The notes beneath the pieces were generated by a model. It made no database searches, had not been told where the DNA came from, and saw only the letters and a list, made by a program, of their open reading frames with translations. From the sequence record PZ445431.1: a DNA stretch of 64,000 bases. One strand, 5' to 3'. Both the position numbers and the translations under genes were made by a program. Positions 1-64,000 of this stretch are shown here, one piece after another; position 1 is the first letter of the stretch; each line of letters opens with the position of its first letter. The stretch is from a phage.

Positions 1-419
1 TGAGCGTGAATGATTTCATCACGAGGGATACCAGCACGTTCCAGAAGGTCATCAACGTTAGTAGTGAAGTTCTTCACGCTATCCGCACCATAACGCTGGA
101 ACCATTCTGCAATTCGCAGATGGGCAATGTTAGGCTCAACAGTCTGTAATTCCTGACGACGCATGTTGTAGAACTCATGAGTCTTGAGATACAGATCGTT
201 ACCATCTTTATCAATGCCAGGGAAACGAGCACTGAAGTAGTTAGGATCATCTTCACCACAGAAGCGACGGAAGCCAGCTTCAAAGTTAGGCAAGCTACAT
301 ACTTCCTCTAGATCGTACTCATCCCACAAGGATTTCCCACTAGCAGTATCAGTACGGAAAGCACGAACACCACTATCTACACTCAAACCTGCACCACTAA
401 CAACGATTAGTCTACGCAT
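1..419 (-). CDS. Sir2-like NAD-dependent deacetylase/ADP-ribosyltransferase family protein, partial (C-terminus beyond window start)
   Basis: Minus-strand frame from ATG at 419-417 translates MRRLIVVSGAGLSVDSGVRAFRTD..., i.e. the sirtuin N-terminal GAG[IL]S..SG..FR motif; stop of upstream gene overlaps the ATG (TAATG); not in ORF track because truncated. Confidence 0.55.
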   Translation of the reverse strand, partial: MRRLIVVSGAGLSVDSGVRAFRTDTASGKSLWDEYDLEEVCSLPNFEAGFRRFCGEDDPNYFSARFPGIDKDGNDLYLKTHEFYNMRRQELQTVEPNIAHLRIAEWFQRYGADSVKNFTTNVDDLLERAGIPRDEIIHA

Positions 420-613
420 TATACGATTCCTTGCTTGAATCCTTCGATGATATTTTGGAGCAGAATTGCTTCTTCTGGGCGAACCTTCTCTTGCTTAATA
501 AGCATATCCAAACCAGCAATACAGGTAGCTACTCCAGCATTATACCCAGCATTCCACTGCTCCATGAGCATATTTTCTAAATTACTTTTTAGATTCTGAT
601 TCAAGAAGTCCAT
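419..613 (-). CDS. hypothetical small protein (about 65 aa; ORF track lists longer 419..697 form)
   Basis: GGAGGA RBS immediately upstream of internal ATG at 613; region upstream of 613 better explained by the overlapping 582..785 ORF. Confidence 0.4.
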   Translation of the reverse strand: MDFLNQNLKSNLENMLMEQWNAGYNAGVATCIAGLDMLIKQEKVRPEEAILLQNIIEGFKQGIV

Positions 614-785
614 AAAGTTTTTCCTCCAATTCCATAATACGATTTTCGTAAGAAGCACGCAGCTTCTCGATGGACAAAGCACGAACTGTAACTTCATCTG
701 AATTGATCGCTAGCTGAGCTAGATCTTCTGTTTCCATACGTCCGTTGTAAATTAAGCGATATTTAAGATGTTTTACGTTTTTCAT
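582..785 (-). CDS. hypothetical protein (67 aa)
   Basis: ORF in minus-strand gene string; exact 3' end versus the 419..613 gene unresolved. Confidence 0.4.
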   Translation of the reverse strand: MKNVKHLKYRLIYNGRMETEDLAQLAINSDEVTVRALSIEKLRASYENRIMELEEKLYGLLESESKK

Positions 786-794
786 TCTTGTTCC

Positions 795-1076
795 TTAGTT
801 CTGTACTGTAAATTCATTCTTATCACAGTGAGCATAATAATACCCATACATACGATAAATTTTCACAGCCTTAGTAGACCCCTTCGATTCTTCATAATCA
901 ATCCAGAGCCACTTGTCTTTACCTACATAATGTACCCGAAACTTCTTAACTTTCTTATCATTCCATGTTGCAACAACACGACGATAATCAAATCCGCCCA
1001 ACCAATCTAGAGCCTTACGTTCTTCACTAGGCTCTCCAAGATGGGAAACATCTACTTTTGGAAGCAATTCGCTCAT
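795..1076 (-). CDS. hypothetical protein (93 aa)
   Basis: ORF with GAGGAGA RBS upstream of the ATG. Confidence 0.5.
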   Translation of the reverse strand: MSELLPKVDVSHLGEPSEERKALDWLGGFDYRRVVATWNDKKVKKFRVHYVGKDKWLWIDYEESKGSTKAVKIYRMYGYYYAHCDKNEFTVQN

Positions 1077-1174
1077 AGCTTTCTCCTCTCAAATTTATAA
1101 ATCAATTATACATAAGTTTTAGTTCGAAAGCAAATAAAATAAAAGCCAGGTCGACTAGCAACCTGGCTGATTCA

Positions 1175-3049
1175 TTATTTAGCGCGAATGTCTTGATGTT
1201 TCACTCGACCCATAACCTCATGTTGTTTACCTGGGTTAAACGGACGAGCACCTGGATTTCCAAGATATCCACAAACTCGACGAGTTACCTCAAGAGTCTC
1301 AGGATCATGGTTGCCACAAATAGGGCATTTGAAACCATCCTCAGAAGCTATAGTTTCACCCAAGAACCCACATTCCCCACAAGAGTCTACTGGAGTATTA
1401 ATACCGAAGTAATGAACTTTACTTGCAGCATAGTTAATAACCCATTCCAGTGCATCAGGGAATCGTTTCATATCCGGTAATTCCACATAGGAAATGCACC
1501 CACCAGAAGCAATAGGAGTAAAGTTAGACTCATAATCAAACTTCACATTTGGAGCAACCTTACGTTCTACATCAAGGTGATGGGAATTAGTGTAATATCC
1601 TTTAGCCAGAATATCTTCATGCTCTGGGAAATACTCACGGTCTAGGCGACAGAAGCGATCACATAGAGATTCAGATGGTGTAGCATACAGACTATACCCT
1701 AATTGAGTCTCTTCCTTCTTCTGATCAGCACGATCACGCATGTATTGTAGCACACGTTGAACGAACTTGATACAAGACTCAGACATTGTATCTACATCTT
1801 TACCAAACATGAGTTGCAACATTTCGTGGCAGCCAATATATCCTAGGGATACAGAAGCACGCTTGTAGAAATGATCAAACACATATTCATCTGGCCCCAG
1901 ACGTAATCCAAAGGCTCCTGACGTATAGAGGATGGGCGCAGCTTTAGCTTGAATGTATTTTAAGCGATCAACCCTCCACTCCAATGCTTTTAACGCGGTA
2001 TCCACACGCAGCTCAAGCAGATCGAAGAATAGATCAATATTTCCTTCCGCTTCGATAGCGATTCGAGGAAGGTTTACGGAAACAACGCCTAAGTTGTTAC
2101 GACCAGAAGTTTCACCATCTTCCGCAGCAGCCAGGAATGAACGACAGCCCATAGAGACTTTGTAGTCCCCCGTAACTTCTACAACCTTATCATAACTGAT
2201 GTAGTCAGGATACATACGTTCAGCAGTACATTTCATAGCTAACTTCTTGATATCATAGTTAACATCACCAGGTTTCATGTTTACGCCCTCACGCAAAACA
2301 AATACCAGTTTAGGGAAGATAGCTGTACGTTTATTGATACCCAAACCATCCATACGTACTTCTAGTATTGCTTTCTGTACAAGACGTGCTTCCCAAGAAG
2401 TTCCTAGACCAAAACCAAAGGTAATAAACGGACTTTGACCATTAGAGTTGAACATCGTATTGATTTCATACTCCAGGCCCTGACAGGCATCGTAAACTTC
2501 TTTCTCAGTCATTTCCGTAGCCATTACAGATGCTTTAGCTTCATCCTTAGTCCAACGCTTTGCAAACGCATGATTCTTATCATAAGACTTACGAACATAA
2601 GGAGCCAATACTTCATCTAATCGGTCTACAGAAGTACCCCCATATTGATGTGAACTAACCTGAGTGATAATCTGAGCTGTGATAGCAGCCGCAGTAGTAA
2701 TAGAGTTTGGTGTACTGATTTCAGCATTACCAACCTTCATACCATTCTTCAACATATCTTCCAAAGCAACCAGGCAACAGTTAGTCATACCTAACGCAGC
2801 GTAATCAGCATCATGGAAGTGAATATCACCAATCATGTGAGCATTTCGAATCTGGATTGGCATTTCTTCCAGAATCAGATATTTACTCAATTCCCCTGCA
2901 AGCATATCCCTTTGTGTAGGGAAACGTTCTGAGGGCTTATTGGCATTATTAAACAGCAGCTCTTCATCTGCTGAACCTTCGATAATTTCTTTGCAGTTTC
3001 GAATCAAGGACTGCATTCCTTTATACTTTAGTTCTTCATTGCGATTCAT
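1175..3049 (-). CDS. nrdD: anaerobic ribonucleoside-triphosphate reductase (class III RNR, glycyl-radical enzyme)
   Basis: 624 aa; C-terminal glycyl radical motif RVCGYLG preceded by Cys-rich zinc ribbon (CGECG...CPICG); length and layout typical of NrdD. Confidence 0.9.
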   Translation of the reverse strand: MNRNEELKYKGMQSLIRNCKEIIEGSADEELLFNNANKPSERFPTQRDMLAGELSKYLILEEMPIQIRNAHMIGDIHFHDADYAALGMTNCCLVALEDMLKNGMKVGNAEISTPNSITTAAAITAQIITQVSSHQYGGTSVDRLDEVLAPYVRKSYDKNHAFAKRWTKDEAKASVMATEMTEKEVYDACQGLEYEINTMFNSNGQSPFITFGFGLGTSWEARLVQKAILEVRMDGLGINKRTAIFPKLVFVLREGVNMKPGDVNYDIKKLAMKCTAERMYPDYISYDKVVEVTGDYKVSMGCRSFLAAAEDGETSGRNNLGVVSVNLPRIAIEAEGNIDLFFDLLELRVDTALKALEWRVDRLKYIQAKAAPILYTSGAFGLRLGPDEYVFDHFYKRASVSLGYIGCHEMLQLMFGKDVDTMSESCIKFVQRVLQYMRDRADQKKEETQLGYSLYATPSESLCDRFCRLDREYFPEHEDILAKGYYTNSHHLDVERKVAPNVKFDYESNFTPIASGGCISYVELPDMKRFPDALEWVINYAASKVHYFGINTPVDSCGECGFLGETIASEDGFKCPICGNHDPETLEVTRRVCGYLGNPGARPFNPGKQHEVMGRVKHQDIRAK

Positions 3050-3158
3050 TATACCCTCCTTCTCTAACTAAGACTACTATTATAACTCATTCGAAGGCGG
3101 ATGTCAACAATATTTTACTATAAAGTTCTGTAACATGATCTGAGTCAAAAAATTTTAT

Positions 3159-3187
3159 TTGCCAACCTCTACTAAAAATAGTATAAT
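3159..3187 (+). promoter_or_regulatory. sigma70-type promoter (TTGCCA-N17-TATAAT)
   Basis: -35 at 3159-3164, -10 at 3182-3187. Confidence 0.55.
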
Positions 3188-3299
3188 CACGCATCCGTGT
3201 ACGCGATATAAAATGATTATCTAGTACCATACATCTCCCAATAAAAGCAAGCAAATTTTTTATTTAAATGCAATATCATAGGCTTATTTAAAATTGTAG

Positions 3300-3328
3300 T
3301 TGCTTTCTCCCGTATATATTGGTATAAT
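3300..3328 (+). promoter_or_regulatory. T5-type early promoter (TTGCTT-N17-TATAAT) upstream of phoH
   Basis: -35 at 3300-3305, -10 at 3323-3328. Confidence 0.65.
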
Positions 3329-3401
3329 ATATTTGTAAGTTGATAAACAAGATCTTTTTGTTGATCCTCTGTTAGCGAAGTACACTATAGGAGTGTTATT
3401 T

Positions 3402-4154
3402 ATGGGAAAAGCACGTCAAAAAAGAGAGAACCGCAATGGTTCAAGAAAGCGTGGCAACAAGTATGAGAGTAACGTAATTCAAGCAGATTTCTCTGGTGAT
3501 TACGCCAATCCAGTTGCTAAATCCCTAGTTGGTAAAAACCGTGAGCAAAAATCATATATCAATATGATCAAGAACAACACAGTGACTGTGGGTATTGGTG
3601 AACCAGGTACTGGTAAAACCTTTATTCCGTCCGTTCTTGCAGCTCAGGAACTCGTAGACATTCACTCAGATATTGAGCAAGTGATCCTCGTGCGTCCGAA
3701 CGAACCTCTAGGTAAATCTCTTGGTATGCTCCCAGGTGATCTGGCAGAAAAGCTAGAGCCTTGGTTGGAACCAATAACCGATGGTATGAAATGGGCAATC
3801 GGTGATCACGCCTACAAAGGATATGTCGAACGTCAGAAAATTAAATTCCTGGCTATCGAACATGCCCGTGGCCGAACTTTCAACAACTCCTATGTAATTG
3901 TCGATGAAGCTCAGAATATCTCCGTTGAAGCAATGATCTGTCTCCTGACTCGTGTAGGACAAGATTGTCGTTTAATTATCTGTGGGGATATAGCTCAGAA
4001 AGACATCAAGGGTGATTCAGGTCTAGCACTTCTTATGGAAGTCTATGAGAAGTACGAAAACTCTCCTTTCTCTATGATCGAACTGATCGACAACGTTCGC
4101 TCACCAGAGTCTAAAGCATTCTACGATATCTTTAAGGATATGGGGAAGGTGTAA
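3402..4154 (+). CDS. phoH: PhoH-like ATPase
   Basis: Walker A GEPGTGKTF and VIVDEAQN motif; start moved to ATG 3402 (RBS TAGGAG 9 nt upstream) rather than track start 3393. Confidence 0.85.
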   Translation: MGKARQKRENRNGSRKRGNKYESNVIQADFSGDYANPVAKSLVGKNREQKSYINMIKNNTVTVGIGEPGTGKTFIPSVLAAQELVDIHSDIEQVILVRPNEPLGKSLGMLPGDLAEKLEPWLEPITDGMKWAIGDHAYKGYVERQKIKFLAIEHARGRTFNNSYVIVDEAQNISVEAMICLLTRVGQDCRLIICGDIAQKDIKGDSGLALLMEVYEKYENSPFSMIELIDNVRSPESKAFYDIFKDMGKV

Positions 4155-4155
4155 T

Positions 4156-4398
4156 ATGGGAAACGTCGTACATCTGCACCGCAAAACTAAGATCCACCGT
4201 ACTTCACTGAGCGCTGCTAATATGATTACACGTAAGGAAGGGGAAGAAAGTCCTAAGACTACCCTAGCGTGGAAAATTGTAGCCTCTAATCCAAATCGGC
4301 CTTTCAACTATAATGAACTGAGTACTTCTATAGACATTCTTATGGCTAAGGAAATACAACAGAAACTAACTGATATGACCGATAAACTTAAATGGTAA
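4156..4398 (+). CDS. hypothetical protein (80 aa)
   Basis: ORF tightly coupled to phoH stop; followed by hairpin terminator. Confidence 0.5.
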   Translation: MGNVVHLHRKTKIHRTSLSAANMITRKEGEESPKTTLAWKIVASNPNRPFNYNELSTSIDILMAKEIQQKLTDMTDKLKW

Positions 4399-4405
4399 GA
4401 CAGAC

Positions 4406-4439
4406 GAGCCTGGGTATGAAAATATCCGGGCTCTTTTTA
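4406..4439 (+). terminator. rho-independent terminator candidate
   Basis: GAGCCTGG ... CCGGGCTC stem followed by TTTTTA. Confidence 0.6.
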
Positions 4440-4454
4440 TCTGTAAAATTGTAC

Positions 4455-4483
4455 TTGCAAAATGACCCAAAACAAAGTAGAAT
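4455..4483 (+). promoter_or_regulatory. promoter upstream of nrdA (TTGCAA-N17-TAGAAT)
   Basis: -35 at 4455-4460, -10 at 4478-4483. Confidence 0.55.
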
Positions 4484-4521
4484 ATTTCCTAAATCCTGAT
4501 AACTACAAAAAGGAAAGCCAA

Positions 4522-6855
4522 ATGAGCCATCGTATCGAAAAAGTAATTAAACGTGACGGTACTGTTCAGGACTTTGCTCCTGAAAAACTCAATGATTGGG
4601 CTGCATGGGCATGTAAAGATACTGACGTAAGTTGGTCTGCCGTAGTTATGGCTGCCCTGAAAAATCTACCCAAAGGTGTTGTAGACTCCGATACACTCCA
4701 AGATGTGTTAATTAAAGCCGCTGAAGGTCTTATCAAAGACAACCCAGCATATGATACTGTAGCAAAGGAATTACGTCTTGCGCAGATGCGTAAACGCCTA
4801 TATGATTCTTTTGAACCTCCTTCTCTGCGTTTCTTCCACGATCATATGGTTCGTGTCGGCGCTTGGGAAGACATGAGTGCATGGATTAGCGATGATCAGT
4901 TTGAAGCTCTGAACCAAGTTATTGATCATGATCGTGATCGTTTATTCACCAGTGGTGGACTGAAACAGTTCTTCGACAAGTATTCCCGTCGTAATATTGC
5001 AACTGGTGAAATTTATGAAACCCCGCAGTTTGCCTACATGGGTATGGCAATGGCGATGTTATCTCAACCTAACTGGACAATTCTCGATGCAATCGACCTC
5101 TACAACGCAATGTCACTCCATAAAATCAACGTGCCGACTCCACCTCTCGTGGGTCTTAGGAGCAGCGACCGCGGTTTTGCTTCTTGTTGTCTTGTTGATA
5201 GTACTGATACCCTCGATTCAATCGACACAGCCGAGCACATCGTCTTCAAAATGGTCGCAGCCAGAGCGGGAATCGGGTATCATCTTGAAAGCCGATCAAT
5301 TGCTGATCCGGTGCGAAATGGGGCATTCCCGCATTCCGGAAAACTGCCATATTATCGACACATTGACCGATCAGTAAAAGCTAACACTCAGCAAACCCGT
5401 GGTGGTTCTGCTACTGTGTCTTACCCATACTTCGATCCTGAAATCATTCAGTTGATGCAGGTTAAGCAGCAACGTGCTACAGACGAGAATAAAATCGATA
5501 AGATGGATTACTCTCTGAGCTTTAACAACCTTCTGTTAAAACGTTACCTGAAAAATGAAGATATTACGCTAATGTCCTACTTCTACGCACCAGAAGTTCA
5601 TGAAGCGTTTTATGGCGAAGATGAGGCTAAGTTTGAAGAAATCTACGTGGCAGCGGAGAAACGTGTGGCATCTCTTACAAAGATCGACCACGAAGGAAAA
5701 ACAATTCCAGCAGCTCCTAGAATCTCTGCAAAAGAAATCCTAGATACTTGGTTACGTATCCGTATGGAAACAGGGCGTATGTATGCTCATCACATTGGTG
5801 AATCTAACCGTCATGGTAACTTCCTTGACCCGATTCGTATGACCAACCTTTGTGTTGAAATTACTCAGCCAACCCGTCCATTCCATCACATTACGGAGCT
5901 GTATAAGACCCAAGATCAGTTAGACGATATGCGTCCAGAGGACATTGGTGAAGTATCTCTGTGTAACTTAGGTGGTGTTGTACTAGGTCGCATGGAATCT
6001 CTGGCTGAATGGGAGAAAACTTGCTACATCCTTCTGAAATTCGTTGATACAATCATCGAGATTCAGGATTATCCATTCCCAACCATGGAATACACGGCTA
6101 AGAAACGTCGTAACGTTGGTATTGGTCTGATGAACGCAGCAGGTGCAATGGCAGCAGAAGGTTTGGCTTACGAAGGTGTTGAAGCACGTAACTGGATTCA
6201 CCGTGAAGCTGAAAAGCTGTCCTACTTCCTGCACAAAGCCTCTGTACGTCTGGCCAAAGAACAGGGTGCATGTGACTGGTTTAATCGTACTAAGCCTTCA
6301 CAAGGAACTCTGGTAATCGACACGTATAAGAAAACTGTTGATGAACTGGTAACTGTAGGTCTAGAAATGGATTGGGAATCTCTACGTGCAGATATCCTGA
6401 AATATGGTATGCGTAACTCCGTTCTGACTGCTCAGATGCCGGGTGAAAGTTCCTCTGTACTGCTAGGTGTTACTAACTCTATTGAACCGCCTCGTAAGAT
6501 TGTATCTATCAAGGGTAGTGCAGTGAATAAAGTAATTGCAATTGCTCCAGGTGCAACTGATTGGGATACATTAATGAGCTATAAACTGGCTTATGATGTA
6601 GATCGTATCGAGTGGATCAAATGGGTAGCAACCATGCAGAAATTCTTCAGTCAGTCTATAAGTACGAATATGTACTATGACTACACCAAGTTTGAGAATG
6701 AAATTATTCCTGGCCCAGTAGTAGTTCGTGACTTCATGACTGCTGTTAAGTACGGTTGGAAAACTTTCTACTATGCAAACTTTAACACCGAGAATGGTGG
6801 TGGTGCAGGGGAAGAAACTGCTGCTGGATGCGCATCAGGTGGTTGTAACCTGTAA
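4522..6855 (+). CDS. nrdA: ribonucleoside-diphosphate reductase large subunit (class Ia)
   Basis: ATP-cone N-terminus (VIKRDGTVQDF), about 778 aa from ATG 4522 with AAGGAAAG RBS; track start 4462 lies inside the promoter. Confidence 0.9.
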   Translation: MSHRIEKVIKRDGTVQDFAPEKLNDWAAWACKDTDVSWSAVVMAALKNLPKGVVDSDTLQDVLIKAAEGLIKDNPAYDTVAKELRLAQMRKRLYDSFEPPSLRFFHDHMVRVGAWEDMSAWISDDQFEALNQVIDHDRDRLFTSGGLKQFFDKYSRRNIATGEIYETPQFAYMGMAMAMLSQPNWTILDAIDLYNAMSLHKINVPTPPLVGLRSSDRGFASCCLVDSTDTLDSIDTAEHIVFKMVAARAGIGYHLESRSIADPVRNGAFPHSGKLPYYRHIDRSVKANTQQTRGGSATVSYPYFDPEIIQLMQVKQQRATDENKIDKMDYSLSFNNLLLKRYLKNEDITLMSYFYAPEVHEAFYGEDEAKFEEIYVAAEKRVASLTKIDHEGKTIPAAPRISAKEILDTWLRIRMETGRMYAHHIGESNRHGNFLDPIRMTNLCVEITQPTRPFHHITELYKTQDQLDDMRPEDIGEVSLCNLGGVVLGRMESLAEWEKTCYILLKFVDTIIEIQDYPFPTMEYTAKKRRNVGIGLMNAAGAMAAEGLAYEGVEARNWIHREAEKLSYFLHKASVRLAKEQGACDWFNRTKPSQGTLVIDTYKKTVDELVTVGLEMDWESLRADILKYGMRNSVLTAQMPGESSSVLLGVTNSIEPPRKIVSIKGSAVNKVIAIAPGATDWDTLMSYKLAYDVDRIEWIKWVATMQKFFSQSISTNMYYDYTKFENEIIPGPVVVRDFMTAVKYGWKTFYYANFNTENGGGAGEETAAGCASGGCNL

Positions 6856-6864
6856 TAAAAACAA

Positions 6865-6890
6865 GGAGATCTTCGGGTCTCCTTTTTCTT
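6865..6890 (+). terminator. rho-independent terminator candidate
   Basis: GGAGAT-CTTCGG-GTCTCC hairpin followed by TTTTTCTTT. Confidence 0.6.
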
Positions 6891-6901
6891 TGAAATTTTA
6901 C

Positions 6902-6930
6902 TTGCTAATCGCTACCAGATTTGCTATAAT
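6902..6930 (+). promoter_or_regulatory. promoter (TTGCTA-N17-TATAAT) upstream of HNH/nrdB
   Basis: -35 at 6902-6907, -10 at 6925-6930. Confidence 0.65.
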
Positions 6931-6956
6931 ATCTCCATTAGTTAAGGAGATTAGTT

Positions 6957-7472
6957 TTGATAACACAAGATGAATTAAAAAGGATTCTGGAGTATAATCC
7001 AGATGAAGGAACATTTACTTGGTTAAATAACCAAGAAGTACACAATAAAGTAAGAGGACTACCTGCTGGTTGTTTAAAACCCCACTCAGTAGATCCTAAC
7101 CGAAAAGACTTAGTAATACAAATCAATGGTAAGAAATATCCTGCACAAAATATTGCTTTCCTGTACATGACAGGAAACTTACCTAAAGTTATGGTTGATC
7201 ATATAGATGGAGATTCACTAAACTATAAGTGGACTAATCTAAGAGAAGCAGACTGGCAGTTAAATAGTCAAAATAGAAAAACCAGTAAAAACAATATATT
7301 GGGTACTAAGAATATTCGGAAGAAAGGGTCTGGATTTCAAGTTAGAAAATCCATTAACGGAAAAGAATACGTGAAAACTCTTCCAACTCTCGAAGAGGCG
7401 ATAGAGTATCGAGATTCTTTAATCCTCTCTATAACCAAAGACCCAACACTACTTAGAAACACAGATAAATAG
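6957..7472 (+). CDS. HNH homing endonuclease with AP2-type DNA-binding domain (free-standing, between nrdA and nrdB)
   Basis: N-terminal ELK..LEYNPDEG.F.W motif, DHIDGD...N...NLR HNH core, AP2-like SGFQVRK..NGKEY; TTG start after AAGGAG; paralogous to 28254, 39420, 41576. Confidence 0.8.
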   Translation: MITQDELKRILEYNPDEGTFTWLNNQEVHNKVRGLPAGCLKPHSVDPNRKDLVIQINGKKYPAQNIAFLYMTGNLPKVMVDHIDGDSLNYKWTNLREADWQLNSQNRKTSKNNILGTKNIRKKGSGFQVRKSINGKEYVKTLPTLEEAIEYRDSLILSITKDPTLLRNTDK

Positions 7473-7480
7473 GAGAACTA

Positions 7481-8626
7481 ATGACAACTTTACTTAACTT
7501 AAACTGGGATCATACCAATAAAGATCTATTTCTCGGTGATTCTCTTGGTATTGCAGATTATGTACGAGTAGCTCATCCAGAGCTAGAAAGGCTGGCGTTA
7601 TTAGCTCGCTCTCAATTCTGGACTGAAACTGAAATCAGTCTGGAAGCTGATAAGAAACAATGGCCAAACCTTCCGCGTGATATTCAGGAAATTACTCTCC
7701 TGAACTTAGCATGGCAGACCCAAACAGATTCTTTCATTAGCCGTGCTCCTGAAGCAGCTATTATGCCGCTTGTAAGCCGTCCTGAATTGGAGGGTATGCT
7801 CAAGCAGTGGAGCTACTTCGAAGATCTGCATAGCCGTGCATATAGTAACATTATTCGTAACGTTCTGACTGATCCAGCAGAATTTATTGATTCTGTAACT
7901 AAAAACCAAGAAGCATTTGCACGTATCGCAGATTCTGTTGAACTGTTTGATGAATTGTATCTGTTAGGTCAGTATTTCCTTGCAGTACGTGATCATCGTG
8001 GTGATAATACTTATCCAGAAACTGAGTTCCCTGAAGTTAAACGTGAAACTCAGGCTAAGCTGTTAGATGCTTACTTTGCAATCTACGGTCTGGAAGCAAT
8101 GCAGTTCTACGCATCCTTTGCATGTACCTTTGCTCTAGCAGAGAACGATATTCTGCAAGGTATTGCCAAGAACCTGCAACTAATCGCTAAAGATGAAGCT
8201 CTACATACTCAAATGTCTAAAGCTATCATCCAGATTATGTTCCAGCAGTTTGATAAAGATCTGGTAGACGAAGCATTAGCTAAAGCACCAGCACAACTCC
8301 TAAAAACTCTGAAAACTGAGATTGAATGGGGCCACTTTATCTTTAAAGGCCGCAGTCTGATTGGTTTGAACGCAGAATTGCTTGAAGAATACCTTTACTT
8401 TGTAGGACGTAACGCATTTATGCACATTGGTGTAGAATGGCCAAGCCACTTACCTGTAATTACTAAGAACCCTATTCCGTGGATTATGAACTGGCTGGAT
8501 ACTACTTCCTTACAGCCTGCCCCACAAGAAATCCAGATTGGTGCAGCATATCGTGTGGGTCAGGTAACTGAAACTTCTGCTGATACCCTGAAAGATCTGG
8601 GTAACGAATTTGAGGGCATGTTCTAA
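7481..8626 (+). CDS. nrdB: ribonucleoside-diphosphate reductase small subunit (class Ia)
   Basis: 381 aa, di-iron RNR small-subunit layout, directly downstream of nrdA. Confidence 0.85.
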   Translation: MTTLLNLNWDHTNKDLFLGDSLGIADYVRVAHPELERLALLARSQFWTETEISLEADKKQWPNLPRDIQEITLLNLAWQTQTDSFISRAPEAAIMPLVSRPELEGMLKQWSYFEDLHSRAYSNIIRNVLTDPAEFIDSVTKNQEAFARIADSVELFDELYLLGQYFLAVRDHRGDNTYPETEFPEVKRETQAKLLDAYFAIYGLEAMQFYASFACTFALAENDILQGIAKNLQLIAKDEALHTQMSKAIIQIMFQQFDKDLVDEALAKAPAQLLKTLKTEIEWGHFIFKGRSLIGLNAELLEEYLYFVGRNAFMHIGVEWPSHLPVITKNPIPWIMNWLDTTSLQPAPQEIQIGAAYRVGQVTETSADTLKDLGNEFEGMF

Positions 8627-9156
8627 TGATAGCAGCAATCTATGCAACTGGGCCGAATGGGGAGTTCGGCCTCAATGGTAAGCTCCCCTGGGGTTCTTTC
8701 AAAGAAGAACTAGATATCTTCTATACTACTTTGGATTCTCTAGCACCTGATAATATTATTGTAGGTGCAGGAACTTGGTTAGCCTTCCCTGAGACTCTGC
8801 AAAAAAGAATACTAGGAGATTCTGACCTATTTATTTATGCAAATAGATCACTACCTAACTCTGTAGGATCAGCTACACGCATAAGCAACATTGGATACCG
8901 TCTGCCTGATTTTCTCAAGGAAGAGGTAACTGTAGTATTAGGGGGAGCAACTCTGCTTCTTGAAATGTATGTCAAAAATCATCTAGATATGGCGTATATC
9001 TCTACTATTACTTCAGCCACACCATTATCTGCTGATGTACATCTGCATCATCATATTACTTTAACTAATTCAATGGCAACTAGAATGGACTATGTGGCAG
9101 GACAGAATGCAGATAAAACGCTTTCATTCTTACAAGAATTGGTGATATTTAAATGA
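8626..9156 (+). CDS. frd: dihydrofolate reductase
   Basis: N-terminus [22 protein letters not shown] matches the DHFR signature; sits between nrdB and thymidylate synthase. Confidence 0.75.
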
Positions 9157-10007
9157 AGCAATATATTGAAACTGGAAAACGTATTCTTGAAGAGGGTGTA
9201 TGGGTAACGAATCCTAGAACAGGGGTTCGTTGCCTAACCATTATTGATGCAGACTTTACCTTTAACGTAGGAGCAGGAGAACTGCCGCTAGTAACTACTC
9301 GTAAAGCATTTGCTAAACAAGCAATAATGGAAATGATCGGATATCTCCGTGGGTACGACTCAGCAGCACAATTCCGCGCTATTGGTGTTAATACATGGAA
9401 TGCTAATGCAAATGAAAATATTGCCTGGCTAGGTAATCCATTCCGTAAAGGCGAGGATGATATGGGACGAGTCTATGGTGTTCAAGGACGTCATTGGACT
9501 AATTCTGATGGTATGGTATTTGATCAGTTAGCCAAAGTCTATCATAATTTGAAAAGAGGGATTGACGATCGTGGAGAAATTTTAACTTTTTGGAACCCTG
9601 GGGAATTTCGTAAAGGATGCCTACGTCCGTGTATGCATACCCATCAATTCTCTATTTTAGGTGATACACTATACCTAAACTCTTTCCAGAGGTCTAATGA
9701 TTTCTTGCTGGGCCAAGTATTTAATATGGTGCAATGCTATGCACTTCTAGCTATTATGGCACAGATTACAGGTCTTAAGCCAGGTATTGCTCGTCAAAAG
9801 ATTATTAATCTTCATATCTATGAAGATCAGTATAATGTTCTGATGGAGCACAAGCAATTCGATCGTGAACCTTTTGCACCTCCTACTTTAGAAATCAATC
9901 CAAATATTAGAACTTTGGATGATGTATTAACGTGGGTAAGTAAGGATGATTTTACTGTTCGTGGCTATGAACACCATCCTGCTATTGCATATCCATTTAC
10001 GGTGTAA
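9153..10007 (+). CDS. thyA: thymidylate synthase
   Basis: MKQY start, [14 protein letters not shown] (active-site Cys region), [24 protein letters not shown]; collinear with E. coli ThyA. Confidence 0.9.
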
Positions 10008-10055
10008 CATATATTAATTATACTATTATTTGTCATATTCTTTCTAAAACATTTT

Positions 10056-10364
10056 ATGGCCGATTATCCACTCCAAACACCATATATGCTAAAAAAGACG
10101 CATAAAATAGGGTGGAAACTTCCATTATTAACCCATTCGCTAGTACATGCTGGATTAACATTTGCAATTCTAATCCTATTCACATCACCAGGAATGTCTA
10201 TAGCTTTAGCTATTATGGAATTAATTCTACACTTTATTATAGATTATTGGAAAGCACAACGCTGTAAATACGCTATAAGCGATGCTAAGTTTTGGATAGC
10301 TTTAGGATTTGATCAGTTACTGCATTATCTGACATACGCCCTAATAATCTTGATTATAATCTAA
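10056..10364 (+). CDS. hypothetical membrane protein
   Basis: Highly hydrophobic 102 aa ORF; start may be the internal ATG near 10086. Confidence 0.5.
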   Translation: MADYPLQTPYMLKKTHKIGWKLPLLTHSLVHAGLTFAILILFTSPGMSIALAIMELILHFIIDYWKAQRCKYAISDAKFWIALGFDQLLHYLTYALIILIII

Positions 10365-10368
10365 TTCA

Positions 10369-10394
10369 AATAGCCCTTCGGGGCTATTATATTT
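10369..10394 (+). terminator. rho-independent terminator
   Basis: TAGCCC-TTCG-GGGCTA hairpin followed by T-rich tract. Confidence 0.7.
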
Positions 10395-10403
10395 AAATTT
10401 CAT

Positions 10404-10432
10404 TTGCTTACTGAGTGAAATTCAAATATAAT
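10404..10432 (+). promoter_or_regulatory. T5-type early promoter
   Basis: TTGCTT 10404-10409, TATAAT 10427-10432. Confidence 0.65.
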
Positions 10433-10462
10433 ATACTTCTAATTTGACAGAAGGATTTAATA

Positions 10463-11041
10463 ATGACAGCCATAGTAGCATTTAAATATAAAGATAAAGT
10501 ATACTTAGCCGGTGATCGTATGGGTTCTAATGGCTATACGAAACTGCTGGTTAAAAATCCGAAAGTATTCAAAATCTCTGATGATTTGTGCTTCGGATAC
10601 ACTAGTTCCTTCTACATGGGACAATTACTAGAGCATAGCTTTACTGTACCACCACGTTTAGCAGATATTTCTGATGATAAATATTTATATACGGAAATAG
10701 TACCTAAATTACGTGATATGTTTAACCAGAAAGATTTTGGCGAAAAGAAAAATGAAAAATATGCTGAACCTAATCTGGGACAATTTATTATGCTCTACAA
10801 AGGAAGAATCTTTATTTTCCAATCTAATGCTTCTATTCTAGAAGTTGAATATGCCGGTGTAGGCTGTGGAGGAGAAGATGTACTTTCCAGTATTCGTACA
10901 GGTTTAGCTATTGCGGATTGTCGAGCCACAGATTTAGATGTAGATGATATATTTGAAATCATTGATCTGGCTTTTACGCATTGTGCAGATTATATGTGTG
11001 GTGTATCTTCTCAACATGATATTTTAGTAATTGGAGAATAA
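10463..11041 (+). CDS. putative Ntn-hydrolase, HslV/proteasome-beta-like peptidase
   Basis: N-terminal MTAIVAFKYKDKVYLAGD (Thr2 after Met, as in HslV TTIVSVRR..V.IAGDGQ) and later YAGVGCGGEDV resembling the HslV GSGG motif; similarity judged by eye. Confidence 0.4.
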   Translation: MTAIVAFKYKDKVYLAGDRMGSNGYTKLLVKNPKVFKISDDLCFGYTSSFYMGQLLEHSFTVPPRLADISDDKYLYTEIVPKLRDMFNQKDFGEKKNEKYAEPNLGQFIMLYKGRIFIFQSNASILEVEYAGVGCGGEDVLSSIRTGLAIADCRATDLDVDDIFEIIDLAFTHCADYMCGVSSQHDILVIGE

Positions 11042-11043
11042 AT

Positions 11044-11313
11044 ATGTCTATTCTTTTATCTGCTTTAGAAGCAAAACAAAATACTATTGCTAGCATTAAA
11101 AAGGAAGTAATTGACCTAGAATCACTTATTGCCGTAGAGATTGACAAAGCTATTAAAGATAAAGAATTTAATTGTCACATCCAGGGATTAACTGAATACT
11201 CAGAAAACGCTAGAAATAGCGTCATGCAAAAACTTAGCAAACTAGGTTATGTTGTAGAAGCTAAGTATGAACAGCGTGAAGGTTTTTGGCTTGAAATTGA
11301 TTGGAGCAAATAA
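11044..11313 (+). CDS. hypothetical protein (89 aa)
   Basis: ORF coupled to upstream gene. Confidence 0.5.
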   Translation: MSILLSALEAKQNTIASIKKEVIDLESLIAVEIDKAIKDKEFNCHIQGLTEYSENARNSVMQKLSKLGYVVEAKYEQREGFWLEIDWSK

Positions 11314-11789
11314 TGTCGGTTTTCCACATATATACAGATGGTGCATGTAAAGGCAATCCTGGTTTAGGTGCGTGGGGATTCGTTGTCTATAATGATAATG
11401 ATGATCGTATTGGCTCTAAATCTGGCTTCAGCCCTAAAACTACTAATAACGAAATGGAACTTACTGCAATTGTAGAAGTTCTTCGTTGGTCTACTAAGAA
11501 AGATAATCGTCCAGTAATTATCTACACTGATTCTGCTTACTGCAAAAATGGTATGGAAAGCTGGATGTGGTCTTGGCAGAAGAAAGGCTGGAAGAAGGGA
11601 GATGGTGAAACCCCTCTTAATCTAGAACTCTGGCAAGAAGCATTTAAACTAACCCAACAGTACATTAACTTCCATGATACCAATCCAACCTTTGTTAAGG
11701 TTAAAGGTCACTCAGGTATTCGTGGTAATGAAGAAGTTGATGCTCTATGCAATACTGTAATTACTGAGCAAGAACTTGCTGAGATGTAA
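11301..11789 (+). CDS. rnh: ribonuclease H
   Basis: RNase HI motif HIYTDGACKGNPGLGAWG and downstream catalytic acidic residues; true start probably ATG near 11313. Confidence 0.85.
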   Translation: MEQIMSVFHIYTDGACKGNPGLGAWGFVVYNDNDDRIGSKSGFSPKTTNNEMELTAIVEVLRWSTKKDNRPVIIYTDSAYCKNGMESWMWSWQKKGWKKGDGETPLNLELWQEAFKLTQQYINFHDTNPTFVKVKGHSGIRGNEEVDALCNTVITEQELAEM

Positions 11790-11809
11790 TAAATAAATTA
11801 AAAATTCAC

Positions 11810-11838
11810 TTGCTTAAAGCCCTCGAATTTAGTATAAT
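11810..11838 (+). promoter_or_regulatory. T5-type early promoter
   Basis: AAAATTCACTTGCTTAAAGCC...TAGTATAAT; -35 at 11810, -10 at 11833. Confidence 0.7.
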
Positions 11839-11865
11839 ATTCGTATTGAAAGTGAGGAGGGCTTT

Positions 11866-12144
11866 ATGCGAATTTACAACTCAAATTCATTAGGATTTAA
11901 ACCTTTGAGAAAACGCGCACAATCTCCGCGTCAGATCAGAAAGGCAAATATTGGTGAGCCAGAAACTAGGCTTCCACCACCTCCGGAGCAACGTCTAGTT
12001 TACCTAGATGAAGAGTTAGCCGAAAGGGAACGCAAAGCTCAAGAAGAAATTGAGCGTAAGAAACTGTGTACTGCTCCTGCGTATAACAAGGGTGGTTATC
12101 AATACGTTTCCAGTGAGGAACAAGCTAAGATGATCGGCAGATAA
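11866..12144 (+). CDS. hypothetical protein (92 aa)
   Basis: ORF directly after a consensus early promoter with GAGGAGG RBS. Confidence 0.55.
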   Translation: MRIYNSNSLGFKPLRKRAQSPRQIRKANIGEPETRLPPPPEQRLVYLDEELAERERKAQEEIERKKLCTAPAYNKGGYQYVSSEEQAKMIGR

Positions 12145-12160
12145 TTTTTAAAAAATTCAT

Positions 12161-12189
12161 TTGCTAAACGCTTCAAAATTTAGTATAAT
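12161..12189 (+). promoter_or_regulatory. T5-type early promoter
   Basis: TTGCTA 12161-12166, TATAAT 12184-12189. Confidence 0.7.
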
Positions 12190-12227
12190 ATATCTCATAA
12201 ATTGATCAACAAAAAGGAAAACAAATA

Positions 12228-12743
12228 ATGGCTAAGCAGAAAAACGCAAAAACTCAGGCAGCTCCGGCAGTTAAAACTTTCGCTCAGACCGAAGCCAATC
12301 GTAAGGCTCGTCTGGAACGTCATCTGCGTAAGCATCCTAGCGATGCTCAGGCTCAGACTGCTCTGAAGTCTCCGGTTCCGATTCGTCAGAAGCCGAAGGC
12401 TAAGAACTCCACTCGCGCAACTGCTAAGCAGGTTGTGTTCATCAAGGGTGAAGGTCATAAGTCTGTACCGGTAACTCTGAGCTTTAACGGAGGTGCTGAG
12501 ATGTTCGCCCGCAACGGTATGGCTCTGAAAGATTACGAAAAAGCAGTCAATCAGAAGCGTAAGCCAATGGCTGACGTAATGCGTGAATCCCGTGGACAGT
12601 TTGGCTCCGTTAAACCGAATATCTTCGGGGTAGAGTATAGCCGTGACAACGTTCGCGCTCTGTGCTATGGTATCGGTATTAAGTTTACTGGTGCTTCTGA
12701 TCGTAAATCCACTAAACCTGCTCGTAAGCGTAAAGCGAAGTAA
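12228..12743 (+). CDS. hypothetical basic protein (171 aa), probable highly expressed early protein
   Basis: Lys/Arg-rich; codon choice dominated by CTG/CGT/AAA; consensus promoter upstream and GNRA-loop hairpin terminator downstream. Confidence 0.6.
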   Translation: MAKQKNAKTQAAPAVKTFAQTEANRKARLERHLRKHPSDAQAQTALKSPVPIRQKPKAKNSTRATAKQVVFIKGEGHKSVPVTLSFNGGAEMFARNGMALKDYEKAVNQKRKPMADVMRESRGQFGSVKPNIFGVEYSRDNVRALCYGIGIKFTGASDRKSTKPARKRKAK

Positions 12744-12749
12744 TGATTG

Positions 12750-12767
12750 ATGGGGCGAAAGCCCCAT
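12750..12767 (+). terminator. hairpin terminator with GAAA tetraloop
   Basis: ATGGGGC-GAAA-GCCCCAT perfect 7 bp stem. Confidence 0.6.
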
Positions 12768-12804
12768 ATACTAACTCTTTCTCTGACTAATTAAGGATAT
12801 TTTT

Positions 12805-13020
12805 ATGTTCTCTAAGAAACCACGTTCCGTTACTGAAATCGTTGCTTCCTTTACCACTATTACTGATGAACTTCAAGCTCGTATTGAAGCTGACCAGAAA
12901 ACTGCTGCTGATATTCAGAAACAGCAGGAAGAACTCGCTCTGAAACTGGCTGAAACCAATAAGAGTGAAAAATCTGCTCAAACTATTAAGGAAAATATCC
13001 TTAAACTGCTGGGCAAGTAA
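12805..13020 (+). CDS. hypothetical protein (71 aa)
   Basis: ORF with AAGGA RBS between two GAAA-tetraloop hairpins. Confidence 0.55.
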   Translation: MFSKKPRSVTEIVASFTTITDELQARIEADQKTAADIQKQQEELALKLAETNKSEKSAQTIKENILKLLGK

Positions 13021-13027
13021 TTTAAAT

Positions 13028-13052
13028 CAGGGGGCGAAAGCCCCTCTTATTT
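13028..13052 (+). terminator. hairpin terminator with GAAA tetraloop
   Basis: GGGGGC-GAAA-GCCCC followed by TCTTATTT. Confidence 0.6.
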
Positions 13053-13061
13053 GGAGAAACT

Positions 13062-13274
13062 ATGCGTAACTTCGTTGCAAAGAATGATTTTAACCGTGCT
13101 AGCACTCACAAGTCTGCTAGAGACTACACTCGTCTTTCTAAACATGAGCTTCTAGAAGAAATCATGGAAGAAAACTGGGATGTTAGTGAAAATGGAACAG
13201 ACCTGTTTGAAGAAGGGGAACTTCCTCTGAAAGACCCCAAACAGTGGGAGTCTATTAAAGAGACAGCTCTTTAA
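13062..13274 (+). CDS. hypothetical protein (70 aa)
   Basis: ORF with GGAGAAA RBS. Confidence 0.5.
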   Translation: MRNFVAKNDFNRASTHKSARDYTRLSKHELLEEIMEENWDVSENGTDLFEEGELPLKDPKQWESIKETAL

Positions 13275-13304
13275 TAGTTTTCTACAACAATAAAGGACAT
13301 AATT

Positions 13305-14006
13305 ATGAAATTCAAGCCCTTTGGTATGCTGGACATTGAATCTCTAGGTACTCCAGGAAATTGCGGTACTACTCATATTGCAATGCCTTCTTTCGCTTTT
13401 GTAGCGATGCACGGAATTGATAAAGATCCTGATCTGGTATTCGTTACTCTAGACGTTCAAGATCAGCTTAATGCGGGTGCTAAGGTAACTGCCTCTACTA
13501 TTGCATTCTGGATGGATCAAGCTAAAAACAGTCCATCTGCGCTCCATATTATGGAGGCTCTAAATGGTCGTAATCCTAAACTGATTGCCTTCCGTGATGG
13601 TAAGCATCACTGCACTAATGACGTAGGCTCTAATTATGCTGCCTTCTCTATGGCTCAGAACATTATGGAATTGTCTCTAGGAGATAATGCTCTGTATTAC
13701 GGCAATGGCCCAGAGTTTGATATGACTATCTACTCTGCAAATACGTTCCATGCCGGAACCCATGAAGAAGTAGTTCCGTGGAAATTCTGGAACTTAGGTA
13801 ATGTTCGATCTTTCCGTAATCAATGGATGCAAGCTGGTTATAGTTATAAAGATCTAGAAGCCGAAGGTGCTAGCTGGGCAAAAGCTAAAATGGAAAAGAT
13901 GGATACCATTCGTTATGGAATCTATCCAGTTAAACATGATCCAGCATTCGATGCTTTAGTTGAAAGTTATTGTGTAGCCATCATGATCGAAAAAATCAAA
14001 ATTTGA
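13305..14006 (+). CDS. putative DEDDh-type 3'-5' exonuclease-like protein
   Basis: Exo I-like MLDIESLG near N-terminus and C-terminal H-x4-D (KHDPAFD); weak, motif-only. Confidence 0.35.
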   Translation: MKFKPFGMLDIESLGTPGNCGTTHIAMPSFAFVAMHGIDKDPDLVFVTLDVQDQLNAGAKVTASTIAFWMDQAKNSPSALHIMEALNGRNPKLIAFRDGKHHCTNDVGSNYAAFSMAQNIMELSLGDNALYYGNGPEFDMTIYSANTFHAGTHEEVVPWKFWNLGNVRSFRNQWMQAGYSYKDLEAEGASWAKAKMEKMDTIRYGIYPVKHDPAFDALVESYCVAIMIEKIKI

Positions 14007-14007
14007 T

Positions 14008-14036
14008 TTGCTTTCAGCTCCAAAATTCTGTATAAT
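14008..14036 (+). promoter_or_regulatory. T5-type early promoter
   Basis: TTGCTT 14008-14013, TATAAT 14031-14036, then leader CATAAATTTGAGAGAACAA. Confidence 0.7.
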
Positions 14037-14076
14037 ATATTCATAAATTTGAGAGAACAACAAAAGGAAAATAATT

Positions 14077-14259
14077 ATGCCAGTATCTAAAAACGTCCGT
14101 AAAAATGGTAAAGTAGCAAAACGTAACCTGGGTCTGCGTCGTATGGCTGAGCGTCAGTCCGGCATCCAGAAAATCTTTAATGTACTGAATCGCACCAACC
14201 CGAATATTGATAACAGTTCTGATACTGTTCTGCGCACTCTGCTCGCAATCGGTCTGTAA
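14077..14259 (+). CDS. hypothetical small basic protein (60 aa)
   Basis: ORF downstream of consensus promoter with AAAGGAAA RBS. Confidence 0.5.
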   Translation: MPVSKNVRKNGKVAKRNLGLRRMAERQSGIQKIFNVLNRTNPNIDNSSDTVLRTLLAIGL

Positions 14260-14313
14260 TAGACCGTTTTTAAAACAAGTTCAAATCTCAAACTTCATAT
14301 AAGGAAGCAAATA

Positions 14314-14952
14314 ATGACTACTCGTATCTCTAAAACTCGTGCTCTGGCAACTATCAAGTCTCTGGAAGCTAAAATCCGTAAAGCTACTGAACAACAGCTT
14401 TTGATTGCTGTTGGTGAAGGTAAAGACAAGAATCAAGTTGTCGTTGGTGCTGCAATCGAAGTAGATGCTCTGTCTACTCGTATTAAAACTGATTTCCAGT
14501 CTCTGCTGGATATGATGACCCAGCGTGATCATCTGAAAGCAGCGCTGATCAAGAGCAATGCTGAAACTGTTGTAGAGATCGGTTCCCGCTCTATGACTGT
14601 TGCGGAAGCAATCGAAGCTAAGCGTTCTATGGAACTCAAAGCTCAGTTGCTGGCTAACATGCGTAAGCAGTTCCATGCTGCTACTGTTAAGTTTAACACT
14701 CAAAAGGCTCAGTTTGATGCCAAGTATGAGCGTTTGCAGGATACCATGGCTACCCGTGACAAGAAGACTTCCGAGGATGAAGTTAAGATGCAGCTTAACC
14801 TGCTGGAACTCAAGAACACTCCGTTCCTGATCGATCCGCTGGAGCTGGAAAAGCTGATCAAGCAACACGACGAAGAGTACCAGGACTTTGCAACCAACGT
14901 TGACTTTGTTCTGTCTGAGTCCAACGCCTCTACTTTTATCGAAGTAGAGTAA
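14314..14952 (+). CDS. hypothetical protein (212 aa), coiled-coil-rich, probable highly expressed
   Basis: AAGGAAG RBS, host-like high-expression codon usage; antisense ORF 14281..14868 judged spurious. Confidence 0.6.
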   Translation: MTTRISKTRALATIKSLEAKIRKATEQQLLIAVGEGKDKNQVVVGAAIEVDALSTRIKTDFQSLLDMMTQRDHLKAALIKSNAETVVEIGSRSMTVAEAIEAKRSMELKAQLLANMRKQFHAATVKFNTQKAQFDAKYERLQDTMATRDKKTSEDEVKMQLNLLELKNTPFLIDPLELEKLIKQHDEEYQDFATNVDFVLSESNASTFIEVE

Positions 14953-15336
14953 TAATTTAAAAGACTAGTAAATCGGTAGACGAAAGCCCAAGCATCTTAC
15001 CTCGCAGCAGCGGTTGAAATACGAGGTTAAATAAGACCGCTGACCATACTATAAAGTATAATCTATTGGAGATTATGTTTATTACATCAGACATTTAATC
15101 TGACACGTAAAAACAAAAGGTCGTTGGTAGTACCAACACAACTTCAAAGATCAACGCTCAAGTATGAAAGCTGAAAAGTTAAAAGCACTCAAACTTCTAA
15201 CCTTCTAAAGCTAAAAGATGCAAAGTATTCGTTGATGATTCAAACCCTAGATCAAAGGTACATGGCTCATAAGATATGGCCTGTGGCGCCTCTAGGCTGT
15301 TTATCGGTTTACTAGTCTCTCAATTTAAAAATGTAT

Positions 15337-15365
15337 TTGCTAATTAGTTTAGTTTTCTATATAAT
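15337..15365 (+). promoter_or_regulatory. T5-type early promoter
   Basis: TTGCTA 15337-15342, TATAAT 15360-15365. Confidence 0.65.
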
Positions 15366-15395
15366 ATATTTTTAAATTGATGAGACGAGGCTATT

Positions 15396-15713
15396 ATGAT
15401 TTTTCATATTCTGATTGATGATGTGCGTAACCTTCATGGAATGGACATTATCATTCGAACCCCCGAAGCCGCTGTTGAGTTTCTGAATAAAACCGATACC
15501 ACAGGTCATTTCGTTTATATGGATAACGATCTGGCTGTAGATGGTATGGAAGGTTATCAAATTCTTCGTTTACTCCTAGAATTTGGTCAGAGACCCAAGA
15601 AAGTGGTACTAGTAACCTCGAACCCAGTAGCTAAAGAGACCATGCGTAATGATCTCTTAGACGAAGGGTATCAAGAAAGCCCTAATCGTATTGAGTACGA
15701 TTGGCCGGAGTAA
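15396..15713 (+). CDS. putative stand-alone CheY-like receiver (REC) domain protein
   Basis: ILIDD near N-terminus, YMDNDLAVDGMEGYQIL (acidic pocket/phospho-acceptor region resembling CheY DWNMPNMDG), LVTSN and a following Lys; shorter than canonical REC. Confidence 0.35.
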   Translation: MIFHILIDDVRNLHGMDIIIRTPEAAVEFLNKTDTTGHFVYMDNDLAVDGMEGYQILRLLLEFGQRPKKVVLVTSNPVAKETMRNDLLDEGYQESPNRIEYDWPE

Positions 15714-16168
15714 ATAAAATGAAGGCAGCTTTGCTTTTAATAGCTGCCCTAACCTATAGCTTCAATAGTCATGCGACCTACGACTCAAAGCAGATTGATT
15801 GCATTGCAAAAAATATCTACTTCGAAGCACGAGGTGAGGGCACTAAAGGAATGATCGCAGTTGCACAGGTTACTAAAAACCGTGTTAACTCTGGTACTTT
15901 TCCTAATTCTTACTGTAAAGTAGTATATCAGTCTAACCAGTTCTCTTGGGTGGCCAAGAGACCAAAAGTTGATAAAACCGATGAGGCTTGGCAAGTTGCT
16001 AAGAATTTAGCTAGAGTGATATACTACGTTGATTTACCACAAGATCCAACACATGGAGCGTTATACTTCCATAGTGGTAAAGATAAACCGTACTGGACAA
16101 AGAAGTTTAAGAAAACAACGAAGATTCAAGGCCATACGTTCTACAAGCCTGTGGTTAAGAAAACTTAA
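15701..16168 (+). CDS. secreted SleB-like cell-wall hydrolase (Hydrolase_2 family)
   Basis: Signal peptide MKAALLLIAALTYSFNSHA and the NIYFEARGEG...AVAQVTKNR signature; start probably ATG near 15719. Confidence 0.7.
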   Translation: MAGVNKMKAALLLIAALTYSFNSHATYDSKQIDCIAKNIYFEARGEGTKGMIAVAQVTKNRVNSGTFPNSYCKVVYQSNQFSWVAKRPKVDKTDEAWQVAKNLARVIYYVDLPQDPTHGALYFHSGKDKPYWTKKFKKTTKIQGHTFYKPVVKKT

Positions 16169-16176
16169 AAATTCGA

Positions 16177-16205
16177 TTGCTTAAAGCCTTAAATTTCTGT
16201 ATAAT
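16177..16205 (+). promoter_or_regulatory. T5-type early promoter
   Basis: TTGCTT 16177-16182, TATAAT 16200-16205. Confidence 0.7.
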
Positions 16206-16236
16206 ACTTTCATAAATTAATGAGAGGAAGCGAAAT

Positions 16237-16407
16237 ATGAAATCAGTTGTAATTATTGGTGTTAATACTCGTGGTATCCGTACTACGAAAACAGTTAAAA
16301 CTACTAACGTTGCTGAAATTACTACAAACCCTAAGAAGTTTGATTTCGCTAAAGTCTCGGCAGTTATGACAGAACAATCTTTTAACCAAGCACTGGGAAT
16401 TAAATAA
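16237..16407 (+). CDS. hypothetical small protein (56 aa)
   Basis: Not in ORF track (<60 aa); sits exactly behind the conserved promoter/leader ...AATTAATGAGAGGAAGCGAAATATG and is coupled (TAATG) to the next gene. Confidence 0.5.
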   Translation: MKSVVIIGVNTRGIRTTKTVKTTNVAEITTNPKKFDFAKVSAVMTEQSFNQALGIK

Positions 16408-16850
16408 TGGAAGAGAATATTCTAGATGTTTTGCGTAGGGCTTTGCAGGAATCTAAGGTTGATGGTTCTGATAAAGAAGTAGCTAAAAGCTACCAGACCA
16501 TAATCGGAGATCTTCAGCGTGTTGATAAAGACTTCATTACTTCTGAACAGTTTGTATCTTATATAAAAGCTCAACTGAAAAGCATTAATCAGACGAAAGC
16601 TAAACTTCACGGTCAAGACCTTGATAATTATAGCTTGCAGTCTGCTCAGTATGAGTATATACTGAACAAATGGCTACAACAGTATCTGCCGCCTCAGTTA
16701 TCTGATTCTGAGATTCGCAAATACTTTGCAGAATTAGTTAAGTTGAACCCTGGGATTACAAAAGGTATGCTGATGAAAGCGATTAAGGAAGAGTTTCCTG
16801 GTCGTTACGACGGTGGCATTGCTGCTCAGGTTGCTGGCGAATTTAATTAA
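16407..16850 (+). CDS. GatB/YqeY-domain protein
   Basis: C-terminal GMLMKAIKEEFPGRYDGGIAAQVA resembles YqeY; 147 aa. Confidence 0.6.
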   Translation: MEENILDVLRRALQESKVDGSDKEVAKSYQTIIGDLQRVDKDFITSEQFVSYIKAQLKSINQTKAKLHGQDLDNYSLQSAQYEYILNKWLQQYLPPQLSDSEIRKYFAELVKLNPGITKGMLMKAIKEEFPGRYDGGIAAQVAGEFN

Positions 16851-16858
16851 AAATTGAT

Positions 16859-16887
16859 TTGCTAAACGCCTCAAAATTCTGTATAAT
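16859..16887 (+). promoter_or_regulatory. T5-type early promoter driving an ORF-free segment
   Basis: TTGCTA 16859-16864, TATAAT 16882-16887. Confidence 0.7.
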
Positions 16888-17770
16888 AGATTCATAAATT
16901 AGAGAACAGCGAGCCGATTACGCTGAGTGAGTTTAGTGATTCCTACTAGGATAGCTATTCCACTGAATAGAGTCGGTGAGTTTAGAATGATCACCTGTTA
17001 GAGTTCCGAGTCCAGTCCGGTATATCCGGCCAAGTGACTAGAGTAACGAATATAGGTTCGAGACTTCTTGTAAAACTCGGGAGCTGTCCCGAAATCTCGT
17101 AAACTCTTCTCTAGTTTATGTTAGTGGGGTGTCGAACTGACTTATGTGATAACACTGCCGTCCTAGTATAAACGGTAATATCAAACCGTAACTGGTGGAA
17201 GATGCAGGTTCGAATCCTGCGGTCGGAAAGAATCAGATAACTCGGGCTTATACCGGATAAGCATTCGCTGCTGGAGTACATACTATGACGGTTCAGGAGG
17301 TACGCCACCTGATCAGTATTAGGTTAGAATCGAAACAGCTAAACCACGAGGAAACCTGACGGCCTCAACCAAACTCGGAACTCGGGATCACTGCCTAGTG
17401 TGTGCCCCGTTTAACCTGAGACTAGGCATCCAGCTTCGCATCGAAAATCGGAGGTGCGATTCTAACAGACCGCGTGAATATGAGAGTGGGAAACGCTGAC
17501 ATGAGAGATGTCACTAATGGTGCCCAATAGTACAGGTAATTCGCGATAATTCCTGTTGAGCGGCAGCAGTAGGCTGGGAGTCATGACCTAAGCCTAACCG
17601 AGTTCTTCACATACGGAGAACATAACCACAAAGTCACCCTGACTTAAACTGGAAGATATTGTCTGACGGAAGGGCTGCAGAGCTTAATCTGAGGGGGCTG
17701 ACCCTACCTACCATCGGGTATCTTTAAGAGCTTTTTCGAGAGTTCTTAAAAATACCTAACAAAAGGAATC
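16888..17770 (+). ncRNA. candidate structured non-coding RNA region (no ORF >=60 aa on the sense strand)
   Basis: About 0.88 kb directly downstream of consensus promoter 16859-16887; contains tRNA-like T-arm GCAGGTTCGAATCCTGC (17204-17220) without a pairing acceptor stem and several short hairpins. Confidence 0.35.
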
Positions 17771-17773
17771 AAT

Positions 17774-18283
17774 ATGAATCTAGGAACAACTTGTATCTTT
17801 GATCATCAAGAAATGTGTTGCCCTCGTATTCTGCATATAGCACATTTCTCTGAACGATTGACACTTGATCAAGCTCGCGAGAAAATGAGTGAGATTACAG
17901 GATATAATTTTCGAGAAGGTGAATACTTTAGCGTAGCTTTGGATTACATCGACAATACTCGTCTTTATCACCTAGTTCAGCTTGGTGAAGAAACTGATGA
18001 AGTAAAAATGGCGAAAGATACATTACGTCGTTATCGCCCGCAGATTCTAGAGAGTACACTTCGCGGAGAGCCTAGTGATTACTTCTATATGCGCTGTTAT
18101 GACGCAGATGCACAAGAATACATGGCACATCAACGTTTCTACCACGATATTAAAGAGTTCGTTAATATCAAGTATGACAAGCTATTGATTGACTCTAAAG
18201 CACAACGTGCAGCTAAAAATGCTGAGAAATCTGCTAAAGAAGCTGTTGAAAGTCAAACTAAATTGAATAAAGTCATTAAATGA
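17774..18283 (+). CDS. hypothetical protein (169 aa)
   Basis: ORF with AAAAGGAA RBS. Confidence 0.55.
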   Translation: MNLGTTCIFDHQEMCCPRILHIAHFSERLTLDQAREKMSEITGYNFREGEYFSVALDYIDNTRLYHLVQLGEETDEVKMAKDTLRRYRPQILESTLRGEPSDYFYMRCYDADAQEYMAHQRFYHDIKEFVNIKYDKLLIDSKAQRAAKNAEKSAKEAVESQTKLNKVIK

Positions 18284-18291
18284 TTAACTTT

Positions 18292-18363
18292 CGGGGTGTA
18301 GTCTAAGGGATAGGCAGGAGTCTTCTAAATTCCTTTATGCAGGTTCGAATCCTGTCACCTCGG
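18292..18363 (+). tRNA. tRNA-Arg (anticodon UCU, read by eye)
   Basis: Acceptor CGGGGTG/CACCTCG (one G-U), anticodon arm GGAGT-CTTCTAA-ATTCC, T-arm GCAGG-TTCGAAT-CCTGT, encoded CCA. Confidence 0.55.
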
Positions 18364-18392
18364 CCAATTTTATTAACTGCTAGGAAAATAAA

Positions 18393-18593
18393 GTGAAAAC
18401 ACGATATATAGTAAAAGTAGTAGGTGAACATTCACAAGTAAATACCACCGATGTTACAGCGCTAGCATTTGAAGTAGTCTCCGGTATAGTCATATTTCAT
18501 AACGGAGATATCAAAGCTCCTGAATTTGCTGTGGATGCTAGCCTGTTTATTTCTGCAACTAAAGTAACTGTAGTAGCTAACTCTTCTAAATAA
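18393..18593 (+). CDS. hypothetical protein (66 aa)
   Basis: ORF track only. Confidence 0.4.
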   Translation: MKTRYIVKVVGEHSQVNTTDVTALAFEVVSGIVIFHNGDIKAPEFAVDASLFISATKVTVVANSSK

Positions 18594-18604
18594 TAAGGAA
18601 ATAT

Positions 18605-19549
18605 ATGTTTACTAAAAACACTAAAGAACTGACTTCCGATCAAAAAGTAATTCGTACTATTAAACGTTGGGGCGTTGGTGCTGTAGTTGGTCTTGGCGCT
18701 CTTATTCTGGCTCTCAATTCCTATACAGTTGTTCAGGACGGTACGGTTAAAACTCAGACTTTCCTGGGTAAAGTTAGTCCTAATCCTGTATTGCCGGGGT
18801 TCCATATTGTCAACCCATTCGCCTCTTTTGATACTTTTAGTACGAAAGATATTTCTATGAAACTGGATAAACTTCAGGTTCCTAGCCAGGATAAGTTTAA
18901 GTCCACTGTTGACATTACCGTTATGTTGCAGTTTGATGGTGCTAAAGCTCCTATGAACCGTGTTAACGCAGGTACTCAGGATCAAGCTCTGAACAAGTAC
19001 GTTGAAGAGAAGATGCTATCTACGATTCGTGAGTTTGGTAAGTCTGTACCAAAAGCACAAGATCTGTTCGACGCTAAGATTCAGGCTCAACTGCAAACTG
19101 CTATTCAGCAAGAAGTAGAAGAGTACGCGCGTCCTTATGGTTACACGGTTAAGCAAGTATTCCTTCAGGATATTACTCTGCCACCTGTAATCATGGAACA
19201 GGTACAAAACACAAAAGTTCGTGAAGAACAAGTTAACGCCGCTAAAGCTGAATTGGCTCGTGTTGAACAAGAAGCACAGCAGAAAGTTAAGCAAGCTGAA
19301 GCTGATCGTTCTGCTCGTGAAAACATGGCAGTAGCTAACGAACGTGACGCAGATGCTAAACTGTACGCAGCTAAGAAAGAAGCTGAAGCTAACGCCGCGC
19401 TGCAACGTACCATTACTCCTGAAATGATTCGTTGGAAGCAGCTGGAAGTTGAAATGCTTCGTGCTGAAAAATACCAAGGTGGTGTACCGCAGACTGTTGT
19501 TGGTACTGGCTACGATGGTCAAATGATCATGGATATGCGTAACAAGTAA
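18605..19549 (+). CDS. SPFH/band-7 (prohibitin/HflKC-like) membrane protein
   Basis: N-terminal TM helix, then VVQDGTVK...LPGFHIVNPF SPFH core and long Ala/Glu/Gln-rich coiled-coil tail. Confidence 0.7.
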   Translation: MFTKNTKELTSDQKVIRTIKRWGVGAVVGLGALILALNSYTVVQDGTVKTQTFLGKVSPNPVLPGFHIVNPFASFDTFSTKDISMKLDKLQVPSQDKFKSTVDITVMLQFDGAKAPMNRVNAGTQDQALNKYVEEKMLSTIREFGKSVPKAQDLFDAKIQAQLQTAIQQEVEEYARPYGYTVKQVFLQDITLPPVIMEQVQNTKVREEQVNAAKAELARVEQEAQQKVKQAEADRSARENMAVANERDADAKLYAAKKEAEANAALQRTITPEMIRWKQLEVEMLRAEKYQGGVPQTVVGTGYDGQMIMDMRNK

Positions 19550-19572
19550 TAGTTACACGTAATCTTCGAACC

Positions 19573-19612
19573 AAGCCCGCGTTTCCTCTGAGAGCGCGGG
19601 CTTTTCTGTATT
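19573..19612 (+). terminator. rho-independent terminator
   Basis: AAGCCCGCG ... CGCGGGCTT stem followed by TTCTGTATTT. Confidence 0.7.
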
Positions 19613-19752
19613 TAAGGCAAAAGAAAAGCCCATAAGTTATTCAACTAAGGTCTTTAGTATTTAATTCTTTAGAATCATATACTATTATTTCAGCAACAAC
19701 GTGCTGCCCTTAAGTGCCCTGCGATTTTCCTCTAAAAAGTTAAAAAATTCGA

Positions 19753-19781
19753 TTGCTTGAATGCTAAATTCTCTGTATAAT
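19753..19781 (+). promoter_or_regulatory. T5-type early promoter upstream of nadR-like gene
   Basis: TTGCTT 19753-19758, TATAAT 19776-19781. Confidence 0.7.
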
Positions 19782-19811
19782 ATATTTATAAATTTGAGAG
19801 AGGAATCAAAT

Positions 19812-20867
19812 ATGATTAAGACTGGTCTAGTAATTGGTAAGTTCGCACCATTAACACGTGGTCATATTAACCTAATAAACACAGCAGCAACTATGTGTGA
19901 ACGAGTTATAGTTGTAGTTAGTCATGATAATCGCTGGCTGGATAAACAAAACACACGTGATCAGGAAGTCTTACAGTTAAAGAACCGACTTCGTTGGTTA
20001 GAACAAACTTACGCGGATATTGAGCACATTTCGGTAGAGTACATTATTGAAGATGATATTCCTGAATATCCGAATGGTTGGCCGGAATATGCTAGAATAC
20101 TTAATGAAAATTATGGACATTTGCCTGAGATCACCATTTTCTCTAGCGAACTAGACTATGATGCAGAATATAAGAAATATCTGCCGAAGTTTGGTCATTA
20201 TATTGTAGATTCTGATCGGACTCGTGTTCCAATCTCAGCTACAATGATTCGTAATGATCTTATGAAGTATTGGGAGTTTCTTCCTAGCGTAGTTCGTAAA
20301 GATTACGTGCGTAAGGTTGTAATCATTGGGACTGAAAGCTCGGGAAAGACTACTTTAACAAAATACCTTGCGAAGCTATACAACACTTCGTGGGTAGAAG
20401 AATATGGTCGAACGTATTGTGAAGTTGATCTAGTTGGTAACGAAAATCTGCTTACCAGCGAAGATTATAGTAAAATTGCGTTCAGACACAAAGAGCTAGA
20501 GTTTGAAGCAGAACGTACTGCAAATAAGATCATGTTTGTGGATACAAATGCTTTTATTACTGAGTTCTACCACAGACTTTATGAACATAGTAAGAATCCT
20601 GTGGTTACAGCAATTGCAAAAGAAGAACATTATGATTTAGTAATTGTTCTAGCGCCTACTGTCAAGTGGGTAGATGATGGTTTACGTATTAACTCCGATC
20701 GTTCAATTACTTCTGAACTGTTCGAGCAGATGAAGAAAGAATTTCCAAATCAGTTCCCTGAAGGGCGTACTGTTTACATCGACTCTCCGGACTACAAAGT
20801 TCGTATGGACGAAGCAGTAAACGCAGTAGACTGGCTGATTCATCACTTTAACGTTGGAGAGTTTTAA
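19812..20867 (+). CDS. nadR: NadR-like bifunctional NMN adenylyltransferase / ribosylnicotinamide kinase (no HTH domain)
   Basis: GKFAPLTRGHINLI nucleotidyltransferase motif and VVIIGTESSGKTTLTKYLAKLYNTSWVEEYGR P-loop closely matching NadR; start ATG 19812 after conserved leader GAGAGAGGAATCAAAT. Confidence 0.8.
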   Translation: MIKTGLVIGKFAPLTRGHINLINTAATMCERVIVVVSHDNRWLDKQNTRDQEVLQLKNRLRWLEQTYADIEHISVEYIIEDDIPEYPNGWPEYARILNENYGHLPEITIFSSELDYDAEYKKYLPKFGHYIVDSDRTRVPISATMIRNDLMKYWEFLPSVVRKDYVRKVVIIGTESSGKTTLTKYLAKLYNTSWVEEYGRTYCEVDLVGNENLLTSEDYSKIAFRHKELEFEAERTANKIMFVDTNAFITEFYHRLYEHSKNPVVTAIAKEEHYDLVIVLAPTVKWVDDGLRINSDRSITSELFEQMKKEFPNQFPEGRTVYIDSPDYKVRMDEAVNAVDWLIHHFNVGEF

Positions 20868-20868
20868 T

Positions 20869-21546
20869 ATGACTAACTATCTCGTAAATGACTTTAAAAA
20901 CTGGAAACCTCTGGAATATCTGTGGCTGTTCATAGCGGTTGTCTTCATTAGTTTAGCAAACTATAATGGTACAGCTCTAGATTGGGCTACTGCAATAACC
21001 AATGTGGTTTGTGTTATTCTGGTTGCAAAAGGACGTGTTTCCAACTATATTTGGGGCTTAGTGGGTGTTCTTACATATGGTATTACAGCTTTAAACGCAG
21101 ATCTTTATGGTAACGCTGCACTAAACCTGCTATACTACGTTCCTATGCAGTTTTATGGAATGTACTTATGGCATAAAAATAAGCCAAGTAATCTGCCGGA
21201 TGTTCCAACTAAGGTTCTGACTAAAGCCCAAGCTCTGCTGACTCTAGGGATTCTAGCAGTAGCCACGTTAGGGTATGGTAGTTTCTTAGCTACTACGGCT
21301 GATCCATTTCCAATGTTGGATGCATTTACTGCGGTAGGTAGTGTGATCGCTATGTGGCTTATGGTTAAGCAGTATGCCGAGCAGTGGCTGATCTGGATTG
21401 CTATTAACATTGGTACTGTGTACATTTGGCTTGTAACTGCTCAATCTACAGGTGCATCTTATGCAATCCTAGCAATGTGGCTAGTATTCTTAGGTAACTC
21501 TATTATGGGAGCCTATAAAGGATACTTTGTACGCGTTAACAAATAA
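20869..21546 (+). CDS. pnuC: PnuC-family nicotinamide riboside transporter
   Basis: Multi-TM 226 aa protein with Trp-rich PnuC-like helices, immediately downstream of the nadR-like gene. Confidence 0.7.
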   Translation: MTNYLVNDFKNWKPLEYLWLFIAVVFISLANYNGTALDWATAITNVVCVILVAKGRVSNYIWGLVGVLTYGITALNADLYGNAALNLLYYVPMQFYGMYLWHKNKPSNLPDVPTKVLTKAQALLTLGILAVATLGYGSFLATTADPFPMLDAFTAVGSVIAMWLMVKQYAEQWLIWIAINIGTVYIWLVTAQSTGASYAILAMWLVFLGNSIMGAYKGYFVRVNK

Positions 21547-21553
21547 AGTAGTT

Positions 21554-21580
21554 ATAGCCCTCGCTTAGAGGGCTATTATA
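21554..21580 (+). terminator. rho-independent terminator
   Basis: TAGCCCTC-GCTTA-GAGGGCTA hairpin followed by TTATAC. Confidence 0.6.
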
Positions 21581-21593
21581 CAGAAATTTTCAC

Positions 21594-21622
21594 TTGCTTA
21601 ATATAGAAAATTTCTGTATAAT
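21594..21622 (+). promoter_or_regulatory. T5-type early promoter
   Basis: TTGCTT 21594-21599, TATAAT 21617-21622. Confidence 0.7.
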
Positions 21623-21652
21623 ATATTTATAAATTTGAGAGAGGAATCAAAT

Positions 21653-21949
21653 ATGAAACGCATTGTACTTGCATTGACTCTAGTATCTACTTCTGTATTT
21701 GCTGCTCCACAACAGGAACTTTGTCAAGTTCAAGTTTGTAATAAGCTAGAACGATTTACTCTAGACATTTGGTCACATATTAAAGATAATATGGGTGAAC
21801 AGTGTTTTGATATTGTTCTGCCAAAAGAACAAGCTGTTCCTGGTGCTGTTCTCAGTTCAGAATCACGTTGGTGGCAGGGTTCTTCTATCAATCCAACTAA
21901 GAAGTCAGTGACACGTATCAAACAAGTATATCAGTGCAATGTTCAGTAA
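21653..21949 (+). CDS. secreted small Cys-containing protein
   Basis: Signal peptide MKRIVLALTLVSTSVFA; four Cys; conserved promoter/leader upstream. Confidence 0.6.
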   Translation: MKRIVLALTLVSTSVFAAPQQELCQVQVCNKLERFTLDIWSHIKDNMGEQCFDIVLPKEQAVPGAVLSSESRWWQGSSINPTKKSVTRIKQVYQCNVQ

Positions 21950-21957
21950 AATTTCAC

Positions 21958-21986
21958 TTGCTTAATGCCGAAATTTTCTGTATAAT
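21958..21986 (+). promoter_or_regulatory. T5-type early promoter driving tRNA-Ser/tRNA-CAU
   Basis: TTGCTT 21958-21963, TATAAT 21981-21986; tRNA starts 15 nt downstream. Confidence 0.7.
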
Positions 21987-22000
21987 ATATTCATAATTTC

Positions 22001-22091
22001 GGAAGATTAACCCTAAAGGTAAGGGAGCTGTTTGCTAAACAGCTAGTAGCTGTGGAAACACGGTGTGCCAGTTCGAGTCTGGCATCTTCCT
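22001..22091 (+). tRNA. tRNA-Ser (anticodon GCU), type II
   Basis: Perfect acceptor GGAAGAT/ATCTTCC, anticodon arm GCTGT-TTGCTAA-ACAGC, long variable arm, T-arm GCCAG-TTCGAGT-CTGGC, encoded CCA. Confidence 0.75.
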
Positions 22092-22099
22092 CCAAATTT

Positions 22100-22174
22100 G
22101 GTTCTCAAGCTCATTTGGTATGAGCCGTCGCCTCATAAGCGAAAGGTAGGTAGGTTCGAATCCTCCGGGAGCCA
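22100..22174 (+). tRNA. tRNA with CAU anticodon (Met/fMet or Ile-lysidine)
   Basis: Acceptor GGTTCTC/GGGAGCC (two G-U), anticodon loop CTCATAA, T-loop TTCGAAT, encoded CCA. Confidence 0.6.
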
Positions 22175-22194
22175 CCAATTAACTAGGAGACGAT

Positions 22195-22380
22195 ATGTCT
22201 AAGTTTCAGGAATTGAAGCAGGAACTAGAAGAGTGTGCCTGCCCAAAATGCTTCGGAGCAGGTGAATGGAACGATGCTGAACCTGGTGATACATGGTATA
22301 ATACATACGTTTGTACACATTGTAATGGTTCTGGTATTAATCCTGAATGCGGTATTTCTCTAGGTATTGAGCGAGGCTAA
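22195..22380 (+). CDS. hypothetical Cys-rich (zinc-ribbon-like) small protein
   Basis: CxxC ... CxxC pairs in 61 aa; AGGAG RBS. Confidence 0.5.
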   Translation: MSKFQELKQELEECACPKCFGAGEWNDAEPGDTWYNTYVCTHCNGSGINPECGISLGIERG

Positions 22381-22381
22381 G

Positions 22382-22714
22382 ATGGATATTTACACTACAC
22401 CAGCAGTAAACCTGATTGGCTCTTGCCTTGTGCATTTCCGCTTCTTCCAAACGGATGATAGCAAAGAGGAGTATACCTATCCTCTGATGGATTTTCAGAT
22501 TGAGGACTTCTTCCGTGAAGTGCGTAATATCTCTGAGAACTTCTATTATGGCATGGATAAGGAAGACTTTGACATTGAGTTCCCTATAATCTCTCGTTAT
22601 TTCCTAGAGCAGTCCGACGCTCGGTTTGAGAAGATTGAACACATGGAAGTAGCCTGGGCTATCCAGTTCGAAATTACTGGCTTTGCTCGATACATTCAAG
22701 GTTACGAACTATGA
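22382..22714 (+). CDS. hypothetical protein (about 110 aa)
   Basis: ORF; start moved to internal ATG 22382 to avoid overlap. Confidence 0.5.
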   Translation: MDIYTTPAVNLIGSCLVHFRFFQTDDSKEEYTYPLMDFQIEDFFREVRNISENFYYGMDKEDFDIEFPIISRYFLEQSDARFEKIEHMEVAWAIQFEITGFARYIQGYEL

Positions 22715-22809
22715 AATTAAAAGATTATTATATTGGTTGGTTTGTAGGACTAATAGTAGGATTTTCACTGGGCTACAACTTGTATCAACTGATAAACTGA
22801 TTACATGGG
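22714..22809 (+). CDS. possible small hydrophobic peptide (31 aa)
   Basis: ATGA-coupled to upstream stop; single predicted TM; overlaps the 5' end of the following tRNA by 3 nt. Confidence 0.25.
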
Positions 22810-22880
22810 GGTGTAATCGAATTGGCATAGGTACTGGACTTAAAATTCAGGTTTTGTGGGTTCGAATCCCACCACCCCTA
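22807..22880 (+). tRNA. tRNA, anticodon UAA by eye (Leu-type anticodon on a short-variable-arm body)
   Basis: Acceptor GGGGGTG/CACCCCT, anticodon arm CTGGA-CTTAAAA-TTCAG, T-arm GTGGG-TTCGAAT-CCCAC, A73, encoded CCA. Confidence 0.55.
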
Positions 22881-22898
22881 CCAAATTAAGGAAATAAA

Positions 22899-23021
22899 AT
22901 GAAAGCTATTAAGAAAGCACTGCGTAAATTTATGTATTGTCGTTTTCATAGCATCAAGGCTTCAACTAATGGTACTACTTACGATCGCTATGATCCTAAG
23001 TTTGGCTTACATTCTAAATAA
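22899..23021 (+). CDS. possible small basic protein (40 aa)
   Basis: AAGGAA RBS then ATG; not in track (<60 aa). Confidence 0.3.
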   Translation: MKAIKKALRKFMYCRFHSIKASTNGTTYDRYDPKFGLHSK

Positions 23022-23035
23022 CTGGAGAAAACAAA

Positions 23036-23241
23036 TGGCTAATCCTGAAATTACGGCACAACGCTTTATGCTGAAAGGAATTATTGCTGAAGCAGGCATG
23101 ACAGAAGAAGTTGCAGATTTTCAAAAGCAATTCCTCAATATTCTCACTCAAGCCAAAGAGCTAGGAGAGAAAGAACATGGCGCGGCTATTATGGCAATCA
23201 CATTGGTTGGGCTTGATCTGGCTGAAGAATCAGGAGTTTAA
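23036..23241 (+). CDS. hypothetical protein (68 aa)
   Basis: ATG 23036 after GGAGAA RBS; track form 22969..23241 begins inside the preceding small ORF. Confidence 0.45.
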
Positions 23242-23271
23242 CTCCTCCAAGCAGAAATTTTAAAAATGTAC

Positions 23272-23301
23272 TTGCTTTTTACTTAAGATTTCTGCTATAA
23301 T
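23272..23301 (+). promoter_or_regulatory. T5-type early promoter (N18 spacing)
   Basis: TTGCTT 23272-23277, TATAAT 23296-23301. Confidence 0.6.
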
Positions 23302-23330
23302 AGTTATATAAGTTGATGAGAGGAATCAGA

Positions 23331-23597
23331 ATGTTAAAACGTTTTGCAGCAACTGGTATTGAAAGCTCAGTATGTAAATCCTGGGGTGGTTGGGAAGGTG
23401 AGATCGAGTGGCTTTATTTCTACAATGTAGAACTTCTTCCAGAGATCAAAGCTCAATGTATTGAGGCTGGTATGGCTCCTGATGCTACGGCTGATGTTGA
23501 AATCAGCATGAATAAGCTAGAGGGTCGAGTAGTCACTGTTACTGATGAAGGTGAAGAGGTATTCGAACTTCCATTCACTTTGAAAGTCACTCCTTAA
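23331..23597 (+). CDS. hypothetical protein (88 aa)
   Basis: ATG directly after conserved leader TTGATGAGAGGAATCAGA. Confidence 0.55.
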   Translation: MLKRFAATGIESSVCKSWGGWEGEIEWLYFYNVELLPEIKAQCIEAGMAPDATADVEISMNKLEGRVVTVTDEGEEVFELPFTLKVTP

Positions 23598-23642
23598 TTT
23601 GATTAACTGATACAGCACTGAGCAAGTTCTTTAAAATTTGAC

Positions 23643-23671
23643 TTGCTCAGTCCTTCAAAACTTGATATAAT
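23643..23671 (+). promoter_or_regulatory. T5-type early promoter driving tRNA-Tyr/Glu cluster
   Basis: TTGCTC 23643-23648, TATAAT 23666-23671. Confidence 0.65.
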
Positions 23672-23735
23672 AGTTATCTAATTTGGAAAACATATTTAAA
23701 AGTGTTTAAACTAGTATTTGAATATTTCTAAATAT

Positions 23736-23823
23736 GTTGGATTAGTATCGTAGAGGTAGCGAAGCAGACTGTAAATCTGCCGACTCGGAAGGGTCTCGGG
23801 TGGTTCGACTCCATCATCCAACA
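23736..23823 (+). tRNA. tRNA-Tyr (anticodon GUA), type II
   Basis: Perfect acceptor GTTGGAT/ATCCAAC, anticodon arm GCAGA-CTGTAAA-TCTGC, long variable arm, encoded CCA. Confidence 0.75.
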
Positions 23824-23833
23824 CCAAATTTAA

Positions 23834-23907
23834 GTCCTGTTAGACAAACTGGTAAAGTCACTACCCTTTCAAGGTAGGATTTGCGGGTTCGATCCCCGCA
23901 CAGGACG
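23834..23907 (+). tRNA. tRNA-Glu (anticodon UUC)
   Basis: Perfect acceptor GTCCTGT/ACAGGAC, anticodon arm CTACC-CTTTCAA-GGTAG, T-arm GCGGG-TTCGATC-CCCGC, encoded CCA. Confidence 0.75.
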
Positions 23908-23917
23908 CCAATTTCTG

Positions 23918-23995
23918 CATTCCTAGAGTGTTACTGGACAGCATGTCGGTCTCCAAAACCGTACGGTCTAGGTTCGAGTCCTAGTAGGTTTGCCA
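23918..23995 (+). tRNA. tRNA-like gene, possibly Trp (CCA anticodon arm CGGT-CTCCAAA-ACCG); acceptor stem not resolved
   Basis: Anticodon arm and T-arm CTAGG-TTCGAGT-CCTAG resemble tRNA-Trp but I could not pair a 5' acceptor strand by eye. Confidence 0.35.
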
Positions 23996-24001
23996 ATATT
24001 T

Positions 24002-24073
24002 GCACCTTTAGCTGAGATGGATTAGCGCTTGCCTGAAGAGCTTGAGAGGTTCGTTCGATACGAACAGGGTGCA
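24002..24073 (+). tRNA. tRNA, anticodon not resolved by eye (possibly CCU)
   Basis: Acceptor GCACCTT/AGGGTGC, T-arm GTTCG-TTCGATA-CGAAC, encoded CCA; anticodon stem has a mismatch. Confidence 0.5.
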
Positions 24074-24087
24074 CCAATTTGAAGGAG

Positions 24088-24366
24088 ATGCTGATGCATC
24101 CTGAAAACTTCTTTATTTACTGTGCGGATAAGTCACTGAAACGCAGAATTAACAAAGTCTATCATTATCGTGCTAGTCAACAGCCTTATGTTTATGCTTT
24201 TGATGGAGATTACATCCCACTAGAACAGTTGGCCTGTGATTACATGGTTTTGAAGAACTTTGACGAGACAAAGATCTCAAGCGTTCATAATCGACAGAAC
24301 CCGTTAACGTGGAAATATAAGAAGAAAAAGAAAGGCATCAAATTCTTAAAAAATGTAGTTGCTTAA
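24088..24366 (+). CDS. hypothetical protein (about 92 aa)
   Basis: GAAGGAG RBS then ATG; 3' end overlaps the next promoter. Confidence 0.5.
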   Translation: MLMHPENFFIYCADKSLKRRINKVYHYRASQQPYVYAFDGDYIPLEQLACDYMVLKNFDETKISSVHNRQNPLTWKYKKKKKGIKFLKNVVA

Positions 24367-24387
24367 CCGCTTAAAGTTCTGTATAAT
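24359..24387 (+). promoter_or_regulatory. T5-type early promoter embedded in the 3' end of a CDS
   Basis: TTGCTT 24359-24364, TATAAT 24382-24387. Confidence 0.65.
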
Positions 24388-24416
24388 TATTACATAAATT
24401 GAACTGGAGAAGCAAC

Positions 24417-24641
24417 ATGACAGAACAAGAATTGAAAGAACGTAAGCTGGTAATGCTTCGCTTACTAAACATTTTCTCTGGTATGGATGGTGGTATTGAC
24501 TTCATTCAACTACGCACTTTTGTAGAAGAAGCAGAAGGCGAGGCTATCACTAGGATTCTTAAACATATGGGTTTGTTACTAGATGCTGCTAATGTGGCTA
24601 CTCAATATAAACTCGAAGATTTACCGGAGCGTGTTAAATGA
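24417..24641 (+). CDS. hypothetical protein (74 aa)
   Basis: ATG after conserved leader; track start 24399 lies inside the leader. Confidence 0.55.
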   Translation: MTEQELKERKLVMLRLLNIFSGMDGGIDFIQLRTFVEEAEGEAITRILKHMGLLLDAANVATQYKLEDLPERVK

Positions 24642-24829
24642 AAATGTTAGTTAAATTTAAGTGTTGTGGTTCTGAACATATTTTCACTCGTTATAGAGAG
24701 TTTAAGATGTGTGAGTGCGGTAAATCAGGCTACGATGCTGGAGATGGCTATTATGCTAGATCTATAGGACATTCTAAAGATCTAGAGTTTACTAATCTCG
24801 AAAAGCAAGATAAATCGACCGTTGGCTGA
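24638..24829 (+). CDS. hypothetical Cys-rich small protein (63 aa)
   Basis: CC...CxC cluster; overlapping ATGA coupling. Confidence 0.5.
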   Translation: MKMLVKFKCCGSEHIFTRYREFKMCECGKSGYDAGDGYYARSIGHSKDLEFTNLEKQDKSTVG

Positions 24830-24888
24830 ATGGCTTAGGCGGAGGCCTGCAAAACCTCCTTATGTGAGTTCGAATCTCATGCGGTCGT
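24816..24888 (+). tRNA. tRNA-Cys (anticodon GCA)
   Basis: Acceptor CGACCGT/GCGGTCG, anticodon arm GAGGC-CTGCAAA-ACCTC with a C-A closing mismatch, T-arm GTGAG-TTCGAAT-CTCAT, encoded CCA. Confidence 0.55.
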
Positions 24889-24898
24889 CCAAATTTTA

Positions 24899-24978
24899 GG
24901 GTCGTTAGCCAAGCGGTTTGGCGGTGGACTGTTAATCCATGTCGAAAGACAACGTAGGTTCGAATCCTACACGGCCCG
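24899..24978 (+). tRNA. tRNA-Asn (anticodon GUU) with unusually long variable region
   Basis: Acceptor GGGTCGT/ACGGCCC, anticodon arm GTGGA-CTGTTAA-TCCAT (close to E. coli tRNA-Asn), extra hairpin GTCGAAAGAC before the T-arm, encoded CCA. Confidence 0.55.
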
Positions 24979-25084
24979 CCATATTCTGTGTAGAGTTAAG
25001 TAAACCGGTAGCCAACCAGCTATCATTGCTGATATCGAATTCAGTCACAGATACCATTTTTCATTAACAACTGAGGAAATAGAT

Positions 25085-25270
25085 ATGACAACTCGTGCAA
25101 TTGCTCGACTAGAAGCTGATCGTGATAATCTGATTAATAATATTAAGGTTCGTGGTAATATTATTAAGGCTCTGAAAGCTGAACTTCTTGAAGAACTTCA
25201 AGGTCAAGTAGAGCGTCGTGAAGCTCTAAAAGAGGTTGAGGAAGCTATCGAAAAACTCAAAACTGAGTAA
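25085..25270 (+). CDS. hypothetical coiled-coil protein (61 aa)
   Basis: GAGGAAA RBS. Confidence 0.5.
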   Translation: MTTRAIARLEADRDNLINNIKVRGNIIKALKAELLEELQGQVERREALKEVEEAIEKLKTE

Positions 25271-25273
25271 ATT

Positions 25274-25855
25274 ATGCACGGAATATCCTTACCCATTCCA
25301 GGGTTTGAGGAGTACTTAGTAAGTTTGGATGGGTTAGTATTTAGTATCAAATCAAACAAAATACTAACCCAAATAACCAGTAATTACGGATACTTATCTA
25401 TACGTCTCCATAAAAATGGTCAACAGAGAAATACCGGTGTACATAGGATTTTAGCATGTGCATTTAAGAAATTACCAAGTCTAGACTCTGAACTAGAAGT
25501 TGACCATATTAACACAGACATTACTTATTGGGGTCTTAATAACTTACAAGTGCTCACAAAAGAGCAGCATCTAGAAAAGACTTTAAAAGATAAAGGATTT
25601 AGTAAACTAAACCATGATAATTGTTGTAAGGATTGTGGTAAAGCTATTTCTTTAAAAGCTGAAAAATGTCAGGAGTGCTCTTCACATAAACCAAAAGATA
25701 TCTCTATAACTAAAGAAATAATCGAGGTTACAGTAAGAGAGCTAGGCTGGTCAGGTGCAGGGAGAAAGTTAAGTTATTCAGATAATGGGTTGCGTAAAAG
25801 ATACACTTCTTTAGGAGGCAATCCTAAAGAACTTAAAAAGTTAAAGGTACTATAG
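25274..25855 (+). CDS. HNH homing endonuclease (NUMOD-type N-terminus)
   Basis: IPGFEEYLVSLDGLVFS N-terminal motif and VDHINTD...NNLQVL HNH core; stop codon lies inside the acceptor stem of the next tRNA. Confidence 0.75.
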   Translation: MHGISLPIPGFEEYLVSLDGLVFSIKSNKILTQITSNYGYLSIRLHKNGQQRNTGVHRILACAFKKLPSLDSELEVDHINTDITYWGLNNLQVLTKEQHLEKTLKDKGFSKLNHDNCCKDCGKAISLKAEKCQECSSHKPKDISITKEIIEVTVRELGWSGAGRKLSYSDNGLRKRYTSLGGNPKELKKLKVL

Positions 25856-25917
25856 TCTAACGGTTAGGATACTCCCCTGTCACGGGAGAGGTAGGGTTTC
25901 GATTACCCTTAGTACCG
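25846..25917 (+). tRNA. tRNA-Asp (anticodon GUC)
   Basis: Perfect acceptor GGTACTA/TAGTACC, anticodon arm CTCCC-CTGTCAC-GGGAG, T-arm AGGGT-TTCGATT-ACCCT, encoded CCA; 5' end overlaps the HNH gene stop. Confidence 0.75.
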
Positions 25918-25926
25918 CCAAATTAT

Positions 25927-26000
25927 ACATCCATAGCTCAATTGGTTAGAGCTACCGCCTCTTAAGCGGTAGGTTCTAGGTTCAAGTCCTTCATTGGAGA
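25927..26000 (+). tRNA. tRNA-Lys-like (anticodon CUU); acceptor/T stems imperfect
   Basis: Canonical D-arm GCTCAATTGGTTAGAGC and anticodon arm ACCGC-CTCTTAA-GCGGT; acceptor pairing poor by eye. Confidence 0.4.
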
Positions 26001-26010
26001 CCAAACAATT

Positions 26011-26084
26011 GCGGGTTAGATCTTTGGTAGAGATCGCTAGTCTCATAAGCTAGAAAGAGGTAGGTTCGATTCCTGCACCCGCTT
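26011..26084 (+). tRNA. tRNA with CAU anticodon (second copy)
   Basis: Acceptor GCGGGTT/CACCCGC region, anticodon arm CTAGT-CTCATAA-GCTAG, T-arm GTAGG-TTCGATT-CCTGC, encoded CCA. Confidence 0.6.
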
Positions 26085-26108
26085 CCAATTTAATAGAAGG
26101 ATTTCGAA

Positions 26109-26273
26109 ATGAAATTATTTCGTTTAAAAGTAAGTGATTTACGTTCTAGCAAAGATCGTAAGAAGTATCCACTAGCCCATTACGGTAAAGATGAAAACGA
26201 AGTGATGGCGGAATTTGGTATTAATCACCCTTACTTAAAAGTTTATTCTATTAAGGAAGTCTATGCTAATTAA
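26109..26273 (+). CDS. hypothetical small protein (54 aa)
   Basis: AAGGA RBS then ATG; not in track (<60 aa). Confidence 0.4.
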   Translation: MKLFRLKVSDLRSSKDRKKYPLAHYGKDENEVMAEFGINHPYLKVYSIKEVYAN

Positions 26274-26736
26274 TAAAGTTTTAGCTGCCTTAAACCTTCC
26301 TGATAACTTCATTATAGATGATAAGCTCATAAGAGCTTATATGAGCAAATATAACGAAATTTCAGGTAAAGAAGGTAAGTTAAAAACTTCAGAGTTTAGA
26401 TTCTGTTATCGAATGGCAGCCTTAAATCTCTTAAAATATAAAAGGGAGCATAAAATACCTATAACGGAAGGTTTTGTATATGTAATTGGTAATCCAGCAT
26501 GGCCAGGCATGTATAAAATAGGTATGACTATAGATGTGAATGAGAGGTTAACAAGTTATCAAACTTATTCACCTAATAGAGACTACAAGCTATACCATTT
26601 CAGATTTTCGTCGGATAAAAGACGTACAGAGAAAGAATTACATAATCTTCTTAAAGATTATAGAGTATCTGGAGAATGGTTTGAAGTACCTGTACTAGAT
26701 GCTTTTAAATTATTAGTAGAAAAATTGGATTGCTAG
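26263..26736 (+). CDS. T5orf172-domain (GIY-YIG-like) protein, putative homing endonuclease
   Basis: GFVYVIGNPAWPGMYKIGMTIDVNERL matches the T5orf172/GIY-YIG-like core; 3' end overlaps the next tRNA acceptor stem. Confidence 0.6.
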   Translation: MLINKVLAALNLPDNFIIDDKLIRAYMSKYNEISGKEGKLKTSEFRFCYRMAALNLLKYKREHKIPITEGFVYVIGNPAWPGMYKIGMTIDVNERLTSYQTYSPNRDYKLYHFRFSSDKRRTEKELHNLLKDYRVSGEWFEVPVLDAFKLLVEKLDC

Positions 26737-26801
26737 CTCAACTGGATAAGAGTAGCGGACCTTTAATCCGTCAGTTCTGGGTTCGAATCCCAGGCAATCC
26801 A
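26727..26801 (+). tRNA. tRNA, anticodon UUU by eye (Lys) with C at position 33
   Basis: Perfect acceptor GGATTGC/GCAATCC, T-arm CTGGG-TTCGAAT-CCCAG, encoded CCA. Confidence 0.55.
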
Positions 26802-26808
26802 CCAAATT

Positions 26809-26879
26809 GCTCGGTTAGTTTAATGGGAGAACCCCGTCTTTACACGGCGGTTGCGATAGTTCGATTCTATCACCGAGTA
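26809..26879 (+). tRNA. tRNA-like gene with apparent 6-nt anticodon loop (anticodon unresolved)
   Basis: Acceptor GCTCGGT/ACCGAGT, perfect T-arm GATAG-TTCGATT-CTATC, encoded CCA; only CCGT/ACGG pairs around loop CTTTAC. Confidence 0.45.
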
Positions 26880-26906
26880 CCACTCAACTAAAATAAGGAA
26901 TTGCAA

Positions 26907-27143
26907 ATGCAATTATCATCTAAAGTTCAAGGTTTCTTCGCACATGCAACAGCAGAATTTGCTATTAGCAAGGGTTGGGATTTTGAGCAAGAACTTTCTG
27001 AGTTCTATAAAGATATAGATATGAATACGCCATACATGGGACTCTCCACTGGTCAAGAGATCACAGAAGGCGATGTGTTCAAGGCAAGTCAAGGTGAGGT
27101 AACACCTAGTTTTGCCGCTTTTTTGGAGTGGCTTCACAATTAA
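26907..27143 (+). CDS. hypothetical protein (78 aa)
   Basis: AAGGAA RBS; second in-frame ATG chosen for spacing. Confidence 0.5.
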   Translation: MQLSSKVQGFFAHATAEFAISKGWDFEQELSEFYKDIDMNTPYMGLSTGQEITEGDVFKASQGEVTPSFAAFLEWLHN

Positions 27144-27252
27144 AGAAGAAGCTCCAGATGATGATGTATTTATGCAAAGCATGCACTCTGGGAGTTCTGA
27201 TATGTTATTTGTTAAAGATGTACGACATATCCAAGAAGTGGTAAAAACGCAG

Positions 27253-27281
27253 TTGCTTAATGCTTAATTTCTTGTTATAAT
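27253..27281 (+). promoter_or_regulatory. T5-type early promoter driving ORF-free/tRNA-like segment
   Basis: TTGCTT 27253-27258, TATAAT 27276-27281. Confidence 0.7.
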
Positions 27282-27284
27282 ATT

Positions 27285-27615
27285 TATATAAATTGATGCG
27301 AAAATAGCTGCCTAGATACCAGGTGTATGACGTCTACACTAGCAGAGCTACCGAAAAAGAGATCCTCAGGATAAACGTCGTAGCAAAATTAGTCTGGTAT
27401 CCATTAATTTAGTTCACTAAGGTATTAGCTCGACCTAGGACTGGCTGCCAAAAAGCACGATCCCTACGATTTGGGAGAAGTTCTAGATTAGTCCACTAGA
27501 TTCAGCGGCAACTGAATAGTGTATCGGGTTTGTGAAGAGCAGCTATTCTCTACTGGCTAATGTCTGAGGTTAGTACGCACACCGAGCTAATAGCCTTAGT
27601 AAACTTAAAGAATTT
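27285..27615 (+). ncRNA. candidate non-coding RNA (ORF-free segment downstream of consensus promoter)
   Basis: About 330 nt with no ORF >=60 aa after promoter 27253-27281; long-range complement GATACCAG (27308) / CTGGTATC (27394) and hairpin ATTCAG-CGGCAA-CTGAAT. Confidence 0.35.
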
Positions 27616-27688
27616 GGGCGAATAGTGTCAGCGGGAGCACACCAGACTTGCAAGTCTGGTAGGGAGGGTTCGAGTCTCTCTTTGTCCA
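27616..27688 (+). tRNA. tRNA-like gene with non-canonical anticodon loop (6 or 8 nt around TTGCAA)
   Basis: Acceptor GGGCGAA/TTTGTCC (two G-U), D-stem GTGT/ACAC, stem CCAGAC/GTCTGG, T-arm GAGGG-TTCGAGT-CTCTC, encoded CCA. Confidence 0.45.
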
Positions 27689-27706
27689 CCAAATTAAAAA
27701 GAATGC

Positions 27707-27780
27707 GCGCGATTGACGGAATAGGTATACGTGTCAGCCTTAGAAGTTGAATTTTGAGGGTTCGAATCCCTTGTCGCGCA
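27707..27780 (+). tRNA. tRNA, anticodon UAG by eye (Leu-type anticodon on a short-variable-arm body)
   Basis: Perfect acceptor GCGCGAT/GTCGCGC, anticodon arm TCAGC-CTTAGAA-GTTGA, T-arm GAGGG-TTCGAAT-CCCTT, A73, encoded CCA. Confidence 0.55.
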
Positions 27781-27908
27781 CCAAATTTGATGGTCAGAGT
27801 AAATTAAACCTACTATCTCGGTTGAGCTGTTTTAATGGATTCGAATCCCAGCGAGGCGTAACTGCCTGGCGTGATAGAGGCATCATTCCACTAACATTGG
27901 AAAAACTA

Positions 27909-28139
27909 ATGAAACGAAAATTAAAAAAGTCTTATATAATTAAGATAAATAAGCTACGAAGTAGGGCAAAAGGATGGCCACTTCGAATATTAATTGCGGA
28001 TAACCATATTAGATACCATGCGGAACAACATCATTACAAACAGTGGGAGTCATACTGTCGCTCAAAAGCAGGTCGTTTAGATGGATCTTATGAGCTTCTA
28101 TTTGGTAAGAAGCCTACTAGATTAGCTTTAGGTAAGTAA
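27909..28139 (+). CDS. hypothetical basic protein (76 aa)
   Basis: Internal ATG of track ORF 27747..28139; the upstream part of that ORF overlaps tRNA-like sequence. Confidence 0.35.
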   Translation: MKRKLKKSYIIKINKLRSRAKGWPLRILIADNHIRYHAEQHHYKQWESYCRSKAGRLDGSYELLFGKKPTRLALGK

Positions 28140-28144
28140 TACTT

Positions 28145-28235
28145 GGAAAAGCAAATAGACTGGCGACTAAACCCGATTGGAAATCGGTTGAGTAATAGCA
28201 ATATTGCCTTATGGGTTCAACTCCCATCTTTTCCG
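28145..28235 (+). tRNA. tRNA-Ser (anticodon GGA), type II
   Basis: Perfect acceptor GGAAAAG/CTTTTCC, anticodon arm CCCGA-TTGGAAA-TCGGT, long variable arm, T-arm ATGGG-TTCAACT-CCCAT, encoded CCA. Confidence 0.7.
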
Positions 28236-28253
28236 CCAAATATTGGAGTATAG

Positions 28254-28769
28254 ATGCTAACACAACAAGAATTAAAATCCGTGTTGTTATATAAACCAGA
28301 TACTGGAGAGTTTTTCTGGAAATATAGATCTGATTTAGATAGTCAATGGAATAGTAAATATGCTGGAACTAGGGCAGGATTTATTAATGAACTAGGCTAT
28401 TGGAAGATAACTCTAGGAAATACTAGCTGGTTAGCACATCGTCTAGCATTCTTATACATGACTGGGGAAATACCAGATCTAATTGACCACAAGGATCAAG
28501 ATAAGTCCAATACTAAATGGGATAACTTACGAATAGCCACTGTATCACAGAATCAGGCTAATGCTAAATTAAGGGTAGATAATACCTCTGGGTACAAAAA
28601 TGTAACTTGGCATAAGCAAAGAAATAAGTGGAAAGTAGAAGTACGTAAAGATGGCAAACTCCATTATGGTGGACTTTTTACAGAACTAGATAAAGCTGTA
28701 AATAAAGCTAATAATCTTAGACGTGAGTTATTCGGGGAATTTGCAGTATATGAAGAGTTTATGGGGTAG
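28254..28769 (+). CDS. HNH homing endonuclease with AP2-type DNA-binding domain
   Basis: Same architecture as 6957..7472 (ELK..LYKPDTG.F.W, IDHKDQDKSNTKWDNLR, AP2-like SGYKNVTWHK); stop lies inside the next tRNA acceptor stem. Confidence 0.8.
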   Translation: MLTQQELKSVLLYKPDTGEFFWKYRSDLDSQWNSKYAGTRAGFINELGYWKITLGNTSWLAHRLAFLYMTGEIPDLIDHKDQDKSNTKWDNLRIATVSQNQANAKLRVDNTSGYKNVTWHKQRNKWKVEVRKDGKLHYGGLFTELDKAVNKANNLRRELFGEFAVYEEFMG

Positions 28770-28856
28770 GTCAATCCAACGGCTGGCGCTGGACTCCGAC
28801 TTGAAATCGGTTGATCGTAGTGATACGGTGTAAGGGTTCGATCCCCTTACCTACCT
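28765..28856 (+). tRNA. tRNA-Ser (anticodon UGA), type II
   Basis: Perfect acceptor GGTAGGT/ACCTACC, anticodon loop CTTGAAA, long variable arm, T-arm AAGGG-TTCGATC-CCCTT, encoded CCA. Confidence 0.7.
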
Positions 28857-28879
28857 CCAATTAACTATAAGGAATCCTT

Positions 28880-29053
28880 ATGAGCAAAACAGCTACTGTA
28901 ACAATGAAGGATGGTACAAAATTTAAAGCATGTCTTCATGAAACAGATAATGGATGGAAGGCTTATTTGCCACACCTAGATTCCACTGGGTATGGAATGA
29001 CCCAACGTGAAGCTATTGTTGATGCTTTAAATGAGGCTTCCGCTGGTTTATAA
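28880..29053 (+). CDS. hypothetical small protein (57 aa)
   Basis: TAAGGAA RBS then ATG; not in track (<60 aa). Confidence 0.4.
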   Translation: MSKTATVTMKDGTKFKACLHETDNGWKAYLPHLDSTGYGMTQREAIVDALNEASAGL

Positions 29054-29060
29054 AAATTCT

Positions 29061-29191
29061 TGGAATATGCCGGAATTGGTAGACGGGACTGCCGAATAGG
29101 TTTACTAGGAACATCCACTCCTAGAAATATACCTTAAAAGCGGTTGAGTTAAATGGTATAACTCATGAAGGTTCAAGTCCTTCTATTCCTT
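29061..29191 (+). tRNA. tRNA-like element of abnormal length (about 131 nt, or 85 nt from alternative 5' end); possible insertion-containing or degenerate tRNA
   Basis: Leu-like D-arm TGCCGGAATTGGTAGACGGG near 5' end, perfect T-arm GAAGG-TTCAAGT-CCTTC at 3' end, acceptor candidates pair 6/7, no encoded CCA. Confidence 0.3.
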
Positions 29192-29312
29192 GATACATCA
29201 ATGGCTCAAAGTGTAACGGTGCTATTTGATGCTCTTGGCAAGACTTCCCCGACATGCGTTCGGGAGTAAGCTGCTAAGACTAGAGTAGAAGAGTTTCAAC
29301 AAGACAACGATA

Positions 29313-29384
29313 GCTCTTAAAGCATTGCTGGCGATGCAGTTGCCTTGTAAGCATCTGAACCGGGTTCGATTCCTAGTGGGAGCA
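29313..29384 (+). tRNA. tRNA-Thr (anticodon UGU)
   Basis: Acceptor GCTCTTA/TGGGAGC (two G-U), D-arm GCAT...ATGC, anticodon arm GTTGC-CTTGTAA-GCATC, T-loop TTCGATT, encoded CCA. Confidence 0.55.
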
Positions 29385-29403
29385 CCAAAATTAAAAAATT
29401 CAT

Positions 29404-29432
29404 TTGCCTTCTCTCTTATTTCTTGTTATTAT
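29404..29432 (+). promoter_or_regulatory. early promoter variant (TTGCCT-N17-TATTAT)
   Basis: -35 at 29404-29409, -10 at 29427-29432. Confidence 0.55.
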
Positions 29433-29462
29433 ATTTATATAAATTAATGAGAGGGAAACCAA

Positions 29463-29756
29463 ATGAAACGTTATCTTTCTGTTATGTTCCAAACTGGTGG
29501 TCAACGCTATACTTATGAATTTCCATCTTCTTGGAAGATCAAAGAAGGTGATCAAGTAGTAGTGTTAACACCGCGTGATGGTTTCAAGGTAGTAACGGTT
29601 AAGCAAGTATTTCCAAAAGATCACGAACCATCTAAGGCTATTCAGTACAAGATGATTCATGGTCTGGTACGAAAAGTACCTAGAACAGAAGTCGAAGTAG
29701 ATAAAACTGGGGAAGCTAAATACCAGTATACCTCTTACTTAGACGAGTTGTTATAA
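29463..29756 (+). CDS. hypothetical protein (97 aa)
   Basis: ATG directly after conserved leader AATTAATGAGAGGGAAACCAA. Confidence 0.55.
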   Translation: MKRYLSVMFQTGGQRYTYEFPSSWKIKEGDQVVVLTPRDGFKVVTVKQVFPKDHEPSKAIQYKMIHGLVRKVPRTEVEVDKTGEAKYQYTSYLDELL

Positions 29757-29962
29757 TGGGAATTACTTTCACAGAAAAGATTATGGGCAATGGTGTTATG
29801 ATCATTACCGCATGGGATGGTAATCAGTGGTGTAGTGTTTCAGGTATTAAGCCTGAAGAACAAACACTAGAAAATATCTCAAAGATTAAGCGAAGAATGG
29901 CAGAACGTGCACGACTTCCAGGTGCGCCTAGAAATGGTAAACGTTCTGCAATTAAATGTTAA
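29756..29962 (+). CDS. hypothetical protein (68 aa)
   Basis: ATAATG-coupled ORF. Confidence 0.5.
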   Translation: MGITFTEKIMGNGVMIITAWDGNQWCSVSGIKPEEQTLENISKIKRRMAERARLPGAPRNGKRSAIKC

Positions 29963-29963
29963 T

Positions 29964-30037
29964 GCTTCGGTAGCTTAGCGATCTAAAGCACTCGGCTGAT
30001 AACCGAGAGATCGGGGGTTTAAATCCCTCCCGGAGTA
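29964..30037 (+). tRNA. tRNA-Ile (anticodon GAU)
   Basis: Acceptor GCTTCGG/CCGGAGT (two G-U), anticodon arm CTCGG-CTGATAA-CCGAG, T-arm GGGGG-TTTAAAT-CCCTC, encoded CCA. Confidence 0.65.
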
Positions 30038-30058
30038 CCAAATTTAGGAAGTAAGACT

Positions 30059-30133
30059 ATGCGTCCAGGAAAGTTTAAAAAAAAAAAAAAGCTAATTGGT
30101 CTAAAGAGTATAAAGAATATTTACTTAGTCTAG
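30059..30133 (+). CDS. possible mini-ORF (24 aa) containing an A14 homopolymer
   Basis: ATG after TAGGAAG; translation MRPGKFKKKKKLIGLKSIKNIYLV; coding status doubtful. Confidence 0.2.
   Translation: MRPGKFKKKKKLIGLKSIKNIYLV
30077..30090. repeat. A14 homopolymeric tract
   Basis: 14 consecutive A between tRNA-Ile and the third CAU tRNA. Confidence 0.95.
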
Positions 30134-30144
30134 TAAAACATAAT

Positions 30145-30217
30145 AGTTAGTTGGCAGAGTGGTTATGCACCTCCTTCATACGGAGCGACTACAGTGGTTC
30201 AAATCCACTACTAACTA
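30145..30217 (+). tRNA. tRNA with CAU anticodon (third copy)
   Basis: Perfect acceptor AGTTAGT/ACTAACT, anticodon loop TTCATAC, T-arm AGTGG-TTCAAAT-CCACT, encoded CCA. Confidence 0.6.
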
Positions 30218-30258
30218 CCATAAAAAAGAGCTAGAGATAGCTAAATATAGGAGCAAGT

Positions 30259-30453
30259 GTGTTAACTGTTAAAATAATGTCTGCAAATGGTGGTGAAGAA
30301 ATTCATGATGGTAATAGCGTAGGATTTAATCCTAAAAATAAGAGTATTCATGTCTCGGGATTAGATCAAGCCATATTCCTAAAAGAGGATGAAGTCGCCT
30401 ACGTTATGAATCAGAACGGTAAAACAGTTTCTGTTTACTACGGTAAGCTGTAA
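30259..30453 (+). CDS. hypothetical protein (64 aa)
   Basis: GTG/ATG start after TAGGAGC. Confidence 0.45.
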   Translation: MLTVKIMSANGGEEIHDGNSVGFNPKNKSIHVSGLDQAIFLKEDEVAYVMNQNGKTVSVYYGKL

Positions 30454-30820
30454 AGAACAGAGGATCAGGTCATTGTACCAGATCCTGCTGAGAAGAGAGT
30501 CCACATTCTATAAATGGCCGGGCGTGACAGCAGGAAGTAGACTGCAACTCCATGCTATCCAGGAGTATAAATGTAGAAGCTAAGACTTTAGATAGCCATT
30601 GTCTTAGCGTGAGCAATCACGTAGTTGCAACAGACCTGGAAGATCGCAACGTTAAAATCAAAGCTCCTGTGCTTATTAAACTGAATGGGACTATCAATCC
30701 ACAAGCCGGACTACGAGCGATTATCGGGTATTCACTTAATAAGCAAGCCTGCCTTCCAGTTTTTATCTTGCTTCTGGGTTAACAAAAAGCTGAGCCAAAT
30801 TCTAACATCAGGGAGATCTA

Positions 30821-31189
30821 ATGAAAGCATATCAAAGTCTTAAGTCTGGCGTAATTAACATTGTTCATAACAATCAGATCATTCAACTATATTCTAAAGA
30901 TGGTGAACTTAAACAGAAAGTTCTAGTCGAAGATCTAGAAGGTATCACACCTCACTTTGACCCTGAGGCCTTTCGCATTGTAGATGTGGAAGTGGTTCCT
31001 CAAGTCGAGGGTGGTCAGCACCTAAATGTCAATGTGTTAAGCCGTGATCAGCTTTTGGATGCACAGAAACATCCTGAAAAATATCCTCAGTTGACCATCC
31101 GTGTCTCTGGCTATGCTGTTCGATTTAACGCATTGACGCGTGAACAACAGAACGACGTTATTAGTCGTACATTTACTCAGGCGATATAA
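30821..31189 (+). CDS. grcA: GrcA/YfiD-like autonomous glycyl-radical cofactor (pyruvate formate-lyase C-terminal domain homologue)
   Basis: C-terminal [60 protein letters not shown] is near-identical to the glycyl-radical domain of E. coli GrcA/PflB (RVSGYAV motif); host-like codon usage. Confidence 0.85.
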
Positions 31190-31270
31190 TGGGGTTTGGA
31201 TACGATTTCTCCCAGCTACGCAAGGTAGTCGAGCAAACTCCATTTATCTCCCAAGTTTTAGGAGAAATGT

Positions 31271-31570
31271 GTGGATCGAGCATTAAGACGCCATCACCGG
31301 CAACGTGTGAAAAACAATCGCAAAAAGTATTGGACAGTCTTCCCACATGAAGAAAGTCCTAAGCGGTTAGGCATTATCACTACCACTCCTTGCATCTGTT
31401 CTTGTTGGATGTGTGGGAATCCTCGCAAATACTATAAGAATAGTAAAGCAGGCATGAAAATCTCGGAGATTAAAAAGATGGATGCAATGATTATGGGCAT
31501 CACCTTTACAGGTGGTATCTCTGATGAATTCGACGGTTTTGTAACTCAGGATATTGTCGAAATTATCTAA
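31271..31570 (+). CDS. hypothetical Cys-rich protein (99 aa)
   Basis: GTG start 8 nt after TAGGAG; CxCxC...C cluster. Confidence 0.45.
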   Translation: MDRALRRHHRQRVKNNRKKYWTVFPHEESPKRLGIITTTPCICSCWMCGNPRKYYKNSKAGMKISEIKKMDAMIMGITFTGGISDEFDGFVTQDIVEII

Positions 31571-31579
31571 TTAATAATA

Positions 31580-31617
31580 AACCCCAGCTATTGAATAGGT
31601 AGTCTGGGGTTTTCTTG
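31580..31617 (+). terminator. rho-independent terminator
   Basis: ACCCCAG ... CTGGGGT stem followed by TTTCTTG. Confidence 0.65.
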
Positions 31618-31634
31618 TATGTAGGATTTTCGAA

Positions 31635-31820
31635 ATGAAAATTTTTAAAGTGAACTATAGCGGCCTGTGGTTAGGTGGTACAGCTATTGTCGTTGCAGAA
31701 ACTGCAGAAGAAGCAATCGAACTGACTAGAAACCATAGAAGTTCTATAGAATTCGAGGATGTGACAGTAGAAGAACTCCCGAGCAGTGGGGTAGTATACA
31801 ACAACAACGGAGATTACTGA
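31635..31820 (+). CDS. hypothetical protein (61 aa)
   Basis: ORF with weak RBS. Confidence 0.4.
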   Translation: MKIFKVNYSGLWLGGTAIVVAETAEEAIELTRNHRSSIEFEDVTVEELPSSGVVYNNNGDY

Positions 31821-31878
31821 TGTTATATTTTGAAGTTCGCCCACATTAAGTTAATTTAAAAGACTTAATGGAGGTAAT

Positions 31879-32274
31879 ATGAGCCGTACATATCGTAAAC
31901 AATCTGGTGATCGTCACTGGCGTGATGCACATCGTTCTACTTATAATTTTCATAGCACTAATATCCGTATTCCGTATACCTACACGGATAGGGATGGTAA
32001 GCAGTGGAAGTATTATCAAGTTCGATCCAATGAAGCATGGGCTAAAACTTGGGATGAAATTGAGAAGGAGATTCAGGAAAATATCATCCGTAACGAGAAG
32101 AAAGATGGGCACTGGTGGGATTCTGTTAGTAGGAATGTTAAGTGGCATTCTAACAAAATGGTTCGTCAGGGAAACCGTCGCGAACTTCATCGTGTGATGA
32201 AAGATCCAGAAAATTACGACTATAATCGCGATCATGATCTGCGTAAGCGTGGGTTATGGTGGTGCTACGACTAA
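31879..32274 (+). CDS. hypothetical basic Trp/His-rich protein (131 aa)
   Basis: GGAGG RBS; antisense ORF 31846..32235 judged spurious. Confidence 0.5.
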   Translation: MSRTYRKQSGDRHWRDAHRSTYNFHSTNIRIPYTYTDRDGKQWKYYQVRSNEAWAKTWDEIEKEIQENIIRNEKKDGHWWDSVSRNVKWHSNKMVRQGNRRELHRVMKDPENYDYNRDHDLRKRGLWWCYD

Positions 32275-32291
32275 TTTCGTAAATAATTCAT

Positions 32292-32320
32292 TTGCTAAAA
32301 CCCTCTCCTTTTGATATAAT
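32292..32320 (+). promoter_or_regulatory. T5-type early promoter
   Basis: TTGCTA 32292-32297, TATAAT 32315-32320. Confidence 0.7.
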
Positions 32321-32350
32321 ATTTATATAAATTGATGAGAGGGCTTTGAA

Positions 32351-32623
32351 ATGAAAGAAGCAGAAATTAATGAAATGGCTAGAATATTCATCGTTTCCTA
32401 TATGCAAGGCAGTTGCAATAGTTTATTCGAGTCTGCTATAGTATTTCAGGAAATGTTAGCCGAGAAAGGCGTACATATGGAAGATACTGAAATTGAAGAT
32501 CTTCTAATGGAAACTTGTAGTAGTGCTGAAGTCTTCCAGTGTGGTAACTGTAATTGGTGGTGTCCAGAGCATGATCGTTCTGAAGAAGGTTCCTACTGTT
32601 CCGATTGTGAAGGAGAAGAATAA
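32351..32623 (+). CDS. hypothetical acidic protein with C-terminal CxxC...CxxC zinc ribbon
   Basis: ATG after conserved leader; QCGNCNWWC...YCSDCEGEE. Confidence 0.55.
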   Translation: MKEAEINEMARIFIVSYMQGSCNSLFESAIVFQEMLAEKGVHMEDTEIEDLLMETCSSAEVFQCGNCNWWCPEHDRSEEGSYCSDCEGEE

Positions 32624-32922
32624 TGAATAAGTTTATTATTGCTCTAGTAATTTCAGCAGTTAGTTTCGGTTCTCTGGCATCTACCAAAGTTTCTATGAAA
32701 AATGGTAATGTTAAAGTTCAGCAGAATGGCATTACCACCGAATATGGTAAAGTACGTGATGTAAAAGAACGTAATGGCAAAGTAGAAATATATACTAATA
32801 AAAACTTCTCTACTCCGGCTGTTACTGTTAGTAAACGTGGTGAAATCACTACTCAACGTACTAATAGTTCTGATTCTTTTACTTGCCGTTATGACTGCGG
32901 CTTTGAAGGTGAAGATGAGTAA
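32623..32922 (+). CDS. secreted protein (signal peptide)
   Basis: MNKFIIALVISAVSFGSLAS signal peptide; ATAATG coupling. Confidence 0.55.
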   Translation: MNKFIIALVISAVSFGSLASTKVSMKNGNVKVQQNGITTEYGKVRDVKERNGKVEIYTNKNFSTPAVTVSKRGEITTQRTNSSDSFTCRYDCGFEGEDE

Positions 32923-33334
32923 TTTAGACCCTAGAATTAAACATGCAGTCGAAGAAATCCAAGATCAGATAGATGAGGACTTCACTGTTTGGTCAAGATT
33001 TGGCAATGGTGAAGGCTGTCAGCTTTATAGCATGAAAATGGGCATCTCGATTGAACTTAGTATCAATCCAGAGGGCAACGTAGAAGCCCAACCCATGTTC
33101 AGTGTTCCAGGCTTCTCTGGATTTGTTATGGGCATGAAACTATGTCTACCAAATAAACATCTTTACCGTGTTATCTGTCAGCTAGAAACAATTAAACATT
33201 TCTTGCCAGAAGATAACATTAATGACTACTATCATGAAGTTGTAGCAGCTTACATGATGAAAGAACGCAAACGTCGGAGAGAAGAACGTGAAAGAGCTAA
33301 ATCTCAACAGTCTAGTACAGATTCCAGCAACTGA
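32915..33334 (+). CDS. hypothetical protein (about 139 aa)
   Basis: Internal ATG 32915 overlapping upstream stop (ATGAGTAA); track start 32837 would overlap 85 nt. Confidence 0.5.
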   Translation: MSNLDPRIKHAVEEIQDQIDEDFTVWSRFGNGEGCQLYSMKMGISIELSINPEGNVEAQPMFSVPGFSGFVMGMKLCLPNKHLYRVICQLETIKHFLPEDNINDYYHEVVAAYMMKERKRRREERERAKSQQSSTDSSN

Positions 33335-33581
33335 TGCTGTACTAGAATATCTTAGAAAGGATCATGTTAAATTCTGGACTGATTATAGCTACGAGCATAA
33401 CTCAGATTTAGCTACTGATTTTGCAAATAAACGAATAGCTGAGTATACAGATCCTAGAGTTAAGAATGGTGTGATTACTTTACCACTTTGGGATGTGATG
33501 GAAAAGTTTGGTAAAGATTTGTGCCCAGGTTGTGTACCATTGTTTGTTACTATTCTAATTGATGAAAAGGATCTTAAATGA
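33288..33581 (+). CDS. hypothetical protein (97 aa)
   Basis: ORF overlapping upstream gene by 47 nt. Confidence 0.45.
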   Translation: MKELNLNSLVQIPATDAVLEYLRKDHVKFWTDYSYEHNSDLATDFANKRIAEYTDPRVKNGVITLPLWDVMEKFGKDLCPGCVPLFVTILIDEKDLK

Positions 33582-33862
33582 TTATCTCTCCATTTGCTTT
33601 GTGGTTTGTTATTGGTGCAGTTGTCGCGATTTACAGCCTGATTGATGATCTGTATATCTCTAAAAATAAAGATGTTATTCTTTATGTTATAAACAAATAT
33701 CGTCCACCAGAATTAGCAGAATTTGACAATGAAAAGATGTTCAAATTCATTATGTCAGGTATGCTTATCATGGACACCTTGTTCGGGCCAGTAGCTACTT
33801 ACTTCTTCTTCCGTAAAACTCGTAAGATGAAAAAGTTTCGCGCTGAAATGCAGAGCAAGTAA
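33578..33862 (+). CDS. hypothetical membrane protein (94 aa)
   Basis: Two hydrophobic helices; ATGA coupling. Confidence 0.5.
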   Translation: MIISPFALWFVIGAVVAIYSLIDDLYISKNKDVILYVINKYRPPELAEFDNEKMFKFIMSGMLIMDTLFGPVATYFFFRKTRKMKKFRAEMQSK

Positions 33863-33979
33863 AGAACTCGCGTAGGACCGAGTTGCGTCACCTGCAACTG
33901 TTACGGATAAGGGAGTCGTGCCCCTTTAGTGCGGTAAGTGGTGAGTTGGTCGCTGACCTCAACTTTAACTGGAGATATC

Positions 33980-34327
33980 ATGAGCTTTATTTTATTCAGT
34001 GTAGCAGCATGGTTTATTATTGGTTTAGGCTATGCTATTGCAGTTATTCGTCATCTGGATGAATATTCTGCTGAATGGTTTATTAAGTACCTACGTTTAG
34101 ACGATCGAGAACACGAGTTCGACAGTGCTGAGGAAAGACAGGCTGTCCAGTCAATGACTCCCAAAGAATGCTTGCTTTACATGCGTGTAATTGGTTTCTT
34201 TGGACTGTTGGTAGTGGGGCCGCTAGGTCTTACTATTGCTCCCTACAAAGAAGTTGTTGACGACATTAAACTATGGAGAACCGCTGGATCGCTACGTCGT
34301 GCTAGAGAATTAAGTAAACAAGAGTGA
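33980..34327 (+). CDS. hypothetical membrane protein (about 115 aa)
   Basis: Start at ATG 33980 after CTGGAGA; two predicted TM segments. Confidence 0.5.
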   Translation: MSFILFSVAAWFIIGLGYAIAVIRHLDEYSAEWFIKYLRLDDREHEFDSAEERQAVQSMTPKECLLYMRVIGFFGLLVVGPLGLTIAPYKEVVDDIKLWRTAGSLRRARELSKQE

Positions 34328-34361
34328 TGATAATCACCTCCTAGCAAGAATAATAATGACA

Positions 34362-34396
34362 AAGCCCAGCCTGCAATTTTGCGACTGGGCTATTTT
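34362..34396 (+). terminator. rho-independent terminator
   Basis: AGCCCAG ... CTGGGCT stem followed by ATTTTTG. Confidence 0.65.
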
Positions 34397-34412
34397 TGTA
34401 ATAAAATTTCAG

Positions 34413-34441
34413 TTGCTCAGATGCCACAAGTATTGTATAAT
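34413..34441 (+). promoter_or_regulatory. T5-type early promoter
   Basis: TTGCTC 34413-34418, TATAAT 34436-34441. Confidence 0.65.
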
Positions 34442-34472
34442 ATGTTTATAGATTGAGGCAAAAGGATAATTT

Positions 34473-35171
34473 ATGAGAATCATTTCAAAGTTCAATGATG
34501 TATACGATTTGCAGAATAGTTTATTTGATCCAGATCGTGTCTGGGAGCGTAAAACTGAAGAGCTGCGAGTAAAAGTAACTGACGATGTAGAAAAGAATAT
34601 CGTTCATAATCGTCAGGTGTTTCGTGAGGGTTCCTTATCCTTCCGTGGTGACTTCGAATACTCAGTAAATCCACTGTTTATTGCAGGCGAAGTTTACTGG
34701 TTACATGAACTGTCCTGCTGGCATCCAGCATTCAGTTTCAAAACGTTCAACATCGATGCTGTGTTCGATAAAATGGAAGAAATGGGATTACATGCCCGTT
34801 CTTACTTACTAGATAAGAATCGTGGTGATGTTCGTGAAACCATGCGAGATATGTTGGTTGAAGCAAAACCTAAAGCAGAACGTATCTTATCTGAACTGCG
34901 CGTACCAATTGCATATGTGAAAGGTATTAAGAAGAACGATAACGATGATGTTCGTAACTTCGTAATTCAGACAAACATTCGTTTCCATCAGTCAGGTATT
35001 CCGTGGCAGGAAATTGAAAGTAACTTATACCGTTTACACCAAGTTCTCGAACAGTATATCTTCGGTGTACTAGGAACTGGTGAGCCTGATATGATTACCG
35101 TATCAGATAAAGACAGGTTAGCAGCACATGGATTTGATACAAAAACTTCTTTCAGGAATATGGCAAGGTAA
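34473..35171 (+). CDS. hypothetical protein (232 aa)
   Basis: ATG after AAAAGGATAA and consensus promoter; no motif recognised. Confidence 0.6.
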   Translation: MRIISKFNDVYDLQNSLFDPDRVWERKTEELRVKVTDDVEKNIVHNRQVFREGSLSFRGDFEYSVNPLFIAGEVYWLHELSCWHPAFSFKTFNIDAVFDKMEEMGLHARSYLLDKNRGDVRETMRDMLVEAKPKAERILSELRVPIAYVKGIKKNDNDDVRNFVIQTNIRFHQSGIPWQEIESNLYRLHQVLEQYIFGVLGTGEPDMITVSDKDRLAAHGFDTKTSFRNMAR

Positions 35172-35577
35172 GTGGTATATCCTGGGAGCTGGTCTTGCGA
35201 TAGGTATCGGATTCGGTGCTTATCACTTAGTTAATAAGGTTGAGACTCTAGCAGGTGATCTTGCAGTTGCGACTAAAAAGATCTCCACTCTAGAGACTTC
35301 TCTTAATAAAGTGAAAACTGAGAGTGAACTTCGTGAGACTCGAATGAACCAGTATTTCACAATGAATAATATTTCGCAAGCAGATCTAGACAAAAAGATT
35401 AAGCAGTTAGATAAAGCTCTTAGTCGTCAAGATGTTATCGCTGCAAAGCCTGGATTGGTAACATTAATTGCTAAAAAGCAGAATAAAGAGTTCGAGGAAA
35501 GATTAGCGTGTTTAACTGGAAACTTGGAGTACTGCTCGCAGCCGCAATCACAATCACAGGCTGTGCAGAAGAAATAA
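35128..35577 (+). CDS. membrane-anchored coiled-coil protein, i-spanin-like
   Basis: N-terminal TM helix (WYILGAGLAIGIGFGAYHLV) then coiled coil; 3' end overlapped by a lipoprotein gene in another frame. Confidence 0.4.
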   Translation: MDLIQKLLSGIWQGKWYILGAGLAIGIGFGAYHLVNKVETLAGDLAVATKKISTLETSLNKVKTESELRETRMNQYFTMNNISQADLDKKIKQLDKALSRQDVIAAKPGLVTLIAKKQNKEFEERLACLTGNLEYCSQPQSQSQAVQKK

Positions 35578-35861
35578 AACCGGAGCCATCCCATGAGTTA
35601 AAGCAAGCTCATATAGATTGGCCTAAAGGACTTCAGCCGTGTAGCTTTGATTTCAAATTCGAAAAGAAATTAGCTACAAATGGTGAAGATGGCGTAGTAG
35701 TTGTTGTACCTTACAAAGATTGGAATGCAAAAGCAAAATGCGAGGAAGCAGTTTACTCTTACATTTCACGACTGACCGGTATGGTTTGCTTCTATCGTCA
35801 AGATTTACAAGAAAAACGTTGCTTAGTTTATTATCCACCCATTACAAATAGGAAAGATTAA
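35508..35861 (+). CDS. lipoprotein, o-spanin-like (embedded/overlapping arrangement)
   Basis: Signal peptide with lipobox LAAAITITGC; overlaps 3' end of preceding membrane protein. Confidence 0.4.
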   Translation: MFNWKLGVLLAAAITITGCAEEIKPEPSHELKQAHIDWPKGLQPCSFDFKFEKKLATNGEDGVVVVVPYKDWNAKAKCEEAVYSYISRLTGMVCFYRQDLQEKRCLVYYPPITNRKD

Positions 35862-36613
35862 TGTCAGTATTAGTCGGTTTACACGGTGAGGCTGGTGCGG
35901 GAAAAGATACCGTTGCAGAATTAATGATTGACTGGTGTAATGACACGTTCCCAACGTGTTTATCCCGTCGTTACAGTTTTGCTAAACCCGTTTACGAACT
36001 TGCATCCGTAATCCTCGGGGTAACTCCAGAGTTTCTGGGAGAGCGCAGGGGGAAAGAGATTGACCAATGGTTTACAGTCACACAATCTCAATTGGAGCGA
36101 GCTAGAGACATATGGTTTAAGTATGGTATCGATAAGTTTGAGGACTTCTCGTACGTTTGGCCTATTTTTGAAGGAAAATACCTTGATCCTCAGCAGTTAA
36201 TTGGGCAAGCTGATGATGCGCTGTATAGCGTGTTTATCTCCCCAAGAAAAATGCTACAGCTTGTAGGTACTGAGTTAGGAAGGCAGCTGGTGCATGAACG
36301 CATTTGGCTCATAATTCTGGAGCAATCCATCGATAAAGACGACCCAGACGTCGCAATCGTTACCGATGTGCGTTTTCCCAATGAGGGAGAGCTAATCATG
36401 GAAACCAATACTCTAGATATGGATTCCATACTTATTAAGGTTGAATCTGGTATTACTAATAAGTATCGCATCGAGACAGATCATCCGTCTGAAAGCGGTA
36501 TTCCTGAAAAATACATTTCTCATAAATTTGAGAATACCTTCAACGGACTTGATGCACTTCGTACCGATGTGTACCACTTCTGTGACTTAGAGCTAGAACC
36601 ACTAGTTGGATAA
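35861..36613 (+). CDS. dnk: deoxynucleoside monophosphate kinase
   Basis: P-loop GLHGEAGAGKDT at N-terminus, 250 aa, matching T5 dNMP kinase size and layout. Confidence 0.7.
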   Translation: MSVLVGLHGEAGAGKDTVAELMIDWCNDTFPTCLSRRYSFAKPVYELASVILGVTPEFLGERRGKEIDQWFTVTQSQLERARDIWFKYGIDKFEDFSYVWPIFEGKYLDPQQLIGQADDALYSVFISPRKMLQLVGTELGRQLVHERIWLIILEQSIDKDDPDVAIVTDVRFPNEGELIMETNTLDMDSILIKVESGITNKYRIETDHPSESGIPEKYISHKFENTFNGLDALRTDVYHFCDLELEPLVG

Positions 36614-36625
36614 TTAAGGATCACT

Positions 36626-37225
36626 ATGACTAACAAGAAAGAAGAAAAGACTAACCTGTTTCACACTGTTCGCCAATCTAATGAGTATACCTTTTTCTTT
36701 GACGAAGAGTTAGGCTCACCGGATGAGTATCGTGATCTATCAATGATACTGATGCAGGCTGGTGAAGATGATGAAATTAATCTGATGATTAATGGGCCTG
36801 GTGGTTACGTTGATACTGCTGCACAGCTATCTAACCTAATAGCTAACTGTCGTGGAACGGTTATTGGGCACCTGCTCGGTCCTAGTGCTTCTGCTTACTG
36901 CACAATCTTCCTATCTTGCCACGGTTGGGTTGTACATCCACATGCTACGCTTATGGGACATACGTTCTCTGGCGGATTCTGCGAGAAAGGTCAAGAAATC
37001 AAGAAAGCCTATGAATCCTACAACCAGTTTGTAGAAGATATGATGCTAGATATTTACTTTCCGTTCTTCTCTGTCGACGAAATCGAGGACATGGTAAAAG
37101 AGAATAAGAATATCTATCTCAACAGCAAAGAAATCAATAAGCGTATTGAAATTTTGGCGAATTATCGTAAAGAGCAGTGTAGTAAAGCTCAAGCCCCACA
37201 TCCAGAAGAACATGGAGAAGTGTAA
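36626..37225 (+). CDS. ClpP-like serine peptidase (S14 family-like)
   Basis: INLMINGPGGYVDTA (ClpP INSPGGVITAG), GPSASAYCTIFL (GQAASMG) and LMGHTFSGG (MIHQPLGG) blocks collinear with ClpP. Confidence 0.55.
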   Translation: MTNKKEEKTNLFHTVRQSNEYTFFFDEELGSPDEYRDLSMILMQAGEDDEINLMINGPGGYVDTAAQLSNLIANCRGTVIGHLLGPSASAYCTIFLSCHGWVVHPHATLMGHTFSGGFCEKGQEIKKAYESYNQFVEDMMLDIYFPFFSVDEIEDMVKENKNIYLNSKEINKRIEILANYRKEQCSKAQAPHPEEHGEV

Positions 37226-37233
37226 GTAGTTTT

Positions 37234-37267
37234 AAGCCAGAGTTTAACGACTCTGGCTTTTCTTTTG
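37234..37267 (+). terminator. rho-independent terminator
   Basis: AAGCCAGAG ... CTCTGGCTT stem followed by TTCTTTTG. Confidence 0.7.
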
Positions 37268-37327
37268 CCTAAAATTCTTCTTGACAACGACAAAAAATTG
37301 TGCTCCAGAAGTGATCTTAAAAAACAC

Positions 37328-37357
37328 ATTGTAATTTTACTCTAGAATTAGTATAAT
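37328..37357 (+). promoter_or_regulatory. candidate promoter upstream of holin (TTGTAA-N18-TATAAT)
   Basis: -10 TATAAT at 37352-37357. Confidence 0.4.
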
Positions 37358-37381
37358 GGTAGTGGTTAGAGGAGGTTACAA

Positions 37382-38038
37382 GTGGAAAAGTTTATACAAC
37401 TATTAACGATACTGCTACAAGAAGCGAAAGATCCAGCTTCACTACTAAAACGTCTGCTAACTATCTTAGTTGCTGTCATTATTTTCTTGTTTGTAAGTAA
37501 CACTAGCGAGGTGATGTCATTTTTAAAGACTTTCTCCACGTCTTCGGTTTTACAGGATGTTCAAACCCAAAGGATAGATAACTTTCCTAATGTAGCACGA
37601 GAAAAGAGTATGGTTCTTTTCTCCCAGACTGGTGCGGATGCCGTTTTTGTAGTAAAGTATAAACCAGATGCTATAAATGATTATTCAAACATTATTGCAT
37701 GGGAAAGCAATGCGCAATTGGATAGGGCTGACTTGGCCGATAAAGCAGTAAATAAGACGTCTGAACTTTATAGACGTCACCTGGAAGGCTTTAACTACGC
37801 TGCGGATTTAAGTGTAAAAGTAAATAAATATACGGGGTCAAATATACCAGCGTTTAAGAACATTACTTTTAATTACGTCTACACTTGTCCATATTTCAAC
37901 CTAAATAATATCTATGCTGGATACATAGGTATTGCATGGAAGGATAAACCCGTAGATACAGCTGATTCGGAACAATTTAATGAGTACTTAGCAAAGCTCT
38001 GTTCCCCACAACGGAGATCATTAGGTAGATCTATATGA
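37382..38038 (+). CDS. holin (T5-type, large)
   Basis: GTG start after AGAGGAGG; N-terminal TM helix; immediately upstream of and overlapping the endolysin gene. Confidence 0.6.
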   Translation: MEKFIQLLTILLQEAKDPASLLKRLLTILVAVIIFLFVSNTSEVMSFLKTFSTSSVLQDVQTQRIDNFPNVAREKSMVLFSQTGADAVFVVKYKPDAINDYSNIIAWESNAQLDRADLADKAVNKTSELYRRHLEGFNYAADLSVKVNKYTGSNIPAFKNITFNYVYTCPYFNLNNIYAGYIGIAWKDKPVDTADSEQFNEYLAKLCSPQRRSLGRSI

Positions 38039-38448
38039 GTTTTAAATTTGGTAAAAATAGCGAAAAACAATTAGCAACTGTTAAGCCCGAGCTACAGAAG
38101 GTAGCTCGTAGGGCTTTAGAATTATCTCCATATGATTTCATAATCGTACAGGGTATTCGTACAGTAGCACAAAGTGCCCAAAACATTGCTAATGGTACTT
38201 CATTTTTGAAAGACCCTAGCAAGAGTAAGCATGTAACTGGAGACGCTATCGATTTTGCACCATATATTAATGGAAAGATTGATTGGAAAGATCTGGAAGC
38301 ATTTTGGGCTGTTAAGAAGGCTTTTGAACAAGCCGGTAAGGAACTTGGTGTCAAACTTCGTTTTGGTGCCGACTGGAATAGTTCTGGTGATTATCATGAT
38401 GAGATCGATCGTGGTACTTACGACGGTGGTCACGTAGAATTAGTCTGA
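38035..38448 (+). CDS. lys: endolysin, L-alanyl-D-glutamate peptidase (M15 family)
   Basis: 137 aa with SKHVTGDAIDF and DGGHVEL zinc-binding motifs; size and motifs match T5 endolysin. Confidence 0.85.
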   Translation: MSFKFGKNSEKQLATVKPELQKVARRALELSPYDFIIVQGIRTVAQSAQNIANGTSFLKDPSKSKHVTGDAIDFAPYINGKIDWKDLEAFWAVKKAFEQAGKELGVKLRFGADWNSSGDYHDEIDRGTYDGGHVELV

Positions 38449-38458
38449 TAATAAATCA

Positions 38459-38482
38459 AGGCGGGGTAATTCCCGCCTTTTA
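38459..38482 (+). terminator. rho-independent terminator
   Basis: GGCGGG-GTAATT-CCCGCC followed by TTTT. Confidence 0.7.
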
Positions 38483-38523
38483 AAGCAAAGGGGGCTTTAA
38501 AAACTTAATGATAGGAGAAAGCC

Positions 38524-38940
38524 ATGTTTGCAGAACTATTCACCATGATATTACTAGGAATATGGAAAATAAGCCTAGTAATTTTCATCTTAATGATAAT
38601 TCTCACTGTTGTCGCACTAGTTACCCAAAATGATACATTAAAGAAAGTCGTTCATGGGCTAGAGTATATAATTATGGGCACATTCGGCGTTTGCAAATGC
38701 AACTGTCAGAGGAATACGAAATATTGTTGGCTTTGGATGGAGTTAGAGAACTGCATCACAGTAGCCCTGGCTGTCTCATTCGGTATGATTCTTATGGCCC
38801 TAACTCTAGCATTGATACCACTAATGTTAGCTGGGGGAGTCACGGCTTATTTCACCCTTTTCTCCCCTATACTTATGTATTCAATATATCCAATAACTAT
38901 GTACTTAGTTAGGAAGAGATTCCCACATCAAGCACACTAA
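38524..38940 (+). CDS. hypothetical polytopic membrane protein (138 aa)
   Basis: Several hydrophobic helices and a CKCNC cluster. Confidence 0.5.
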   Translation: MFAELFTMILLGIWKISLVIFILMIILTVVALVTQNDTLKKVVHGLEYIIMGTFGVCKCNCQRNTKYCWLWMELENCITVALAVSFGMILMALTLALIPLMLAGGVTAYFTLFSPILMYSIYPITMYLVRKRFPHQAH

Positions 38941-38953
38941 TATAAAAAAGTAG

Positions 38954-38982
38954 TTGACTTTCCGCTGAAATTTTTATATAAT
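38954..38982 (+). promoter_or_regulatory. early promoter (TTGACT-N17-TATAAT)
   Basis: -35 at 38954-38959, -10 at 38977-38982. Confidence 0.7.
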
Positions 38983-39015
38983 ATTTGTATAAATTGAATC
39001 AGAGGAGTTTCACAA

Positions 39016-39423
39016 ATGTCAGATCGTTACTATACTCAGATGGCTAACCATTACAATATGGCTCCGTATGAATTGAACATCGCATTACGTGACCTCGATT
39101 CACCAGAGCGTGCAAAACTTGAGAAAAAGGCGGGAATTCGTATGTCTAGCAAGGGCAAGAAACTTACTCGTATTGACTTAAATACCATGTTAATGGAAGA
39201 GCTTGGCGTGAATATTGAAGGTCAGAAGTTGCCTCTCAATGTTCTTGAAACGATGCTGGATAAAGTCAAAAAGAAAACCTATAAGAAAGTACAAGTACCG
39301 GAAGGCAGGCTAAAAGCCCCTTATCAGGCTGCTGTATCTGAGTGCTTAGGTGCTACCTTAGATCTTAGCACTGCAACTGTTAAAGTGATGCGTGCGTTTT
39401 TAGAGGCAGTTAATAAATTGTGA
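39016..39423 (+). CDS. hypothetical protein (135 aa)
   Basis: ATG after conserved leader. Confidence 0.55.
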   Translation: MSDRYYTQMANHYNMAPYELNIALRDLDSPERAKLEKKAGIRMSSKGKKLTRIDLNTMLMEELGVNIEGQKLPLNVLETMLDKVKKKTYKKVQVPEGRLKAPYQAAVSECLGATLDLSTATVKVMRAFLEAVNKL

Positions 39424-39947
39424 TTACCCAAGAAAGATTGAAGGAGCTTCTAGAGTACAATCCAGATACAGGGATATTTATATGGAAGAGCCGAAAGATA
39501 GATAGAAGTGGTTTTAACAAGCAATTCGCAGGAAAAGTTGCTGGCAATCCTCAAAATAACGGTTATATCAATATTACTGTTGATTCCGAAGTTCATGGGG
39601 CACATAGATTAGCTTTTCTTTACATGGAAGGCTATATGCCTGCAAGGGTAGACCACGAAAACATGGTTAGGTCTGATAACAAATGGCTTAACCTACGAGA
39701 AGCTACAGTCTCTCAAAATGGTGCTAATGCGTTAAAGTATTCTAACAATAGTTCTGGATATAAGAACGTATACTGGACAAAGAAAACGTGTAAATGGCAA
39801 GTACAGGTTATGAAAGATGGTAAATCCTACTCGGGAGGATACTTCACAAACCTCAAAGATGCTGTAGAAACTGCCAATGAGTTAAGATTTGAATTATTTG
39901 GGGAATTTGCCCTATATGAACCATTTAAAGGAGATAAACATGAGTAA
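39420..39947 (+). CDS. HNH homing endonuclease with AP2-type DNA-binding domain
   Basis: GTG start; ERLKELLEYNPDTGIFIW, VDHENMVRSDNKWLNLR, AP2-like SGYKNVYWTKK; paralogue of 6957, 28254, 41576. Confidence 0.8.
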   Translation: MITQERLKELLEYNPDTGIFIWKSRKIDRSGFNKQFAGKVAGNPQNNGYINITVDSEVHGAHRLAFLYMEGYMPARVDHENMVRSDNKWLNLREATVSQNGANALKYSNNSSGYKNVYWTKKTCKWQVQVMKDGKSYSGGYFTNLKDAVETANELRFELFGEFALYEPFKGDKHE

Positions 39948-40230
39948 ATTAGTATATCTATTAAAGGGATCTACCTGCAATCCGTGCAAAATGTTCGAGC
40001 CTGTATTCGATAAAGTAGTACAGGACTACAGTCTAGAAGTTCATAAAGAGACTGATAACACAGAACTTATGCAGAAATTTGGCGTTCGTCAGGTTCCTGT
40101 AGTAGTTCTAGCAGATCGTCTCCCTAATGGTCGTGTGGAAGCCAACCACATTCTGATTGGTCGTCAGCTTCGTAAAGAAACTATGCACGATGCAATCAAA
40201 AACTTCCTGGAAGATAATCCAGAAGATTAA
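39940..40230 (+). CDS. thioredoxin/glutaredoxin-like protein
   Basis: CNPC redox motif near N-terminus and thioredoxin-fold-like length (96 aa); start ATG 39940 after AAAGGAGA. Confidence 0.5.
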   Translation: MSKLVYLLKGSTCNPCKMFEPVFDKVVQDYSLEVHKETDNTELMQKFGVRQVPVVVLADRLPNGRVEANHILIGRQLRKETMHDAIKNFLEDNPED

Positions 40231-40238
40231 TAAATCCA

Positions 40239-40268
40239 ACCCAGATCTTAGCTGATCTGGGTTTTTTA
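40239..40268 (+). terminator. rho-independent terminator
   Basis: ACCCAGATC-TTAGCT-GATCTGGGT followed by TTTTTATT. Confidence 0.75.
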
Positions 40269-40272
40269 TTAC

Positions 40273-40301
40273 TTGCTTTCTGCTAAAAATTTTGATATAA
40301 T
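40273..40301 (+). promoter_or_regulatory. T5-type early promoter
   Basis: TTGCTT 40273-40278, TATAAT 40296-40301. Confidence 0.7.
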
Positions 40302-40332
40302 ATATTTATAAATTGATGAGAGGAGTATCACA

Positions 40333-40713
40333 TTGAATTACGCATATCTTATAATACATAACAACGTGGTCTGTGGTACTCGTGCTGTAGAAATGGGAAT
40401 CACAGAAGAAAAATATAAGTCACTACCTGAAAAAGAGCAAGAATATTACGTTGAGCAAGCTGCTTGGGAATATGCTGAAGTTTATCCCGAAGAACGTGAA
40501 GGTCGTGTTACTATTGTTGTTGCTCTGGGGCTGGTGGGCTGTGATACCGAAGTTGATACAGATCTAGAAACACTTGAAGAATGGGAAGAGCTGGATATTG
40601 CAGAGCAAAATGCTATTATCCGTGAATCTTTCTGGGAAGCAGTAGACTGTCACGTTGTCTTTGAGCCAAACGATACAGAAGCTGAAAAACATACTAATTG
40701 GATGACTCGATAA
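40333..40713 (+). CDS. hypothetical acidic protein (126 aa)
   Basis: TTG start after conserved leader GAGAGGAGTATCACA; alternative ATG at about 40393. Confidence 0.45.
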   Translation: MNYAYLIIHNNVVCGTRAVEMGITEEKYKSLPEKEQEYYVEQAAWEYAEVYPEEREGRVTIVVALGLVGCDTEVDTDLETLEEWEELDIAEQNAIIRESFWEAVDCHVVFEPNDTEAEKHTNWMTR

Positions 40714-41576
40714 TGAAAAAAGAATTTAACCTGCATGAAATGTTAGTAGTACCAGACGATGTTAACCTGTTCTTCGTAGGAGATATTCACGGCTGTAATG
40801 ATATGCTGGAAGATGCTCTTAAACTAGCAGGATATAAAGAAAAGCGTGACTATGTTGTCTGTGTTGGCGACTTAATTGACCGTGGCCCGCAGAACTTACA
40901 GGTTCTAGCCAAATTCTTATATAACCCACGTTTCCGTAGCGTTCGTGGCAACCATGATCAGTTTATGATTGCCGGGGATTATGCCAACTGGATGTATAAT
41001 GGTGGAATGTGGGCAATGAATGATCTGGATACCGATACAATTAAAGGTATCGCAGAAGATATGGCAGTTAAAATGCCAGTATTCATGACTGTACTCCATC
41101 GTGGCAAGAAATACGGTATTGTTCATGGTGGAATACCATTCCAGTATAAAGATGCGGGATTCGATGTACATACACCTAATTGGGACGATATTATTGATCA
41201 TATCGCTGCAAGTGAAAATGATCCTAATGATCATCCTAGTTATTACATTGAGCCATATCTATGGGATCGTGATGTAATTCAGGAAATTGGGTTCATCCTA
41301 GCACGTGGAGGAGCTACTCATGAGTACTTCAATCGTTATGCTAGCTTTAAGAATCAGTTAGTAGTTGAAGTACCTCCAGTTAAAGGTGTGGACTATGTAT
41401 TCCATGGGCACACAGGTGTACCATACCCAATCCTGTACCAGAACCGCGTATACCTAGATACTGGCGGTGTGTTCAACGGGAAGTTGACGGTTGCGCAAGT
41501 TAATGATGAAGCCGGTAAGATTATGACATTTACCACAGATAAAAATGATAGCTGTGGTGTACAGAGGATTCTGTAA
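40713..41576 (+). CDS. serine/threonine protein phosphatase (calcineurin-like metallophosphoesterase, lambda-PPase type)
   Basis: GDIHGC, GDLIDRG, GNHD motifs. Confidence 0.8.
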   Translation: MKKEFNLHEMLVVPDDVNLFFVGDIHGCNDMLEDALKLAGYKEKRDYVVCVGDLIDRGPQNLQVLAKFLYNPRFRSVRGNHDQFMIAGDYANWMYNGGMWAMNDLDTDTIKGIAEDMAVKMPVFMTVLHRGKKYGIVHGGIPFQYKDAGFDVHTPNWDDIIDHIAASENDPNDHPSYYIEPYLWDRDVIQEIGFILARGGATHEYFNRYASFKNQLVVEVPPVKGVDYVFHGHTGVPYPILYQNRVYLDTGGVFNGKLTVAQVNDEAGKIMTFTTDKNDSCGVQRIL

Positions 41577-42088
41577 TGGCCGGTATTTCTCAGGAATACC
41601 TGAAGAGTAGACTAACCTATAATCCTGAAACATGGGAGTTTCGGTGGAAGCCTAACCCAAATGCTAGTAAAACATGGAATACTAGGTTTGCTGGTAAAGA
41701 AGCAGGTACTCTAAATAAAACTACCGGATATATCAATTTAACAATTGATGGGGTTAAGCATGGTGCACATAGAATGGCTTTCTTATACATGGAGGGCTAT
41801 TTACCTACTAAAGTGGATCACAAAGATACAATAAGAACAAATAATGCTTGGAGTAACCTTAGGGCTGCTGATAATGCTCAGAATACTTGGAATGCTGGTA
41901 TGAAAAGCTCCAATACTTCAGGATTTAAAGGTGTTTACTTAGATAAGCGTATAAATAAATATGTAGGTAGAGTTCGCTTTAGAGACAAAAGGTTCTCTAC
42001 TAAATATTATGAAAATGCTGAGGATGCAGCTAAAGAGTTGGAAATCCTTAGAGAACAGTTACATAAAGAATTTGCGAGGAATGAATAA
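41576..42088 (+). CDS. HNH homing endonuclease with AP2-type DNA-binding domain
   Basis: Same family as 6957, 28254, 39420; KVDHKDTIRTNNAWSNLR HNH core and AP2-like SGFKGVYLDK. Confidence 0.8.
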   Translation: MAGISQEYLKSRLTYNPETWEFRWKPNPNASKTWNTRFAGKEAGTLNKTTGYINLTIDGVKHGAHRMAFLYMEGYLPTKVDHKDTIRTNNAWSNLRAADNAQNTWNAGMKSSNTSGFKGVYLDKRINKYVGRVRFRDKRFSTKYYENAEDAAKELEILREQLHKEFARNE

Positions 42089-42686
42089 TGCGTGTTAAAT
42101 TCTGGTCGGATTTGCACTTAGACCACCCTGGAACTCTTCGCTTCCGTCCGTGGTTTAAGAATATGAAAGAACATGATGAATATATCCTAGATACTTTGTC
42201 CAAGCACATTGGCAAGCGTACTAAGCTCGTCTTGCTAGGGGATATTGCCGTGGGGCGTGAAGGGTTGGCTAAATTAAAGTCGGTTATCCACAATGTGCCT
42301 AACCAGTTAATCATGGGCAACCACGATGCTGAACGTCAGGGTCTGCATATTAAAGATCTTGTAGACGTTTATGATGATATTCAGGCTCTAGGTAAGCAAA
42401 CAGGTGGTGGCAAGAAGTTTTGGCTGTCACACTGTCACACTGTCCATTGCACGAAGCAGAACTTCGTGGTAAGCTAAACATTCACGGACATGTGCACACC
42501 AATTCTGTGCGCGACCCACGTTATATCAACATCTCTTTTGAGATGAGTAAGACTCCTATTCCTCTAGAAGATATTGTATCTGGCAAGTTCACAAGCTATG
42601 ATAGAGTAGTTAACTGCACTACTGGTGAAGTACTCCAAATCGATGAAGATGTGGCAGCAGTATTGAGGGGAGATATCAATGTTTGA
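42088..42686 (+). pseudogene. calcineurin-like metallophosphoesterase interrupted by a frameshift (8 bp tandem duplication)
   Basis: ORFs 42088..42477 (DLHLDH, GDIAVG, GNHD) and 42420..42686 (HGHVH) are two halves of one phosphoesterase; frames switch at CTGTCACA CTGTCACA (42424-42439); removing one copy restores ...FWLSHCPLHEAELRG... Confidence 0.65.
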
Positions 42687-42780
42687 TTTTGATGGTATGG
42701 CTCGTGAGATATTTATAGCAATAGGGGTAGTAGTTCTTATCTCTTTCTTTACGGGCCTAGGCTTAGGCCTTTTATTTTAA
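42679..42780 (+). CDS. possible small hydrophobic peptide (33 aa)
   Basis: ATG overlapping upstream stop (ATGTTTGA); single TM. Confidence 0.3.
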   Translation: MFDFDGMAREIFIAIGVVVLISFFTGLGLGLLF

Positions 42781-42788
42781 AACTTCAT

Positions 42789-42817
42789 TTGCTAAAATGC
42801 TTAGTTTTCTGTATAAT
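42789..42817 (+). promoter_or_regulatory. T5-type early promoter
   Basis: TTGCTA 42789-42794, TATAAT 42812-42817. Confidence 0.7.
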
Positions 42818-42847
42818 TACTTTATAAATTGATGAGAAGGAATCAAA

Positions 42848-43279
42848 ATGCAAAAGATTGATAAAGCACTTTTAATCGCAACAGCAGATAAGTTTGAGCA
42901 AGTTAAAGCTACTTTTAAGGCAGTCTTTCAGTCCTATGTTCAAGACAAATCGAACCCGATTTCTGAGCGTTTGATGATGTGGGAATGTTTTGCTTGCAAT
43001 GCTCTGCTAATTTCCGATTATAAGGGAGAAGTATCTGAGGAATTGCATGAGATCTTTATTAATGAGGATACTCCACGCTATCAGTTAGTGAACTTCCAAG
43101 ATCTAGCTGAGCAAGTTATTCCTGATGATCTTTGGGACAAGTATTACGGTGATCCTGAAGAAGATGGTATGGAACCTGAGAAGTGCATTGAACTGATCTG
43201 TAAAGATCATCCTGAAATTGCTGAGAAATTTGAGTTGGTATTTGCTTCGGAGTTCTCAGGTTTCGTTAACGATTGGTAA
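42848..43279 (+). CDS. hypothetical acidic protein (143 aa)
   Basis: ATG after conserved leader. Confidence 0.55.
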   Translation: MQKIDKALLIATADKFEQVKATFKAVFQSYVQDKSNPISERLMMWECFACNALLISDYKGEVSEELHEIFINEDTPRYQLVNFQDLAEQVIPDDLWDKYYGDPEEDGMEPEKCIELICKDHPEIAEKFELVFASEFSGFVNDW

Positions 43280-43292
43280 ATAAATAATTTAC

Positions 43293-43321
43293 TTGCTAAA
43301 TGTCCAGAAATCTTATATAAT
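43293..43321 (+). promoter_or_regulatory. T5-type early promoter
   Basis: TTGCTA 43293-43298, TATAAT 43316-43321. Confidence 0.7.
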
Positions 43322-43353
43322 ATATTTATAAATTAATGAGAGAGGAAGTTCAA

Positions 43354-43605
43354 ATGGAAAACATGACTAAAACTGAAATGGCAAACGTATTGGCTATCCT
43401 GCTGGACATGCAAGGGTTTGAAGGTCAGCTCATGAAGATGTCTATTCCGGCAATGAAAAAGATGTACGATTCTCTGAACAAGAATGCTATGGCATTCAAC
43501 CTCGCAAAACAGGAAGCACGTTTTGCGAAAGAGCATCAAGCAACTGCCGAACGTCGTGCAGCATCTTTTGAGCGTGAAGTTAAGCAACTAAAAGGTAAGA
43601 AATAA
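43354..43605 (+). CDS. hypothetical protein (83 aa)
   Basis: ATG after conserved leader; track start 43336 lies in the leader. Confidence 0.55.
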   Translation: MENMTKTEMANVLAILLDMQGFEGQLMKMSIPAMKKMYDSLNKNAMAFNLAKQEARFAKEHQATAERRAASFEREVKQLKGKK

Positions 43606-43979
43606 TGACTAACGGAAAATTCTTACTTGTACTAGGGCTGAATGCCCTAGTTTCCCTGGCTATCACGCTTGGTGTTACCGATTTCACGCTCAACCAGCGT
43701 GAGAAGATGGAGGACTTACCTTTATCCTTCTCAGCGGTTGAATATACTAACCAAGAAGCAGATGTTATACGTTACCAAGCTAACCTAGACGAGGGTCTTT
43801 CGAAGTATTCTGGTGTGGAAGTTTTTGATGCGTATAAACTGAATGATATCGCTGAAGCTAAGCTTCAGATTGAAGAAGGTAAACTCTTCTGTAAAGCAAG
43901 TAACTCATCCCTAGTAAAAATTAAGTTTTATGAAACTATAAGCCCCTACATTAAATGTAGTAATGGAGTAACGGATTAA
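43605..43979 (+). CDS. hypothetical exported/membrane-anchored protein (124 aa)
   Basis: N-terminal hydrophobic signal-like segment; ATAATG coupling. Confidence 0.5.
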   Translation: MTNGKFLLVLGLNALVSLAITLGVTDFTLNQREKMEDLPLSFSAVEYTNQEADVIRYQANLDEGLSKYSGVEVFDAYKLNDIAEAKLQIEEGKLFCKASNSSLVKIKFYETISPYIKCSNGVTD

Positions 43980-44260
43980 TGATTACAGAAATTTTAATTG
44001 GATTGCTGGTTCTCACGACTTTAGCAGCAATTGGCGGAATCATTGGCATTATTAATGCTAATAAAAATATGGATAGGATGCGCCTCACTAATGATGGGCT
44101 AGTTAAACGTCTCGTTGAACAGGAAGAAGATATCGAATTAGCACAAAGACGCTCAGATCTTCTTAAAGAAAAGCTAACGAATATTGAAACTCTTGTTGGT
44201 AACACTAAACTTCCTATTAAAGTCCTGCGCGCTCAGGTAATCACGGAGATTAAGAAATGA
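43979..44260 (+). CDS. hypothetical membrane protein (93 aa)
   Basis: N-terminal TM helix, coupled start. Confidence 0.5.
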   Translation: MITEILIGLLVLTTLAAIGGIIGIINANKNMDRMRLTNDGLVKRLVEQEEDIELAQRRSDLLKEKLTNIETLVGNTKLPIKVLRAQVITEIKK

Positions 44261-44502
44261 TGTTAATTATCTTAGCTTTTTATCTGGTTATTGTTGGTGT
44301 TCTGGTTACTAAGTATCATACCTGGATCCCGAAGAACGTTGCTAAAGTAGCACTGTTTGTTCTGCCAGTTCCTATCATCATCGTTGCAATGCTGTTCACG
44401 ATGTTGGCTGGTAAAGTGACAAAAACCGACGTTAAACGCATTGTAGATGAACTACAGCAATCTTCTGACCTGATCGAGGATATTCTGAAAGATGAAGCTT
44501 AA
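44257..44502 (+). CDS. hypothetical membrane protein (81 aa)
   Basis: Two hydrophobic helices, ATGA coupling. Confidence 0.5.
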   Translation: MMLIILAFYLVIVGVLVTKYHTWIPKNVAKVALFVLPVPIIIVAMLFTMLAGKVTKTDVKRIVDELQQSSDLIEDILKDEA

Positions 44503-44824
44503 TTTTAGTGAATTAACCCTGCTGGACGAGTTTCTAGGTTTTGTTACTGAACGTGGGTTTATTAATGTAGATCCTCAGACACTAGAAGTTCTGCAATCTA
44601 TCCAGAATAAAACTAGAACAGATCTAGAAGACTTATGGCGACCGCTTTCTGAGCTAACTCCTCTTAACATGAAAGTGATTGTTAAAAATATTGAAACTGG
44701 TGAAGAACGCGAAATGGTTCGTAAAGAACTGGCTAATAGTTATTCTCCAGAGTCCTTAGTAATGCATCATGACGATGAACCAGAAACACTTTGGACAGCC
44801 CATTACGTTTGGCGTCTGCCTTGA
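44492..44824 (+). CDS. hypothetical protein (110 aa)
   Basis: Coupled ORF. Confidence 0.5.
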   Translation: MKLNFSELTLLDEFLGFVTERGFINVDPQTLEVLQSIQNKTRTDLEDLWRPLSELTPLNMKVIVKNIETGEEREMVRKELANSYSPESLVMHHDDEPETLWTAHYVWRLP

Positions 44825-44924
44825 TTGATTTAACAACTGTTACGGCAATCCTAGTCTTCGGTTTAGTGGTTGCCGTTTTCATAATAGTTGAGCAGGCCAA
44901 AGTAATACGGAGACTTAAAAATAG

Positions 44925-45125
44925 ATGATTAATTTTTATAACCCTAAATTGCAGAAAGCAACGTGGGATTACTTTATAATTCTACCAGCTTTTATGTTAA
45001 GTTGTGCAATCATTAACATTATGTATCAAGAAGCTGGTTGGACAGTCCAAGATTTCCACATTTCACAAGTTCTTCCTTTCATGTATGAAGGCGTTATCGC
45101 AGCAATAAATGGAGTTTGTAAATGA
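44925..45125 (+). CDS. hypothetical membrane protein (66 aa)
   Basis: Hydrophobic ORF. Confidence 0.45.
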   Translation: MINFYNPKLQKATWDYFIILPAFMLSCAIINIMYQEAGWTVQDFHISQVLPFMYEGVIAAINGVCK

Positions 45126-45589
45126 CAGCACTGCAAAGATTACAGAATTACTGGTTTGATGGCCAATTTAATGATTTATTCATCCAGTTGTTTGTCGAAA
45201 CGAACGGACGTTTTAATTACCGCTTCTTTAATACTTTCCATGAAACGAAGTTCTCGCATACAGAGATTAACGCAGCGATTCAAGATCTCACTGGTTCTAA
45301 GGTAATTCCTTATCGTGATGTAGATTTTGCACCTGACTGTTTTGGTTTTGAACTGTTTAAGAAAGCATATAAGTTCGGTAAGTTCGAAGATGCACGACAT
45401 TGGGTTCATGACTTCTGGTATAATACCGATATCGTCCCTAGCCGTGTACTGATCCTCAACTGGATTGCTAAACAACATCCGCCGAAGGCACAATCGGCAT
45501 TCCTTCCAACTGATACAGGAAATCTTTACCATGACACAAAAGAAAAATCCAGTGCTAGAGCAGATGAAGCAGTTGGAGAAGCAGATTGA
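45122..45589 (+). CDS. hypothetical protein (155 aa)
   Basis: Coupled ORF. Confidence 0.5.
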   Translation: MTALQRLQNYWFDGQFNDLFIQLFVETNGRFNYRFFNTFHETKFSHTEINAAIQDLTGSKVIPYRDVDFAPDCFGFELFKKAYKFGKFEDARHWVHDFWYNTDIVPSRVLILNWIAKQHPPKAQSAFLPTDTGNLYHDTKEKSSARADEAVGEAD

Positions 45590-45914
45590 GGAAGGAAGCG
45601 TTGATGGACAGTCAATTGTCAATCATGCTTTTGATCTTACAGTAGGATGTGCTAATCCGCTGGTGGCAGGTGAAACAGCAGATATTCTTGGGCTTTTAAT
45701 GGCAGTTGGCCAGTTAATCGAGATTACCCAAGAAGAGCTAGACAATGATGAAGAAGTAATTGTTCATGATGTTCTTGGTGCTCTAGATCTGATTGTTAAT
45801 GCTTATGCCTATAAACGCCGCCACTCAATTGATGAATATCGAGTTTCTCGTGAGATTACCGAATCTATTCTGGAAACTGCTGATATGGCCTTAAACGGCA
45901 AGCAACTTCACTAA
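45531..45914 (+). CDS. hypothetical acidic protein (about 127 aa)
   Basis: Internal ATG 45531 of track ORF 45465..45914. Confidence 0.45.
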   Translation: MTQKKNPVLEQMKQLEKQIEEGSVDGQSIVNHAFDLTVGCANPLVAGETADILGLLMAVGQLIEITQEELDNDEEVIVHDVLGALDLIVNAYAYKRRHSIDEYRVSREITESILETADMALNGKQLH

Positions 45915-45968
45915 TCCTAGAGGCCAGGACTTAATTGTTCTGGCCTTTCGTGTATCAAGGAATATAAT

Positions 45969-46166
45969 ATGAAATCACTAGATAATTACTTAAAAGCTAA
46001 ATACAGTCCTATAGAAGATCAATCCGCTGTAACTTGTGAAATAAGTCAAAATAATACATTACGATTAGCTCAAAAAGGTGGAGGAGCATCCGCCAGCATT
46101 ATTTGGCTATCCGAAGAACAAGCAAAAGACTTGTACCATAAGCTAGACAAGTTATTTAATAAGTAA
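45969..46166 (+). CDS. hypothetical protein (65 aa)
   Basis: ORF with AAGGAA RBS. Confidence 0.45.
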   Translation: MKSLDNYLKAKYSPIEDQSAVTCEISQNNTLRLAQKGGGASASIIWLSEEQAKDLYHKLDKLFNK

Positions 46167-46167
46167 T

Positions 46168-46686
46168 ATGAGAGATAAAATAAACGAATTACTTTATGAG
46201 GAAGCATTACAATTCCCCATAAATAGATTCACTAAATCAGATGGATCTATTAATAGAACTAAGCTCAAACAACTTCATCCAGATTTCCAGCAAGATGCAC
46301 TTAATCTAATCTTTATTAGAAGAGCTGTAGAAGCACATGGTAAGTTCTTTGGGTATGAAAGAGTTAAGTATAGAACTATGCAACAGCAAGTTGAGATCTA
46401 TTGTCCAGATCATGATGGTTACTTCTTGCAAACTGCACGGTCTCACTTAGAAGGACATGGTTGCCGATTATGTGCACATAAAGTTGTGACACGCTTAACA
46501 GAATATGGAGTGTACACCGTACCAGCACCTTTCCACAAATTTATAGTTGACGGTGAGCACATAATTTGGTATAATAAAGATCAAAAGTTAAAACAGGAGT
46601 TAAAGAAAGATGGAGTACGTAGTCTGGTCAAACCCCTTAGCTCTACTCTCCCACAAACTGTTCAAGACGACGTGGGGAAAGAATGA
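46168..46686 (+). CDS. putative endonuclease-like protein with His/Cys zinc-binding module (paralogue of 48708..49436)
   Basis: Shares HPDFQQDALNLIFI...YGYERV...QTARSHLEGHGC..CA block with 48708..49436. Confidence 0.5.
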   Translation: MRDKINELLYEEALQFPINRFTKSDGSINRTKLKQLHPDFQQDALNLIFIRRAVEAHGKFFGYERVKYRTMQQQVEIYCPDHDGYFLQTARSHLEGHGCRLCAHKVVTRLTEYGVYTVPAPFHKFIVDGEHIIWYNKDQKLKQELKKDGVRSLVKPLSSTLPQTVQDDVGKE

Positions 46687-46894
46687 GATAATTGTTAACG
46701 AGAGTCCTCTTAATCATCAACATCCTTTAGTCCCAGCTCTCTACAAGATTATTATAAATGGTACAGAATACCTAGTAGATGATTTCGGTAAAGAGTTTGT
46801 ACAAGAAGCCATAGACAACAATAACATTTCTATGGGCGAATTAATTAATAGAGCATCTAATTTTGATAAGAGTTGGATGCTAATCTGGGGTTGA
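46610..46894 (+). CDS. hypothetical protein (94 aa); start uncertain
   Basis: Track ORF overlapping previous gene by 77 nt. Confidence 0.3.
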   Translation: MEYVVWSNPLALLSHKLFKTTWGKNEIIVNESPLNHQHPLVPALYKIIINGTEYLVDDFGKEFVQEAIDNNNISMGELINRASNFDKSWMLIWG

Positions 46895-46895
46895 T

Positions 46896-47060
46896 ATGGA
46901 AACATTACTTCTTGTACTACTAGGCGGTTCACTCTTAACCATTCTAGGCTTGATAATTATATGTAGTCGCCTCAATGTTAAGAATCTAGAATTAGATAGT
47001 GAGAATCAGATTCTTAACCGAGAAATTAAACAACATAATACACAGCTCGTAAGCTGTTAG
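46896..47060 (+). CDS. possible small membrane-anchored protein (54 aa)
   Basis: ATG then hydrophobic N-terminus; not in track. Confidence 0.3.
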   Translation: METLLLVLLGGSLLTILGLIIICSRLNVKNLELDSENQILNREIKQHNTQLVSC

Positions 47061-47079
47061 ATAAACTGGAGAATAGATA

Positions 47080-47685
47080 ATGTTTACACAACAAACCATT
47101 AAAGTAGTTGCAGATCATGAACTCGACACATGGGATTACAGCTTTAAAGATCTGACTGCTACAGTACAGTTTAAATCTATGCAACTGTCGTTTTTGCACA
47201 TTGATCTTCAGGCTTGCAAAGAGTTTCAGGCTAAGCTCATGAATGCTCGTAAGATCTTTGGCACAGCTCGCATCCCGGCTGATAATCTGATTAATGCACT
47301 GATCGATGCAGGATACAAACTCGTGAAGACTGAAGTGAACCGCCCGAGTACTACAACTATTCCTCGTAATGACCCTTGGCATATTACTGCACTAACTAAT
47401 TCTGATAAAAGATTAATGTCGGATATGCACAATGTTCCGTGTGGTGGCGTGGTAAGCAATACGCAATCATATAAATTTGGGGAAACATCTAGCGTAGACG
47501 AGTGGAATAAAGCTGGCGTTGCAATGATGGGCTTTGCAAAAGATCGCGGAGCACAAGAAGACTCCGGAGTTTCTAGGAACTCATATACTATCCGTTTGAG
47601 CAATCCTAGAAAAGAGGGAGAGCTTGAAGAAATGTTAACGAAAGTATTCGAAGCTATTGATGCAGATAAAGCTAGAGGTCGTTAA
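47080..47685 (+). CDS. hypothetical protein (201 aa)
   Basis: ORF track; antisense ORFs judged spurious. Confidence 0.55.
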   Translation: MFTQQTIKVVADHELDTWDYSFKDLTATVQFKSMQLSFLHIDLQACKEFQAKLMNARKIFGTARIPADNLINALIDAGYKLVKTEVNRPSTTTIPRNDPWHITALTNSDKRLMSDMHNVPCGGVVSNTQSYKFGETSSVDEWNKAGVAMMGFAKDRGAQEDSGVSRNSYTIRLSNPRKEGELEEMLTKVFEAIDADKARGR

Positions 47686-47993
47686 TGGATATAATTACTC
47701 AGTTTACTGTAGGCCGCTGTAAGGTGGCCACACTCAATAAACATACAGTCGGAGTTAGTACATTATCTGAAAACGAATATGAACAAAAAGAAGATATGCA
47801 GTATATTCTCTTCATTGGTTCAGATGATATGAAGTTACTTAAAGACCTAGTATTTAAGTTACCTCCAAATATAAAAATAACACCTAGAAATATATCTCAC
47901 TTATCTAAGCAGCTAGGGTTTACGTGGATTAAGTTAGATCCTTCAGTGAAATCAGTAACAAAAACTAAACCAAAACCGGATGATTATATATGA
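47685..47993 (+). CDS. hypothetical protein (102 aa)
   Basis: Coupled ORF. Confidence 0.5.
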   Translation: MDIITQFTVGRCKVATLNKHTVGVSTLSENEYEQKEDMQYILFIGSDDMKLLKDLVFKLPPNIKITPRNISHLSKQLGFTWIKLDPSVKSVTKTKPKPDDYI

Positions 47994-48715
47994 GTATAAA
48001 AAAGAATTTAGCAGAGATTATTAAGTTAGCTAGAGCTTGTAATGGAAAGAATGTTTCCGAACTTAATGAGTTAGAAGCTCATGCAGTAGCATTTTGTGCA
48101 GAGTTTTATCCAGCATATATTAATGCTAGTGGGCAACCTAAATATAATAAAGATGCAGAAGAAGTCACATTAGCCCCTTCATACATTAGCTTACGTCGTC
48201 TAATTCAAACTATTGATCCGACTATTAAAGGATTCTCAGCGGATTCATTCCATGTGTTTGCAGATGTAGAACTTCCACATTTTAAGGAAGCAAATGCAAA
48301 GTCAGCATTAGAATGTTATCCAAATATTTTAATGGTTCCACAAAAGCAATGTAAATACGATCATCTTCCTAGACTTATTAAAAAGGTAGAACCTCCTTAT
48401 TCTTCCTTATCTGAATTAAAGCTAGGGATTGTATCTACTCTTACGCAAGTTCATCTAAGTTTAGTTGATGACAATGTTACTTCTAATCCTATTCTAGATG
48501 CCGCACATTATGAAATTCTACGTGACCCTGAGCAAGCTAGAAAAGTTGCAAAGTCAGTTAAGTTTGATATCTCAACAATTCTTGACATTGAACAAGAAAC
48601 GAGACCTAGAGGAAGTGTGGATTATTCTGCGCTTAATTCTGAAGCATCTTATTTAGCGACATTCCTTTTTATGGCATCGAAAGGAGTTATTCTAAAGGTT
48701 AACAAAGATGGATGA
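47990..48715 (+). CDS. hypothetical protein (241 aa)
   Basis: Coupled ORF. Confidence 0.55.
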   Translation: MSIKKNLAEIIKLARACNGKNVSELNELEAHAVAFCAEFYPAYINASGQPKYNKDAEEVTLAPSYISLRRLIQTIDPTIKGFSADSFHVFADVELPHFKEANAKSALECYPNILMVPQKQCKYDHLPRLIKKVEPPYSSLSELKLGIVSTLTQVHLSLVDDNVTSNPILDAAHYEILRDPEQARKVAKSVKFDISTILDIEQETRPRGSVDYSALNSEASYLATFLFMASKGVILKVNKDG

Positions 48716-49436
48716 TTTACGTAGTGAAATTAATAAAAACCTAAGAGAGGAAGCCAGGAGGTTTCCTCTCAAAAACTTTTTAAAGTCAAACGGTTCTACT
48801 AATATTACAAAGATTAGGCAGCTTCATCCAGACTTCCAACAAGAGGCATTAAATCTTATCTTTATTAAGAAAGCATTGAAAGTCCAAAAGGAAGAGTATG
48901 GGTATGAAAGAGTTAACTATAAAACAGCTACTCAATTAGTAGAGATTTGGTGTTACAAACATCAAGGCTATTTTATGCAAACAGCTAGATCCCATCTAGA
49001 AGGGCACGGTTGTTTACAATGTGCTAGAGAAAGCAATCTCAATACACCTATCGAGAAACCGGAAATAGATGAGGATGTTCAGTTTCCCACCTATCTCTAT
49101 ATCTTCTCTAATAAGGATCAGTCTAGGAAGAAATTAAAGACGAAGATTGGAGTTTCTAGAGAGCCACATCAAAGGTTTAAGAATCTAGAATATGATAAAC
49201 TGCGTGTGCCGGGTTTCGAAGATATGGAAGTATTTGGTATATATCAGTATAAGAAAGGATCTAAAGAACTTGCTTATAAAATGGAACATCAAGCACATAA
49301 ATTTTTCGAGAGCAGATTTGCTAATCATTATAAATTCGATGGAGCAAAAGAGATATTCAACGTTAAGGCTGTGGAGGCAGAAGAATATTTATTAAGTCAA
49401 GGATGCATAAAAATTTACCCAACTCCAAACTCATGA
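48708..49436 (+). CDS. putative GIY-YIG/T5orf172-like endonuclease with His/Cys zinc-binding module (paralogue of 46168..46686)
   Basis: N-terminal block shared with 46168 (HPDFQQEALNLIFI, QTARSHLEGHGCLQCA) plus C-terminal YLYIFSNKDQSRKKLKTKIGVSREPHQRFKNL GIY-YIG-like segment. Confidence 0.5.
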   Translation: MDDLRSEINKNLREEARRFPLKNFLKSNGSTNITKIRQLHPDFQQEALNLIFIKKALKVQKEEYGYERVNYKTATQLVEIWCYKHQGYFMQTARSHLEGHGCLQCARESNLNTPIEKPEIDEDVQFPTYLYIFSNKDQSRKKLKTKIGVSREPHQRFKNLEYDKLRVPGFEDMEVFGIYQYKKGSKELAYKMEHQAHKFFESRFANHYKFDGAKEIFNVKAVEAEEYLLSQGCIKIYPTPNS

Positions 49437-49463
49437 TAAAAATTTAAAAGTAACGAAATCTGC

Positions 49464-49493
49464 TTGACATTCGTGAGAATAATGTGTTATAAT
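49464..49493 (+). promoter_or_regulatory. near-consensus sigma70 promoter (TTGACA-N17/18-TATAAT) with no ORF downstream
   Basis: TTGACA at 49464-49469, TTATAAT at 49487-49493; differs from the TTGCTT early promoter class. Confidence 0.5.
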
Positions 49494-49779
49494 AATCTCA
49501 TAGATTAAAAACATCAACTTGTTTTTACCTCTAGGCCGTAGATTTACATCATTCCTCGTAGGAAAACACTTGATGACGGTTCTGCTTGCAGGTTCTCGTC
49601 AATTGTTCTTCCTCCCCGAGACTCAGGAGGATGTATCAAATCGCGCGCGCCTAGAGGGGCTAACTCTCATGAAATGGGGGTATATTAACTTTTAAATAAC
49701 TAAAAATATTTAAAGGCAATATTTATGTTCAAGATGATACACCTGTTGCCGCTCATCTGCTAGGATGGCACAACACTTT

Positions 49780-49960
49780 CTTCTAGGCTCCTAAGTTTCT
49801 AGGAATAGTTAAGCACTAACTCTAGAGTTTACACTAAACTTTAAATCTGTTTCTCACACATTCTAGGGCAGTTTCTCTCCAACGTTACATATCCTAGGGC
49901 GGTTTCCTATACAGGGCGGTTATAGGGAGGGCGGTTATTTCTAGGAGACATTTTTTGAAA
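49780..49960. repeat. short direct repeats (TTTCTAGG x4-5, GGGCGGTT x3)
   Basis: CTTCTAGG, TTTCTAGG, CTAGGGCGGTT, CAGGGCGGTT, GGGAGGGCGGTT read directly. Confidence 0.8.
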
Positions 49961-49979
49961 ACACATTTCTGGAAATTAC

Positions 49980-50580
49980 TGTCGGATTTGCACATTACAT
50001 TTCTAGAAATTTATGGTCGGATTTGCACATTGATAGGAGTCTCCAAAGTTTTTAGGAACACTGAAAATAGCAGCATTATTTCGGGCCGAAGGCCCATATT
50101 TGCCTGAGTTTTTAGAGCCACAGGAATTTTCACTTGTCAAGCGATTTTGCCCCATTTTGCTAATAAAATTTCGCTTTATCTCCCCTAATCTCAATTCTAG
50201 CCAAAACATCCCGCATTATCCTCAAAAATGCAGCAAACCGGTGCTAAAGCACCATCACCGCTGCTCCTTCCGTAGTTCCTCCCAAAATCTCATCGGATTC
50301 GCACTTCTCCCCAAACTCACACAATCACACACCCTCTCATCGAAGTCACAAAAATCTTGTCGGATTTGCACACCTTAACACTTGTCGGATTTGCACATAC
50401 TCTAGTAAACCCAGCTGGATTGCATCGCAGTTGCGGATTGCTGGAGTTTTTAGGAAAATTCATTGTCGGATTTGCACACTATAAAAATTTTTCGGGTAGG
50501 ATTTGCACATTACCAAAAATTGTCGGATTCGCACATACACGCCAGCACGTAACCCATGGAGCAAATGTCGGATTTGCACA
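49980..50580. repeat. iteron array: about 9 direct copies of TGTCGGATTTGCACA (minor variants)
   Basis: Copies at about 49980, 50016, 50291, 50359, 50383, 50464, 50496, 50521, 50566, all same orientation, irregular spacing. Confidence 0.9.
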
Positions 50581-50599
50581 AAAGCGCAGGGCAATTTGC

Positions 50600-50755
50600 C
50601 CTGCCTGCCGAAATGCGAATGATAATGAGAATGATTCGCATTTGAGAAGTTGAATGCGAATGAGAACAGTTATCATTTGACTACCGGAATACGAATGAGA
50701 ATGATTTGCATTTAGGAAGGGAAACGCTAATAATAATGAGAATGACTCGCATTTA
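50600..50755. repeat. second iteron family AATGAGAATGA(T/C)T(C/T)GCATTT (3 full copies plus partial), each embedding short AATGCGAAT/ATTCGCATT inverted motifs
   Basis: Copies at about 50621, 50693, 50733 plus GCGAATGAGAACAG at 50664. Confidence 0.85.
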
Positions 50756-50786
50756 CAAAGCGAAGTGAGAAACACTGTTATTTAAG

Positions 50787-50856
50787 TTATCCACAGGTTT
50801 ATTAACAGCACGATCTGACTTGACAAAATCCTAGTGATTTTGAGGCGTTATCCACA
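50787..50856 (+). promoter_or_regulatory. two perfect DnaA boxes (TTATCCACA) in direct orientation
   Basis: TTATCCACA at 50787-50795 and 50848-50856. Confidence 0.8.
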
Positions 50857-50894
50857 GACTTATCAACAGGTTATTCTACTGTATATTTATACAG
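50848..50894. repeat. left arm of about 47 bp inverted repeat (partner 54593-54639)
   Basis: TTATCCACAGACTTATCAACAGGTTATTCTACTGTATATTTATACAG versus reverse complement of 54593-54639, about 90% identical. Confidence 0.8.
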
Positions 50895-50926
50895 TATTCC
50901 TGCGTAGTGAATAACTCTAATATAGC

Positions 50927-50957
50927 TCTAAAACGCTCTCAAACGCGTTCTAACGCG
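50927..50957. repeat. direct repeat copy 1 (TCTAAAACGCTCTCAAACGCGTTCTAACGCG); partner at 55019-55050
   Basis: Same orientation, about 27/31 matches to 55019-55050. Confidence 0.8.
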
Positions 50958-51041
50958 TTTATTTTTGGGGGAGGTATTTTAATAAGGGGAAATTTGAGGA
51001 AGGCCAGAAAAGACGGGGCCGATAGTTGCGCCCCGTTATTA

Positions 51042-51236
51042 TTAGTCTGGTAGTCGATGTGTGATCTTTTCGCTTTCGCCGTAGGAGTCTACCAAATGTT
51101 GATAGTAACCATCGTTATCATAAATCACTTTATCATAATCGCCACGCTCCACCGCTTGCCGATTTTCCAGCGTATCAGGCACAAAGAAAGTATCAACGGT
51201 AACAGTAGTTTTAGTTACAACAATTTTATCACTCAT
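51042..51236 (-). CDS. hypothetical protein (64 aa), pre-early-region leftward operon
   Basis: ORF in leftward gene string. Confidence 0.45.
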   Translation of the reverse strand: MSDKIVVTKTTVTVDTFFVPDTLENRQAVERGDYDKVIYDNDGYYQHLVDSYGESEKITHRLPD

Positions 51237-51366
51237 AACGCCATTGCTCCTAGAATGAGAATGATTATCAATATCATTGTGAAGCCATTACCAAATCGTA
51301 AACGCTGGGAATGTTTCCCAGCGGTATTATTAGATTTATGGCTTTGTGTTTTTCGCCACCAGCTAT

Positions 51367-51579
51367 TCACGGTTTTAAATTCTCTATAGTTAATTTTGCG
51401 CGAATAGTGATTCCATATAATTCGCCTCCCTTGTTTCTTACATCAGGTAGCCAGTCCCACAATTCATGGTATCCGCTTAAAATTCCTAGCGATGCAAGAT
51501 TAGCAATAAAACCGGCTATAGTAACCGCTTCCAGTGAAATAGTTACACGATTATTAATAACTAAAGTAAACTTTTTCAT
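51367..51579 (-). CDS. hypothetical protein (70 aa)
   Basis: ATGA-coupled to upstream gene. Confidence 0.5.
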   Translation of the reverse strand: MKKFTLVINNRVTISLEAVTIAGFIANLASLGILSGYHELWDWLPDVRNKGGELYGITIRAKLTIENLKP

Positions 51580-51920
51580 TGCGCCACCTTTCGAAACGCT
51601 GTTTCGATACTTTCAGCGGTTGATTGAATATACGCGCCTTTCATAATTAGACGCTCCGTACATACTTTGCGGAAAATGAAAATGAATTCATTTTCATTTT
51701 CCGCTATTAACGCTTCCCCCATAACCTGAACGTCACAAGACCCAAAAGTTAAAAATTGAAACGCTAGTTCACGGGCGACAACGGCAGAAATTTTATAATG
51801 TGCTTTGCCCTCATAGATATTAACCACGCCTTTATAAACAGGGGAAAGCTGATTTAAATAGTTTGCTAATAATGCCGGACGGCAATTAGTTACAAAGCGA
51901 TTGCCCTCATAAATAACCAT
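51576..51920 (-). CDS. hypothetical protein (114 aa)
   Basis: ORF in leftward gene string. Confidence 0.55.
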   Translation of the reverse strand: MVIYEGNRFVTNCRPALLANYLNQLSPVYKGVVNIYEGKAHYKISAVVARELAFQFLTFGSCDVQVMGEALIAENENEFIFIFRKVCTERLIMKGAYIQSTAESIETAFRKVAQ

Positions 51921-52026
51921 TAAATGATCCTCGCATCACGGATAACCATAATCACTAGCGTGATCAACATTGCAGCACTAGACACGCCACAAACAAAAGT
52001 TAGCATTTTAACAATTGCCCCTTCCA

Positions 52027-52239
52027 TTATAACACCCCACGAAAAGCAGCGTAAAAAGTAGCAAAGTGTTTAACCGTTTCGGCTATCAAATTGCCGCGCT
52101 TGTCAAATTTCTTTTCTGTAACACGGAAAGCGTTTTTGTTGCGTGCTACATATTCTATTTTACAATCTGGACGCTCGAAGGTGTTAACATCCACCAGCTT
52201 AAAACCTTTAGAACGGGCAAGGGAAACATTTTTTAACAT
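52027..52239 (-). CDS. hypothetical basic protein (70 aa)
   Basis: ORF in leftward gene string. Confidence 0.5.
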   Translation of the reverse strand: MLKNVSLARSKGFKLVDVNTFERPDCKIEYVARNKNAFRVTEKKFDKRGNLIAETVKHFATFYAAFRGVL

Positions 52240-52245
52240 TTTTAT

Positions 52246-52395
52246 TCCCCTTTACCAGTCATACAGCCCAACAAGTAAGAAAACCCCGCGATACCTGCTC
52301 CAATAATAACCACGTGAACGCCGAAAGCTATTACAAACAGCGATAAAATAGCGCCCAAGATACTAGCCAGAATAGATCGAAAAATAACCATTTTA
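52246..52395 (-). CDS. possible small membrane protein (49 aa)
   Basis: Minus-strand ATG at 52395 followed by two hydrophobic segments; not in track. Confidence 0.35.
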
Positions 52396-52437
52396 TTAGC
52401 TCCTAGAAATTAGGGGATAATATATCCCCTTTAATAA

Positions 52438-52665
52438 TTACATTAAAACAATTTTTACCGCTTGCTTTTTGGTGCAGTGGTTAGTTTTCAATTCATCCAA
52501 CAAAAAGCCCGCCGTTTGCTGGTCAATCTTGTCATTGTCATAAAGTTCCTGAATGGTAACATAAGTTTTACCTATGCCGAACTCAGAAACCATAACGCTG
52601 ACAATAGCGGGAACGGATACCCATTCCATACCGTTAAAAATTGCAGAAGATGATGAATGTACCAT
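52438..52665 (-). CDS. hypothetical protein (75 aa)
   Basis: ORF in leftward gene string. Confidence 0.5.
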   Translation of the reverse strand: MVHSSSSAIFNGMEWVSVPAIVSVMVSEFGIGKTYVTIQELYDNDKIDQQTAGFLLDELKTNHCTKKQAVKIVLM

Positions 52666-52772
52666 TTTAACGCCTCCTAGAAATCAGGGAAAATTTTCAA
52701 TCCACCGTTTCGGTGTAAAGGCATTATAACAAAAAAGGCCACCATAATAGGCGACCTTTACAAAACTTTACA

Positions 52773-53294
52773 TTAGACTATTTCTAATGCTTCCACACCG
52801 AAACAGCGTTTTAGTTCTTTCTGTAAAACTGCATATTCATCCCAACGGGAATTATCAGGAATATAAACAAGCTGTTTTAATCGATTTGCATATAATAACG
52901 CCTTGTTACCAATTATTTCCGCGCCACCGTGTTTAATAATTAGTTTCATAACGGTATTAATAGGATCGCCGCCATTTACATAAGTACCGGACTTACTCAA
53001 TTGATAATGATAAATACTCGCATATACATTATCATTTTCAATCCATTCCCCTGTTTCTTCATCTTCTTCCCCATCGCTACCGAAACGAGAAGCATTATCA
53101 TATGCGTGTTCGTTTGCGAAAGCGTCCAGATCACAGCCAGCGGGAACAAAATGTTCCTCCGTCCAGCCCTCCCCGCAATAGCCAGTATGACAATCAACTA
53201 AAACGATCATATCGTGCTTAGCTTCATTCACACTTTCTAGTGAAAATCCATACTTGCAAACACTATCACGCTCAATAATTAATTTACTAAACAT
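52773..53294 (-). CDS. hypothetical acidic protein (173 aa)
   Basis: Cys/His cluster (CHTGYCGEGW...GC) followed by strongly acidic tract GSDGEEDEETGEWIEND. Confidence 0.6.
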   Translation of the reverse strand: MFSKLIIERDSVCKYGFSLESVNEAKHDMIVLVDCHTGYCGEGWTEEHFVPAGCDLDAFANEHAYDNASRFGSDGEEDEETGEWIENDNVYASIYHYQLSKSGTYVNGGDPINTVMKLIIKHGGAEIIGNKALLYANRLKQLVYIPDNSRWDEYAVLQKELKRCFGVEALEIV

Positions 53295-53347
53295 AATTAG
53301 TCTCCTAACTAAAAGGGAAAGCGGGGATTATTCCCCACTAGTAATTA

Positions 53348-54343
53348 TTATTCACTTTCGGTGTTAGTGGTAAAGGTAGAAATGTCAATACCTTTTACCA
53401 TTTCGTCGATCATTTCAGCAATATTGAAACTCTGTACCATTTCCAACATTGCCGCTTCCATTGCCGCGCCTGCTACCGCTTTCGCTTTCTGATTAGTCGG
53501 GGCGTACTGGTCAACTGCTACGCTTAACAGGTTAGCGATCACTATACGACCAATCGGCGTATCGATATAACCTTTAATCATAAACGGCGCTTTTTTCGCC
53601 GCTACTTTCGTGATTTGAGTTAATGCAATTTTACCCGCTTCCAGTTTTGCAGCATTTACAACAGCGGATTTATTAGCAGCAACGATAGAAGATACTTTAG
53701 TCATGATATTTCCTTTATTTTCAGTAGTTTGCGCATTTGCGCTTGAAGTTTGAGAGTTTACAGCCTGTTTTGCTACGTTGTCAACTGGTTTTAGTGTAAA
53801 TCCAGCGTTTGCAACGTTTGATTCATTCCCATACTCTAAATAATCGTTAGGGATCAACATGTTACCGCTAGCGCGTTCAAAACACAATACGCCAGTTGTT
53901 TCGATTGCGTCACTATCCGCACGTTTAATGGCGCTTGTCAATTCGCCCCAAATGCTAGACAGTAAATCTTCTACATCTCTGGAATTAATACCATTTACGC
54001 GAGTAGCGAAAACCATTTCTTTTTCTTGTACATTGTAACCACGGGCAATATAGCTTTTTTCGTCGTGACCTACAATGATAAAATCAATATCGCTTCCCCG
54101 CTGATTTCGTATGATGTGATAGTCACGGTTGTAAAGCACTAGAACGCGGCTAGGGTCTAGTAATAGCGTGAAATCATCGACTGAATAATGAGTATCATTA
54201 TTATCTAAAATATCATCGTGAATCTTTTCAACCATTGCCACCGTATGTTGTAGGCTTGCTGGACTTGATCCGTCTAGCAGGTTGCGCAAAATACCCTTAA
54301 TAATAGTGGCGTTTGCTGGTACTGCAATTCTTACAGTAGACAT
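53348..54343 (-). CDS. hypothetical protein (331 aa), first gene of leftward pre-early operon
   Basis: Longest ORF of the block; GGAGAC RBS; Ala/Lys-rich C-terminal half. Confidence 0.6.
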   Translation of the reverse strand: MSTVRIAVPANATIIKGILRNLLDGSSPASLQHTVAMVEKIHDDILDNNDTHYSVDDFTLLLDPSRVLVLYNRDYHIIRNQRGSDIDFIIVGHDEKSYIARGYNVQEKEMVFATRVNGINSRDVEDLLSSIWGELTSAIKRADSDAIETTGVLCFERASGNMLIPNDYLEYGNESNVANAGFTLKPVDNVAKQAVNSQTSSANAQTTENKGNIMTKVSSIVAANKSAVVNAAKLEAGKIALTQITKVAAKKAPFMIKGYIDTPIGRIVIANLLSVAVDQYAPTNQKAKAVAGAAMEAAMLEMVQSFNIAEMIDEMVKGIDISTFTTNTESE

Positions 54344-54592
54344 TTCTTTGTCTCCCTCGTTAATCGGTGAGTGAATGATATAGATAATTGTTCGCTATGG
54401 GCAAGAAAAAAGAAAAGGTTTTTTATTCCTTGCCTAACGCTTGTTTTTATGATACCCGCGTGTTTTCTATTTCTAGCTCTCTGTAAGCGTACACAAGGCT
54501 TTATTATAATAAGGGTAGCAGTGAGAAAACGCCGTGTAGCGTGTTCTAGACCTCTTAAATTTGATTGCGGTTGTTACTGCTACCATTCTACC

Positions 54593-54639
54593 CTGTATAT
54601 TTATACAGTAGGATAACCTGTATATAAGTCTGTGGATAA
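54593..54639. repeat. right arm of about 47 bp inverted repeat (partner 50848-50894), containing a DnaA box
   Basis: CTGTATATTTATACAGTAGGATAACCTGTATATAAGTCTGTGGATAA. Confidence 0.8.
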
Positions 54640-54688
54640 GTCGCCAAATCGTCGCCTATTACGTCAAGTTATTTTGTGCTGTGGATAA
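54631..54688 (-). promoter_or_regulatory. two perfect DnaA boxes (TGTGGATAA on + strand = TTATCCACA on - strand)
   Basis: TGTGGATAA at 54631-54639 and 54680-54688; partial boxes at about 54611 and 54965. Confidence 0.8.
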
Positions 54689-55018
54689 CTTTGGGGATAA
54701 GTTAAATGATAGTGGTTCTCACTTAGCCCGATAGTTTCTCATAGTTATTATTTCTCTTTAATTTATAAGTATATTATATAATATGAAATAGTTAGTTGGC
54801 TAATAGGTTTTTAGAGTATTAATAGTCTGCTAATAATAACGCATGTTACAATCCACCAGCGTGATTATCATCCTAGCGACTATTAGCGTGCTAATGACCT
54901 GATACACGTCCAGACTTATTTGTCAATGAAAAATAATAGCAGAAAATACTTTTTTGAAAAATCAAGTGGATAACTCATTAAATTTCATTTTTGCTTTTTG
55001 TATAAGTTATTAACAGGG

Positions 55019-55050
55019 TCTAAAACGCTCTGTAACGCATTCTAAGCGCC
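55019..55050. repeat. direct repeat copy 2 (TCTAAAACGCTCTGTAACGCATTCTAAGCGCC)
   Basis: Matches 50927-50957 in the same orientation. Confidence 0.8.
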
Positions 55051-55351
55051 TCAAAGGAAAAGATAGGCAATCATAAGGAGTACACCGAGAAAACCTCACC
55101 ACTAGCGAAATAAGTTTTGTCAAGTACCCCAAAGCAGATATAAATGAAAAAATTACTTGCTAAAATGGTTGTTTTGATGTTATTCGCGCGCCCGTTTCAT
55201 TTAATTTTAGGCAGTCGCTGGACGTGGTGCGGTGGCGTTTGTCCTTACGTTTCTTTACAAAAATAAGGTTGCGCCCTTCTCGGTATTCTCCTATTATTTA
55301 TCACGTAGGGCGGCAATGACGAACTACACGGCGGAGAAGTTTACCACCGCG

Positions 55352-55388
55352 CTCTTTAAAAACTAGGGAACATCTTAAAGCCTATCGG
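55352..55388. repeat. left arm of 37 bp near-perfect inverted repeat
   Basis: CTCTTTAAAAACTAGGGAACATCTTAAAGCCTATCGG; reverse complement matches 55795-55831 at 36/37. Confidence 0.9.
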
Positions 55389-55421
55389 CGGTAAACTTAT
55401 ATAATATAAGGAATCGACGAT

Positions 55422-55580
55422 ATGACAACAATATTTAACGATCATCCAGCTACCCACGACACGATCGAAAAAATCGAACAATGGGTAAAGACTGCAAATG
55501 AATACTATGCTAATCATTCGGAAGCGGTAATAATCTGCAATGATGGGAATGGTTTATATGCTTTGGAGGATCTCAAATGA
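55422..55580 (+). CDS. hypothetical small protein (52 aa) inside the IR-flanked cassette
   Basis: ATG after TATATAATATAAGGAATCGACGAT; ATGA-coupled to the next ORF; not in track. Confidence 0.45.
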   Translation: MTTIFNDHPATHDTIEKIEQWVKTANEYYANHSEAVIICNDGNGLYALEDLK

Positions 55581-55786
55581 AACAAACGCTTTTGATCACT
55601 GGCAAGCCTATCAAGTCACTTGATAGCAGAACAAAAAATTTGTTGATAGTAGCGCAAAAATCGGTAAAATACCGATTCAAGCAGTACAAGAAAGGAAGGC
55701 AGCAAGGTCTGGAAATGGTGTGGCGTAATATAATGATTGATTTATATAACTCCCATCAAATCGAAAAAAGTTTAAAAAACGCTTGA
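55577..55786 (+). CDS. hypothetical basic protein (69 aa) inside the IR-flanked cassette
   Basis: ORF track; Lys/Arg-rich. Confidence 0.5.
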   Translation: MKQTLLITGKPIKSLDSRTKNLLIVAQKSVKYRFKQYKKGRQQGLEMVWRNIMIDLYNSHQIEKSLKNA

Positions 55787-55794
55787 TACGCTAG

Positions 55795-55831
55795 CCGATA
55801 GGTTTTAAGATGTTCCCTAGTTTTTAAAGAG
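55795..55831. repeat. right arm of 37 bp near-perfect inverted repeat
   Basis: CCGATAGGTTTTAAGATGTTCCCTAGTTTTTAAAGAG. Confidence 0.9.
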
Positions 55832-56017
55832 CGATAACTTGATAAAATTTGACGGTCGGCACTTACCATAATGTGCCCCGCCCCCTAACTGGGATATAGC
55901 GGCCCGCGTGGAGTTCTTTAAATTTATTATACTGGCGAGCGGATTATAATCTAATAGCGTTTCAACGTATCGAGGCGCTATTGTGGAATAATCCCCCAAT
56001 AAACCGGAGTATTAAAA

Positions 56018-56269
56018 ATGCAAAACGTTATTACCGCGCCGAAAGTAGGTCAATCTGTTTTCATTCCTTTTGTAACTAAAACGGATGAATTAACCGGAAA
56101 AGCCGAACGTATTAAAGGTGTGGCGCTTGATCCTTTCGATAAAATCGAAGCGGTATACGCGGAAACGGAACGGAGTAACAACGGCAAGCCAATTTATAAC
56201 GTTCGCGTTAAATCCGGCGACGTTGTAAAGATCATTCAGAAAGATGATAAATGGCAAGCTATTAGCTAA
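56018..56269 (+). CDS. hypothetical protein (83 aa)
   Basis: ORF with GGAG RBS. Confidence 0.55.
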   Translation: MQNVITAPKVGQSVFIPFVTKTDELTGKAERIKGVALDPFDKIEAVYAETERSNNGKPIYNVRVKSGDVVKIIQKDDKWQAIS

Positions 56270-56368
56270 TTAGTGCTAACTTTATATTCCCCTGAAATAT
56301 GGGGAATATATGGATTAACATTAGTTAATCATAATCCCTTAATTAATAATTGAATGGAGTATTAAATT

Positions 56369-56785
56369 ATGTCTAACGTTAAAACCGAAAAAGCCGCAAA
56401 ATTCGCATGGAATGAAGAAAACACTGAAAAAGCCGTTTCTATGTATTCTGAAATGGTCGCTAAAAGCGGAATTGAATTTGCTAACACTGACGGCTTAAAA
56501 GAAATCGCCGCCGCCGTTGGCGCGGCTTCTCCCGTGTCTGTTCGCTCAAAATTGACCAGCGCAAAAGCCTACCAGAAAAGCGATAAACCTCGCAAAGTTG
56601 GCGGTGGTAGCTCAATCCGTAAAGCTCACTATGTGCGCGTCATTGCTAAACATGCCATTGATAGCGGCATTGTAAAAGACGCCGACGATCTGGCAAGTCT
56701 GGAAAGCGCAAAATTGGAAACGCTGGACGCCGTAGCGCAATTGTTAGGCGTAGCGGAGGAAGTAAAACAGGCCGCAGGCGAATAA
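56369..56785 (+). CDS. hypothetical protein (138 aa)
   Basis: ORF with GGAG RBS. Confidence 0.55.
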   Translation: MSNVKTEKAAKFAWNEENTEKAVSMYSEMVAKSGIEFANTDGLKEIAAAVGAASPVSVRSKLTSAKAYQKSDKPRKVGGGSSIRKAHYVRVIAKHAIDSGIVKDADDLASLESAKLETLDAVAQLLGVAEEVKQAAGE

Positions 56786-56834
56786 ATTTAATCAGTGGGG
56801 AATAATCCCCACTATCCCTTAAAGGAGAATAATT

Positions 56835-57059
56835 TTGATCTTTTATCCTAGCGAAGCGTTTATTTTGGGCTTATTTATAGTTGCCGCCGCTTTTATTCTG
56901 AATTATACGCGGTCAATTCTGGCAATAATCGGAATTAATAACGTTTACGCCGCAAATAATTTCCGCAAAAACGCGAATATTCAAAAATATATGTCAATCA
57001 TCTTTCTTACAATTGGCATTGTATTTGGCTTTTGTTCTAGTTTAACGCCGATTAATTAA
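56835..57059 (+). CDS. hypothetical membrane protein (74 aa)
   Basis: Two hydrophobic helices; AAGGAGAA RBS. Confidence 0.5.
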   Translation: MIFYPSEAFILGLFIVAAAFILNYTRSILAIIGINNVYAANNFRKNANIQKYMSIIFLTIGIVFGFCSSLTPIN

Positions 57060-57171
57060 ATGTTGCAAATTATAACGCCTTTAAAAGTCCTCACTTCAGG
57101 CAAGGCGTTATATTTGGCAATATTGCCAGCTTTAAAATGTTTTAAATCCCTTTAATGGAGTTACTTAACTT

Positions 57172-58836
57172 ATGAATATTTCCGCAGAAAAACAGTCTCA
57201 GATCAATAAACTTGCCGCCGACTTTAATTTCTACGGTAAGCGTTTACGCGCTACCAAACTTGAAGTTTGCGACGATATTTCAAAAGCTGTATATGATACG
57301 CCGAAACATTCAACGGCAATTTGTGACTGGTTGGAAGCAAATAAGCCAGCGAAACCGAAGGCAGCGAAAGCTGTAAAAGCCATTAAAAACGATGATCGCC
57401 CCGAAGCGGCGGGGATCGTTTCTAGCACGGTTGAGCAATGGGAAGTTAAATCCGGTCGCCGTTTTATTCTAACGTCGATTCAAAATAATACTTTCCCGCA
57501 CAAAAACTTTTTGAAAGCGCTTGAGCAATACGCTAGTTATTATGGCGCTGAATTGCTTGTTAGCAAATTCATTTACAACAAAAACGGATTTCAGAATGGG
57601 GAAGGCGGCGAAAAAATCAAATATGATCCCGCATTTGATAAATATATTTGTGAGAAAAACGTATTTTTAAATAATCGCCGCTTTGCTTTCATGGCTGAAA
57701 TTAACGTATTACCAACGGCAGATTATCCGCTTTCAGGATTCGCAGAAACTGCCACCGCTTTAAATATTGAAGGTCTGGCAATTGGTCACGCAAAAATTAC
57801 CGCTGAAAGTGTGCCAGCGTTAAAAGGTGAAGTAGTGCGCCGTATGTACTCCACCGGAACGGCTACGCTTAAAAACTACATTCAGCAGAAAGCAGGTCAA
57901 AAAGCTGAGGCGCTGCATAATTACGGCGCTTTGCTGGTAGAATTTGACGACGACGGCGAATTTTTTGTTCGCCAGCTTGAGACAATGGATGAAAGCGGGA
58001 TGTTTTATGATTTGAATATTTGCGCTATACCAACCGGATGTTTCAAAACATCTGATCATGTTTTAGGTTTGCAATATGGCGATATTCACGCCGAAAAATT
58101 AGATGATGATTGCGCTGTTGCATCATGGGTGGGCGAAAATAGCTTGCTTGATATTCTTAAACCAAAATATCAGTTTATCCATGATGTGCATGATTTTACA
58201 TCGCGTAACCATCATAATCGCGCCTCTGGTGTATTCCTAGCTAAACAGTACGCCGCCGGACGTGATAAAGTTATTGATGATCTTATCGATACTGGACGTG
58301 TATTAGAATCAATGGAGCGCGATTTTTCTCAAACAATCATCGTGGAATCCAATCATGATTTGGCGTTATCCCGTTGGCTTGACGATCGCAACGCTAATAT
58401 TAAAGACGATCCCGCAAACGCCGAACTGTATCACAGCCTAAACGCCGCTATTTATGCAGCTATTGCAAAACAAGATGATACCTTTAACGTATTGGATTAC
58501 GCGCTTAGAAACGTTGCAGGTTGCGAATTTAACGCTATTTTTCTGACTACTGACCAATCTTTCAAGATTGCAGGAATTGAATGCGGCGTACACGGTCACA
58601 ATGGCATTAACGGCAGTCGGGGCAATCCTAAGCAGTTTAAGAAACTTGGACGCCTCAACACTGGCCATACTCACACGGCGAGCATTTACGGTGGCGTGTA
58701 TACCGCTGGCGTTGCTGGTAGTCTCGATATGGGTTACAACGTGGGCGCGTCAAGCTGGACGCAAACGCATTTAATTACCTATGCAAACGGGCAACGTACT
58801 TTGATTGATTTCAAAAACGGTAAATTCTTTGCATAG
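57172..58836 (+). CDS. A1: A1-like pre-early protein (metallophosphoesterase-type)
   Basis: 554 aa with GDIHAE, ESNHD, GVHGHNG, NTGHTHT phosphoesterase-like motifs; size and position next to a dmp-like gene match T5 A1. Confidence 0.6.
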   Translation: MNISAEKQSQINKLAADFNFYGKRLRATKLEVCDDISKAVYDTPKHSTAICDWLEANKPAKPKAAKAVKAIKNDDRPEAAGIVSSTVEQWEVKSGRRFILTSIQNNTFPHKNFLKALEQYASYYGAELLVSKFIYNKNGFQNGEGGEKIKYDPAFDKYICEKNVFLNNRRFAFMAEINVLPTADYPLSGFAETATALNIEGLAIGHAKITAESVPALKGEVVRRMYSTGTATLKNYIQQKAGQKAEALHNYGALLVEFDDDGEFFVRQLETMDESGMFYDLNICAIPTGCFKTSDHVLGLQYGDIHAEKLDDDCAVASWVGENSLLDILKPKYQFIHDVHDFTSRNHHNRASGVFLAKQYAAGRDKVIDDLIDTGRVLESMERDFSQTIIVESNHDLALSRWLDDRNANIKDDPANAELYHSLNAAIYAAIAKQDDTFNVLDYALRNVAGCEFNAIFLTTDQSFKIAGIECGVHGHNGINGSRGNPKQFKKLGRLNTGHTHTASIYGGVYTAGVAGSLDMGYNVGASSWTQTHLITYANGQRTLIDFKNGKFFA

Positions 58837-58888
58837 TTAAATTTAATCGGCGGTTGAAATATACCGCCATTAATAAAAGGTTTATTAA

Positions 58889-59146
58889 ATGAATATTGTA
58901 TTACCTAAAACGCTGGATAAAAAGCAGTATATAACGCCGGATGATATGGAGTGCGGCAAGGTATACCAATTCGATTATATGTTGGCTAGTCCGACAAATA
59001 CAGGTTGTATTATTGCAGTTGATACCCGCGATAATGACGTATTAACGTTTAATGATTATTCTGACTTTATGGAATGGTTAGATGATCAAAGTATCACTAA
59101 TAATGGCGAATTAACGCCCTATCAATTAACGCTCACAATTAAATAG
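58889..59146 (+). CDS. hypothetical acidic protein (85 aa)
   Basis: ORF track. Confidence 0.5.
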   Translation: MNIVLPKTLDKKQYITPDDMECGKVYQFDYMLASPTNTGCIIAVDTRDNDVLTFNDYSDFMEWLDDQSITNNGELTPYQLTLTIK

Positions 59147-59184
59147 TTTAATCCCGTAAATATAAATAATCAGGAGTTATAAAC

Positions 59185-59577
59185 ATGAAACAACAAAATA
59201 TTCCTTTTGACGCTGCAAAATCTTCCATCGTTCTAGTTTATTCTAATGGTGAACGTTATCACGTCGAGGCGGGGCAAGTTAATTTTGATTTGCTGAATTA
59301 TAACGACGCTTTGCAGGTTACTACCTTTGCTTATGATACCGGCAAAGTGGCAAGCCATACGAAAGCAAAAGGCGTTTACGCTGATACTTTGACAGTGCAA
59401 ACAATTATTATTGATGCGCTTAAATCCGGTCTAGCGTTTGCAGTTGTTAAGCCGTGTCCGGTCTGCAATCCAGAAGCTAGCGCGATGGTTTACATTTGCG
59501 CGGGAATCCGTTCTAGTGTATCCGGTGAAGATCTTAGCTTTATTGGTGACGCGCTAGCGTACGGCCTCACTAATTAA
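59185..59577 (+). CDS. hypothetical pre-early protein (130 aa), possible A2 counterpart
   Basis: Position downstream of A1 and size; no motif-level support. Confidence 0.3.
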   Translation: MKQQNIPFDAAKSSIVLVYSNGERYHVEAGQVNFDLLNYNDALQVTTFAYDTGKVASHTKAKGVYADTLTVQTIIIDALKSGLAFAVVKPCPVCNPEASAMVYICAGIRSSVSGEDLSFIGDALAYGLTN

Positions 59578-59665
59578 TAGTTAATTGAACATTGCCAGCT
59601 AATCTAATATAATTAGCTGGCAAGATTGAATTAACCCTAAACCCCTTAAATGGAGAATGTAGCAA

Positions 59666-60400
59666 ATGAATCAAGTTAATATGAATATTACCCGCGCTTT
59701 CCCGCATATTTCCCGCGTTATGATTTGGGATTTAGACGGGACAATCATTAATTCAATGCACCGTGTAGCGCCTTGTTTTGATGATAACGGAAATTTAAAT
59801 TTAAATAAGTATTCCCGCGAAGCCTGCAAACATGATTTAATTATGCAGGATTCTTTATTGCCGTTGGTTGAATATATGCGCCAATGTATGAATGATGCAA
59901 ATACTTTAAATATTATTTGTACCGCGCGCCTTATGTCTAAAAGCGATTACTTTTATTTGCGTAAACAAGGCTTGCGAGGGCGCGGAAATAGCAATATCCG
60001 CGTATTCTCCCGCGATACATTACACAAATACTTTGAAGCGGATAAGGTTAGCGAAATATACCACAGCAAAGACGCTGTATACAAAAGCTATTACTTTGAA
60101 CTATTTAAACAGCTATATCCGAACGCTGATTTTACGATGATTGATGATCATAAAGGCGTATTATCGGCGGCGGCAAGTGCTGGATTTAAAACGTTGGATG
60201 CTCAAGCCGTTAACGATATCCTATCAATCGGCGTAACATTGATCGGTGAAACCTTTATTGATGAATCGCTTGATGATGATAACGATTATCAATTCCTAGC
60301 CGAACGTTTAAAAATGTGTTGGGAAGGTATGACCGAGGAAGAACGCGCGGAATATAGTACCACTCCGCAACAATTCATTGATAAATTAAAAGTTGCCTAA
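59666..60400 (+). CDS. dmp: 5'-deoxyribonucleotidase (HAD-superfamily phosphatase), Dmp-like
   Basis: 244 aa with HAD motif I MIWDLDGTIIN; size and position match T5 dmp. Confidence 0.65.
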   Translation: MNQVNMNITRAFPHISRVMIWDLDGTIINSMHRVAPCFDDNGNLNLNKYSREACKHDLIMQDSLLPLVEYMRQCMNDANTLNIICTARLMSKSDYFYLRKQGLRGRGNSNIRVFSRDTLHKYFEADKVSEIYHSKDAVYKSYYFELFKQLYPNADFTMIDDHKGVLSAAASAGFKTLDAQAVNDILSIGVTLIGETFIDESLDDDNDYQFLAERLKMCWEGMTEEERAEYSTTPQQFIDKLKVA

Positions 60401-60415
60401 CAATTAAAAATAAAA

Positions 60416-60450
60416 TAGTCACACTGTGTAATGATAACATGGTGTGACTA
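60416..60450 (+). other. strong hairpin (9 bp stem) immediately after the dmp-like gene
   Basis: TAGTCACAC ... GTGTGACTA with 17 nt loop; no T tract. Confidence 0.5.
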
Positions 60451-60563
60451 TTAGCTTGCTAAGTACCGGGGCGGTAATGAGACTCATTCTCATCTAGGGA
60501 ACCTCTGGGCACACCTTCATGTGTAATCTTATGAGATTTCGAGAATTGGTAATTAGCGCTAAC

Positions 60564-60809
60564 TTAGGAGGAACACCGGTCTACCGGCTTGTATCCTGAT
60601 TCTGACATACGAAATCTCCTCCGCGATGCCCGAGATCCATCCGACCACTCTCGCTCAAACTCCTCCCGTTTCTCCGCAAACTTCCGCTCCCTTTCCGAAA
60701 GCTCCCGCGATACTCCCGCAATATATTCACGATGCTTATTAATCGCCCCGAGTGTTCCGAAGATTCCCGCAAGCACCCCGATAATGAAGATAGCCACAAA
60801 ACTAAACAT
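60564..60809 (-). CDS. hypothetical membrane-anchored protein (81 aa)
   Basis: N-terminal TM helix then Arg/Glu-rich tail. Confidence 0.45.
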   Translation of the reverse strand: MFSFVAIFIIGVLAGIFGTLGAINKHREYIAGVSRELSERERKFAEKREEFEREWSDGSRASRRRFRMSESGYKPVDRCSS

Positions 60810-60912
60810 TACTTGTCTCCCCGCAGCTTACGTTCGATACGAGCTAAGTGGTTATCTAAGATGCACTGTCCGATAATTACCACAACTAGTAAAGCAATAA
60901 TTACTACTTCCA

Positions 60913-61098
60913 TTATAACCACCCCGCCATAGCTGCTAACCAAAAGAGTACAAAGATAAAGAATAACACAGTCCCGAATCCGAAACTATTTATCCAACTT
61001 TCGTACACTTCCCCGCGTCTGTTCTTTCTTCTGTTGTCGTCTGACATCTCTTTGCTTCTCCTGTAGTCTTGGTATTTGGAATACCCTAGCAATTGCAC
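60913..61098 (-). CDS. hypothetical tail-anchored membrane protein (61 aa)
   Basis: C-terminal TM helix; overlapping alternative ORF 60986..61177 not chosen. Confidence 0.35.
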   Translation of the reverse strand: MQLLGYSKYQDYRRSKEMSDDNRRKNRRGEVYESWINSFGFGTVLFFIFVLFWLAAMAGWL

Positions 61099-61376
61099 GA
61101 ACCATTATGACTGTCCCGATAAGATCCATTACTTCATCAAAGCCGGATTCTTCTAGTAAGAAGGATGTTCCCATCACGTCTTCTATTGTATCTTCTATGA
61201 CGTCTTGAATGATTTCATCAATTGCATCATGTATTGCTTTTTATTCCTGGGATTTATTTCAAAGTTAACAGGTTCCTGAAAGGACTTTTCTTCATCTTGC
61301 ATTGTGTTTGCTACCTGTACCTCATCCCAGAAATAAAAATTTTTGTTTACTTCGAGATCTTTTTACTTTATACTAA

Positions 61377-61643
61377 TTACAAGTGACCAGATTGTTCTAG
61401 TTTAAATTTGCAATCACCATATTTGAGATCAAACTGTGACAAATCCCACCACCCAAACTTAGTGCGTAACTGAGTTTTAGGGAATCGGTAGCCCACAGTA
61501 CGTGCTTCTCGAATATCTAAAGCGTAGTGTTCTTCACCAACATGACCATAAGACTTCACATATGCCTTACAAAATGGCTCGGGAGCTGGCACACAACCCG
61601 TCAACACTACTGCTGCAACTACGATGGCTAGTAACTTTTTCAT
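61377..61643 (-). CDS. llp: lipoprotein, lytic-conversion (Llp-like) candidate
   Basis: Signal peptide with lipobox MKKLLAIVVAAVVLTGC; divergently adjacent to the pb5-like gene, as llp/oad in T5. Confidence 0.65.
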   Translation of the reverse strand: MKKLLAIVVAAVVLTGCVPAPEPFCKAYVKSYGHVGEEHYALDIREARTVGYRFPKTQLRTKFGWWDLSQFDLKYGDCKFKLEQSGHL

Positions 61644-61726
61644 AATCGTTCCTCTGTTTAATTTATAAATATATTATAGCAAAATAGAGGGATCTAAGCA
61701 AATACATTTTTAAAGAAGGAGATTGT

Positions 61727-63508
61727 ATGAGTTTTTTCGCAGGAAAATTTAGTGATGGTAAAACTGTATTATCTCTAAACGCTGCTAATGGTGGTGATAT
61801 AAATCAGCACTACTCTCCAAATACTAATAGTATCTTCCACTCAGATATGCCATTTGTCCTAGTTGATGGGACTTATGAAGCAGCCCTAGGTAACGCAGGT
61901 AATGGATACTTTGTTACTCAGATGCCTTGGGATATTATAAATATTAAATCCAATGATCCGGGTAGAGTTATATTAACTGCTATTGAGATAAACGGTACTC
62001 ATCGTGGATTTCTGAATGGTACTCAATCTCAGGTTGGCCAGTTCTTATCATTCTTTGAAGACCCACCACGTGCTGGTGCTGAATTATCTGTAACATCTGC
62101 TTTTGCGATCGGTGATAGTTTAGCTCATGGTACTTATATCTATAATGGTGGTCTTGGTCATGAGGAATCTATTGCTAGGCAAGGTTCTGGAGGCAGTTTA
62201 CTACAGTCCTCTGGTTTCCAGATCTTTAGACCTGGTGGTGTTTCTGCTGGTGAAGCCATTGCCAGAGCCTGGAGTCTTATGGGTTTTCCAACTGGTGTCT
62301 CTACTGTTCCTTTAGATGGTGGTAACGCAGATTATTGGGAACCTAACTGGCAGGCGCCTATTGGTTCTGCTGGTAGAGGCCATGATTGGTTTTATGTTTG
62401 TAGTTCTAATATTCGTGGCTTCGCAGGTAAAAAAGGCGTACTACCAGATAACGTAAACGTTCTTTACCAATCTCCTGCATACCCAGAAAAAATATATGTT
62501 TGTAGAGGTTCTACTTCTAATATGGCTGCTCAGTCTGCTAGAAAGGTATATGTACAGGACTGGTATAACGTTACGCCAACTAAGGTTATTTGGTATGTGC
62601 TAAATCTGCGCTATTCTAATGGTAGTATGGGAGTTTCTGGTAATCCATTTACCGGTTCAGATATCCTAATATCTCCGTCTAATTTTACTATTAAAGGTGT
62701 TAGCCTACCAAATACAGGCTATAAATTTATTAACCAGAATGCTTTCGGAAACTTAGGCTATCGCCCTGATATGGAGTATGTTGGTAATAACGCTGCGTAT
62801 ACCGGAGTTTTTGGTGATAATACTGCACGATGTGAATTTATCGGCTCTAGTAATGGCGGGTTGTGGTCTCCTGTTAACTATGGGGGTGCAGCTTCTCAAA
62901 TTAGCTTATATAAATTTGGTATAGGTAAACAATGGTATGTAGATACTAATACCAACTCCATTGGTAATGAACATGGACCTGTGTGGAGTCCTAGTACTGT
63001 ACCCCTCAGGTTATTCCCAGGCAACGTTGCAAGTACTTATGTAGGGGACGATATAACTCCATCCTACCCTGGTGCTGGTGACTTCTACACACCTTTGGCC
63101 ACAGTTTGGTTGGGATTACCAAATGCTCACTCTACTGTTATATTAACTACTGAAGTTATTATGGGTAATCTTAATACTGCTGGAATGCCTGTGCGTACTT
63201 ACGGCGGTAGCGCTTGGCAGGTACAAGGTAGACGTCAACAAAGTTATACAGCTGGTGATGGTGTATTCCACCAGATTCTTACTCTGCCACCTGGATATCT
63301 AGTACCTTATCACAGTACAACTTCCTATAGTTATATACAGACTTGGGCTAGTAGGCCTGATGAGTTTGCTTTCCGTAGGAACGGATATATTTATACTATT
63401 AAAAACCTTGGTAATGGCAACGTTGAGTTGGGTGTTATCATTCACGCTGCAGAAGCGGCAGCTGTTTTCTTGCCAAGACTACGTGTAACAGTTCAACGCC
63501 TAACCTAA
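61727..63508 (+). CDS. oad: receptor-binding tail protein, pb5-like
   Basis: 593 aa; N-terminus [41 protein letters not shown] follows the T5 pb5 N-terminal pattern as I recall it; divergent from llp-like gene. Confidence 0.65.
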
Positions 63509-63518
63509 AGGAGGATAT

Positions 63519-64000
63519 ATGGCAAATGATGTATTAGTTCCCGATCTCATGTCTCCCGAAGGCATGGATGTTATTGAAGCCTATTTACAGTGCGGTAGTG
63601 ATGTTCCTGCCGCCGCTCGTAGTCTTGGAATGTCCGAGATTGCATTCCGTGATATAATGAATCGTGGGGAAGTTAAAAACTATCTCAACGATATCTTTAT
63701 GGAAAGTGGCTTCCGTAATCGTGACCGCTTATTCGGAGTTCTTGACGAAGTTATCAAGCGTAAGCTGGAAGAACTTGAAGAAACTGGCATGGGTTCTGAC
63801 CAGGATATCATGGATATTCTCTGGAAGGCGCACAAGATGAAGATGGAAGAAATGAAAATGATGGTAGAACTGGAGAAAGTGAAGGCAGCAGCCCGTACTC
63901 CGGCTAACCAGACTAATATTCAGAATAATATTATTGCTGGAAGTGGTGACGAAAACTATATGAATCTTATTACCGCTCTAGCAGGAGGAGGTAAGAGATA
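63519..64000 (+). CDS. putative terminase small subunit-like protein, partial (3' end beyond window)
   Basis: AGGAGGA RBS; N-terminal helix-turn-helix-like segment ([21 protein letters not shown]) and charged coiled-coil region. Confidence 0.4.

What the first reader, a model, noticed from the sequence alone, without database searches (positions are those of the whole stretch)
15396..15713. Stand-alone CheY-like receiver domain in a virulent phage
ILIDD, YMDNDLAVDGMEGYQIL, LVTSN and a following Lys resemble the receiver-domain acidic pocket, phospho-acceptor Asp, Thr/Ser and Lys. A single-domain receiver with no output domain and no partner kinase could act as a phosphate sink or decoy interfering with host two-component signalling.
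Basis: inference. Interest (0 to 1): 0.5.

Follow-up and report, generated by a model that had tools for sequence, protein, structure and literature searches.

The report
Trimmed receiver-fold (cREC) protein of T5-like phage
The gene is real and encodes a small, cut-down relative of bacterial receiver domains. It belongs to an already named but never tested phage family (cREC, Pfam PF20274) that is predicted to be a phosphate-cleaving enzyme for RNA/NAD-based conflicts, not a decoy for host two-component signalling.

Summary
The window is Escherichia phage TrudiRoth (Bas30, T5-like). ORF 15396-15713 (+) is a genuine 105-aa early gene, bas30_0077, the orthologue of T5.084. It has its own sigma-70-like promoter and a ribosome-binding site.

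The fold is trimmed: helices alpha1 and alpha5 are missing. The "following Lys" (K80) is not the canonical lysine, which is absent.

The family adds invariant R11, R21, D45 (Asp+2) and N76 (Thr+2). Nearly all members are about 100 aa and stand alone.

In phage rV5 a cREC gene sits between an RNA ligase and a Sir2. TrudiRoth carries the same Sir2 type, an RNA-repair HAD phosphatase and NAD salvage genes, but none is adjacent to cREC.

The best reading is a small phosphoesterase acting on cyclic phosphates, which is untested. The phosphate-sink idea is unlikely. The family is known and of modest interest.

The parts
15337..15365 (+). Sigma-70-like promoter, TTGCTA-17 nt-TATAAT (10 of 12 matches), about 30 nt upstream of the start codon
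   Evidence: The consensus scan found it. The T5 record annotates a promoter in the equivalent position, directly upstream of T5.084. Function is inferred, not shown.
15387..15390 (+). Shine-Dalgarno-like GAGG, five bases before the ATG
   Evidence: Read directly from the sequence.
15396..15713 (+). cREC gene: 105 aa, bas30_0077, orthologue of T5.084 / YP_006912.1
   Evidence: ORF list. Pfam PF20274 at 55.3 bits. Identical to TrudiRoth record positions 65387-65704. T5 orthologue. AF2 model with pLDDT 93.7.
15417..15428 (+). Codons for D8, D9 (acidic pair at the end of strand 1) and R11 (family-specific Arg)
   Evidence: Kept in 210, 209 and 203 of 213 family members. The model's secondary structure places them just after strand 4-7.
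15456..15458 (+). Codon for R21, a family-specific invariant Arg just after strand 2
   Evidence: Kept in 210 of 213. It is Lys in rV5 gp079.
15522..15530 (+). Codons for D43-N44-D45, the DxD motif at the end of strand 3. D43 is equivalent to CheY D57 and D45 to the D+2 position (CheY N59).
   Evidence: hhalign against CheY. D43 is kept in 212 and D45 in 211 of 213.
15615..15623 (+). Codons for T74-S75-N76 at the end of strand 4. T74 is equivalent to CheY T87 and N76 to the T+2 position (CheY E89).
   Evidence: hhalign. T74 is Thr in 168 and Ser in 44; N76 is kept in 210 of 213.
15719..16168 (+). Downstream gene starting 6 nt after the cREC stop: SleB-like cell wall hydrolase with a signal-peptide-like N-terminus. 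Probably co-transcribed. No functional link to cREC is shown.
   Evidence: Pfam Hydrolase_2 at 92.4 bits. Annotated start in the record. The same order is seen in T5, T5.084 then T5.083.
1..419 (-). 5' part of the Sir2-like gene (bas30_0054; the rest lies left of the window), about 15 kb from cREC. A possible genome-level partner by inference only.
   Evidence: Record annotation. Pfam SIR2 at 77.7 bits. It is 47% identical (E 8e-92) to rV5 gp080, the Sir2 that sits next to the rV5 cREC. A HAD_SAK_2 gene lies three genes beyond it, outside the window.
19812..21546 (+). NadR-like NMN adenylyltransferase/kinase and PnuC NMN transporter (NAD+ salvage), 4-6 kb downstream. Thematic context only.
   Evidence: Pfam CTP_transf_like plus AAA_28, and NMN_transporter at 148 bits. 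This pair is absent at the corresponding place in T5.

Best explanation
SHOWN.
- The ORF is an expressed-looking early gene of a T5-like phage.
- It encodes a member of the cREC family (PF20274).
- The predicted fold is a minimal receiver: strand 1, a loop in place of helix alpha1, strand 2, helix, strand 3, helix, strand 4, helix, strand 5, then a short extra strand in place of alpha5.
- The receiver acidic pocket (D8, D9), the acceptor-equivalent Asp (D43) and the Thr/Ser (T74) are kept. The canonical Lys is lost.
- Four further near-invariant residues are added: R11, R21, D45 (two residues after D43) and N76 (two residues after T74).

INFERRED.
- The protein is a small phosphoesterase, not a signalling switch.
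- D43 would attack a phosphate ester. D45 would act as the general acid/base, as the Asp+2 of the DxD motif does in HAD phosphatases.
- N76 would position the hydrolytic water, and R11/R21 would hold the phosphate in place of the missing Lys.
- Following the family's describers, the likely substrates are cyclic phosphates: 2',3'-cyclic phosphate RNA ends left by host anticodon or toxin RNases, or ADP-ribose 1'',2''-cyclic phosphate made during NAD+-dependent removal of 2'-phosphates.
- In this phage it would act early and in trans, with the genome's Sir2, its 'Swiss-army-knife' HAD phosphatase and its NAD+ salvage genes. The role would be to heal damaged RNA ends, including those of its 24 tRNAs, or to destroy an ADP-ribose-derived product.
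- No phage RNA ligase was found, so any rejoining would have to use a host ligase.
For: - Family membership: Pfam 55.3 bits against a cutoff of 27. Sources already name close homologues 'cyclic-phosphate processing receiver domain-containing protein'.
- Residues: conservation over 213 sequences and equivalences to CheY. The same DD-x-R, DxDLG, EG and TSNP signature occurs in rV5 gp079.
- Architecture: 406 clusters at 50% identity, nearly all about 100 aa and stand-alone. No kinase or output domain appeared among the longer members that I scanned.
- Close context elsewhere: the rV5 cREC sits between an RnlA-like RNA ligase and Sir2, flanked by a P-loop kinase, a Metallophos protein and a gene the record annotates as a nucleotide pyrophosphohydrolase (no Pfam hit). 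A prophage-like contig has cREC with WYL and SIR2 genes.
- Looser context elsewhere: other contigs carry an isochorismatase and HAD_SAK_2, an AAA_33 kinase, Metallophos, or NAD kinase within 6 kb.
- Same genome: Sir2 47% identical to the rV5 one, HAD_SAK_2, NadR/PnuC and an Rv2179c-like exoribonuclease, and 24 annotated tRNA genes.
- Literature: the prediction and its rationale are in PMC7824862 and PMC9503650.
Against: - No cREC protein has been tested. PMC9503650 says so, and only two computational papers in the library mention the domain.
- In T5-like phages the gene is not adjacent to any NAD or RNA-repair gene. Its operon partner is a secreted cell-wall hydrolase.
- Sir2 is about 15 kb away. 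It persists in a Klebsiella T5-like phage with no cREC at that locus or anywhere in the 40 kb examined around Sir2.
- NadR/PnuC are missing at this place in T5.
- Most of the ten metagenomic or phage contexts sampled show only small unknown genes nearby.
- No rV5-type RNA ligase, kinase or MazG homologue is detectable in TrudiRoth.
- The catalytic roles of D45, N76, R11 and R21 are my inference by analogy. I could not inspect model coordinates.
- The describers call the site metal-independent. The retained DD pair, which binds Mg2+ in classical receivers, leaves this open.
Confidence: 0.45

Rival explanations
1. The protein is a phospho-acceptor that drains phosphoryl groups from host histidine kinases or acetyl phosphate, or a decoy that binds them. 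Either way it would blunt host two-component signalling early in infection.
For: - The acidic pair, the acceptor-equivalent Asp and the Thr/Ser are all retained and conserved.
- The fold is receiver-like.
- The gene is expressed from a strong early-type promoter.
- From general knowledge, single-domain receivers acting as phosphate sinks exist in bacteria.
Against: - Helix alpha1, the main kinase-docking element from established structural knowledge of kinase-regulator complexes, is replaced by a 10-residue loop. Alpha5 is also missing.
- The K109 equivalent is absent.
- There is no Response_reg match.
- The describers report that the family is never linked to histidine kinases.
- The same signature occurs in a cREC embedded in an RNA-ligase/Sir2 cluster.
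- Strict invariance of the D+2 and T+2 positions is atypical for receivers, where these positions vary (general knowledge).
Confidence: 0.1
2. The protein is a non-catalytic binder, either a sponge or a sensor. It would sequester a nucleotide-derived immune signal such as a cyclic ADP-ribose isomer or a cyclic nucleotide, or sense a phosphorylated ligand, using the receiver pocket as a binding site without turnover.
For: - The protein is small (about 100 aa), stand-alone and made early, as known phage signal sponges are (general knowledge).
- Two invariant Arg plus acidic residues could form a phosphate/ribose-binding pocket.
- It associates with WYL and SIR2 genes in one element.
Against: - The full set of catalytic-type residues is conserved, including the nucleophile-equivalent Asp and the DxD arrangement. 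That fits chemistry better than binding alone.
- There is no evidence of the oligomeric pockets typical of known sponges.
- I made no direct test.
Confidence: 0.2
3. The protein is a pseudo-receiver adaptor. It would work through protein-protein contacts, for example regulating the co-transcribed secreted cell-wall hydrolase or a host factor, with the pocket residues kept for structure or allosteric control.
For: - Linkage with the SleB-like hydrolase gene is tight (6 nt apart) and conserved across T5-like phages.
- From general knowledge, receiver folds are frequent interaction modules.
Against: - The hydrolase has a signal-peptide-like N-terminus, so the two products would be in different compartments.
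- The Klebsiella T5-like phage keeps the hydrolase without cREC.
- cREC homologues in Vibrio phages, rV5 and the metagenomic contigs have other neighbours.
- Near-invariance of seven polar pocket residues across very distant members argues for a common small-molecule chemistry.
Confidence: 0.15

Closest known systems
cREC, the cyclic-phosphate processing Receiver domain (Pfam PF20274; Iyer et al. 2021, PMC7824862; Iyer et al. 2022, PMC9503650). Examples: T5.084, KVP40.0304, rV5 gp079.
   Same: - It passes the Pfam threshold.
- It has the same length and stand-alone architecture as the rest of the family.
- It shares the DD-x-R, DxDLG, G and [T/S]SNP signature with rV5 gp079.
- It comes from a phage.
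   Different: In T5-like phages the gene is not next to NAD+/ADP-ribose or RNA-ligase genes, as it is in the neighbourhoods that defined the family. Sir2 and HAD_SAK_2 are about 15 kb away, and no RNA ligase was detected.
Classical two-component receiver domains (CheY, Spo0F; Pfam PF00072 Response_reg)
   Same: - Flavodoxin-like fold; the best PDB matches are all receivers.
- The acidic pair, acceptor-equivalent Asp and Thr/Ser are at the equivalent strand ends.
   Different: - Helices alpha1 and alpha5 are missing.
- There is no conserved Lys at the K109 position.
- The D+2 position is invariantly Asp and the T+2 position invariantly Asn, and there are two extra invariant Arg.
- There is no PF00072 hit and no kinase partner.
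HAD-superfamily phosphatases (DxDx[T/V] motif), including the 'Swiss-army-knife' HAD RNA-repair phosphatase encoded in the same genome
   Same: This is a resemblance in how it may work, not membership. Both have a nucleophile Asp with a second Asp two residues later, a Thr/Ser and a basic residue around a phosphate site on a Rossmann-like sheet. The likeness of HAD and CheY active sites is established knowledge, recalled from memory.
   Different: The fold topology differs and the DxD motif follows a different strand (strand 3 here, strand 1 in HAD). There is no sequence relationship, and no activity has been shown.
2H phosphoesterases (LigT/CPDase type), the known enzymes that open 2',3'-cyclic and ADP-ribose 1'',2''-cyclic phosphates
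   Same: The describers predict the same substrates and the same place in RNA-end healing.
   Different: The fold and catalytic residues are unrelated: two His-x-Thr/Ser motifs in 2H against Asp-based chemistry here. 2H activity is demonstrated experimentally, and cREC activity is not.

Membership tests
cREC (Pfam PF20274) | Scores above the curated Pfam gathering threshold | tested here: met
   55.3 bits against a cutoff of 27, E 1.1e-14, covering model positions 2-86 of 88.
cREC (Pfam PF20274) | Divergent receiver fold that keeps the catalytic aspartates | tested here: met
cREC (Pfam PF20274) | Never combined with histidine kinases or classical output domains; mostly stand-alone or fused to Nudix | tested here: met
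   The protein is 105 aa with a single domain. No kinase is annotated in the genome. Of the 150 best cluster representatives, nearly all are about 100 aa, and the longer ones that I scanned show only cREC, plus HNH in one case.
cREC (Pfam PF20274) | Conserved gene-neighbourhood link to NAD+/ADP-ribose-processing or RNA-end-repair genes | tested here: inconclusive
   The link is confirmed in rV5 (RNA ligase, cREC, Sir2) and in one WYL/SIR2 element. At this locus the neighbours are unrelated. Sir2 and HAD_SAK_2 lie about 15 kb away and NadR/PnuC 4-6 kb away.
cREC (Pfam PF20274) | Hydrolysis of cyclic phosphates (the activity that gives the family its name) | not testable with these tools
   This is a prediction only. 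The family is stated to be experimentally uncharacterised in PMC9503650, and no experimental paper was found.
Classical receiver domain (CheY-like, PF00072) | Five-stranded (beta-alpha)5 fold with all five helices | tested here: not met
   The model has strands at 4-7, 18-20, 39-42, 69-72 and 93-94 and helices only at 23-32, 53-62 and 77-90. There is no alpha1 or alpha5.
Classical receiver domain (CheY-like, PF00072) | Acidic pair, phospho-acceptor Asp and Thr/Ser at the ends of strands 1, 3 and 4 | tested here: met
   D8/D9, D43 and T74; alignment to CheY and conservation.
Classical receiver domain (CheY-like, PF00072) | Conserved Lys at the end of strand 5 (CheY K109) | tested here: not met
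The equivalent position is S95, which is variable in the family (N 48, K 29, S 16 of 213).
Classical receiver domain (CheY-like, PF00072) | Recognised by the Response_reg profile | tested here: not met
   Only cREC_REC and a chance PalB_C hit were returned at E up to 10. CheY scores E = 1.4 in the PDB sequence search. hhalign against a single CheY sequence gives probability 3.4%.
Classical receiver domain (CheY-like, PF00072) | Phosphotransfer from a cognate histidine kinase or Hpt protein | not testable with these tools
   No kinase is encoded by the phage. The loss of alpha1 makes canonical docking unlikely, which is an inference.

The most novel reading that the evidence does not exclude
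cREC is a genuine enzyme built on a receiver scaffold that has acquired a HAD-like Asp-x-Asp catalytic pair. In T5-like phages it would work in trans with the phage Sir2 and 'Swiss-army-knife' HAD phosphatase as a ligase-less RNA end-healing pathway. That pathway would hand cleaned tRNA halves to a host ligase such as RtcB, or would destroy ADP-ribose cyclic-phosphate products. Either way it would protect the phage's own large tRNA set from host anticodon nucleases and NAD-based immunity.
Probability: 0.15. Interest if true: 0.6.

Novelty: already known. Interest (0 to 1): 0.3.

Why it matters
Experimental confirmation of the predicted activity would give the first catalytic, non-signalling use of the receiver fold. 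It would also add an enzyme to the list of phage counter-measures against RNA-cleaving and NAD-consuming bacterial immunity.

The T5-like orthologue is a convenient test case. The protein is 105 aa, the host is E. coli K-12, and the phages come from a model collection. As a sequence finding it adds nothing new: the family is named in Pfam and the close homologues already carry that name.

Tried and rejected
- Sequence search of the PDB gave only chance hits to designed beta-trefoil proteins; CheY scored E = 1.4.
- NCBIfam returned nothing.
- The first word-indexed protein search returned only close T5-like homologues. A profile search was needed to reach further.
- The search for related loci with the diverse alignment failed because no stretch was conserved enough. 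No systematic viral-contig neighbourhood survey was therefore done, and I sampled ten contigs instead. Most showed only small unknown genes.
- tblastn with a second, divergent cREC member found the same phage groups and did not reach the rV5-type members. I located the rV5 cREC by reading the rV5 annotation and scanning gp079.
- The apparent fusions turned out uninformative. P0086 is an HNH homing endonuclease joined to cREC, and the other longer proteins show no second domain.
- T5 'ORF079' (55 aa) looked like a truncated T5 copy. It is an alternative annotation: the RefSeq T5 record has the intact 105-aa T5.084.
- A search for rV5-type RNA ligase, kinase, MazG or Metallophos homologues in TrudiRoth found none.
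- Literature searches for T5.084 and for T5 transcriptomics gave nothing relevant. The 2022 paper has no supplement held as text.
- I considered a mis-called or non-coding ORF and rejected it, given the conservation, the promoter and RBS, and the confident fold.

Full report
**What the window is.** The 5.5 kb around the finding is 100% identical to Escherichia phage TrudiRoth (Bas30, MZ501109.1; Demerecviridae, Epseptimavirus), a T5-like virulent phage. Window position equals record position minus 49,991.

**The observation.**
- ORF 15396-15713 (+) encodes 105 aa: MIFHILIDDVRNLHGMDIIIRTPEAAVEFLNKTDTTGHFVYMDNDLAVDGMEGYQILRLLLEFGQRPKKVVLVTSNPVAKETMRNDLLDEGYQESPNRIEYDWPE.
- It is annotated as hypothetical protein bas30_0077. 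Its T5 orthologue is T5.084 (YP_006912.1), noted there as 'similar to KVP40.0304'.
- GAGG lies five bases before the ATG.
- A TTGCTA-17-TATAAT site lies at 15337-15365. The T5 record annotates a promoter at the equivalent place.
- tblastn finds the protein in 494 phage records. Most are Salmonella/Escherichia T5-like phages at 88-100% identity. A few T5-like phages (Ace, YZU-L1) carry an allele about 56% identical, and 50 large Vibrio phages carry one about 37% identical.

**Family.**
- Pfam gives PF20274, cREC_REC ('Cyclic-phosphate processing Receiver domain'), at 55.3 bits against a gathering score of 27.
- PHROGs gives phrog_1479, function unknown. NCBIfam gives nothing.
- No Response_reg hit was returned, and CheY reaches only E = 1.4 in a PDB sequence search.
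- UniRef and NCBI already name close homologues 'cyclic-phosphate processing receiver domain-containing protein'.
- A profile search of 1.84 billion representatives finds 406 clusters at E <= 0.001. Almost all are about 100 aa and stand-alone.
- The few longer members that I scanned have no informative second domain. One is joined to an HNH homing endonuclease.

**Structure.**
- With a 65-sequence alignment, AlphaFold2 gives pLDDT 93.7 and pTM 0.86.
- Secondary structure runs as follows: strand 4-7, loop 8-17, strand 18-20, helix 23-32, strand 39-42, helix 53-62, strand 69-72, helix 77-90, short strands 93-94 and 100-102.
- Compared with the classical (beta-alpha)5 receiver, helices alpha1 and alpha5 are missing.
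- Foldseek agrees weakly, with best E 3.7e-3 and query-normalised TM-score 0.55-0.58.
- The fold therefore belongs to the receiver superfamily but is clearly divergent.

**Residues.** hhalign of the family alignment against CheY gives these equivalences:

| This protein | CheY | Note |
|---|---|---|
| D43 | D57 | phospho-acceptor position |
| D45 | N59 | D+2 position |
| G53 | G65 | |
| T74 | T87 | |
| N76 | E89 | T+2 position |
| Y92 | Y106 | |
| S95 | K109 | canonical Lys position |

Conservation over 213 family members:

| Position | Count |
|---|---|
| D8 | 210 |
| D9 | 209 |
| R11 | 203 |
| D17 | 185 |
| R21 | 210 |
| D43 | 212 |
| D45 | 211 |
| G53 | 211 |
| P67 | 202 |
| T74 | 168 Thr, 44 Ser |
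| N76 | 210 |

- Position 95, the K109 equivalent, is variable.
It lies in the first turn of helix 4 and aligns with CheY K91/K92.

**Literature.**
- cREC was defined computationally by Iyer et al. 2021 (PMC7824862) and revisited in 2022 (PMC9503650).
- They describe a divergent receiver that is never found with histidine kinases. It is linked to NAD+/ADP-ribose-processing genes, RNA ligases and WYL regulators, and often fused to Nudix.
- They predict that it opens 2',3'-cyclic phosphates on RNA or ADP-ribose 1'',2''-cyclic phosphate.
- The 2022 paper states that the domain remains experimentally uncharacterised.
- Only these two papers in the library mention the domain.

**Independent check of the context claim.**
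- In phage rV5 the 116-aa gp079 is a cREC (52.3 bits).
- It lies between an RnlA-like RNA ligase (gp078) and Sir2 (gp080). A P-loop kinase (gp077) and a Metallophos protein (gp076) lie upstream. A gene annotated as a nucleotide pyrophosphohydrolase (gp081, no Pfam hit) lies downstream.
- gp079 carries the same signature as the T5-like protein: WLDDFRD, DNDLGE..EGYD and HTSNP.
- A prophage-like contig has cREC near WYL and SIR2 genes.
- Other sampled contigs have the following within 6 kb: NAD kinase and Acb3; Metallophos and SprT; isochorismatase and HAD_SAK_2; or an AAA_33 kinase.
- Several contigs show only small unknown genes.

**Context at this locus.**
- Upstream lie an Rv2179c-like 3'-5' exoribonuclease (13305-14006) and two unknown genes.
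- Downstream, 6 nt after the stop, lies a SleB-like cell-wall hydrolase with a signal-peptide-like N-terminus (15719-16168).
- Then come DUF7616, a YqeY-like protein, a stretch homologous to the T5 'RNAX' stable RNA, tRNA-Arg, an SPFH protein, NadR-like and PnuC genes (19812-21546), and the tRNA array of 24 annotated tRNAs.
- None of the immediate neighbours is an NAD or RNA-repair enzyme.
- About 15 kb to the left, straddling the window edge, lies a Sir2 gene 47% identical to rV5 gp080. A HAD_SAK_2 'Swiss-army-knife' RNA-repair phosphatase gene lies beside it. This is the sirtuin-HAD pairing that the 2022 paper describes for phage SP15.
- No rV5-type RNA ligase, kinase or MazG homologue is detectable in TrudiRoth.
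- A Klebsiella T5-like phage keeps Sir2 and the SleB-like gene but has no cREC at the locus or within 40 kb.
- T5 lacks NadR/PnuC at this place.
- The Sir2 clade occurs in 979 phage records, including the same 50-record Vibrio group.
- cREC therefore looks like an accessory gene found in Sir2-bearing lineages, not an obligate partner of Sir2.

**Mechanism.**
- The best-supported reading is an enzyme and not a switch.
- Loss of alpha1, which from established knowledge is the main kinase-docking surface, argues against two-component signalling. So do the loss of alpha5 and of the canonical Lys, and the lack of any kinase association.
- The invariant Asp two residues after the acceptor-equivalent Asp recreates the Asp-x-Asp arrangement of HAD phosphatases. 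There the second Asp is the general acid/base needed when the leaving group is an alcohol.
- The invariant Asn at T+2 sits where, in classical receivers, a variable residue controls water access to the phosphoryl group (recalled knowledge).
- Two invariant Arg could replace the Lys in binding phosphate.
- These roles are my inferences. They fit the cyclic-phosphate phosphoesterase function predicted by the family's describers, but nothing has been measured.

**Verdict.**
- The 'CheY-like' label holds at superfamily level only.
- The proposed function is unlikely.
- The gene belongs to a family that is already described and named in Pfam and UniRef, so I rate novelty as 'already known'.
- I set interest at 0.3, because the family's chemistry is untested and this orthologue would be an easy system in which to test it.

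Noticed in passing
window 17157-17228 (+), within 16851-17770: A tRNA-like match (Rfam RF00005, 29.3 bits against a cutoff of 29) that ARAGORN does not call and the record does not annotate. It lies in a stretch homologous to the T5 'RNAX' stable RNA of unknown function, and the T-arm-like core (GGTTCGAATCC) is conserved between T5 and TrudiRoth. The 169-aa ORF 17774-18283 (no Pfam hit) is extra sequence relative to T5.
   Followed up: partly
window 15719-16168 (+): A SleB-like cell-wall hydrolase (Pfam Hydrolase_2, 92 bits) with a signal-peptide-like N-terminus (MKAALLLIAALTYSFNSHA). It starts 6 nt after the cREC stop. It is a second wall hydrolase besides the holin-linked endolysin at 38035-38448, and several records label it 'endolysin'.
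   Followed up: partly
window 13305-14006 (+) and 16407-16850 (+): These look like misleading annotations. The 'putative metallopeptidase' matches the Rv2179c-like 3'-5' exoribonuclease domain (32 bits, cutoff 27). The 'recombination-related exonuclease', called 'tRNA amidotransferase' in other records, matches only YqeY, at 25.6 bits, just under the cutoff of 27.
   Followed up: partly
window 1-419 (-) and TrudiRoth record 48740-50410 (left of the window): A Sir2 gene (47% identical to the cREC-linked Sir2 of phage rV5) lies near a HAD_SAK_2 'Swiss-army-knife' RNA-repair phosphatase gene and two DUF7415 genes. Together they form a module about 15 kb from the cREC gene.
   Followed up: yes
window 19812-21546 (+): A NadR-like NMN adenylyltransferase/ribosylnicotinamide kinase and a PnuC NMN transporter (NAD+ salvage) are present in this Epseptimavirus. 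T5 lacks them at the corresponding place and has a Toprim-like gene and three opposite-strand genes there instead.
   Followed up: partly
window 10463-11041 (+): A 192-aa protein matches the Proteasome subunit family (PF00227, 38 bits against a cutoff of 22.4), so it is an HslV/proteasome-like protein in a phage early region. The record annotates it as hypothetical.
   Followed up: no
L017 (Klebsiella phage vB_Kpn_K7_rec5, PQ569731) 7777-9307; phages Ace and YZU-L1 (hits H69, H70): The cREC slot varies among T5-like phages. In the Klebsiella phage the exonuclease gene is followed directly by the SleB-like gene with no cREC. Ace and YZU-L1 carry an allele only about 56% identical at the same position.
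   Followed up: partly
P0086 (273 aa, metagenomic); hit H71, phage JLBYU43: An HNH homing-endonuclease domain is fused to, or annotated together with, a T5-type cREC. This probably reflects a homing endonuclease inserted next to the gene and not a functional fusion.
   Followed up: no
window 18605-19549 (+): An SPFH/Band 7 family protein (70 bits) lies just after tRNA-Arg. The T5 record annotates its counterpart as a lipoprotein with one transmembrane segment.
   Followed up: no

What the first reader, a model, noticed from the sequence alone, without database searches (positions are those of the whole stretch)
16859..17770. 0.9 kb ORF-free segment driven by a consensus early promoter: candidate large ncRNA
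A canonical early promoter at 16859-16887 is followed by about 880 bp without any sense-strand ORF of 60 aa or more, in a genome where genes are otherwise packed with overlaps. The segment is GC-balanced, contains a tRNA-like T-arm (17204-17220) lacking a matching acceptor stem, and several local hairpins. T5-family tRNA regions are known to encode additional stable RNAs of unknown function.
Basis: partly seen in the sequence, partly recalled or inferred. Interest (0 to 1): 0.6.

Follow-up and report, generated by a model that had tools for sequence, protein, structure and literature searches.

The report
T5 "RNAX" large structured phage RNA
The ORF-free 0.9 kb is a real, promoter-driven, highly structured non-coding RNA: the counterpart of the "RNAX" stable RNA annotated in phage T5, conserved in over 500 T5-like phage genomes, still without a known function.

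Summary
A T5-type early promoter (16859-16887) is followed by 923 nt with no sense ORF above 33 aa, at 46% GC against 39.5% for the window.

The window is an Epseptimavirus, 100% identical here to phages oselot and TrudiRoth. The homologous stretch of phage T5 (AY543070) is annotated "rnaX, stable RNA with unknown functions". It is driven by promoter P16-17 and abuts tRNA-Arg.

Homologues occur in 528 GenBank phage records across four lineages: Markadamsvirinae, Sugarlandvirus, Mccorquodalevirinae and, in part, Novosibvirus. None carries a conserved ORF.

Structure is strongly supported. Compensatory changes occur in 20 of 32, 18 of 39 and 7 of 19 tested pairs (0 of 500 shuffles each). Many G-U/A-U exchanges show that the sense RNA strand is what folds.

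The RNA (about 16894-17759) has:
- a 5' clamp helix
- optional plug-in domains
- an embedded tRNA-like arm that lacks a real anticodon arm
- an invariant palindromic hairpin loop, AGUCAUGA
- a three-way junction
- a near-invariant 3' hairpin

Rfam has no family for it. It is not GOLLD, ROOL, RNase P RNA, tmRNA or a group I intron.

Function is unknown. The closest analogues are the ornate phage RNAs found beside tRNA islands.

So this is a new member of a known but uncharacterised kind.

The parts
16407..16850 (+). Upstream gene, YqeY-like ('tRNA amidotransferase' family). It sits directly upstream of the RNA in Markadamsvirinae and Proteus phage PM135.
   Evidence: Pfam YqeY at 25.6 bits, below the cut-off of 27. 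PHROG 1460, E = 1e-46. Synteny.
16859..16887 (+). T5-type early sigma-70 promoter (TTGCTA, 17-nt spacer, TATAAT). It is the homologue of T5 promoter 'P 16-17'.
16894..17759 (+). The RNAX-family non-coding RNA, 866 nt. The 5' end is inferred from promoter geometry (7 nt after the -10 hexamer). The T5 annotation would place it about 7 nt further in. The 3' end is inferred from where homology to relatives ends, directly before tRNA-Arg.
   Evidence: MFE -270.5 kcal/mol, z = -2.56.
16894..16906 (+). P1 clamp helix, 5' strand, starting at +1. It pairs with 17107-17119.
   Evidence: In T5 it is a plain hairpin. L025/L026 carry compensatory GATG/CATC; DU_PP_V, My1 and PM135 also compensate.
16907..17106 (+). 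Domain A, an optional domain inside the P1 loop. It contains the hairpin CAGCG/CGCTG (16907-11 with 16921-25), the pairing GAGTT 16977-81 with AACTC 17102-06, and variable hairpins. It is absent from T5-type RNAs and replaced by an HNH homing-endonuclease ORF in some relatives.
17107..17119 (+). P1 clamp helix, 3' strand.
17121..17136 (+). Near-invariant core junction UUAGUGGGGUGUCGAA. UAGUGG (17122-27) can pair with CCACAA (17626-31) as a long-range helix. An alternative partner is CCAC at 17344-47.
17137..17245 (+). Helix PB (17137-50 with 17232-45), which carries the tRNA-like arm at its tip.
   Evidence: 12 pairs, 99.4% paired, 7 with compensatory changes.
17157..17228 (+). tRNA-like domain: acceptor-type stem 17158-63 with 17221-26, D stem 17166-69 with 17178-81, T arm 17204-08 with 17216-20. 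The anticodon arm is replaced by a short or variable hairpin. There is no encoded CCA.
   Evidence: Rfam tRNA 29.3 bits. Not called by ARAGORN in the window. The 'anticodon' called in orthologues is inconsistent. The whole arm is replaced by a plain hairpin in STG2, L005 and PM135.
17246..17262 (+). Conserved hairpin GCUUA-UACCGGA-UAAGC.
   Evidence: 5 pairs, 3 compensatory.
17263..17482 (+). Central region C. It exists in two alternative versions. The window, Sugarlandvirus and Pectobacterium phages share one, including ...CAGCUAAACCACGAGGAAACCUGACGGCCUCAACCAAACUCGG. Tequintavirus has another. Structure was not resolved here.
17483..17631 (+). Domain D1: GUGG...CCAC closing pairs, hairpin 17497-17513, hairpin 17533-17557, the loop hairpin listed next, and hairpin 17602-17621.
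   Evidence: 33 predicted pairs, 7 compensatory, within Markadamsvirinae alone.
17570..17596 (+). Hairpin presenting the invariant 8-nt loop AGUCAUGA (17579-86; UCAUGA is self-complementary). The stem is UAGGCU-GG with CC-UA-AGCCUA.
   Evidence: The loop is unpaired in the local MFE fold of 18 of 20 distinct sequence contexts, on stems of quite different sequence, including Proteus phage PM135. GTCATGAC occurs once in the window.
17632..17644 (+). Hairpin AGUCA-CCC-UGACU, followed by the conserved single-stranded UAAACUGGAA (17645-54).
17652..17725 (+). Domain D2, a three-way junction closed by GAAGAUAU (17652-59) with GUAUCUUU (17718-25).
   Evidence: A covariance model seeded only on window-type sequences aligned the other lineages. 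Over the whole modelled 3' domain: 39 pairs, 97.2% paired, 18 compensatory.
17726..17754 (+). 3' terminal hairpin AAGAGCUUU-UUCG-AGAGUUCUU plus an A-rich tail. It is almost invariant: 97% identical in Pectobacterium phage DU_PP_V. No U-tract follows.
17774..18283 (+). 169-aa ORF inserted between the RNA and tRNA-Arg. It is absent in T5, S114 and many relatives, and matches no Pfam or PHROG family. It is not part of the RNA.
18292..18366 (+). tRNA-Arg(UCU), co-transcribed. In most relatives it starts about 6 nt after the 3' hairpin, so RNase P cleavage would create the RNA's 3' end there.
19573..19603 (+). First intrinsic terminator downstream, the likely end of the primary transcript.
   Evidence: Annotated as a bidirectional terminator at the homologous T5 and S114 sites.

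Best explanation
Window 16894-17759 encodes the orthologue of phage T5 'RNAX', a large (0.64-1.3 kb across the family), multi-domain, stably folded non-coding RNA.

Shown here:
- It starts at a T5-type early promoter.
- It has no coding capacity in any relative.
- It keeps a common secondary-structure core through many compensatory substitutions.
- It tolerates whole-domain gain, loss or replacement at helix tips.

Inferred:
- Host RNA polymerase transcribes it early, as the first part of a transcript that continues through tRNA-Arg(UCU) to the terminator at 19573-19603.
- The 5' end is protected by clamp helix P1, which begins at +1.
- The 3' end is made by RNase P cutting at tRNA-Arg where the tRNA abuts the RNA, or by another endonuclease where an ORF intervenes, as in this window.
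- The 3' end is then protected by the invariant terminal hairpin.

Most likely mode of action (about 0.3): it works in trans as a folded RNA particle rather than by base-pairing to targets. It would present invariant loops and junctions (GGGGUGUCGAA, AGUCAUGA, UAAACUGGAA) and, in most members, a tRNA mimic to host or phage factors of the tRNA and translation machinery. It may self-associate through the palindromic loop. This is analogous to the ornate phage RNAs GOLLD and ROOL, which also sit beside tRNA islands.

The tRNA-like arm is an accessory handle or decoy, not the core function, because some members lack it.
For: Identity. The window is 100% identical over 16800-17800 to phages oselot and TrudiRoth. 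T5 record AY543070 annotates the homologous segment as misc_RNA rnaX, 'stable RNA with unknown functions', between promoter P 16-17 and tRNA-Arg. S114 annotates a 'P16-17-like promoter' there.

Spread. 528 phage records match. They include Sugarlandvirus and Pectobacterium phages DU_PP_V and My1 of another subfamily. Pieces occur in Proteus phage PM135.

Non-coding. There is no conserved sense ORF. ORFs annotated in other records match the window only in fragments, in different frames.

Structure:
- Module B: 94.4% paired, 20 of 32 pairs compensatory, 0/500 shuffles reach this, slid controls give 3-6.
- 3' domain: 97.2% paired, 18 of 39 compensatory, 0/500, slid controls 3-5.
- P1 plus the long-range helix: 96.2% paired, 7 of 19 compensatory, 0/500.
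- Supporting folds.
- Frequent G-U/A-U/G-C exchanges show the sense RNA strand is what folds.
- MFE z = -2.56.

Selection. The RNA core is 79-85% identical between the window and T5, while the adjacent YqeY-like protein is only 47% identical.

Loop. The AGUCAUGA loop is displayed on unrelated stems in every lineage.

Analogy. GOLLD and ROOL are phage RNAs 'often near tRNA islands'. tRNAs sometimes lie in the GOLLD linker, and both RNAs self-assemble (PMC12286853).
Against: - No expression data for this phage were available. 'Stable RNA' rests on a GenBank note for T5, and I found no paper describing it.
- The ends of the RNA are inferred, not mapped. The T5 annotation starts about 7 nt downstream of the start site I infer.
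- The compensatory changes come from roughly five or six lineages, so independent events are fewer than the cell counts suggest.
- Alignment A4 was fitted to the model structure.
- Region C (17263-17482) and the tertiary or long-range pairings are unresolved: GUGG and CCAC each occur twice.
- Nothing tested here bears on function. No Rfam family matches.
- My1 breaks the loop palindrome (AGUCAUGC), which weakens the kissing-loop idea.
- GGA motifs are not enriched, so it is not a CsrA-type sponge.
- A Vibrio member of the family, Thalassa, shows no such gap at the syntenic place.
Confidence: 0.85

Rival explanations
1. It is only a long structured leader or spacer of the tRNA-Arg transcription unit. 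Its job would be in cis: stabilising the precursor, guiding RNase P or other processing, or tuning expression of the downstream ORFs. It would then be discarded.
For: It is co-transcribed with tRNA-Arg. No terminator lies between them, and the tRNA abuts it in most relatives. The 3' hairpin next to the junction is the most conserved part. ORFs are repeatedly inserted exactly at that junction.
Against: A leader of 640-1300 nt with about ten conserved helices, invariant loops far from the junction and plug-in domains is far more than processing needs. The other 20 tRNAs of the window have no such leader. The 3' hairpin has no U-tract or alternative terminator/antiterminator pairing. The core stays conserved whether a tRNA or an ORF follows. 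T5 annotators call it a stable RNA.
Confidence: 0.12
2. It is a graveyard of decayed tRNA genes and mobile-element scars in a recombination-prone tRNA region, with no function of its own.
For: It contains a degenerate tRNA. Annotators and ARAGORN give that tRNA different identities in different phages. Its T arm is 18/18 identical to that of the neighbouring tRNA-Arg. Homing endonuclease genes insert here.
Against: Only 72 of 866 nt are tRNA-like, and no other tRNA remnant scores. Non-tRNA helices covary strongly. Core motifs are invariant across subfamilies whose neighbouring proteins are only 47-58% identical. The promoter is conserved in every homologue.
Confidence: 0.02
3. It acts as DNA, as a replication, packaging, nicking or protein-binding region, and the inverted repeats are DNA sites.
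For: AGTCATGACT-like and AGTCA-N3-TGACT palindromes and a long AT-rich inverted repeat are present. T5 genomes carry site-specific nicks, one annotated about 1 kb downstream in T5.
Against: Many helices keep pairing through G-U intermediates, which would be C-A mismatches on the other strand. That points to selection on the sense RNA. The element begins exactly at a conserved strong promoter. Stems flanking the palindromic loop change sequence while the hairpin is kept.
Confidence: 0.02
4. It encodes one or more small proteins missed by ORF thresholds.
For: Several GenBank records annotate 50-108-aa 'hypothetical proteins' inside the homologous stretch.
Against: The longest sense ORF in the window is 33 aa, with 65 sense stop codons in total. 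The annotated ORFs of relatives match the window only as fragments in three different frames. ORF positions are not conserved.
Confidence: 0.01

Closest known systems
Phage T5 'RNAX' (misc_RNA rnaX, GenBank AY543070 / NC_005859)
   Same: Same locus: YqeY-like gene, then promoter P16-17, then the RNA, then tRNA-Arg(UCU), then the SPFH gene and terminator. Direct sequence homology: 79-90% in modules B and D and in the 3' hairpin. Same strand, and the same tRNA-like arm.
   Different: The T5 version is 720 nt and lacks domain A; there P1 is a simple hairpin. It has a different central region C and a T5-specific duplication of the AGUCACCUUGAC-UAAACUGGAA unit. In the window a 169-aa ORF separates the RNA from tRNA-Arg.
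GOLLD and ROOL (giant ornate phage/prophage RNAs)
   Same: They are phage-encoded, 0.6-0.8+ kb, elaborately structured and non-coding. They are 'often near tRNA islands', tRNAs sometimes lie inside GOLLD's linker, and their function is unknown (PMC12286853). Here the RNA is 0.64-1.3 kb, heads the tRNA region, and carries a tRNA-like arm at a helix tip.
   Different: There is no sequence or structure match to either Rfam model, even at E <= 10 on the 1-kb stretch. The hosts differ: virulent enterobacterial siphoviruses here, mostly Firmicutes, Actinobacteria and metagenomes there (own knowledge). Self-assembly is untested here.
Bacterial Y RNA YrlA (tRNA-mimicking ncRNA bound by Ro60/Rsr)
   Same: It is an ncRNA with a T arm, D arm and acceptor-type stem but no decoding anticodon arm. 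Such domains are recognised by tRNA enzymes and can be cut by RNase P while the halves stay together (PMC4201824). Helix PB could likewise hold RNAX together.
   Different: YrlA is about 100-150 nt, has a Ro60-binding stem and lies next to rsr. No rsr gene is nearby, and no Rfam YrlA or Y RNA match was found.
T4 stable RNAs C and D (rnaC, rnaD) in the T4 tRNA cluster
   Same: They are phage stable RNAs of unknown function, co-transcribed with and processed out of a tRNA operon (own knowledge; not tested here).
   Different: They are only about 120-140 nt. No homology was examined.
tRNA (Rfam RF00005)
   Same: 17157-17228 reaches the gathering score (29.3 against 29). It has T, D and acceptor-type stems that covary.
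   Different: There is no 7-nt anticodon loop on a 5-bp stem. The 'anticodon' is inconsistent among orthologues: Ser-ACU, SeC-UCA, Leu-UAG or none. There is no encoded CCA. The element is embedded in a longer helix, and it is dispensable in some members.

Membership tests
T5 RNAX family | Sequence homology to the annotated T5 rnaX segment, on the same strand | tested here: met
   blastn finds 79-90% identity over modules B and D and the 3' hairpin, co-linear. The feature is annotated in AY543070.
T5 RNAX family | Same genomic place: after the YqeY-like gene, driven by the P16-17-type early promoter, upstream of tRNA-Arg(UCU) and the SPFH gene | tested here: met
   One difference: a 169-aa ORF lies between the RNA and tRNA-Arg.
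T5 RNAX family | Accumulates as a stable RNA in infected cells | not testable with these tools
   Only the GenBank note for T5. No paper or RNA-seq data were found.
tRNA | Full cloverleaf with a 5-bp anticodon stem, a 7-nt loop and an anticodon conserved among orthologues | tested here: not met
   ARAGORN makes no call in the window. Anticodon calls in orthologues are inconsistent. The arm is replaced by short or tetraloop hairpins.
tRNA | Score at or above the Rfam gathering threshold | tested here: inconclusive
   29.3 bits against 29.
GOLLD / ROOL | Match to the family covariance model (conserved core helices and pseudoknots) | tested here: not met
   No match at E <= 1 on 18 kb or E <= 10 on 1 kb.
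GOLLD / ROOL | Large ornate phage RNA next to tRNA genes | tested here: met
   Comparison text from PMC12286853.
GOLLD / ROOL | Homo-oligomeric RNA-only assembly | not testable with these tools
   The only hint is a conserved self-complementary UCAUGA in a hairpin loop.
YrlA / bacterial Y RNA | Ro60-binding stem and adjacency to an rsr (Ro60) gene | tested here: not met
   No such gene appears among the neighbours. No Rfam match.
CsrB-type protein sponge | Enrichment of GGA motifs in loops | tested here: not met
   16 GGA observed against 15.6 +/- 3.4 expected.

The most novel reading that the evidence does not exclude
RNAX would be a third, independent class of giant ornate phage RNA tied to tRNA islands, after GOLLD and ROOL, and this one sits in the classic model phage T5 and more than 500 sequenced relatives. 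It would fold into a defined particle and self-associate through the invariant palindromic AGUCAUGA loop. It would use its outward-facing tRNA mimic to engage tRNA-directed host factors, for example as a decoy for tRNA-cleaving defence nucleases or a platform for tRNA enzymes. That would give the first genetically tractable E. coli system for learning what such RNAs do.
Probability: 0.2. Interest if true: 0.85.

Novelty: new member of a known kind. Interest (0 to 1): 0.6.

Why it matters
Large structured non-coding RNAs of phages are an open problem. GOLLD and ROOL now have cryo-EM structures but no known function, and they occur in hosts that are hard to manipulate.

This RNA is comparable in size and complexity and also sits at a tRNA island. 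It is encoded by T5 and hundreds of T5-like coliphages and Salmonella phages, including members of the BASEL collection such as TrudiRoth. In these phages, deletions, defence-system panels, pull-downs and structure probing are routine.

It has been annotated only as 'RNAX, unknown function' in one T5 record. It is unannotated, or mis-annotated as small hypothetical proteins or odd tRNAs, in most other genomes, and it has no Rfam family.

A family model would clean up the annotation of more than 500 genomes. It would also make an old open question testable: why do phage tRNA clusters carry extra stable RNAs?

Tried and rejected
- Rfam scans of 18 kb and of the 1-kb stretch found only the borderline tRNA hit.
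- Literature searches for RNAX, T5 stable RNAs and T5 transcriptomes found no description. One apparent hit did not contain the term.
- A pattern scan of IMG/VR and a protein-anchored scan returned only the same isolate genomes already in GenBank.
- The syntenic place in Vibrio phage Thalassa has no comparable gap. Aeromonas phage 2L372D was irrelevant, being a different family.
- A whole-3'-domain MAFFT alignment (A2) mis-registered the Klebsiella and T5-type variable helices, so I did not count pairs on it. I used a covariance model seeded on window-type sequences instead.
- A second long-range pairing, GGU 17128-30 with ACC 17597-99, does not hold in Sugarlandvirus or Pectobacterium phages by inspection. 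I dropped it.
- Whether UAGUGG pairs with CCAC at 17626 or at 17344, and which GUGG pairs with which CCAC, could not be resolved. Both motif pairs change together in DU_PP_V.
- CsrA-sponge idea: GGA is not enriched.
- Decayed HNH gene idea: no similarity.
- Parent tRNA of the tRNA-like arm: no convincing donor. Only the T arm equals that of tRNA-Arg.
- An 8-nt match of domain A to the 16S 3' end (GAUCACCU) is not conserved in relatives (by inspection). I treat it as chance.
Full report
**What the window is.** Positions 16800-17800 are 100% identical to Salmonella phage oselot and Escherichia phage TrudiRoth. Both belong to genus Epseptimavirus (Markadamsvirinae, Demerecviridae), so this is a T5-like phage. 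The finding lies at the head of the tRNA gene region, which holds 21 tRNA genes between 18292 and 30220.

**Checking the observation.**
- The upstream gene ends at 16850 and the next sense ORF starts at 17774.
- Between them the longest sense ORF is 33 aa and the longest antisense ORF 65 aa.
- The three sense frames carry 17, 24 and 24 stop codons.
- GC rises to 0.46-0.51 against 0.37-0.40 in the flanks and 0.395 for the window.
- This is the longest sense-strand gap in the early region and the most GC-rich such gap in the window.
- TTGCTA-17-TATAAT lies at 16859-16887.
- Hexamer-level promoter matches are no more frequent than in shuffles. However, this site belongs to a 46-nt extended consensus present at least 10 times in the window.
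- The promoter is conserved in front of every homologue. At the homologous place it is annotated as promoter 'P 16-17' in T5 and as 'P16-17-like' in S114.
- The T-arm at 17204-17220 is real.

**What it is.** The T5 record AY543070 annotates the homologous stretch as misc_RNA rnaX: 'RNAX, stable RNA with unknown functions', 719 nt, running from promoter P 16-17 to the first base of tRNA-Arg. The window element is its orthologue.

- blastn finds homologues in 528 phage records, 114 of them covering at least 80% of the query.
- These include Klebsiella Sugarlandvirus phages, with versions of 1243-1325 nt.
- They also include Pectobacterium phages DU_PP_V and My1, of subfamily Mccorquodalevirinae. 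Each has an ORF-free stretch of about 1 kb before tRNA-Arg, with a 'pseudo-tRNA' inside.
- Proteus phage PM135 (Novosibvirus) has recognisable pieces directly after its YqeY-like gene.
- Vibrio phage Thalassa has the YqeY homologue but no such gap.
- Most records leave the stretch unannotated. Others place small 'hypothetical proteins' or tRNA-OTHER/Sec/Pro/Leu features on it.

**Not coding.**
- Among 27 distinct sequences, each spanning the start site to tRNA-Arg, no sense ORF is conserved.
- The ORFs annotated by others match the window only as fragments in three different frames.
- The 160-aa ORF that begins at the transcription start in some relatives (L008, PRF-SP13, vB_SenS-3) is an HNH homing endonuclease.
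- That ORF replaces the 5' domain and shares no similarity with it.

**Anatomy** (from an alignment of 42 distinct homologues).

*5' clamp and domain A.*
- The inferred start is A16894, 7 nt after the -10 hexamer.
- Nucleotides 16894-16906 pair with 17107-17119 to form helix P1.
- In T5-type RNAs P1 is a simple hairpin. In the window it encloses the 200-nt domain A.
- Some relatives add a second self-contained domain of about 170-185 nt after P1. Its closing stem covaries: GGUGG/CCACC against GAUGG/CCAUC.

*Core junction and module B.*
- Next comes a near-invariant junction, UUAGUGGGGUGUCGAA.
- Helix PB (17137-50 with 17232-45) follows.
- At the tip of PB sits the tRNA-like arm, 17157-17228. 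It has acceptor-type, D and T stems but only a short, variable hairpin where the anticodon arm should be.
- ARAGORN assigns this arm Ser-ACU in T5, SeC-UCA in ende and 26175I, Leu-UAG in My1 and DU_PP_V, and nothing in the window, L007 or the Klebsiella phages.
- In STG2, L005 and PM135 the whole arm is replaced by a plain hairpin, while PB and the rest of the RNA are kept.
- The tRNA mimic is therefore accessory.

*Centre and 3' half.*
- Region C (17263-17482) exists in two alternative versions.
- Domain D1 (17483-17631) holds several hairpins.
- One D1 hairpin presents the invariant loop AGUCAUGA (17579-86). The loop sits on stems whose sequence differs between lineages, PM135 included.
- The AGUCA-CCC-UGACU hairpin and the single-stranded UAAACUGGAA follow.
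- Then come a three-way junction (17652-17725) and a terminal hairpin (17726-47). The terminal hairpin is 97% identical even in DU_PP_V.
- In T5, S114 and most relatives tRNA-Arg begins about 6 nt later.
- In the window, and in several others, a 169-aa ORF with no family match is inserted there.

**Is the structure real?**

| Region tested | Pairs | Cells paired | Pairs with change on both sides | Shuffle control | Slid control |
|---|---|---|---|---|---|
| Module B (29 sequences) | 32 | 94.4% | 20 | mean 9.7, 0/500 reach it | 3-6 |
| 3' domain | 39 | 97.2% | 18 | 0/500 | 3-5 |
| P1 + long-range helix 17122-27/17626-31 | 19 | 96.2% | 7 | 0/500 | 0-3 |

- The 3' domain was tested with a covariance model built only from window-type sequences. 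That model aligned T5-type, Klebsiella and Pectobacterium versions at E values of 1e-9 to 1e-17 and 3e-5.
- The long-range helix has three compensatory pairs, all from the Pectobacterium lineage.
- RNAalifold on domain A and on D1 gives further compensated helices.
- Many pairs move among G-U, A-U and G-C, which fits selection on the sense RNA and not on DNA.
- The minimum free energy is -270.5 kcal/mol, z = -2.56.

Caveats:
- The sequences fall into about five or six lineages, so independent events are fewer than the cell counts suggest.
- Alignment A4 was fitted to the tested structure.
- Region C and the choice among the duplicated GUGG/CCAC partners remain unresolved.

**Strength of selection.** Modules B and D are 79-85% identical between the window and T5. 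The adjacent YqeY-like protein is only 47% identical. The endolysin of My1 is 58% identical, yet the RNA's 3' hairpin is nearly invariant.

**How it probably works.**

Shown: promoter-linked, non-coding, conserved multi-domain fold.

Inferred:
- Early transcription by host polymerase through tRNA-Arg to the terminator at 19573-19603.
- 5' protection by P1.
- 3' end formation by RNase P at the tRNA, or by another nuclease where an ORF intervenes.
- 3' protection by the terminal hairpin.

An invariant core with plug-in domains at helix tips is what one sees in RNAs that act through a defined three-dimensional fold. It is not what one sees in repeat-motif sponges, and GGA is not enriched.

My best guess, at about 0.3, is a trans-acting RNA particle that displays invariant loops and a tRNA mimic to factors of the tRNA and translation machinery. 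It may self-associate through the self-complementary UCAUGA loop.

This parallels GOLLD and ROOL. Both are phage RNAs 'often near tRNA islands'. tRNAs sometimes lie in the GOLLD linker, and both form RNA-only cages of unknown function (PMC12286853).

The tRNA-like module resembles that of bacterial Y RNA YrlA. YrlA can be cut by RNase P while its halves stay together (PMC4201824). Helix PB would allow the same here.

T5 tRNAs are already known to counter tRNA-cleaving defences (statement in PMC10644984), so a decoy role for the mimic is plausible but untested.

**Comparison and novelty.**
- By homology and synteny it is a member of the T5 RNAX family.
- It is not a tRNA, GOLLD, ROOL, YrlA, tmRNA, RNase P RNA or intron by the tests available.
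- The kind is known only as one line of annotation. I found no paper on it in the library, and Rfam has no family for it.
- The window's version adds domain A and an ORF insertion relative to T5.
- I therefore rate it a new member of a known but uncharacterised kind. Interest is moderate to high because it makes an old puzzle testable in a model phage.

Noticed in passing
window 17774-18283: A 169-aa ORF with no Pfam or PHROG match sits exactly between the RNA's 3' hairpin and tRNA-Arg. It is present in some close relatives (ende, STG2, 26175I, L030) and absent in others (S114, T5). The pattern is presence/absence, like a mobile or accessory gene. Sugarlandvirus and My1 carry other ORFs at the same junction.
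   Followed up: partly
L008 3988-4467; L068 716-1195; L069 715-1197: In some Epseptimavirus genomes an HNH homing endonuclease gene starts at the RNA's transcription start. It replaces P1 and domain A, so the rest of the RNA would lack its 5' clamp there.
   Followed up: partly
window 27616-27691: ARAGORN reports a tRNA with a four-base anticodon 'tgca' (tRNA-???). Rfam's tRNA model scores it at 40.2 bits. It may be a frameshift-suppressor-like or aberrant tRNA.
   Followed up: no
window 28765-28855 and 29123-29191: Two more tRNA-like matches were not called by ARAGORN: a long-arm type (tRNA-Sec model, 38.3 bits, below its gathering score of 47) and a weak tRNA hit (23.9 bits). They may be further degenerate or atypical tRNAs.
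   Followed up: no
window 12161, 14008, 16177, 16859, 19753, 21594, 21958, 24359, 43293 (+) and 1088 (-): At least ten copies of a 46-nt T5-type early promoter consensus occur (TTGCT...TGTATAATAnATTyATAAATT). The first 10-13 transcribed bases are shared, so the 5' strand of the RNA's P1 helix is partly dictated by the promoter family.
   Followed up: partly
window 16407-16850: The gene directly upstream is YqeY-like (a GatB C-terminal type domain, annotated 'tRNA amidotransferase'). It keeps this position next to the RNA in Markadamsvirinae and Proteus phage PM135. A functional link between the protein and the tRNA-like RNA is conceivable.
   Followed up: no
L064 (Proteus phage PM135) 4217-4551: After tRNA-Arg, PM135 has a second T5-type promoter followed by about 300 nt with no annotated gene, ending at tRNA-Tyr. 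This is another candidate non-coding RNA. The record has no tRNA annotation at all, although ARAGORN finds 14 tRNAs in 10.5 kb.
   Followed up: no
L002 (T5) about 2990-3100: T5 itself carries a duplication of the AGUCACCUUGAC-UAAACUGGAA unit with about 80 nt between the copies. This makes its RNAX 720 nt against 637-645 nt in other Tequintavirus genomes.
   Followed up: no
window 17202-17219 versus 18337-18354: The T arm of the tRNA-like domain is 18/18 identical to the T arm of the downstream tRNA-Arg(UCU), although the rest of the two elements is unrelated. This could reflect gene conversion or common origin.
   Followed up: partly

Follow-up and report, generated by a model that had tools for sequence, protein, structure and literature searches.

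The question raised by this locus is whether two adjacent phage genes, read as a NadR-like enzyme and a PnuC-type transporter, form a pathway for rebuilding NAD+, how such a pathway would be expressed during infection, and what it does for the phage that carries it. Bacteria commonly defend themselves against phages by depleting NAD+, and the pathways with which phages rebuild it show how this defence is escaped; such pathways can also be built into therapeutic phages. The DNA analyzed here, a stretch of 64,000 nucleotides from a phage (sequence record PZ445431.1), is referred to as the window, and its features are collected in Table 1.

Identity of the locus and published work on NARP3

Over the 2.2-kb region that includes both genes, the window matches Escherichia phage TrudiRoth (MZ501109.1; BASEL Bas30), a T5-like phage of the Demerecviridae, Markadamsvirinae, Epseptimavirus, at 100% identity. 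Over the 32 kb compared, positions 1-31030 of the window correspond to the TrudiRoth record from position 49992 onward at 100% identity, except for a 979-bp gap in the tRNA cluster. Both open reading frames sit exactly where the preliminary description of this DNA had placed them, and their coordinates are those of bas30_0086 and bas30_0087 in the public record. The products, Bas30_86 and Bas30_87, are the pair named NARP3 by Yan et al. (Sci Adv 2026; PMC13464706, cited throughout from part of its text). The window locus and the NARP3 of TrudiRoth (PDB 9X6H/9X6F) are the same locus, with identical DNA, CDS boundaries and protein sequence and no differences in the two genes. All 25 residues named in PMC13464706 occupy the stated positions in the window translations, 22 of them in the NadR-like protein.

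Table 1. Coordinates, in the window, of the features discussed in the text
Feature	Position	Strand	Basis
bas30_0086: NadR-like NMN adenylyltransferase and ribosylnicotinamide kinase, 351 aa, without HTH	19812-20867	+	ORF, profiles, motifs, PDB identity
bas30_0087: PnuC-type nicotinamide riboside transporter, 225 aa from ATG	20869-21546	+	ORF, profiles, 4QTN match
Intrinsic terminator (predicted)	19573-19603	+	12-bp stem with 7 GC pairs, then TTCTGTATTT; -20.7 kcal/mol, z = -4.3
Sigma-70 promoter (predicted), TTGCTT-N17-TATAAT	19753-19781	+	TG directly before the -10, A-rich tract upstream
Stable hairpin directly 3' of pnuC	21554-21576 (approx.)	+	9-bp GC-rich stem, -18 kcal/mol, z = -4.5
SPFH/Band 7 domain protein, 314 aa	18605-19549	+	PF01145, E=2.9e-19; N-terminal hydrophobic segment
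98-aa protein	21653-21949	+	Sec-type signal peptide (MKRIVLALTLVSTSVFA followed by AP), four cysteines
Sir2-like protein bas30_0054, N-terminal part, cut by the window edge	1-419	-	Pfam SIR2, E=6e-12

The idea that such pairs rebuild NAD+ dates from Osterman et al. (bioRxiv 2024, 10.1101/2024.02.11.579819), who reported that phage NadR genes lie mostly in an operon with PnuC, considered NadR-PnuC conceivably another (third) NAD+ reconstitution pathway, and showed the BASEL phages with the operon in supplementary Figure 3B. According to PMC13464706, co-expression of the two NARP3 genes raises sensitivity to T7 and lambda about 10^3- to 10^4-fold in Sir2-HerA strains, either Bas30_86 or Bas30_87 alone is insufficient for rescue, and point mutants abolish function. 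The plasmid-borne genes restore NAD+/NADH pools and also counter DSR1 (PMC13464706). Rescue depends on nicotinamide riboside (NR), with an EC50 of 3.6-5.6 uM, and the NR, which NADase cleavage does not yield, must be exogenous (PMC13464706), so that the benefit of the operon depends on the environment.

These results support the functional part of the preliminary description, which had proposed that the pair imports NR, converts it to NAD and might counter NAD-depleting defence systems. For the same two proteins, import is supported by the published NR binding and NR-dependent rescue, and conversion is borne out by the NR to NMN to NAD+ reaction (PMC13464706). The counter-defence role holds in trans against Sir2-HerA and DSR1; every demonstration of it in PMC13464706 used genes on plasmids and phages other than TrudiRoth (T7, lambda and Klebsiella phages). 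The earlier reading of the gene pair is thus correct but already known: the proposal dates from 2024 and the demonstration, with structures, from 2026. The significance of the NARP3 locus has already been realised by that published work, and the present analysis adds no new biology; its small additions are the one-position difference from the T5 promoter P15a, the other genes in the corresponding T5 slot, and the pairing of the genes in five distant lineages.

Among known systems, the pair resembles NARP1 (Adps and Namat) and NARP2 (Nampt and NMNAT/Nudix, e.g. KVP40 NadV/NatV), which are likewise two-gene phage operons that rebuild NAD+ against its depletion. The substrates differ: NARP1 uses ADPR and nicotinamide and NARP2 uses nicotinamide and PRPP, whereas the system in the window draws on imported NR and includes a transporter.

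Promoter and operon anatomy

The preliminary description had placed a strong early promoter ahead of the pair. A generic promoter scan gave a shifted 9/12 match at this site, and its total count was not above that of shuffles; the promoter was resolved by a specific search for the T5-type pattern combined with alignment to the promoters annotated in T5. The window contains 20 exact sites of the pattern TTGCTW-N17-TATAAT, where chance would give 0.04, and 18 of the 20 are on the + strand; sites other than that of nadR include 14008-14036, 16177-16205, 21594-21622, 21958-21986 and 24359-24387. Across the window, the T5-type promoters carry A-rich upstream tracts and a conserved ATAAATTGA(G/T)GAG leader. 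The aligned 75 nt of the nadR promoter, including its leader GAGAGAGGAATC, differ at 1 position from the annotated P15a of T5. On this pattern and alignment, the sites are assigned to the T5 early-region promoter family and the nadR promoter is a homologue of P15a, which bears out the proposed early promoter at the sequence level.

The position of this promoter also bears on where the enzyme begins. A longer NadR ORF starting at ATG 19761 (368 aa, with a possible extra N-terminal segment) was rejected, since that ATG, the sole one in frame upstream, falls between the -35 and -10 hexamers. This fixes the nadR start at 19812, where the ATG is served by the ribosome-binding site GAGAGAGG, and argues against a longer N-terminus. 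At the other end of the gene, the TAA stop occupies 20865-20867, the pnuC ATG follows 1 nt later on the same strand, and a GGAG Shine-Dalgarno sequence for pnuC lies inside the 3' end of nadR, about 9 nt 5' of ATG 20869; this junction suggests translational coupling. The mechanical ORF list had pnuC start at TTG 20854, a candidate rejected because ATG 20869 has the Shine-Dalgarno sequence and matches the public annotation.

Hairpins flank the two genes. The upstream intrinsic terminator is predicted to end the SPFH-gene unit and to insulate the nadR-pnuC unit. The hairpin directly after pnuC escaped the terminator scan owing to its poor T-run, and its stability emerged on folding; it probably marks where the bicistronic unit ends and, its U-tract being weak, is a putative terminator. 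Beyond it lies another copy of the promoter, which drives the next small gene downstream; this promoter and its 5'UTR (21594-21655) are nearly identical to those of nadR. Because it has its own promoter, a 1-nt junction with an internal Shine-Dalgarno sequence, and flanking hairpins, nadR-pnuC is a self-contained bicistronic unit. The arrangement is that of NARP3: on a phage genome, a NadR-like gene lies next to a PnuC-like gene in the same orientation, and the two have a promoter of their own. The parts of PMC13464706 cited here make no mention of native promoters, expression timing, the family or genus of the phage, or its T5-like nature.

A variable slot in T5-like phages

Comparison of window positions 19550-22000 with T5 (NC_005859.1, 37086-40738) revealed a slot, bounded by the SPFH-like gene and tRNA-Ser(GCU), whose gene content varies among T5-like phages. 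In T5, where its borders are T5.080 (SPFH-like) and tRNA-Ser3, the slot holds T5.076-T5.079, with P15a driving T5.076, a Toprim-like gene annotated 'DNA primase', and with T5.077-T5.079 in the opposite orientation. In TrudiRoth it holds nadR, pnuC and the gene for a small secreted protein. Since T5 has other genes in the syntenic slot, nadR-pnuC is best described as an accessory cassette in a variable slot.

The neighbors on either side deserve a brief description. The SPFH gene, directly 5' of the operon, forms its own terminated transcription unit, and its syntenic T5 counterpart of similar length, T5.080, is annotated 'lipoprotein'. The 98-aa protein downstream of pnuC has no match in Pfam or NCBIfam; it lacks a lipobox cysteine, yet RefSeq homologues are named 'lipoprotein'.

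Distribution of the pair among phages

A tblastn search covered 50,697 phage records, of which 792 have NadR-like genes and 742 have PnuC-like genes. Counts by genus are nearly equal for the two (NadR-like/PnuC-like: Vibrio 355/345, Salmonella 174/174, Klebsiella 47/47, Bacillus 24/24, Lactobacillus 18/18, Prevotella 15/15), this equality being one of per-genus totals and not of record-by-record co-occurrence. Physical linkage was inspected in five distant lineages, namely the Aeromonas Shenzhenvirus, Bacillus phage pW2, the Enterococcus Schiekvirus, a Vibrio phage and the Klebsiella Mydovirus, and the two genes were adjacent or close in 5/5. They lie 1.5 kb apart in the Klebsiella Mydovirus, and the Enterococcus Schiekvirus has two PnuC genes. 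The distribution found here extends beyond the 124 hits, most of them enterobacterial, that PMC13464706 counts, and it agrees with the phylogeny given there and with Osterman et al.

A related observation concerns Enterococcus phage vB_EfaM_A2 (Herelleviridae; locus L006, 1-467 and 3630-4373), where two PnuC-like genes surround a NadR-like gene, one directly downstream of it and the other about 2 kb upstream, beside a glutaredoxin gene.

Proposed role in the native phage

We propose that the locus is the NARP3 NAD+ reconstitution operon of TrudiRoth, which has a promoter of the T5 early-region type read by the host RNA polymerase and which counters NADase defence, and we put the probability of this reading at roughly 0.9. 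Under it, host RNA polymerase would transcribe the bicistronic nadR-pnuC message from the early-region promoter, and Bas30_87 in the membrane would import extracellular NR. In the cytoplasm, the P-loop kinase domain of the HTH-less Bas30_86 would phosphorylate NR to NMN with ATP, and its nucleotidyltransferase domain would adenylylate NMN to NAD+, again with ATP. The NAD+ pool would be refilled in this way when NADase defences such as Sir2-HerA or DSR1 deplete it, and phage replication could proceed. For the native phage, we infer both a need for the operon in anti-defence and early expression from the promoter at 19753-19781.

A different emphasis, compatible with counter-defence, is that the main native role is metabolic support, with the operon supplying NAD+ to NAD-consuming phage enzymes and to the surge in nucleotide metabolism, in hosts with and without an NADase system alike. 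TrudiRoth encodes both subunits, A and B, of an NAD-dependent DNA ligase (bas30_0038/0039, which lie outside the window) as well as the Sir2-like protein bas30_0054, and since the phage thereby has NAD consumers of its own, supplying them is a possible additional or main role of the operon. The location of the operon, between nucleotide-metabolism genes and the tRNA cluster and behind a promoter of the same family, points the same way, and the cited parts of PMC13464706 report no defence phenotype for the native phage. Against a metabolic main role stand the absence of nadR and pnuC from the syntenic slot of T5, which makes the pair accessory and not core among T5-like phages, and the sufficiency of the pair in trans to overcome Sir2-HerA and DSR1 (PMC13464706). 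Weighing these points, we consider metabolic support as the main role possible, if rather unlikely.

A narrower form of the same idea would make the operon, in the native phage, an accessory cassette swapped in behind P15a and chiefly feeding the ligase and the Sir2-like protein where NR is plentiful, as in the gut, with the effect against Sir2-HerA a consequence of overexpression; we regard this as doubtful. The reading as a NARP3 operon directed against NADase defence is retained in what follows, where the two proteins are taken in turn.

The PnuC-type transporter

The neighbor of nadR had been described as a PnuC-type transporter, and the profile evidence confirms it. The protein scores 148.2 bits against PF04973 in Pfam (cut-off 27.3) and 121.3 bits against the PnuC equivalog model TIGR01528 in NCBIfam (cut-off 42.45), and it matches Neisseria mucosa PnuC (4QTN) over residues 14-220 with E=6e-32. 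Its score against NF011926, the model of the enterobacterial PnuC subfamily, is 67, far under the cut-off of 335.

The Pnu family has members for other vitamin substrates. The low NF011926 score and this breadth of the family would suit a transporter from a Pnu branch with another substrate, of thiamine or riboflavin type, next to NadR by incident alone. The published data point elsewhere: Bas30_87 is described as a trimeric PnuC-like protein that binds NR with a Kd of about 665 nM, binding is abolished by each of N45A, Q94A and N180A, and rescue follows the dose of NR (PMC13464706). The three residues N45, Q94 and N180 are present in the window protein. With the equivalog cut-off passed and the pairing with NadR-like genes kept across distant phages as well, another substrate is already disfavoured, and we hold it to be very improbable.

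For NR transport itself, the evidence on Bas30_87 in the cited parts of PMC13464706 consists of NR binding and NR-dependent rescue. Like its homologue 4QTN, the phage protein is reported as a trimer that binds NR; it differs from the N. mucosa protein in being phage-encoded and in its proposed, docking-based set of NR-contact residues, three instead of four (PMC13464706).

The NadR-like enzyme

For the first gene, the claim to be examined was that of a NadR-like enzyme (NMNAT and RNK) without an HTH domain, and Pfam, the span of the NF005988 match and the motifs all agree with it. In Pfam, the CTP_transf_like nucleotidyltransferase domain PF01467 covers residues 7-147 and the P-loop domain PF13521 (AAA_28) residues 168-314 (E=8.5e-32), and no HTH family was detected. 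The NCBIfam model of trifunctional NadR, NF005988, is matched with 253.2 bits (cut-off 201), the alignment running over profile positions 65-407 of 411 from residue 3 of the protein, which leaves no room for an N-terminal HTH. The protein accordingly falls outside the trifunctional NadR class (repressor plus enzyme), the N-terminal HTH part being missing, and with 270.7 it stays under the cut-off of 341.15 of TIGR01526, the narrower equivalog-domain model of the NadR NMNAT.

The catalytic motifs are intact in both domains. In the NMNAT domain they are GKFAPLTRGH at residues 9-18, of the (H/T)xGH type, and ISATMIR at residues 141-147, of the ISxTxxR type; in the kinase domain they are the Walker A motif GTESSGKT at residues 173-180 and IMFVD (Walker B) at residues 240-244. 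Among the solved structures searched, PDB 9X6F and 9X6H have sequences identical to the window protein across all 351 residues, and Haemophilus influenzae NadR (1LW7, E=7.6e-55) and Escherichia coli NadR (8X7F, E=7.5e-51) match it as well. The apo and NAD+-bound crystal structures of Bas30_86 comprise two domains only, NMNAT (residues 1-166) and RNK (residues 167-351); the protein binds NR, NMN and NAD+, with a Kd for NR of 34 nM, and in vitro with ATP it converts NR to NMN and NMN to NAD+, as followed by HPLC and MS (PMC13464706).

The reading of the first gene as a NadR transcriptional regulator of host or phage NAD genes, for which the name 'NadR transcriptional regulator' given to a homologue in some GenBank records could be cited, is already refuted by the predicted domain content and carries next to no weight, given that only 8 residues precede the nucleotidyltransferase motif, that the trifunctional profile is entered at position 65, that Pfam finds no HTH family, that the sole in-frame upstream ATG falls within the promoter, and that the crystal structure has just the two domains.

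Compared with bacterial NadR (the trifunctional E. coli/Salmonella protein, H. influenzae 1LW7 and E. coli 8X7F), the phage enzyme keeps the NMNAT-RNK order and the (H/T)xGH, ISxTxxR and Walker A/B motifs. Unlike the trifunctional bacterial proteins, it has no N-terminal HTH repressor domain. It is also reported to be monomeric in solution, a property listed as a difference from bacterial NadR, and its gene shares an operon with pnuC, in contrast to E. coli, where the two genes are unlinked (PMC13464706).

Variation in the tRNA cluster

The one interruption of the identity between the window and TrudiRoth lies at window positions 25934-25990, opposite TrudiRoth 75925-76904, where the window is without a 979-bp segment. 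In TrudiRoth this segment is bracketed by two direct copies of tRNA-Lys(CTT) that share a 57-bp overlap; along with the second of these copies, it contains tRNA-Gly and three small ORFs. The difference looks like a repeat-mediated deletion or duplication variant. Elsewhere in the window, ARAGORN called a tRNA at 27616-27691 (+) with a 4-base anticodon (tgca) and left its identity undetermined; the TrudiRoth record gives it as tRNA-Ala(UGC).
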